A stretch of DNA of 64,000 nt from Schmidtea polychroa. Lineage: Eukaryota. Position numbers and translations under genes: made by a program. Position 1 is the stretch's first letter, and each line of letters opens with the position of its first letter. This document shows positions 1-64,000 of this stretch, one piece after another. The notes beneath the pieces were generated by a model, which saw nothing but the letters and a program-made list of their open reading frames with translations, searched no databases and was not told where the DNA came from. The DNA is taken from assembly GCA_044892525.1 (NCBI GenBank), contig CM097885.1:18292001-18356000 (forward strand), in the 5' to 3' direction.

Positions 1-316
1 AATCAACCATATCACAAGGTTGAAAAACTTCTTCAGGACATCTATGTTGATTTTTAAAAATATCAATTATAGCTTTTTTAGTTAATTTATTTTCAAATCC
101 ACATTTCAAAAGTTGTAATTCTGGTTGATTTATGGTTGTAGAATAAAAGATTAAATTATTATAATCTACAAACCTATCCTCAAGCAACATCCTCAAAAGA
201 AGTACATTCTTTCCACATCCAGAAGAACCAACAATTAATAATCTAAAATTATCAGGAAATACTTTATTATTAAATTTACTCTTATGTCTATTTAAAATTG
301 GTTTCCAAATATCCAT
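1..316 (-). CDS. A32/FtsK-like genome packaging ATPase, N-terminal 105 aa (runs off left edge; absent from ORF track)
   Basis: Manual translation from ATG at 316: MDIWKPILNRHKSKFNNKVFPDNFRLLIVGSSGCGKNVLLLRMLLEDRFVDYNNLIFYSTTINQPELQLL... Walker A-like GSSGCGK follows a hydrophobic strand, and the frame is open to the window edge. Confidence 0.88.
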   Translation of the reverse strand, partial: MDIWKPILNRHKSKFNNKVFPDNFRLLIVGSSGCGKNVLLLRMLLEDRFVDYNNLIFYSTTINQPELQLLKCGFENKLTKKAIIDIFKNQHRCPEEVFQPCDMVD

Positions 317-331
317 TTTGTTTATTATAAA

Positions 332-889
332 ATGACAACTGAAGAATCTTTAGAGCAATCCTTGCAAGAATTAATAAATTCAAATAAAAATAAATCGGTT
401 GTAATCAGCGGTAAGAAATATTTTATTGGAAAACATGTAAAAGAACAAGTTAAAGAACATATGAAGACTGGTGGAAAGGGTCACGAGGGGGGTTTTCTTC
501 CTTTAGCTGCTTTAATTCCAGCAATAATAGCTGGAATAACTGGTGCTACAGGAATAGCTACAGGAATAGCAAAAACTGTAAGCAATTCAAGAGATGCTAG
601 AAATAAAGAATTAGAAAAAGAAAAACTAGAAGCTGAAATCGAGAAAATAAAAGGTCAAAAGGGTCAAGGTCTCTATCTTAATCCTTATCAGGGGAGGGGT
701 CTCTATCTTGATCCTTATAAAGGTAGAGGTTTAAATGATTTTTTAAAAAATCAAATTTCTACATCTGAATCTTTATCATCAAAAGATAAAGATGATTTTA
801 AAAAAATATGTAAAGCTTTAAAGAATGGGTGTATTTGTAAAAATGCGCAGGGCCAGGGATTGTATTTAAGATCTTGGAAGGAACAATGA
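332..889 (+). CDS. Virion core protein similar to adenovirus pX (mu precursor)
   Basis: GGFLPLAALIPAIIAGITGATGIA resembles the pX C-terminal GGILPLLIPLIAAAIGA motif. Repeated GxGLYL motifs follow. Confidence 0.7.
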   Translation: MTTEESLEQSLQELINSNKNKSVVISGKKYFIGKHVKEQVKEHMKTGGKGHEGGFLPLAALIPAIIAGITGATGIATGIAKTVSNSRDARNKELEKEKLEAEIEKIKGQKGQGLYLNPYQGRGLYLDPYKGRGLNDFLKNQISTSESLSSKDKDDFKKICKALKNGCICKNAQGQGLYLRSWKEQ

Positions 890-922
890 TTCCCCAGCCC
901 CCTCCATTTTAATACCATTAAA

Positions 923-1795
923 ATGGTATATGAAGAAAGATTGTCTCTTTTAAAAAAATTACAATCAGAACAAGATAAATATAATAAAAAAGATATAACT
1001 CAACATGCTGAATCAATAATATTAAATGAGGTAATCCAACAACAACAGGAGCCAACAATTAAAGCTATAGAGGGACTTATCCCTCCTGAACATAAAGCTA
1101 TAGAAGCTCCTAAAAAGGAATTATTAAGATTAGTAGGAAAAAAACGTAGAAATAATATTGATTTAGAAGAAGATGAATTTCTTTCAAGATTAACACCTCA
1201 TAAGACTCCAATTAATTTTAAAATTAATACATCACTAGCTCCATCAATTATACCTATTATAGGTTATGATCTTAGAGGTTTTCAAACAATAACAATTAAT
1301 AATCAAAAATTTTATATATATTTAAATTCAGAAAATAATCCTGCGATTATTTCAATAAATACTTTTATGAATAGAGAGCGTGTTGACATTGAACTTTCAG
1401 ATGATTTTCATGGATTAATTTCTGGATATATTCCAGATGGTGTCAAGAATGAAGAAATTGATAAATATTTAAACTTAATAAAATTAATAAATGGTAGCCC
1501 TAAAGCAAAATATATTCAAGATTTAAAGAAATATAAAGATAGAGATAAAACAACCCCTCAAATTCAAATCATTGAAGATGATTCCTCAGATGTTGAACTA
1601 TCAGAGGGAGAAGGGTATAAGGAAGGAGAGGGATTTAGTAATAACCCTATAAATCTTTTTATTGAATTAAGAAAACTATTAGCTGCAAGGAAAGCAGGAC
1701 ATAATAATTTAGATTCTGATATTTTAAAGATTTCTAAAAAATTGTTAAAACAAGGAATAATTTCAAAAGATAAATTTAATAAGTATATAAAATGA
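923..1795 (+). CDS. Conserved Polinton structural/core protein
   Basis: C-terminal GEG-F..NPINLFIELRKLLAARKAGHNN...ISKKLLKQGII helical motif, which I recognise from Polinton ORFs; lies between pX and protease. Confidence 0.6.
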   Translation: MVYEERLSLLKKLQSEQDKYNKKDITQHAESIILNEVIQQQQEPTIKAIEGLIPPEHKAIEAPKKELLRLVGKKRRNNIDLEEDEFLSRLTPHKTPINFKINTSLAPSIIPIIGYDLRGFQTITINNQKFYIYLNSENNPAIISINTFMNRERVDIELSDDFHGLISGYIPDGVKNEEIDKYLNLIKLINGSPKAKYIQDLKKYKDRDKTTPQIQIIEDDSSDVELSEGEGYKEGEGFSNNPINLFIELRKLLAARKAGHNNLDSDILKISKKLLKQGIISKDKFNKYIK

Positions 1796-2267
1796 CTCCT
1801 TCAATATTAGATTTTTTAAAAACATTTGGAATAAATACAAAAACAAATTTTGATTTAAAAGATTATGCTAGAGATTTAAATTTAAAAATTAAAATATTAA
1901 TGAATGATGAATTATCAAGTCTGGAGAAAGAAACTCCAATGAATATAATAATCAATTATCAAAATTCAAATGAGAAAGGATCTCATTGGGTTTGTATATA
2001 TAAGGGGGGGGGGTAGGTGATTTAACTAGGGAGGGCACAAGGAAGAAATCTATATACTTTGATTCTTTTGGGATTAAACCTACTAAAGATGTTGAAGACT
2101 ATCTGTCGAAGGACTATACTTTTAATTCTTTACAAGTTCAACCTTGGAATACTAAAATATGTGGTATTTTAAGTTTATATGTTTTGTATAGATTGAATAA
2201 GGGAGAGGGAAAGGATTTTGAATCTATAATCAAAGAAATTTATAATGATTTAAAATCTCTATTATAA
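1792..2267 (+). pseudogene. Adenain-like cysteine maturation protease, frameshifted at G10 run (2004-2013)
   Basis: The first frame gives NYQNSNEKGSHWVCIY. The -1 frame continues IYFDSFGIKP...LQVQPWNTKICGILSLYVL to TAA at 2265-2267. Catalytic H, D, Q and C are all present. Confidence 0.9.
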
Positions 2268-2316
2268 TATTTTACTACTAAGTAATTTAATCCTATATGA
2301 ATTTACTACTAAAGAA

Positions 2317-3135
2317 ATGGAAGACAATTTAAAAAAAATGGCAAACATAATGTCAGATAAATATTCAAGAAGTTTATTAATAAATTCAAAAGAATCAAAC
2401 TTTACTATAAATTTTGAAGATTCAATAAATTTAGATCAAGATTTAAATTATGAATTAGGACTCTTGTGGTTTTCTTGTTTTAATACTATTTTTAATATAA
2501 ATAATAATAATAATAAATTTATTATAGTTAGGAGGGATAAGATATCCCAAGCCCATTCTTCAGTTATTCCCTATAGTATGTTGGAAAATAGTGAATATAA
2601 AAAGATTAAAAAATTTAATGAATACATCATTATAAAAATCGAACCAGGATCATATGAAATAGCAGATTTAGGAAAAGCAATTTTAAAAGAAACAAATGGA
2701 GAAGTAGAAATAAAAGCAGATATTCAAACCTCAAAATGTATTGCAACTTTAAAAAATGTTGGACTTGGTGTTACTAAATCCAGTTTCTTTCATACTATTT
2801 TAGGTTTTAAAGTCAGAGAATATAACACCAACACCTCACCTATTAAATCTAAAAATATTATACAATTAACAAATACAAATTGTATAAATATAGAGTGTGA
2901 TTGTATAATGGGATCATATAATAATGGTAAACATGCAAATATTTTATATTCCTTTCCTTCTAATACTGTGGGAGTTGGATTTAAAATAGTTGAAAGAATG
3001 AATCCCCCAAATTATTTACCTTTATGCAGAAAAAATATAATGGATATTAGTTTTAGAATTGTTGATGAAAACGAGAATTTAATTAGTTTTAATGGAGAAA
3101 AGATTTCAATGTGTTTACATTTGAAACAAGTTTAA
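2317..3135 (+). CDS. Minor capsid protein (penton, single jelly-roll)
   Basis: Intact 272-aa ORF with Polinton mCP-type motifs IEPGSYEI, INIECDCIMGSYNNG...ILYSF, PNYLPL, ISFRIVDENENLISFNGE...LHLK. Confidence 0.85.
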   Translation: MEDNLKKMANIMSDKYSRSLLINSKESNFTINFEDSINLDQDLNYELGLLWFSCFNTIFNINNNNNKFIIVRRDKISQAHSSVIPYSMLENSEYKKIKKFNEYIIIKIEPGSYEIADLGKAILKETNGEVEIKADIQTSKCIATLKNVGLGVTKSSFFHTILGFKVREYNTNTSPIKSKNIIQLTNTNCINIECDCIMGSYNNGKHANILYSFPSNTVGVGFKIVERMNPPNYLPLCRKNIMDISFRIVDENENLISFNGEKISMCLHLKQV

Positions 3136-3144
3136 TCTATAAAA

Positions 3145-3947
3145 ATGAATTATGCTAATTTTAATAAGTTTGGAATATATAATGTTGGATTAAAAGATGA
3201 AGATGTTATATCTCTTACTGAAAAGAGATATATTAATGAAAGAGGTGATTCAATGAAGGGTGATTTAAGTATGAATGGACACAAGATAAAAGAATTATCT
3301 CTTCCAACTGATAATCTTGATGCTACTAATAAAGAGTTCGTTGAAAAATATGTAGATAAAAAAATAATTGAAATTGAAAAAAAACATAATGAAGAAAGAC
3401 TTAAAGATAAACAAATTATGGATACTAAATTTAATACAATATATAATATAATAAATGAGTTGATTACATCATTTAATAAAAGAATTTCAAATTTAGAATC
3501 TCATGGAACACACATTAACACCACACACACTATTAGAAAAAGAGCTGCTGAATTAGAACAGAATAAAACATTATTAGCCGATACATATAAACATTTTATA
3601 GAACCAAGTTTAATAACAACAAACAGTAAAGAATGGAAAAAGAATAGTAAAGAATAGTAAAGAATAGTAAGCTTGAAAAGGGTGATGTTATAATGACTAG
3701 TTATGATTTACCACACGGAGATTGGTATGTTAATACTCATTCACATGGACTACATAAAGTTAAAAGTAAGAATATTATTTTTAAAAGCACACTTGTACAA
3801 TATATAGATTTAATATTTTATGAAAAAAAGGTTGATGTTGATGAAGTTCGTAAAGCATTGATGGAATTGTATAAAGATATTCTCTCAACAAGAGTTTCTT
3901 TTGATATCCGAGTATTGGTACCAGATAAAGTCTTGTTGAGGATATAG
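3145..3947 (+). pseudogene. Fibre/spike-like protein split by a 10-bp tandem triplication (ORF track 3145-3657 and 3693-3947)
   Basis: GDSMKGDLSMNGHKIKELSLPTDNLDATNKEFV resembles the trimeric tail-fibre/adhesin neck motif and is followed by a coiled coil. Removing two AGAATAGTAA units fuses the two ORFs in frame. Confidence 0.65.
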
Positions 3948-3992
3948 TTAAATTCTTAGTTTAATTATTTTTTTAAATTAATTATTATTAAA

Positions 3993-4594
3993 ATGGAAAG
4001 TGTGATGTCTGAAGTAAGAGAAAAAATTTACCCAGAATTATCAGGAGATGGATTCAAAGGTTCCAAGGCCTCAGCTCCTTCAGAACTTGAAGTTATGAGG
4101 GTAAAAGAATTTAAATCTGAAACCTTACATTTAAAAGATTTATTAAAGCATTATAAAAAAATTAAAAATCGATGGAATAAAGGAGATACAACTTTAAAAA
4201 TTATAGGTTTATCTTTAGGATTTACATCTGCAATCCTAACAATAATTCTTCCTTTAACACTTCCAGCCTTAAGTCTTGTTCCTGTTGTACTTGGAAGTAT
4301 TTCTGTTGCTGATGGATTCTTAACCGAGATAGTTTCAATCTCTTATACTTCAAAAAAGAAAAGTTTATATCGAGAAGTATGTCAATCCATAGAATTAGGA
4401 ATTTCAAAATTATATTTATTCCAATTGAAAGCTTTAGAAGAGGAATCCTGACAGATGAAGAAATAATGAAATCAAATCAAATAATTCAAGATATAAAGAA
4501 TGAGGTTATAAGATTAAAGACTGAGGGGAAAGGAAGTAAGAAATATATAACAAAGAAAGTTCAAAGAGAAAAATGGTTAAAAGACTATTATTAA
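3993..4594 (+). pseudogene. Membrane protein with hydrophobic hairpin (Polinton membrane-active type), 1-bp frameshift near 4441
   Basis: Hydrophobic segment IIGLSLGFTSAILTIILPLTLPALSLVPVVLGSISV. Adding one base gives KALE(D)GILTDEEIMK, joining the 4379-4594 frame. Confidence 0.6.
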
Positions 4595-4607
4595 ATCACC
4601 ATATAAA

Positions 4608-5246
4608 ATGGATGCCTTTTTGAAAAAAGTAGATCAGGTTGCAGTTGTTGATACTTCAAAATTAAACATGTTTTTATTAAAAGAAAAAGCTTTAGAGTTT
4701 ACAAAGATTTTAAGTGAGAATCCTAATTTTACTCAAGGAAAAATTTGTAAAATGTTAGGTACTTCAGATTCTACTATGAGAAGAATAAGAAATGATTTAG
4801 GAATGCCTTCACCTTTTAGACATGCTGTTAAAATAAAGAAAAAATCTAGAAAGGGAGAGAATACTACTAAGAATTTAATTACTAAGGATTTAATTACTAA
4901 GGATGAAGGGGGAGGGAAAGGGGCTGACGCAAGCAAATCTTTTTATTGTACAGATTGTTCAAAAGTTTTTAAATCTAGTAAATCTTCACAAAATCATGTT
5001 TGCACAGGGAAACCAAAAGACAGTTTAGCAGCTGGAGGGGCTTTTAGTATCTTTAATAAGAATTCTGGAAAGTCAACTAATGATAAGTTCAATTCTGGGA
5101 GCTTCGCGACCTCTGGGAAGTCAACTAATGAGGAAGAATCTGATTCTGATTCTGGGAGCTTCGCGACCTCTGGGAAGACAACTAAGTTCAATTCTGAGGA
5201 AAGAAGTAAAAAACAATTAAATGAAATTCTAGGAGTCAAATTTTGA
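4608..5246 (+). CDS. HTH plus zinc-finger protein, putative viral regulator
   Basis: HTH-like FTQGKICKMLGTSDSTMRRIRNDLG; zinc finger FYCTDCSKVFKSSKSSQNHVC; low-complexity repeats. Confidence 0.6.
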   Translation: MDAFLKKVDQVAVVDTSKLNMFLLKEKALEFTKILSENPNFTQGKICKMLGTSDSTMRRIRNDLGMPSPFRHAVKIKKKSRKGENTTKNLITKDLITKDEGGGKGADASKSFYCTDCSKVFKSSKSSQNHVCTGKPKDSLAAGGAFSIFNKNSGKSTNDKFNSGSFATSGKSTNEEESDSDSGSFATSGKTTKFNSEERSKKQLNEILGVKF

Positions 5247-5254
5247 ATTATAAA

Positions 5255-5554
5255 ATGGATTACAACTCAGTCGTTAAATTAATTAATGAAGAACCTGAAA
5301 TGAAAAATGAATGTGTAAAACTTTTGACAGAATTTAATAAACAAAGTATGGGAACCCAAATTGATTATGCTCGACAAACACTTGTTTATCGTGTAGGACA
5401 AGAAGAAATAATGAAGAGATTAATGAATAGAACTGTTGATCTTCATATTGAAAATGAGGGATTAAAGAAAGAGAAAGAATATTTATTTGAAAGTGCTAAT
5501 TTAGTTGATAAAAGTTATATAGAATCTATGCATGAAAAACATAATTTTAAATGA
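5255..5554 (+). CDS. Hypothetical viral coiled-coil protein
   Basis: ATG in TATAAAATG context like the neighbouring genes; 99 aa. Confidence 0.5.
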   Translation: MDYNSVVKLINEEPEMKNECVKLLTEFNKQSMGTQIDYARQTLVYRVGQEEIMKRLMNRTVDLHIENEGLKKEKEYLFESANLVDKSYIESMHEKHNFK

Positions 5555-5556
5555 TT

Positions 5557-5790
5557 CTAATTCTGAGCGGAATAAGGTAATAATGAAGGAAATTGAGGAA
5601 TTATTACATAGACCAATACCAAGGATATTATGATTAATATAAAAAGTGAAATAATAAAAAGTATTATATTTTTAAGTCTAGAAAGTTTTAAGTAATAATC
5701 TTTAATTATTTCATGGATAACACCATGTAATTGTTTACCTTTTTCTACAAGTTCTTCAGCTTTTGAACATCTTAAATTAATCACCGACAT
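5557..5790 (-). CDS. Small single-pass membrane protein
   Basis: TATAAAATG start; transmembrane stretch IILFIISLFILIIISLVLVYVII. Confidence 0.5.
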   Translation of the reverse strand: MSVINLRCSKAEELVEKGKQLHGVIHEIIKDYYLKLSRLKNIILFIISLFILIIISLVLVYVIIPQFPSLLPYSAQN

Positions 5791-5990
5791 TTTATAAGAA
5801 TTTAATTCTTGCTTGTTCTAAATTCAGTCATGATTGAAAGTCACTTCTTATAGTATTAAATCCTTAGTAATTAAATCCTTAGAAAATGAATGCAAGCAGT
5901 TTCAAAGAAGAGATTGGTGATATAGACCTAGGAGATGCATCTCCAGTGGACATTCCTTCAGACCTTCCAATATAATTATTTTTAAAATAA

Positions 5991-6436
5991 ATGACTACTC
6001 ATTTTGACAATCCAGAACTTTTACTTTTGCGTGGTATTGATACTCCTCTTTCTAATCTTGCAACATATTTAAAACACACACAAGAAACTTATGAGAAGAA
6101 AACAATAGAAGAAAAAGAAAAATATGGTAAAGATTCAATAGTTGATTATTATAAACTATTGTATTCTGCTTGGTGTTATCGATCACTTCTAACACCTGAA
6201 AAAATATTAGAGGCAGAGGCAAGTGCAGAAGAGGGTAAAAAGTATTTAGATGAGTGGGGAAAAATAGATTTAGATGCTGCTATCACACGCCTCAGGGGGA
6301 GGGCTTCTTTGACGACACTTCGGATGGTCTCTCGAATGACTCTGGTTATAATTCTCTCTCGGAAGACCTCTCAGGAGAATATTCTAATTCTGATAGACTT
6401 TTAGATGGCCTTTCGGATCTTTCAGAAGAGGAGTAA
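5991..6436 (+). CDS. Hypothetical viral protein, probably frameshifted near 6295-6300 into an acidic tail
   Basis: TAAATG start. The overlapping frame 6254-6436 gives an acidic, more protein-like end (GEGFFDDTSDGLSND...EEE). Confidence 0.4.
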
Positions 6437-9400
6437 TCCTACTTAACTGACTTTTATTATAATTAAATTCTTCAGGAGTTAAATTTTTGATATATTCTTC
6501 TTCAATATTGAAACATTTTTCCATGATAGAGATTGTGTTTTTAATTTGACAATATAGAGGTTTATTATCAAGATAATCAAATTGTGGAGCCTCTTCGGGA
6601 TAGGCGATCTCAACTCTATAAATATCAAGATCGGTAATTTTTAAATTATAAAGTTTATTTATTTTATCAAGATTTTTTATTATAGGGATTAAATCATTTC
6701 CAATTGGGAGAGTTGTTTTCATATCACTTAGAATAAATCTTTTATCATCATAATTTGATAATGATATCTTTGATGATTGTTGTAAATACATATTATGCTT
6801 CTCTGATCTAAGTTGATGAACCTCTTCCATTTTATCTTGATGACCTTTTAGACAATTTTTATAATCTTGATGAGTGATATTCTTAGATACTGCTCTTTGT
6901 ATCCCTTTACATTTGTTTTCCTTAGTAATTAAATTCTTAGTGATCTTACTATTTGTTATTATTGGTTGATCAAATGTATAATCTATTTCTTTAGTTTCTT
7001 TAGTTATTGGATCCTTATACTTAATTTTAATTGTTTTCTTTTCTGTTTTTGGTTTTTCCATCTCTTCAAGAGAATATTGTTTAGGTCTAATAAATACTGC
7101 ATCTGATATTATCTTATTTGGTTTTTCATCTTTGAAGGCATATAAATCTCCAGATGGGTTTATTAGTTTTGAAAGTATGGGATCTTCAGAGATTTCTTTT
7201 TTCACATCTTCTCCATCTACTTTTAAAAAGAAACTATCTGTATCCATTGCACAGAGATGAGCTCGATCTTTAAAATGAGGAGAAATAATATCATAATAAG
7301 CTTTATACATTTGTAATTTAGAAAGCTCTAAGATTGTAAAACCCATAGAGATTGGTTTATTATAAGTTTTTTCATTATTTTTTATTTCAATTGCAATTAG
7401 GTTCTTTGAAAATACTTCACCATTTTTAAATGTGGGTTTTCCAAGCATTCGATTATATCTTGCAAAGTCTTTTTGAGTATTTGTTAGAAGCTCTATTCTT
7501 GTGTACTTATCCACATTTTCCATAGTCTTGCCAAAGACTGCATTATTTAAAAGTTTATAAATCACATCAAGATAATTATTTCCAAGTTTTTTTGCTTCTT
7601 TTCTTTTCATGATATTTTCCTCAATAAAGTCTTTCATAAATGGTGATTGTTTGAATTTTATAATATTATGAATCTTCTTCAAACGAAGACCATATGAAAG
7701 ATAAAATTGAAGTAAGAGATAATGACAAAGATAATATTCTCTATTGGTTTGATCACATAAAAGTTTTATATATGCTGTTATAAGTTTTAAGATTTGCCAA
7801 TCTGAAAGTTCACTGAGATCTATCATTCTTTTTTCAGGAGCAAGTGGAAGAAACCTGGTTGAAGATTTTATTCTATCTGGATACTCGAGATCACATTCTA
7901 TAGCATAACCATAATCTGAATCTCTGGGGGTTAATAGTATTTTTTTATAAGAGCATTTAGTTTATTAACATCATTCGGGATTTCAACCCAGGAATAGTCG
8001 CCGATTGGTAAATAATGTTCCATTACACCTCCATATAGAGCGTTTGCATCAACATAAAGTATTTCAGATGGATTGGTTAAGCCCTCCATTATTAATTTAG
8101 AGTCTTCTGGAGTTTCTATTTTAATATAGTTCTTACCAGAATCAGTATCTTTGAAATATTTTCTAATAACAGTTATTGAATTATTTGTACTTATTTCTCT
8201 ATCCCCCATTACAGAAGAAATACCCCCTCTAATATTTTGTTTAAATAGATTAAACATGTCAGCATCTTTTATTAATTCTATTTTTTTATTCTTATCAGAA
8301 TCCCCAGAAGTCCATTTATTATATAACATTATATCCCAAGCTAGAGCTGGCAGTGTTATATAATTATATGGTTTTAATTCAAAGGTATTACAAAAGATTT
8401 CAAAACAATCGGTTAGGATATAAACATCCAGGGATAAATACATGTCGGCATAATCTCCTAAAGTTTTACATCCAAATAAATCCCACATTTTATTTGCTCT
8501 AGCATATTCTTGATCTGTAATATTTATCTTTCATTATATCTTTCAAATGAATTCATGTAATCATATGGATATACTCCTTTTGCTAGGCATGTAGAATATT
8601 CTTCTAAAGGGATATTATTTTTTTCCAAAACCATCTCTATTGTATATTTAAAATCCTCAGGATTCATGTTTTTAGCTATTGAATCCAGAGGCATTTGTAG
8701 GAAGTTTAGAGAATCTAAAAATTTTAAACATCCATATTGTACACATTTATATTTTTCCTTTGTAAGTCCAATAACCTTGAAAGAGTTTTTAGCATTTACA
8801 GCTAAAGCTTTTATAAATAAATGTAAATCATATCCAAAAAGATTATGAAATGTAACAGGTATAAATTTAGGAGTGTGACAATTAAGGTTGCAATTATTAT
8901 GAGCAGCTCCTCTATAATTATTTTCCTTTTTAAAATGATCATGATCAGGAACTTTAGGAGTCTTGGATACAAGAGGATCGTCAAATTTCTGTTTGCACAT
9001 CCAACAATGTGTAGTATTTTTATATTCTTCAAATTGTTCATCTGAGAAATTTAATTTATGGTCTGTTTTTAATACCATAAATAATTTATGTTCTAGGTGA
9101 TTTGTATCATCAACAAAATGGTTTAGGGTGTCTTCTTGAGAGATTCCTCTATATGAATATTCTTTAGATTCTATGAGTTCAGGATAATTACTTTTAAAAA
9201 ATAGTTTATAAGCTGTTGGTATTTGTTTAGCAGTTCTTATTGTATAAGATTTTTTATTTTCCCATAGAAAGTTTTTCATAATCAACCATTTGGGAATCTG
9301 CGTAGTCATTCCTTTTAAATACTCTTCAAAAGGATCTACTAAATTATGTTTTTCTATTATTTTAAAATATTCTTTTTCTAAATCATATTCTACATTTATT

Positions 9401-11001
9401 GCTTCAAAATCTCCTATTATTTCCCCCAATGATTTTAATAAATTTGAATGATTTTTAAAATGCATGTCTATCTTTGTAGGCATTTTAATTAAAGAAGGTT
9501 TATTCTTCTCACATAATCTTTCATGTTTAATTGTAGCATTTTTTGTTGTGGAATAATGTAAACATCTTTTACAAGTTGTTCCACCTCTAGCTAAATTTCT
9601 TGAACGCATAAGACTTTGAAAGTTTTTTATTAAAATATAATGTTGATTCCTTTCTAATTCTGGTAGGTCCTTCTCTTCTATGCCCTGGCCCTCTCCCTCT
9701 TCTTCTTCTGAGTTCCCAGAGGTCGCGAAGCTCCCAGAAATGAAGTTCCCAAATTCTTCCTCCGATTCCTCCTCTGCTTGAAGATTTAATTCTTGACATG
9801 ATTCATCATCATCAGAATTATATGGATAACCATTATTAACATCTCTATAATCAACTTTATTAAATTGCTCTATTATTAAAAGATATATTTCTCTATTTTT
9901 ATCTTCTACAGATAATTCTCTATTTGAAATATAAATTGGAATAATATGTTTTCTAAAATCTTCCTTAGATGGAGCATATTCATAAATATTAAGTTTAAGA
10001 TTATTTAATTCTTCAAATTTTGGAATATATTCAATTTTCATCGGGTGTTCAAATCCTTCTGGATATATTAATTCATTTTCATATTGTTCATATTTTTTAA
10101 CTCTTTGAGCATTCCTTGCTTGTGGATGTAAGTGAGCAAGTATTACCCATTGAAAACATTTATTATCAGCATTCTTTATATTTATAACATAACTCGAGTC
10201 GAATGGTGTTATGATATAAGATTTTGGATTTGGAGGTGCTGCTCTCCAATATTCAATTTCTATAGATTGGAAAGAATGAAATCTTAAATTTGATTCTCCC
10301 AATTCTTGTTCTATTTGTTCTTGTTGTTCTCCCATCTCTTTGCATAAATCATTGATGGTTTTATTTATTCCTTATGTTGAGAATAAATATTTAAAAATTG
10401 ATTCAACAATGGAATCTAAAGGGGATGTGTTCGCTCCTTCTCCTCTCCAATATTTTGTGGCGATTCTAACTTTATATTTTATAATGTTGAATCTTGATTG
10501 AGTAAAAATTCTTATAGCATTGTCCATTGAACTTTTTATGTTCTGTTTATTTGCTCTTATATATTCTGAGATTGTGGAGGAAAACATTTGTTCTCCAAAT
10601 ACATCTATATGATTGAAGTTATCCCAATTATATTTTTCCTTTTCAATATGTTCGGGCTCAACATCAGAATCCTCAGAATCAGAATCTCTTTTAGGTATTG
10701 GTTGTTTGTTTTTTATAGCACATGATTTTACATGTTTTAAATAATAAGATTTTATATTAAATTTTAATTTACATATGAAGCATTCAAATTTTTCTCTATT
10801 TTTAGGAACTCCAATACAACTTGAAAAATGTTTATCATATCCTGAATGTAAATATCTCACTTTACATTTAGTACAGATTTTAGAGTTTGAATTATTAAGT
10901 CTATTTGTTTTTAATAAACGTGCTTTTGATTTTTGATGAGATAGTAGAGCTGTTCTGTTTTTAAAAGTTTTTTGACAAACCTCACAACTATAATCATTCA
11001 T
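6384..11001 (-). pseudogene. polB: Protein-primed family B DNA polymerase polyprotein (Zn fingers, terminal-protein region, vOTU, exonuclease with EndoVII insert, polymerase); three lesions
   Basis: ExoI GDFEA, ExoII FHNLFGYD, KGVYPYDY, motif A YVDANALYG, motif B KLLNNAVFGKTMEN, motif C MDTDS. Lesions: in-frame TAA at 10372-10374, frameshift/deletion near 8524, missing base in the T7 run at 7940-7946. Confidence 0.95.
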
Positions 11002-11131
11002 TTTTTTAAAAAAAATTTTTATTGGATACTCTGTTTTTAAATTTTTAATTTTTTATATATTTATTAATTCAGAATGCCAAACTGGCAGCTTATATTTGCC
11101 AAGACGGCGACATGCCAGCACAATAATGATA

Positions 11132-11484
11132 AGTAGTGGACATAAGACCCACACGCACGAAACCTTTCCTGGAGATGTGGGATTTCCATTTCTTCTCCTT
11201 TTTTCTTTATATTTATAGGGTTTAAGGTTGGAAAAGTAAGGGTATTTGTTTTTGAAATAAAGGTAAAAAAGGATTAAAAATGAAAGGAATTATTGTCTTT
11301 TTACTATAAAATATAGGGATTGGTGAACACTTTTCCAGAGGGAAAGTAGGGGTATATGTTTTCAAAATAAAGGTAAAAAAGGATTAAAAATGAAAGGAAT
11401 TGAGGTCTTTTTACTATAAAATATAGGGATTGGTGAACACTTTTCCAGAGGGGGTGAGGGCGTGTGGGTCTTATGTCCACTACT
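11132..11484. repeat. Terminal module: 25-bp perfect inverted repeat enclosing a 110-bp tandem duplication
   Basis: AGTAGTGGACATAAGACCCACACGC (11132-11156) and its exact reverse complement (11460-11484). Direct repeats at about 11231-11342 and 11341-11452. Confidence 0.9.
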
Positions 11485-14061
11485 AATAATAATAATAATG
11501 AATAAAATTAATTTACATCTTGAGACCACTGATAATAATGTTCCGAGTCCCATAGACTTTTTTCAATAATAATTTTCATATAAGTGAACCCTACAATAAT
11601 TCTTGTCCACTTCATTTATTCATCGCAGAGACATTGAAATATATTGTTAAAATAAATCTTCTTTGATACAATCCATATCGAGCATGTTCTGGTAGCCTTT
11701 AATAATTTTTTCGGTCCAATTGATTAGGAAACTGAGGCTTTCCATAATGTTTCTGTTGAATATCTCGTTTAACAAGTTTTTGATGAAATTTGTTTGTGTC
11801 ATTTTTTACAGTAATTTAAAATATAATGTTTTATTTATACTAATAATGTTTATGATTCTGATTGGTTGATAGACTATAAATGCAAAGCATAATAGATTTG
11901 ATTTTATACAACATGAATGTGTTATTTCTATTGGTAATTAGTATAATGAGTGTGTGCTCACACAATACAACAATAACGGTGGAGTCTTTTAATAAATTAA
12001 TATATGTCTTAGTGAGCCGTTACACGACATTAACAAAATCTATATAAATATTATATACAAAAACGAAACGTAGCCTAAATGGGAGATCAGTAACGAATAA
12101 TGATCAATTAGAACACAATTATGGCCAATCAAATATTACATATAACAGCACATTAGTTGGAACATCTCAGTCTACTCTAACTCATTCCAAGAGTCAATCA
12201 AAATTCATGCAATCATCTAATACTTCTTATTATCAATCAGGCTCTATAAATCAATCTCAGAAGAGAAAAGCAAATTCGATGCCATGTTATTATTATCAAG
12301 ATTCACTGTATTCGGCTCCTAATAGTGTTAGCTCTCATAGACCAACATCTTCATCCATTCCCCATTCACAATCACCACAATTTCATATGGGAAATACACC
12401 ATCTAATTTAGTCCAGCAAAGTAATACTGTTTCAGAGGTAATTCAGCCATGTATCGTAGAATCTTGCAGTGGAGTTCATGAACATGTAAATTCCCAAAAA
12501 TCTCTCCAAATAAGCCAAGATGTTGAAATGGTTCCGTATTTTCAAATAAAACAAATTCAAGTCTAATAACAAAAAAATATGGCTACGTCTAGCTACTATA
12601 ATGATTTATTACAGTATTAATATTGGCATCCGAATGCTAAATCTCATTAACATCAGACATTCATGATAGAATAACAATTTGATTTAATTTACTTTAAATA
12701 TTTTCTTATTTTAAAAAAAAGTGATTGCTATAAAAAGTTTGTATTTGGAAAATATTTTGTAATTACTTTTTATTTGGTAAATTACAAATAAAAAAGATTT
12801 TGCTGGTTGTTTGAATAATGCTATATTCTGGAGTTTTTAAATTAAGAAATTTTTAATTGCGGTTTTTTACTTCGCTGGTAACTTTTGGAATTTGGAACTG
12901 TATTAAAGAATTTTTAATTGAAAAATAAATATTTTCTCATTGGCATAGTTCTAATGTTTACAATCCGCAAAAATGGATAAACACCACATATGTGTTTGTC
13001 CAAATACCGCCAAGTTGATGGATATTTTATATATTATTGATAAACCAAAATGGTCAAAGCATCCAAGAAAAAGAATATCCGGAAGAATGGAAAATTTAGA
13101 AAACAGCTATGACCTATCATTTGAATATATAGAAAATATAAAACTTAAATTACTTGATCATACTAATGATTTCAATAAATCACTTGCTGAAAATAAAAAG
13201 AATATGAAAATTATTGATAAGAATATAAAAGATTGATTTAATAATATTCGAAATTAGAATAATAAAAGAATCGATAAAAAATTTTAAAACCATTTCTACG
13301 TTACCAATTTCAAACAAGATGGCAGCAAATATGAGTACGTCAATATTTAGACTAACATTGTTAATTTTAAATTATTTTATTGTTTAATATATGTTTTGAT
13401 TTGTCTTTAAATTACCTTTTGATTGATATCTTATTATTATAATTATTATTATTATTAATATTTCACGTGTAAATTTACCAAAGATGTCTTTATGTGAGTA
13501 ACAAAGATGTTACGCACTTAGTAACAATGACGGATTGATAAGTTATATTTAGATAACAAAGAATCGATTATATTTTCTATCCAATCGGTATTCTGATTGG
13601 ATAGATGTTACATATACTCGATTCTTTGTAATTCATATTTCAAAATGATCGAGAGGTAATTATAGTAGTTAAATATGTGCTTACGGCAGAAATTTAATAC
13701 CCCTTACAACTCAATAATTAATCAGAATTTAACAAATATTTTCATTAATTATTTCCTTTTATTTCATTATTTTTATTTAATTAAGTAACATAGTTTTATT
13801 TCTTTATTTTATTATTTAATTAATTTAGTTTAAATTTAAATTATTAATTCTAATATGTAATTCTTATTACTCTTTTTTACTAATTTACGCAAACTGAGAC
13901 AAAATTGTTCAAAATATAAAAATATATTAGTCAAACTTATTATACATTTAATTCAAAAAAAATCAATAAAAACAAATTTTTTAACAAATATTTATTTAAA
14001 TAACTTCCGGTATATCTTCAACTGTTTCTTTGAGTTGCGAGTATGATGGATCCGGATATAA

Positions 14062-14470
14062 TTATTGAACAGCAAATGAGTCACCTCCCATATAATGCCC
14101 ATATGCAAAAATTTTATTTTCCCCCACCCAAACCCTTTTATCATCTGCGTTGGTTAGTGCAGTTTTTTCATTTTTTATGGCGAATAGCTGGTGATTTTTG
14201 CTAGTTATTGTAGTTTGCTGCATAGAAAAAATTTGGTTAGTATTATAACAATCCAGGTACGACTGATGTTTTATGTCACTACCTTTCAATGTTACTCCTT
14301 TAGCTTTTTTAGATTCATCCTCGTCTAACAAGCTTTAACATTTAGGTCTAAGAAAAACCCACTCATTATATTTAAGACCTTTATTCTCGTCTTTGAACTT
14401 TCCAATGACAGAATCAAGGTTCTTACTGTATAAGGGAGAAGTAGGATCATAATTAAAATTAAAAATATTT
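14062..14470 (-). pseudogene. polB: C-terminal remnant of a second, divergent Polinton pPolB
   Basis: VIGKFKDENKG...WVFLRPKC*SL...KKAKGV...ITSKNHQLF...KTALTNADDKRVW...FAYGHY; one internal stop. Confidence 0.85.
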
Positions 14471-14644
14471 CGAAATATTTTAAAATAAAGCCTCCAATAA
14501 CTATTTATATACTCTATTTAAATATTTCAATAGATGTGTCAATTTTGATTTTTAAATCCTATCTTTTGAAAGTATACTTCCTAAAATTTTCTATATAATA
14601 TTTCTATATTCTATTTAATATTTATTATTTTTTTAATATATTAT

Positions 14645-16600
14645 CAGTTATTCTCAAGGTCAATGACAACAGATCAAATTCATGATTTCATTGATTTCTT
14701 CTTTAGTGTTGATTTTTGGCTGTCTGTTTATGATGAGAATTGCTTCTTTAATCTGACATTTTGCTTTTAGATGTTTCCATTAGCTGATTTCGATTGAAAT
14801 ATTTTTTCTTTCCTCTGTTGGTTGACATTGATGAAAATGTCTGTTTATCGAGGATGTTCCACCAGGATCTAGATGTTCTTTAACTCTTTGGTGCAAGGTC
14901 CTGAGTGTACTTCCAATGTTGATTTCATTGCATACATTGTACGATATGCAATATACGATGTTTTCTCTAAAGCACATATCTTTCTGTGTCTGACAGTATT
15001 TAATTGTGCAATTGTTTTCTCTATTTGTGTTGTTTGCCAGAGCTTTTCTCAATGTCCAAGATTTATGTGCTATCCGAATTGGAAGACCGGTACGTTTAAG
15101 TTCTTTCAGGATCTTGAAGTCGAGTATGTCACTGATGAATGGGATATTAAGATAGAAATATTTCTGATTCTTTTGTGTTAATTCCCTAGATCTTTTCGGG
15201 GTAGAATTCATTCTTTCAATGTCCTCATTTTGAGATCCGTTTCTGTGTAGGATTTAATTGAAATTTGATTATTGTTTTAAGTTTTCGTTTTCTTCAGTGC
15301 ATCGATTGGCTATTCTTCGTTTCTCGTTTCTTATGGCATGCATTTCTATAAGTATGGAAGCGCTGATCTTTGGTACATAAATATTTTTTGCGAGCTGGTT
15401 TTCTATAGAACCCGTATGTTGGAGTATTTGCTTCTATTTTAATTCTCAAATCCAATAAATTGAGGGCTCCATCTTCCGGATAGTCAATTTCGAACTTAAC
15501 AGTAACGATACTTCTCTATAATGCAAAATTCTCCCCCTTTGTCACTTGGTAAGTAAACGTATGGTTTCTTTTTAAGGGATTAAGCTTGTTCATCTTTCGT
15601 TAGGTTTGAGAGATATGGTTTTCTTCTTTCTTTCCTTCTTAACTATCTCCATGATTTTGTGGCAGACCTTTGAGAGTGTTGAATCTAATTCTGCATCAGG
15701 ATTTGGTTGATAGAGTTTATCTGTGTTTATGTATACTGGGAGCTTTTCTTCGCTATTGTCATTTTCATGAGGTGTTGTATTCTTCATTTAATCTGGTACG
15801 CAATGCGTCAAAGAGCTGTTTTGAAATTGAGGATGGCTGCTTCATCTATTTCTCTGTTTATACTGAACTTTGGTCCTAGTGAAAGTAATCCTTTTTCACC
15901 CTCGGATAGACAATTTGTGAGGTCGGTTACCAATTCTTTGTTCACTGTAATGCTTTCGTTTCCGTCCAGTGTTTCATTGTTCGTAACAAGGTCTGCTTTG
16001 ATCTCCTTTTTTCTCAGAAGGTGTTTGATTCTTTTGTCAAATCGTAGGGAATAATGTGCTTCTGCTGTCATGAAAGATTGTCTTTGTACCTCGTAGATCA
16101 ACTCTTTTGGGTGGTTATTCAAATACGTTTTCAAAATGTTTTCTTGATTCTTTTGTTCACGATGAGTGTCTCCGTACATACTTCTAATTAAATTTTGTAA
16201 AATATACTCTTTGGTGTTTTTATTTCCTTTGATGTTTTGATCTTTGTTGAGAATCTGAGGTTGTCAATTGTTGTAGGATAGATCTTTGTTTCCTTACAAC
16301 GGCGAAGGAAATTTATTTGGCAGTATAATTTCGCAATTTTCTCGTTGATTCTTGCTAAATTTTGTATTTCCAAGTATTTTACCCGGCTCAGGTCGGAATA
16401 TCCAGATAGCAGATTTAGATTAATGCTAAGTCCTGAAGACATTTCCAATTGTAAGAGGCAAATTTTAAAAACAATAAAAAATTTCAAAAATTTACAAATG
16501 AAGAGAGAAAAAGATAATCTTATAAGAACAGAAAATTTTAGTTCTTCAGAAGAATTAGCGGATATTCTTGAACAAGTTTGAAAGAAGAAAGAAACGTTTT
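14645..16600 (-). mobile_element. Penelope-like retroelement, degenerate, with most of the RT core deleted
   Basis: N-terminal LSEGEKGLLSLGPKF; RT end FEIDYPEDGALNLLDL...FYRKP; GIY-YIG NIVYCISYNVCNEINIGSTLRTLHQRVKEH and KEAILIINRQPKIN. Confidence 0.88.
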
Positions 16601-17007
16601 TTCAAATTAAATCGGAAAATATAAATTCCATATCTTCCATTAATAGTTCAGTTTAAAATGAGATGGAAATATACGAAAATTATCTAAGGCTGGTAAAAGA
16701 AAAAGAATTTTGGCAGCAACATAAAATACAAACACCTTTACTAAATCAGGTGGCCTAAATAATATTTGCAGTCTCTGTTACGCCAGTAAGCATTGAGAGG
16801 GCTTTTTCAGCTTTAAAATGTATACTATCATCACAACGAGCAAATCTAACAGAAGAGAACTTAAAAAAATATTTTAACTGTTAAATTAAATGAAAAATTT
16901 TTGAAAATTAAATAAAAGATTGTTCTTTTATTCTAAATTTTGAACCCGAACTTGAACCCTGGACTGAACCTGAATCTGAACCCAATTTTTCCGGGTTTCA
17001 GTCCCTG
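16600..17007 (+). mobile_element. hAT transposon 3' remnant
   Basis: EFWQQHK...AVSVTPVSIERAFSALKCILSSQRANL is the hAT dimerisation domain; GAACC subterminal repeats; ends ...GGGTTTCAGTCCCTG. Confidence 0.8.
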
Positions 17008-17723
17008 ATTTAAAATGCAATTTTAATATGGTTATTACTCATTCAGTAATCATTGGTATGTTAAAGAAAGATTAAGTAATTCACGTGGACAGCAATAATA
17101 ATAAAGAATGATCAAGATGAATTGTGACGCAGATGAGATAGGTTGCCATAATTAGGTTAAGATATACGTGACCTAGAAGGGTAAATCTGAAAATAGGAAA
17201 GTCACTGTCATGGTTTGTTTGACTGCATCACCAGACCCTGCTTATATATGGGGTTTTAAACTTCATTAATACTTCTTAGCGAATTACAATTTCAAAGTAA
17301 AACAAATTTTTCATTTAAATACTTACTCTTTTATTATTTTTCTTTACAAAATATTTTTTAATAGTAATTAATTATATATATGTTTAAAAATTTTATCTAA
17401 AACTTTAATTATTTGAACTTTTGTTATAATAAGAATAAAATTAAAATACTTAAGTGCAGAAAATATAAGTGAAAGTTATTTTGATTTTAGTGAAATTTCT
17501 CAAAGCGTTTCTCAAAGTGTTTAAATAACTTAATTTTTTAAAGTATTAGTAGGTAATTTTTAAAATTAATTTTAATGAATCACAATTGAATTGCGATTGG
17601 ATAGATGTTTAATAAATGAATGTCGTTTTTTTTAAAAATAACTATTTAATGATTGAAACTAACTTAATGTCTATACTAATCGTTTTATAAATTTTAGATT
17701 TTGGATTTACTTGAACTGAAATT

Positions 17724-54747
<37,024 letters not shown>

Positions 54748-54872
54748 TTTGCATCGCTGGTAACGCGAGAGCTGAGCATTTGATTTTGATCTCTAGTCAG
54801 CGGATTTATGATCAAATATTGACTGGAAGGCGGCATCTAGATATAGTTTGTCATTTATTCTTCATGTATATA

Positions 54873-54907
<35 letters not shown>

Positions 54908-55164
54908 GTAAAACTTTGCTGGATTTTCCAGCTAGCTTTCTATAATAATATTATATTGATATTGAACTCTGTTGTTTGGCCATTTCAGCTTTTATGTGAA
55001 TTGAATTTTTAATTTTTGTTTTTATCATTGTTTATTTTTTGGTCAACGATTTTGTTTTTTGTATGAAATCTCGGATAAATTATTGATTAAATTCAAGTTG
55101 AAGCGATTTAAAAATAAAATTATTAATCGATTTTTAATTTTTCAGATATTTGATCGTGTTTTTT

Positions 55165-55516
55165 GGTGCAAATTGATGCAAATGAATTTTTATTCGTTGA
55201 TATTATATCGATTTATAGTGCAATATTATTGATATTTCAAATTTTATCGATTTGATTGAAAATTAATGCAAATGAATTTTTATTGATTGATAATTCAAAT
55301 TTTATCGATTTAAGTGCAAATTGATGCAAATGAATTTTTATTCGTTGATATTATATCGATTTATAGTGCAATATTATTGATATTTCAAATTTTATCGATT
55401 TAATTGAAAATTAATGCAAATGAATTTTTATTGGTTGATAATATATATTTTATCGATTTAAAGTGGAAATTAATGCAAATGAATTTTTATTGATTGATAA
55501 TTCAAATTTTATCGAT
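55165..55516. repeat. Tandem repeat downstream of glypican
   Basis: AATT(G/A)ATGCAAATGAATTTTTATT...ATCGAT repeated five times, with a higher-order period of about 148 bp. Confidence 0.85.
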
Positions 55517-57461
55517 CATTTAAAAAAGTAGTGCCAAAAATTCGTGAATATAAAAAAAACATCGATGTCTTAACTGATTCATAATAAATTAATAAATACA
55601 ATGTCAATTAAATTATACAGTTTTTATGAATAATGAATGATTGAAATGTTTTGTCGATATTAAATAATTAGTAATTGTCTCAAGAAATATTGTTTTTAAT
55701 TATTATTATTATTTTATTTGAAACTTGTATTGAAATAAATTTTGGAATTATGAGTGATAAGTTAAATGTTTATATGGCGCCGGTCACTGGATTGGTGGTC
55801 GATATTGTAGTAGCTAAGAGTTTTCGAGCTAGTTTCCCGGCGCATAAATGTAAGTGATATGAACGACGAACTAGTTGCAGAATCGAATACTCATTGCATT
55901 TGAGTAAGTTACAATGAGTATCATGGAACAAAGGTATATGATGAACAAAAACAATATTATTATTTATATTATTATTATTTTTATATTTATTGAATTTATT
56001 AAAAAGAGAGCTTGAAGATTATAAATCAATAAATATATCGTTGGTTTTTGATTCTAACGAATTTTCGTTTATTCCAACGCGGAATTGAAAAGCCGGATCA
56101 AGGAACAGCCGATTATCGATAAGGGTAATATTTTCCCTTTACATCATCGAGTTCAAGAAACGATCGCATCGTCTAAGTCGATCTGTCACCATCATGGCCC
56201 GGAAGAATTTTCGTCACCGACACCCGACGTCGAGAAAGATGTAAGACCTATCGGCCTTCGGGAACCCGAACCGAGAATATCTTGAGCAGTAGTCCTAAGG
56301 TAGGACTCACCTACTCACGATTTCCGACCCGTGTGTACATCACCAACATGAATAATTTCATGGGTACACATGTGGGAGATGAACTGCTAAAATCATAATT
56401 GGGCGTTTAGGAAGGAGTCTTTCGTAGAGCCAACCAATCGGTTTCCCCTATCTATTTTGACACACCCCTAAGCGCCCAACACTATCATCTGGTAGAGGGC
56501 ACAGCTGTCACAACTAACTCAACTTATGTAGGGTGTACTCTACTGGTTTCAAGCTCGACACCACCAATAGCCCCGATCACTGGATCAAGCAGTAATCCCA
56601 TCATAATAGTGCCACAATTTATCAGGCCTGCAGTTCCAATAGAACCTCAAAAAAAAATTTCGGATGGTTAAAGGACCAAACGTAATCGTGTAAAGCAAGC
56701 CACTGAAACCACTTTCTCGGCTACTACCATTGTCCGCTGGAGGTCGATCTCCTGACCTACTGCGCGGGCTTGTCATGAACGCGTAATTCAGATGATGAGT
56801 TCAATCCCGACGAACTCCTAGCTCGGGCTGAAGACGAAATATTCTTAGAATGGTTCCTTTAGCTATCTGAACATTGTTATTATACTGAGTGTATTCACCG
56901 TTGCGATATATTTTGTCTTATTTACTTATTTTCATCTGTCAACCTATTTTGTAAGATGAGTAATTAATTCATCGCCGATTTTAACATTAATTTCACCAAT
57001 CTCACAGTATATTCCAGAAATCGGCCTCATTCGGAATTGAAAGGACCAAGCTTTGTAAAACCATCGACATAAGACTTTCTATCGGCATTCGCAGACCTGT
57101 AGAGAGGCCTTTCAACACAAGGACTCACCTGCTCTGTAGCTTTCACCGATTTATCATAATTCCAACATGGTTTGCGATCATGGATGCTTAGCCGTTTTGA
57201 AATAGCTATGTAGCAGCTTTCGGAAAATCGTACTCATCACGACTTAGGACTCTACTCTCACTAATATTTCTTTCCTACCGCCTCTTCGAACTTGCGTTTC
57301 CGTAAGCACCGACAGATTGATTAGCATCAAATAATGAGGACCATAACTATATTAACAAGAAATAGCAATAATACCAAAATTGAATATAAAATGATAAAGT
57401 GATGTAAGACCTTCTATTGGCACCCAGAATCCGAAAGTGAAAATGCAATAAAAAGTAGTTC

Positions 57462-57936
57462 GGTGGTACGGACAAAATGGTACAAACAAAATACGTCCGC
57501 ATCAATGAAGCACTTCACACCATGGTAGATCCGGTTACTTATTTGGGAGATATTGCGCGCGTGCTCAATATAAATGTTGTCTGACAGACACTGTATTACA
57601 TAAGTGTTTACTGTTTAAGCATAAACGAAACATTATAACTGAGTAGGTCTTTAGTCTTAAAGGTTTGACACTAGTTTTATTTATTTATTTATTCATTATA
57701 ATTTATATATTGTCTAGATTTTTCGATTTTTTTATTATTAATAAACGAAAGACGGAAAGAGTCAGACATTTATACTAAATAAAAATAATTTACTTATGCG
57801 TTAAGTCAATAATTAATTAAATGCATTTTTAAAAAAATTAAACTTTTTATTCTATTTAAACAAAGTTAATCTATACCATTTAATCCTAGTACCATTTTGC
57901 CCGTACCATTTTGCCCGTACCATTTTGTCCTAGAAC
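57462..57936. mobile_element. Mutator-like MITE
   Basis: Perfect 9-bp TSD AAGTAGTTC; GGACAAAATGGTAC / GTACCATTTTGTCC terminal repeats in tandem. Confidence 0.85.
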
Positions 57937-59210
57937 AAGTAGTTCTAGTAATAGAACTCATCTGTTTATTGATTTTTAGCCACTGGGCACATTACCAACA
58001 TGGGTACACGAATTGTAGGAAGTAAAATAACCATGAAGGCGTTTAGAAGAGAGCTGTTGACAAGTCTGTCAGCAACCATGGAACATGTAAACAACACTTC
58101 TCTAAACGGCAACAAAATAAAAAGTGAAAGAACCATTGTAATAGAAGATAAATTAACACGGGATATGATAAAGAGTCATTAAGTATAATATGGAGTCGGT
58201 GAATCTACTAGGTTATGTTTAAAGAAAGAACAAAAAATAATCGGAAAATTTTATAAAAATGAATGAATAAAAAATCCTCCTCATTAACAGACACACAAAA
58301 AACAAGCAAAATATTCCCAGCTAGATGGTGCATTATGTATGCAATTCATGTAGAAAAGAACATCTGGTATACTAATTAGTGGTTTGATTCTAAAAGAGAA
58401 GGCTTTGACATTTTCTTCAAAAATTATCAATTTTATGAGATTTATTTATTTGTGTTACCCTCGGCTTGTCCGGATTATTTTTTATTTCTTTTGGTCTGGG
58501 CTAATCGGGCTTTTACCGTTATCCCTTTATTTATTTAACTGCAACCTAACGCATCTAAATATTTATTGATTGATAGAAATTTAATATGAAGAACAAAGCA
58601 ATAAAGATTTTAAATAAAATCAAAATCCAATTTGTATTGATTAAATGCAATTTAATGTACCTGAATTTTGATTGGTTGATGCAAAAGTAATTTTGCAAAC
58701 AGGACAATGTGTAATTGATACCAAAGTTTATATATAATATAATATTTATATATATATATATATATACATTAATATAATATTTATATACATTTATATAAAA
58801 AGCCTAATCAACGTCCATTAGATGATTATCAATTGCCGGTTGGTGTACAAGCTGGTACTTTAAAGGTTTATGATTAGACTATTTAACATAAAATAATTTT
58901 AACCCCAATTGAACTGATTTATAAATCAAATTGTTAATTATCTATTTAAGTGCAAATAAATGCACCCAAATATATATTGATTGATGCAAAGCCAATTTAA
59001 AAACAGGAAAATACGTAGATGACATTAAAAATTAGCCAGCACCCAGACTAATCAATTATGTTTATTACTATATTTATTTGTATTATATTTAATTCAAAGA
59101 AATAATTCATAGGACAAAGAAATTTATTTAACTAAACCACATTAAATTTATAACATTATAGTCAGGTCCAAAAATATCTAAACTATCCCAAACTAAAGCC
59201 TTAGAAGTGT

Positions 59211-60279
<1,069 letters not shown>

Positions 60280-60746
60280 TTATTATCTAGAGAAGAAAAT
60301 AACTACGCAAATTAATAAAGTAGTACGTGATTACCTCAACTTTTATAACTATGTTTAAATAAAATTTATAAATATATTGTAGATTTAGTAAAACAAGTTC
60401 TAAAGTTAACTTGTTGAAAATCGTTAAATGATTAAATTATTGACAAATCGTTATAATAAATATTACATATTAAAAAATCAATTATTACACAATTATATAT
60501 TGTAATTATATGATTAAAATATATAATTATAGTTGATTATTATTGATTATTATAGTTATATTTCATACTTTAAAGAATTACAAAATAAATATTCAAATTA
60601 TAATTTTAATTTAATCATATATAGCAGTAATAAATAATAAATTCAAAACCTGGTCTCAATTTAATGTTCTCAAATTGTAATTACACTTTGCGTCATCATA
60701 TAGAGAAATTCATAAAGTGTAAATAGTAAACGACTGCTTTTAAAAG

Positions 60747-61066
60747 GGGGCTGTCCATAAAGTACGTTACGCTATTTTTGACCATTTCGAACCCCCTTCC
60801 TTCCCATGTCACAAACTGCCACAAATCTCGGACCTTCTCCCCTAAAGTACGTCACACTTTCGAAGAAATATTTTTTAATTAACACCTAATTAAAATTTAT
60901 TCTAAAGATAATATAATATTTCATAAATTTTACTAACTAAAAGAAACATGAAATAAAATTAAAAAAATAAATATGTGACACCACACATGGCCTCTTTCTT
61001 CCCCTGTCACAAACCATCACATTTTCTTACACCCCCTGGAACGTGACATACTTTTTGGACGGCCCC
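60747..61066. mobile_element. MITE (PIF/Harbinger-like ends) upstream of GAPDH
   Basis: GGGGCTGTCCATAAAGTACGTTACG / CGTGACATACTTTTTGGACGGCCCC. Confidence 0.7.
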
Positions 61067-64000
61067 AAATGATATCATTTATCTAAAAATGAAATTAAAA
61101 AAATTGCAGGTTGAAAATTTATTTCGTTTCTATGACCTCAATTTAACCTTGACCTCCAGACACCACATAATCTTACTGTCTTCCCATTGTTATGTCCATA
61201 GTTACTGCCTTTGACAAAGAATAAGTGGTCAGGTGAGCTACGTTACTAAAACTATATCCCATTAAATTCTCACTTATGTATATTCTTAGTTTATTTATAT
61301 ACTTTAATTATACATTTTTGTTTGTAATCGAAAATGTAAAATATTTTATTTTACCATTAAAAGTGTGTGAATGATCATCCCAAGTGTTACGCATTCAATT
61401 ACTGTTTTTTTAGAATTTTTAATTTTGGAACAAAAATTGGTGGTGTCAATTCGATAACAGTAGAATTCATAAAATTCCTTTACATTTGTTGAGGTCTCAA
61501 CCTAACTGGTTCTTATATAAAATACAAATAAATACTGATTACCAAATATATATTTACTAACAAAATTTACCAGCAATATAGCTTTAAAAATATCGAACGT
61601 AACTTTACCAAATTCAAAAAAAAATATTGAGTTTATTACACAAAAAGGTGCGTGCTATTAAGTTGTTTTTATGTTGAGGTCTCAATATTTGAGATGCTCA
61701 ACTTTGCTGGTTATTATATAAATAAAACACAAGTCTCAATATAAATGTTTATTATCAATAAAATTGACCAAAAATAAGCAGTTTCAGTTGTTAGGGTATA
61801 TATACTGTTTTTTAAACTTTATAAATAAAATATTTTATCTCCGGCTTATACGCACGGAATATTAATATATTAATTATATTTGTTTTCATACTATATTGCA
61901 TTTGTTGAGGTCTCGATATTCAAAAACACTCAACTTGCCTGGTTCTTAAATAAATTCAAAATATAAAAACAAGTCTGTATATAAATATTTATTGAATAAC
62001 AAAAATTTACCCAAAATAAACACTCGAATTGATAATTATTTCCAAATCAAATATTCGAACACTTCTTGTTCTTAAAATCTTTTCAAAATTACAATTATCG
62101 AACAGTTAAAATGAATGCAATAAATGTATTTGGTTATTATATTTTGTAATGAATGCTGTGTTATAAAATTAATGCGTTAAAAAGAAATTATGTGAGACTT
62201 TTTGATATGTCTCGGGGTTTAATTTATTCTCAGGAATGCCCTTTGAATATTTTCGACGCGAATTTTTGGCTAATTTTTATGATTATTGTTTGGGTATTTA
62301 TACAATTCCCAGAATTAATAAATAAAAAGATTTTAATTTCCGGCTTATATGCACGGAATATTGTTAATTATATTACATATAAATATTTCATTATTATTTT
62401 TTTTAAAAGCAGATGTTTTCTGATTTATAATATTTTTAAACTATATTAATTTCCGGCTTGTACGCACGGAATAATGTTATAATAATGTTATAATAATATT
62501 ATATATTTTTAATTTTATAATAATATTTTCGTGCAATAGTTATATTAATATTTCAGTGACGAAATTTCTAATAGTACTTAATTATTTTTTTGTAATTATT
62601 AATTTACCCTTTTTGTAATAATATTAAATATGCATAAGGAAAGATATATCCCAAACCGTATATTAAATAAATCAAACTACTTAATAATATATACAATATT
62701 CTACATAATATCAATTAATAAAAATGTACACAGATAATCAAAAATTCTAAATAGTTAATAATAACACGAGGGATAATCACAAATGATTGTCAGTTGAATA
62801 ATTGTCCGTTCGATATATACAATGGATTTACGAATGATTGTCAGCTCGAAATATACATTGCATTGGATTGGATTGATATTGTTGGCCTTTCATGATGATT
62901 TATTGTCTTTTTTCGGCGCATATGTTGACTCTGTAACTCTCAGGCTCCGTTCTGTAATACTTATTGAGGGTAAATTTGGTGATGGGCCTACCCTCATCAT
63001 CCAACACATGTTATAAAATTAATATCTTATTGCGTGTTATATTTTAATATAATATTAATATCTTATATACTATTATATAATAAAGATATGTTTTGCACTT
63101 CTAATAGTAATGATTTTTTATACTAATGGTTTATTTAAATTTTAGAATAATATTATAATTAGTTAATATCAATGTTTTATTCATTTAGTCCCTTTTTATT
63201 TAAATGTTAAGTATGTCATAAAATATAATTTTTTAATAAAATTTACTAGATGAGATAAATCACAAAGAATGATCAATTATTAGCTAAATATATAGAATAA
63301 AAGTTAACCAATATACACAGAATGAAGAAATTTATAACATAAAGGAGTCAGTTGTCATAGAAATAAAAATAGAAATAGTCATGAAGCACATAAAATATGA
63401 AACCGTCACATATATTAAATAGTCAATGTTGCTAGACTTGATAGCATGAGGGGTAATTGATTGTTTCTGGATGGACTGTTTCTGGACGAATATTGCCTGG
63501 ATTGTATTGTTTTCCAATGATTCACTTTATTGCCTTTCTTTGGCACATATATTAACCCTATATTTTCAGGGCCTCGTCTTATAGTATTTATTGAGGGTGA
63601 ATGTGGTGATGGGCCTACCCTCATCATACAAAATTTATGTTGTATTGAATGCTATGTGGTTTATAGCTACATTATGTAACTTTATCTATTTGAATTTCCC
63701 TTAACGATTTTAATTATTAAGCAGTAATCACATCAATTAAGTAGTAAGCGCACCGAGAAAACTTTGGCTTTATTCAGTTTGCAAAATATTTGGATATTAA
63801 GATTAGAAAGCAAGAGTCTTGTAAAGATCCTTTAAATGAACTTTGTCAATGAATCTTCTATTGGTACTTCTATCCAAGAAATGAGCAACTTAGCAGGTCC
63901 AGTTGGTTCTCAAATTTATTTAAGGATTTCACTCAACCTGAACAGCACCAACATCATTCGTGATAGAGGGGTTTGGTTAAAATGTGTTTAGGTTCAGCTT

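Follow-up and report, generated by a model that had tools for sequence, protein, structure and literature searches.

Rickettsia palindromic elements are bacterial repeats of about 100-150 nt, built around a long palindrome, that lie in frame in unrelated protein genes. Cyanobacterial small dispersed repeats, reportedly described by Elhai et al. in 2008, are said to measure 21-27 nt, some of them in frame in genes, and to our knowledge no enzyme has been assigned to them. The GC42 clusters of yeast mitochondria are organellar units that measure 42 nt, form a long palindromic stem, have fixed AG or ACT repeats and lie in intergenic or intronic DNA (accessible part of PMC4478555). The available text on d(GCGNAGC) mini-hairpins names GCGAAGC as the most stable member (Tm 76.5 C), limits the fold to GNA loops, reports resistance to 3' exonuclease and describes it from phage origins and from the N4 promoter (PMC13037366, in part). 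Polymerase theta can start from two base pairs when extending 3' ends, and it leaves templated insertions taken from adjacent, sometimes distant sequence (available part of PMC11292364). We analysed an 18-nt module found in frame in two unrelated viral genes of a window, the whole 64,000-nucleotide stretch of Schmidtea polychroa DNA studied here, and compared it with these systems.

The host element and its three 27-mers

The window opens with the right-hand part of an adintovirus-like Polinton (Table 1), which ends at a right terminus ...ACTACT and is without the left part carrying the integrase and capsid; similarity ends about 90 nt before the window begins. The window contains PolB and ATPase, and the sister copy L131 contains integrase and capsid (matches to rve with PLA2, double jelly-roll and A32 ATPase); together with the AGT-type right end these place the element among Polintons/Mavericks of the adintovirus type, which share pPolB, an rve integrase with a PLA2-like domain, a double jelly-roll capsid, an A32 ATPase and an AGT-type end. 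The polymerase gene is broken near 8520 and at 7830-7930. The 212-aa gene gave no Pfam match for its HTH, and a hypervariable module loop makes up its C-terminal third. Window GC is about 0.29. Among viral contigs, the module pattern had no match and no relative of PolB was found.

Table 1 Features of the window relevant to the module
Feature	Position	Strand	Basis or remark
Right-hand part of adintovirus-like Polinton	1-11484	.	Genes and terminus
Empty ATGGA site, start of packaging ATPase	308-316	-	Filled in L124, L136
Empty site, 290-aa ORF	1431-1437	-	Filled antisense in L048, L050
Empty ATGGA site, start of 272-aa ORF	2317-2325	+	Same module family fills 35/83 scored copies (sample enriched for filled copies)
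212-aa gene, HTH-like N-terminus, C2H2-like finger	4608-5246	+	HTH read from sequence
Second module (ITKDL-type, 15 nt, hairpin-free), HTH gene	4867-4904	+	Repeat comparison
Unfilled paralogous repeat unit, one base off target	5063-5083	+	Sequence; initially annotated as empty site
Module copy 1, HTH/zinc-finger gene; SGSFATSG	5093-5119	+	Exact match, translation
Copy 1, 18-nt unit	5101-5118	+	Sequence; TCTGGGA repeats 5094-5100 and 5112-5118
GCGAAGC mini-hairpin sequence	5101-5107	-	Sequence; template strand of gene
Module copy 2, within 37-nt local duplication of copy 1	5150-5176	+	Repeat comparison
GCGAAGC mini-hairpin sequence	5158-5164	-	Sequence
ITKDL-type module, further copy	5855-5891	-	Repeat comparison
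Protein-primed family B polymerase gene, three ORFs (8524-10335, 7931-8488, 6384-7826)	6384-10335	-	PF03175, E 4.5e-9
ITKDL-type module inside PolB	6921-6932	-	Alignment; 15-nt gain versus L012
39-nt tract, 36/39 bases shared with 5085-5123	9709-9747	-	Longer than the 27-mer
Module copy 3, expandable acidic loop of PolB	9713-9739	-	Exact match, translation
GCGAAGC mini-hairpin sequence	9725-9731	+	Sequence; template strand of PolB

We confirmed that TTCTGGGAGCTTCGCGACCTCTGGGAA occurs exactly, on the strands and at the three positions initially annotated; no further match was found in the window with up to 3 mismatches, and the chance expectation was 0.00 (100 shuffles). The copies lie in the 212-aa ORF and in the N-terminal ORF of PolB, and all three read in frame as SGSFATSG, each being an 18-nt module flanked by 7-nt direct repeats with GCGAAGC on the opposite strand, as the annotation had also noted. 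The TCTGGGA-(11 nt)-TCTGGGA structure holds in the window, but a fixed 7-bp duplication does not hold as a rule, since its length ranges from 3 to 10 nt across sites. Likewise, the proposed empty site at 5063 is an unfilled unit but not an orthologous empty allele, being a neighbouring paralogous unit with a one-base difference (TCTGGAA). None of the three window sites had an empty allele in an automated 14-nt flank test; for copy 1, the empty junction that comes closest to looking orthologous lies in Polinton copy L011 (15 nt matching on the left, 6 nt on the right). The two 27-mers of the HTH gene, 57 nt apart, lie within a 37-nt local duplication that is 97% identical, and the pair therefore probably represents one dispersed event and one local duplication.

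That the repeats stem from assembly or sequencing error is hardly credible. One contig of public run X1 spans 5097-5223 with zero differences (runs X1, X2 and X3 may include the assembled sample itself), while pieces of X2 and X3 approach the module of PolB from both sides and none of the pieces listed bridges it, which is the one point in favour of an artefact. Against it also stand 362 genomic matches compared with 0 for a control pattern, as well as site-specific decayed variants and a tree-structured presence.

Filled and empty sites across Polinton copies

Across sister Polinton copies the module occupies 10 non-homologous sites, 9 of them within genes (six genes; one site is intergenic), all inside Polintons on chromosome-scale contigs. 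Exact filled/empty pairs differing by 18 nt lie directly after the ATG in three different genes, with GGA duplicated, and empty-allele matches numbered 40 for ORF 3993, 7 for the ATPase and 31 for ORF 923 (antisense). This polymorphism at non-homologous sites supports the initial suggestion of a tiny, frame-preserving copied sequence; it is not fixed at the protein level, so that the refuting outcome named in the initial annotation did not arise. At the ORF-2317 site, at least 13 changes were counted on an 83-copy tree (11 forced by well-supported branches; 13-15 across trees), and since trees of the upstream and downstream regions conflict, ordinary recombination can explain changes at this one site. 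L048 and L050 carry two different decayed forms at the same filled site. Three copies were excluded from indel, census and tree counts, L002 and L030 as inverted-duplication loci and L007 because of host flank.

The module was described as always sense and always SGSFATSG. This did not survive the comparison of copies, because each of the three sense frames is used, giving ELR(N/D)L, ASRP and SFAT, and two sites hold the module in antisense. Selection for the peptide as a linear motif, which would account for the one frame common to the three window copies, is thus largely refuted by frame switching, and we regard it as very improbable: the module occurs in three sense frames, at two sites in antisense and once between genes, its copies share nucleotides rather than a peptide, and the module-bearing loops span 56 to 296 nt across copies and are short in distant homologues (18-43 aa in the proteins).

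All matches checked were confined to Polintons. The pattern GRGAGCTTCGCGAC gave 26/26 matches in or beside Polinton genes (23 in Polinton loci, 3 at 0.1-3.7 kb from an HTH-gene match), and 20/20 loci sampled from the 362 matches of a looser pattern carry Polinton genes, so that 0/46 lay outside. Module matches in conserved PolB (L032, L077) and a loose match in L077 were judged false positives. A metagenome scan returned 74 pattern matches with a median GC of 0.66, none below 0.45 and none with Polinton genes; these were taken as chance.

The flanking duplication measures 3, 4, 5, 6, 7 or 10 nt depending on the site, and 0-2 nt at several copies in the HTH loop; the range of 3-10 nt fits microhomology rather than a transposase. 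A non-autonomous micro-transposon, cut and pasted in trans by a hairpin-recognising enzyme, is accordingly an unlikely source, even though the unit is constantly 18 nt long, starts with the same GCTT and has GGA/GAGA targets at all clean sites. Two candidate enzymes exist by sequence, namely the rve integrase encoded by sister copies and an endonuclease-VII-like zinc domain in PolB, as distant homologues of its N-terminal part contain PF02945. We take PF02945 to be Endonuclease_7, an enzyme that cuts branched DNA. Neither the terminal inverted repeats nor the fixed-length target-site duplication of class II transposons and MITEs were found: the ends are direct repeats without terminal pairing in folds, shared tracts are longer than the unit, its 3' half adopts the local target sequence and modules without a hairpin spread likewise.

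Other modules, templates and mini-hairpins

The module of the 27-mer is one of many modules of 12-30 nt shuffled among tolerant loops. Some are private to one copy and dispersed within it (L003, L011, L055), while TTCTGAGGATTCAA and the ITKDL module of the window are widely dispersed and have no hairpin. As a lead only, counted without a shuffle control, 543 of 107,600 13-mers occur at three or more sites. Indels of 12-60 nt were multiples of three in 528/624 coding and 69/110 non-coding cases, a strong in-frame bias indicating that the insertion events arose in lineages under selection. A distant template of at least 16 nt within the same copy was found for 12/563 non-tandem indels, compared with 1 (reversed) and 0 (native) in controls; a match of this length in any copy was found for 72/563 against a native control of 38, leaving most indels with no identified donor. 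Counting its flanks, the insertion in ORF 3993 has 30 nt in common with the start of ORF 2317 in another copy, and this tract together with the 36/39-nt tract of the HTH and PolB genes indicates that homology between donor and recipient extends past the unit.

Host break repair by polymerase theta-type end joining, with stem-loop extension making the short hairpins, is a distinctly unlikely alternative. It would draw on the templated insertion from adjacent or sometimes distant sequence already known for this enzyme (available part of PMC11292364), on the microhomology at junctions and on the fact that short stems in general are mildly over-represented in indels. Against it, none of the 26 and 20 matches checked lies outside Polintons, donors are kilobases away or in other copies, and the in-frame bias points to lineages under selection. 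Polymerase theta acting on free Polinton DNA may be compatible with these points.

C-GNA-G mini-hairpins were present in 102/857 indels compared with 13.9 +/- 3.6 in dinucleotide shuffles, counts that are driven by a few successful families as indel events are not independent, and in 26/83 bins by site (10.8 expected). The mini-hairpin lead of the initial annotation is supported by this excess, which barely replicated in the held-out left part (7/124 indels vs 2.9 +/- 1.7, shuffle maximum 9). CpG-matched control loops showed no enrichment in indels (12 vs 10.9; 6 vs 8.9), and hairpins per CpG reached 0.42 in indels, the corresponding values being 0.029 for conserved coding sequence and 0.030 for host DNA. 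GNA loops ranked 1, 2, 3 and 5 among 32 loop classes at the site level. An order GAA>GGA>GCA>GTA, matching the published stability order, is not claimed, the site-level order being GGA, GAA, GCA, (CCC/GGG), GTA. The outer bases paired at 204/442 sites (118.9 expected; host 50 vs 47.8), with all four pair types, a covariation that speaks indirectly for folding. All three window copies match GC-GNA-GC as GCGAAGC, and in many of the hairpins counted the outer pair is A-T or T-A. Terminal G-C pairs are termed essential in the available part of PMC13037366, which contains no stability data for A-T or T-A outer pairs.

Hairpins lay at indel junctions in 19/29 cases (20.1 by chance), so the predicted placement at junctions failed, and they showed no strand bias as a class (110 sense, 105 antisense). 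Other short stems were also enriched in indels, 1.5-2.2-fold, and reading the hairpin-free modules as CpG-decayed hairpins was set aside as inseparable from this general excess. In nearest-neighbour folding, the 18-nt unit reached only -1.0 to -1.6 kcal/mol and the mini-hairpin was not chosen.

We see little likelihood that selection maintains the hairpins as a useful cis-feature at free positions, for instance to shield displaced single strands or to mark priming or packaging. At least one C-GNA-G stem occurs in 88/89 Polinton copies (median 6), the outer pair covaries, and the available part of PMC13037366 records mini-hairpins in the N4 promoter and in phage origins. Conversely, hairpins per CpG are at background level in conserved coding parts, CpG transitions erode the hairpins of filled sites (L048, L050), and a few stems per 10 kb are expected by chance alone. 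The required cis-signal raised by the initial annotation is also unlikely, because the module family is absent from 51/89 copies in the part examined and its position is free.

A proposed copying model and comparison with known systems

We consider it fairly probable that the 18-nt module was copied into many unrelated Polinton sites by microhomology-guided template switching during replication, or by annealing of a short single-stranded fragment, with the GNA mini-hairpin likely raising the rate. Protein-primed strand displacement would expose long single strands, on which a nascent 3' end X (GGA, TCTGGGA or AAAATGGA) could pair with a donor X-M-X located either in its own genome or in one replicating alongside it, copy M-X and return, turning X into X-M-X and therefore into a new donor. 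Selection on active genomes would then retain insertions whose length is divisible by three, both in tolerant loops and directly behind start codons, while local slippage could add tandem copies or partial losses (+9 nt in L011) and CpG transitions would subsequently destroy the hairpin. Finally, the folded hairpin may pause synthesis or shield short fragments from 3' exonucleases; this is the weakest step, and given the preceding ones we would put it only slightly above even. Such copying would require no element-encoded enzyme. Observations that weigh against the model are the few donors, the weak held-out excess, the lack of junction or strand preference and the hairpin-free modules. A bolder reading, which we find possible but doubtful, is that of an 18-nt, protein-free selfish DNA in which mobility during strand-displacing viral replication would be conferred by the GNA mini-hairpin itself, no smaller stable DNA fold being known; loops and N-termini of Polinton proteins would then grow from a pool of modules that carry a hairpin tag and are exchanged among genes and genomes.

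How dispersed repeats as small as GC clusters, SDRs and RPEs move without an enzyme of their own has long been asked. Within a single genome, the hundreds of diverged copies of this replicon allow filled and empty sites to be compared directly with donors and products of decay, and they suggest a rule, X + X-M-X -> X-M-X, with a defined biophysical motif over-represented in inserts. Viral proteins can gain low-complexity loops using sequence from unrelated genes, and an in vivo consequence is suggested for a mini-hairpin known so far chiefly from chemistry and a few phage origins. In the literature searched, comprising few subscription papers and no supplements, internal module shuffling in Polintons was not described.

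Similar to Rickettsia palindromic elements, the module is inserted in frame at tolerant positions of unrelated genes (six here), but it has about one-sixth of their length and occurs in any frame and on either strand. The cyanobacterial repeats are reportedly likewise small dispersed units with some in frame, but reside in a bacterial chromosome. With the d(GCGNAGC) mini-hairpins the module shares the most stable member, GCGAAGC; these are placed at replication origins and promoters rather than in dispersed insertions in the available part of PMC13037366, where 'mobile' occurs 0 times. As in polymerase theta insertions, short templated inserts have microhomology at their junctions; as far as the accessible part of PMC11292364 goes, those are usually break-adjacent, not self-propagating and expected genome-wide, whereas the modules are confined to Polintons in all checked matches. 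With GC42 the module shares a high GC content amid AT-rich DNA, short direct repeats on either side, fast gain and loss seen as presence/absence polymorphism (recombination being possible at the ORF-2317 site), and units that merge and shuffle (accessible part of PMC4478555). It differs in its 18-nt length, in having only a 2-bp mini-hairpin in place of a long palindromic stem of about 30-45 nt, in its variable repeats and in lying mostly in frame within the genes of a nuclear virus-like element instead of mostly intergenic mitochondrial DNA. The module is a variant among tiny dispersed in-frame repeats such as the GC clusters of yeast mitochondria.

The 27-mer in its Polinton and across the genome

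The three copies of the 27-mer described in the initial annotation were confirmed (Table), and the window held no other match with up to three mismatches allowed (shuffles 0.00). Both HTH copies are included in a 37-nt local duplication, and the HTH and PolB copies have 36 of 39 nt in common, which exceeds the length of the 27-mer. A contig of a public sequencing run (X1) covered window positions 5097-5223 with zero differences; for the PolB copy, contig pieces reached both sides and none of those listed bridged the module. The module is real, and an assembly or sequencing artefact is scarcely conceivable. The left part missing from the window Polinton was present in a sister copy, with a double jelly-roll capsid gene and an rve integrase with a PLA2-like domain.

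Features of the window Polinton and module sites across copies
Feature	Position	Copies or details
27-mer in HTH gene	5093-5119 (+)	
27-mer in HTH gene	5150-5176 (+)	
27-mer in PolB	9713-9739 (-)	
Polinton	1-11484	
ATPase		A32-type, cut at left
PX-like ORF and several unknown ORFs		
HTH-like/zinc-finger ORF		212 aa
PolB gene		in three pieces
Zinc-finger ORF, then right end		...ACTACT
Module site	directly after ATPase ATG	L124, L136
Module site	directly after ORF 2317 ATG	many copies
Module site	directly after ORF 3993 ATG	L057
Module site	inside ORF 923, antisense	L048, L050
Module site	inside ORF 3993, antisense	L023
Module sites	two places in HTH gene	
Module site	intergenic	L002
Module sites	two PolB loops	

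Across the genome (781 Mb), the 20-nt core had 9 matches, GRGAGCTTCGCGAC 26 and GGRGCTTCGCRACC 362, while each reversed control had 0. All six loci of the core outside the window were Polinton copies; of the 26 GRGAGCTTCGCGAC matches, 23 belonged to the window or to a fetched Polinton locus, whereas the other three lay 0.1-3.7 kb from an HTH-gene match. Polinton genes were found in 20/20 GGRGCTTCGCRACC loci, sampled from the first 100 listed of 362, and in most of them the module stood at the beginning of the orthologue of ORF 2317. Sister copies (L numbers) were obtained by fetching 100 of 150 HTH-gene matches as 10-kb loci, plus 40 left halves.

Several other features were observed. The right terminal 25 nt (AGTAGT...) recurs as an inverted internal copy (11132-11156 vs 11460-11484) about 300 nt inside the end, around a 110-nt tandem pair. 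In many copies a short palindrome, TCAGTCATGACTGA, and its variants occupy a conserved spot between convergent gene blocks (window 5830-5840 region), duplicated near 6430 in some copies. L002 (G000:C1:70634500-70644499) and L030 carry large inverted duplications; L002 has PolB on each strand and also contains a very long frame. In L008 and L009, which we regard as rearranged or tandem elements, ATPase sequence (window 1-151) recurs downstream of the HTH gene, at a distance of about 6 kb. An integrase is joined to a parvovirus-type PLA2-like domain in L131:6464-7891, as in adintoviruses. Outside the Polinton, a 147-nt unit is repeated in tandem about six or seven times at 18648-19590. At 52497-53298, open frames of the two strands overlap in DNA with very low GC and a strong skew, which is probably a simple repeat.

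Filled and empty sites

Overall, the module family occupied ten non-homologous sites in the fetched copies and the window. The three ATG sites (ATPase, ORF 2317, ORF 3993) gained exactly 18 nt with GGA duplicated, and flank searches returned empty matches for ORF 3993 (40), the ATPase (7) and ORF 923 (31); three of these sites were empty in the window copy itself. For the window's own sites, empty alleles were recovered only in partial form, in L011 and L002. L011 carries a +9-nt form, which looks like partial loss by slippage. The claim that the module is always in sense orientation and always read as SGSFATSG did not hold, as its frames vary (ELR(N/D)L, ASRP, SFAT) and it is antisense in ORF 923 and ORF 3993; selection for an encoded peptide is most improbable. 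Identity with a MITE was rejected.

The flanking duplication measured 3-4 nt at the ATG sites, 5 nt in one PolB loop, 6-7 nt in L002, L003 and the window, 10 nt in L001 and L004, and only 0-2 nt in several HTH-loop copies. The ORF-3993 insertion matched an ORF-2317 start over 30 nt including flanks, which makes that start the likely donor. Almost all differences among module variants are CpG transitions, and the ORF-923 site, with two different decayed forms, was therefore probably filled by an intact copy. An alternative explanation, that the module is a selected cis-feature, is distinctly improbable, as the family is missing from 51/89 copies.

The ORF-2317 site was followed in trees of flanking DNA from 83 copies (35 filled and 48 empty, a sample enriched for filled sites). 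The downstream tree required 13 changes, 11 of them forced, and the upstream tree 15, of which 8 were forced; the two trees conflict, so that much of the site's change may be recombination.

A pool of modules and the mini-hairpin

The PolB zinc loop (56-296 nt) and acidic loop (56-290 nt) vary in length across copies, with the frame almost always kept. Pieces of 4-6 codons, which recur in the HTH tail, make up the two loops; zinc loops of distant homologues are short. In P0030, a distant PolB homologue from another source, this zinc loop is expanded by a repeat (ATREATREAT). Between near-copy pairs, 12-60-nt indels were a multiple of three in 528/624 coding and 69/110 non-coding cases, part of the latter DNA possibly coding in other copies. 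Dispersed exact repeats averaged 2.6 per single copy (97 copies) vs 0.59 in Markov controls (median 1), and five host stretches had 6, 0, 0, 0 and 3. Among 620 indels of 12-30 nt, 57 were tandem; of the other 563, 12 had a same-copy distant template of at least 16 nt (controls 1 and 0) and 72 had one somewhere among all copies (15 and 38 in the controls). These counts show that ectopic copying is real, though demonstrated for a minority of indels. Some copies (L003, L011, L055) carry private modules at many sites, and a second, hairpin-free module occurs at three window sites. The TACGCAGT module is highly abundant in the L003 copy, whose left half, L128, has an integrase ORF with a divergent-, truncated-looking C-terminal half.

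According to a review (PMC13037366), only GNA loops among 64 GCNNNGC fragments formed the mini-hairpin; GCGAAGC has a melting temperature of 76.5 C and is resistant to 3' exonuclease. In these Polintons, the four GNA loops were the commonest C-NNN-G with a complementary outer pair by unique context, and counted by site they held ranks 1, 2, 3 and 5 among 32. CGNAG outer bases were paired at 204/442 sites vs 118.9 expected, with all four pair types, compared with a 1.09-1.15-fold excess in control cores and 50 vs 47.8 in host DNA. C-GNA-G stems occurred in 102/857 indels vs 95/8570 native segments and 13.9 +/- 3.6 in dinucleotide shuffles (26/83 vs 10.8 by site bins), counts weakened by the non-independence of indel events. 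Indels had 0.42 hairpins per CpG, compared with 0.029 for conserved coding parts and 0.030 for host DNA. Several further points weigh against this: other short stems were also enriched 1.5-2.2-fold, and many counted stems are A-T-closed, a closure for which PMC13037366 gives no stability data. In the held-out left part, no more than 7/124 indels had the hairpin; shuffles averaged 2.9 +/- 1.7 and reached up to 9. Hairpins showed neither a preference for junctions (19/29 vs 20.1) nor a strand bias (110 vs 105). CpG observed/expected was 0.41 in Polintons and 0.92 in host DNA.

Propagation of the module and known systems

We favour, with moderate confidence, homology-guided copying of the module during replication of the free Polinton. 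Duplications of varying length, homology that extends past the unit, restriction to Polintons and filtering for frame are better matched by microhomology copying than by either a micro-transposon moved by an enzyme, which is unlikely, or chromosomal repair, of which the Pol theta type is quite unlikely. Protein-primed polymerases displace whole strands. Such displacement would yield single-stranded donors and recipients, and an X-M-X donor (module M between short flanks X) could convert an X site into a further X-M-X, so that the structure would propagate itself. Given homology-guided copying, we lean slightly towards a causal hairpin: folding only in single strands, it could stall synthesis or shield fragments, which is only partly supported.

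A literature search, mostly of titles and abstract openings, returned no account of such modules in Polintons. The module differs from GC clusters, Rickettsia palindromic elements and small dispersed repeats in length, stem and location, and is not assigned to any of them. Its behaviour is nevertheless like that of cyanobacterial small dispersed repeats and of Rickettsia palindromic elements. It also behaves similarly to the GC clusters of yeast mitochondria (PMC4478555).

Follow-up and report, generated by a model that had tools for sequence, protein, structure and literature searches.

Two Polinton-type ends face each other at the borders of a 353-bp module (positions 11132–11484) that lies beside the Polinton occupying the first ~11 kb of the window, by which we mean the whole 64-kb stretch of DNA analysed here. 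The module is real, Polinton-derived and probably the decay product of one copy, and we tentatively favour the reading that it is the one-off leftover of a nested Polinton integration followed by deletion of the interior. Such a nested insertion and deletion was absent from the first-pass annotation of this DNA, and accounts for the data at least as well as the readings offered there. The parts of the module are:

11132–11156, plus strand: inner (left) arm, a 25-bp Polinton-type terminus that starts AGTAGT and points away from pPolB (for the end motif compare section 7 in the available part of PMC8097293)
11157–11229, unstranded: unique segment of 73 bp, weakly resembling the other arm’s subterminal DNA and Polinton-like in composition (+7.2 bits)
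11230–11452, unstranded: 110-bp tandem duplication, two copies (period 110, 2.0 copies, 93%, no indels)
11460–11484, minus strand: outer (right) arm, which ends ACTACT and is oriented as the right terminus of the neighbouring Polinton

The 25-mer starting AGTAGT is exact at both borders, and two such matches were reached in none of 100 shuffles; in the 64-kb window there is no further copy at up to three mismatches, the next best site having nine. The perfect inverted repeats 353 bp apart and the 110-bp duplication between them are therefore as the first-pass annotation described them, the two copies of the duplication differing by 8 substitutions in 113 aligned bases. The continuation of the similarity inward of the arms, which had been called weak, is weak indeed, its score being reached by 53 of 2000 dinucleotide shuffles. 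As single-stranded DNA the module is predicted to fold with the arms as its stem (−48.7 kcal/mol, matched by 0 of 100 shuffles). About 0.05% of window positions begin with one of three Maverick end hexamers (motifs taken from the available part of PMC8097293), and since an inverted repeat starting exactly on such a motif is unlikely to arise by chance, both arms are element ends. The (AGT)2//(ACT)2 termini expected of a non-autonomous Polinton are present, this pair being the commonest end motif of vertebrate Mavericks in the same source. The window’s other 11 AGTAGT and 12 ACTACT words form no inverted pair, the best likeness extending to 15 of 24 further bases. The description of the site as a Polinton end likewise stands, the module lying where the end of the neighbouring element is expected.

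That neighbouring element is covered only in part, its left end preceding the window start. It encodes a protein-primed family B polymerase (pPolB), as expected of a Polinton/Maverick, and is itself decayed, its pPolB being broken into four pieces, listed here together with a putative packaging ATPase:

10372–11001, minus strand: pPolB, first piece, with start codon and zinc finger; aligns to P0001, a relative of 1341 aa, over its residues 4–167 (pairwise E 1e-16)
8524–10335, minus strand: pPolB, second piece; 34% identity to P0001 residues 181–739 (pairwise E 5e-101)
7931–8488, minus strand: pPolB, third piece, assigned from position and a reading of the translation; no Pfam match
6384–7826, minus strand: pPolB, fourth piece, the polymerase domain; Pfam DNA_pol_B_2 (PF03175), E 4.5e-9, 505 homologues
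2–316, minus strand: putative A32-like packaging ATPase, truncated at the window start to a 105-aa piece; Pfam Pox_A32, E 3.3e-4, 20.7 bits against a curated cut-off of 22.8

The closest relative of pPolB is P0001, whose N-terminus is matched by the first piece and whose middle by the second; the named sequences among the 505 homologues are mostly from animals. A retroviral-like integrase and a major capsid protein were not among the 16 ORFs scanned in the window, which the left part of the element precedes. The Polinton ORF at 332–889 weakly resembles adenovirus core protein X (Pfam Adeno_PX, E 0.008), and a piece at 2052–2264 looks protease-like by eye, with no Pfam match. Measured upstream from the pPolB start codon, the module begins at 131 bp and its outer end is reached at 483 bp.

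Where the element stops was addressed with a trinucleotide model trained on positions 1–8000 (Polinton) against host DNA. The module scores +14.6 bits towards Polinton, a value reached by 0 of 119 host segments, while eight held-out Polinton segments score 5.9 to 15.9 bits. The five 353-bp segments to the right of the module are host-like (−21.5 to 0.0 bits); in finer scoring positions 11485–11700 are neutral, and the DNA is host-like beyond ~11,700. On the left, the composition switches at 11131/11132, from −9.2 bits in the 61 bp outside to +7.2 bits in the 73 bp inside the arm, and positions 11002–11131 score lower than every one of 84 leave-one-out Polinton windows and fall under the 5th percentile of 325 host windows. 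The best CpG change point falls at 11103, with an interval (10850–12016) too wide to separate 11131 from 11484. Two features adjoin the module:

11071–11131, unstranded: TGCCA/TGGCA stretch, 61 bp with four words, the sole such cluster among the window’s 63 sites; unlike Polinton interior
11518–11533, minus strand: degenerate third end-like word, 11/16, then AATAAT; may be chance

The four words of the first stretch lie within ~45 bp on the upstream side of a TATA-like word, which is itself ~58 bases ahead of the pPolB start. On these sequence features the stretch may be either the pPolB promoter or foreign DNA, and as the only four-word cluster of its kind in the window it may be promoter rather than foreign. 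Its words presumably resemble NFI half-sites, and no full NFI site is matched. For the second feature, 51 other positions of 128,000 equal the score of 11/16; extended to 11518–11539, it matches the outer arm’s last 16 bases plus AATAAT at 17 of 22 positions, the best non-self match in 128,000 positions, in the same orientation as the outer arm and 49 bp further out. It could be a degenerate older end of the resident element, or chance. An Rfam scan of 11100–14000 gave no matches.

The immediate flanks of the module bear on whether it was inserted as a unit:

11122–11131, plus strand: left flank AATAATGATA, a near-duplicate of the right flank (9/10, 6/7, 2/6)
11485–11494, plus strand: right flank AATAATAATA, which begins a short AAT run

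The 6-bp flanks, ATGATA and AATAAT, agree at 2 of 6 positions, so that the first-pass annotation rightly saw no 6-bp target-site duplication (TSD), yet it overlooked the direct matches at other lengths (3/4, 6/7 and 9/10). An exact 6/6 AATAAT pair is obtained only after a 4-base slip of the left boundary. Within the TSD range of 5–8 bp given in the available part of bioRxiv 2023.08.22.554363, the 7-bp flanks match at 6 of 7. The inverted match of the flanks is 6/9. A near-TSD at 9/10 occurs at 45 of 62,056 non-microsatellite positions, and looser rules admit 333; among the 1,087 positions with AATAAT within 12 bases, 285 pass the loose rule and 32 the 9/10 rule. The near-TSD therefore counts in favour of insertion as a unit only for an integrase indifferent to AAT sites. 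Because an exact 6-bp TSD is missing, we have not filed the module as a non-autonomous Polinton family.

Under the nested-insertion reading, a second Polinton-type element would have inserted itself near the end of the resident, in AAT-rich subterminal sequence, creating the clean AGTAGT junction at 11132, and its interior would then have been deleted, leaving 25 to ~100 bp of one end facing ~250 bp of another. Long inverted repeats tend to suffer deletion. The right arm could be the nested element’s or the resident’s. In the former case the 6/7 or 9/10 flanks would be a decayed TSD and the resident’s own end would be missing, the sole candidate for it being the word at 11518–11533; in the latter no TSD is expected. 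The clean AGTAGT start, the Polinton-like composition, the uncommon near-TSD, the broken pPolB and the host-like DNA further right all argue for nesting, as does the fact that no copy of the module was recovered elsewhere, in collections with little animal coverage. There is precedent at the C. elegans eri-6/7 locus (bioRxiv 2024.01.15.575659, available text), where repeated Polinton insertions at one place, mostly deleted, have left TIR remnants beside pPolB-end fragments; there, however, the remnants are 744-bp TIRs in direct repeat and a host gene is affected, whereas the module has two short facing ends and no known host effect. Erosion is also common in vertebrates, for which the part of PMC8097293 available lists 2,166 elements without discernible TIRs and describes most loci as eroded. 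Against nesting, two events are required, neither directly observed, the exact 6-bp TSD is missing at the boundaries, and any integrase preference for AAT sites would weaken the near-TSD as support. The identity of the arms, set against duplicates that differ at 8 of 113 bases, leans slightly towards selection on both ends; by simple arithmetic, arms diverging at the duplicates’ rate would stay identical by chance in about 16% of cases. If the nested-insertion reading holds, the module would at present be without function.

That the module is instead a working unit, either a mobile 353-bp mini-Polinton or an inherited compound end, is on the whole unlikely. The first of these has a small chance of being right. 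It supposes that copy-back or deletion gave rise to a unit closed by 25-bp panhandle ends, that pPolB copied this unit while a helper element supplied the integrase for its insertion, and that it landed in the subterminal DNA of this Polinton. The whole-element anatomy with (AGT)2//(ACT)2 termini, the near-TSD at 6/7 and 9/10, the jump in composition at 11131/11132 and the fold with the arms as stem would all suit such a unit, as would the ends of distant relatives. An alignment search gave 28 distant Polinton-like loci at 26–41% protein identity, and in the two with both ends present the TIRs are perfect outside and degenerate inward:

L115, 1–277 and 12050–12321: TIRs perfect over the outer 117 nt
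L125, 1–493 and 9332–9821: TIRs perfect over the outer 101 nt

Mobility predicts further copies, and there is no second copy of the module in the 64-kb window. Nor did the public collections supply one: an 18-mer of the arm had no match in viral contigs, an inner 21-mer gave no match either, and a 22-mer had none in prokaryote genomes. The viral, prokaryote and metagenome collections searched hardly cover animal genomes. The 100 metagenome matches to a 16-mer are chance, since 85 stop at 16 nt, the longest is 19 and none encodes a pPolB relative, and a single-protein locus search gave eight candidates, none of them confirmed. Eight sequencing runs contain 0.05–0.38 of the words sampled from 10300–12300, a figure not resolved by part. 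The docked mini-element of the first-pass annotation keeps the near-TSD and the Polinton-like composition in its favour, but no second copy has come to light in 64 kb or in these collections. Against it also stand the missing exact 6-bp TSD and arms of 25 bp, where vertebrate TIRs measure at least 46 bp in the available part of PMC8097293. Non-autonomous Polintons are apparently absent in Anolis, as far as the available part of PMC3014272 goes, and we found no description of a sub-kilobase Polinton MITE in literature of which our coverage was partial.

The second kind of working unit, a compound end, we consider improbable: throughout the family, copies would have an inverted terminus set 353 bp in from the end. 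By base-pairing with the inner arm, the 3’ end of a displaced strand could start synthesis back along the element and so produce fold-back genomes; in variants of the idea the inner arm could serve as a second origin, or let the tip invert. A panhandle intermediate has been proposed for Polinton replication (relayed in PMC4046053, available text), and from that proposal we infer the self-priming on the displaced strand. The position of the module agrees with such an end, the module’s outer border lying 483 bp from the pPolB start codon, a distance of the order of the vertebrate TIR (46–1,447 bp, mean 402 bp, in the part of PMC8097293 available), and so do the perfect arms, the lack of any other copy of the end in the window and the host-like composition of the five segments to the right. 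Against it, none of the 28 distant loci has an inverted pair led by an end motif (AGTAGT or AGAGAG) within 800 bp, a weak test at 26–41% protein identity with both ends present in only two; a pair AGTAGT...ACTACT 340 bp apart upstream of pPolB in one locus (L127) is chance, as it lies within the ATPase ORF with no repeat past the hexamer. The 16 ORFs scanned included no recognisable recombinase gene, internal origins in adenovirus work poorly without a free end, and the near-TSD would be left to target preference or chance. The double origin or invertible end of the first-pass annotation has accordingly gained no positive evidence. In literature covered in part, and without the founding Polinton papers and Repbase, we found no Polinton end described as containing its own terminus in inverted form.

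A single copy-back event in place seems doubtful. Here pPolB would start at the right end, switch after 328 nt to the nascent strand, copy its first 25 nt to the free end and then return to the template, thereby inserting an inverted terminus. The copy halts exactly at the terminus without taking in flank (inverted flank match 6/9), which fits a free linear end, and there is a weak quasi-palindrome just inside the arms; but a double switch is needed, the near-TSD goes unexplained, and in literature covered in part we found no report of such an event for Polintons.

It is very improbable that the module is a MITE of another superfamily, with a TSD of 4, 7 or 10 bp in an AAT site. The phase of the flanks does suit these lengths over 6 bp, and 353 bp with short TIRs is MITE-like, whereas the end motif is the commonest one of Mavericks in the available part of PMC8097293, the composition is Polinton-like and the module abuts pPolB. 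Elements of the hAT superfamily have an 8-bp TSD around YARNG-type ends; hAT ends placed at 11134/11482 give 8-bp flanks that match at 3 of 8 positions.

Equally remote is the reading that the element runs on to the right and that the module is an internal one, regulatory or an origin, separating pPolB from divergent genes. Among the 18 distant loci with DNA upstream of pPolB, at least three (L113, L119 and L120) have an inverted repeat and a direct duplication of 51–78 bp located 70–420 bp upstream of an internal pPolB start (in L119 at 4657–4840), possibly a shared promoter or origin arrangement, and plus-strand ORFs lie to the right of our module at 12048–12566 and 12973–13236. None of the three distant modules begins with an end motif, however, and here the DNA to the right is host-like, no homologue of its ORFs was found and the next ACTACT occurs only at 32292. 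The region 11880–12566 comprises Ser/Gln-rich frames of 55 and 172 aa with one stop between them; a search of 1.84 billion representatives gave no homologue of the 172-aa part.

An assembly artefact or collapsed head-to-tail junction has as little to recommend it: the region is rich in repeats and the four-piece pPolB could stem from sequence errors, but only substitutions separate the duplicates, a fold-back chimera would not be expected to have a 25-bp stem and a 303-bp unique loop, and the collapsed junction considered in the first-pass annotation is excluded by the order of the arms, since it would read ACTACT then AGTAGT with the repeat outward and we observe AGTAGT then ACTACT with the repeat inward.

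Compared with Maverick/Polinton termini in the available part of PMC8097293, the module has the same 6-bp end motif, neighbours a pPolB and a putative A32-like ATPase, and has a distance from pPolB start to outer end that lies within the TIR range; it differs in that its termini face each other 353 bp apart, with 25 bp perfect, no gene between them and the exact 6-bp TSD missing. With MITEs and other internally deleted non-autonomous DNA transposons it shares a short, non-coding body, short TIRs and near-duplicated flanks, although it is single-copy in 64 kb and its ends are of Polinton type. In the way it works, the module would be comparable to a transposon that kept its Polinton ends and lost its interior. 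A panhandle geometry like that of the module, a contiguous end with a short inverted copy of the terminus, is found in copy-back defective genomes and in adenovirus mutants with embedded ITRs; unlike these, the module is integrated in a host chromosome and known from its sequence alone. A Maverick expansion has been described in Dugesia (bioRxiv 10.64898/2025.12.11.693146, available text), which bears on this DNA only if the host is a flatworm, and related literature, likewise as available in part, includes PMC6431247, bioRxiv 2025.02.07.637071, PMC8504770, PMC5499653 and PMC10175614.

Were the 353-bp unit to recur, it would mark the minimal cis sequence for polymerase and integrase, a terminus of 25 bp, the full length being dispensable, and a true mini-Polinton would be the smallest replicon movable by pPolB and integrase. 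From a conserved inner terminus, snap-back derivatives could arise by a concrete route. A single-copy module would be a case of ordinary transposon decay, from which there is little to learn; the module matters only if copies elsewhere show it to move or recur.

Elsewhere in the window, an uninterrupted, animal-type GAPDH ORF on the minus strand (59329–60273) ends at 314 aa, ~20 residues short of solved relatives, and is either a pseudogene or continued in a further exon. A short element at 38113–38608 lies between (TA)n stretches of ~150 bp, its inverted match reaching a few bases into the core, and is a candidate microsatellite-targeting MITE. At 57470–57930 a 14-bp perfect inverted repeat with its arms 460 bp apart, and a 14-bp tandem repeat within the right arm, marks another possible MITE. 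Tandem arrays are found at 18643–19587 (147-bp unit, 6.4 copies) and at 52513–53291 (21-bp unit, 37 copies).
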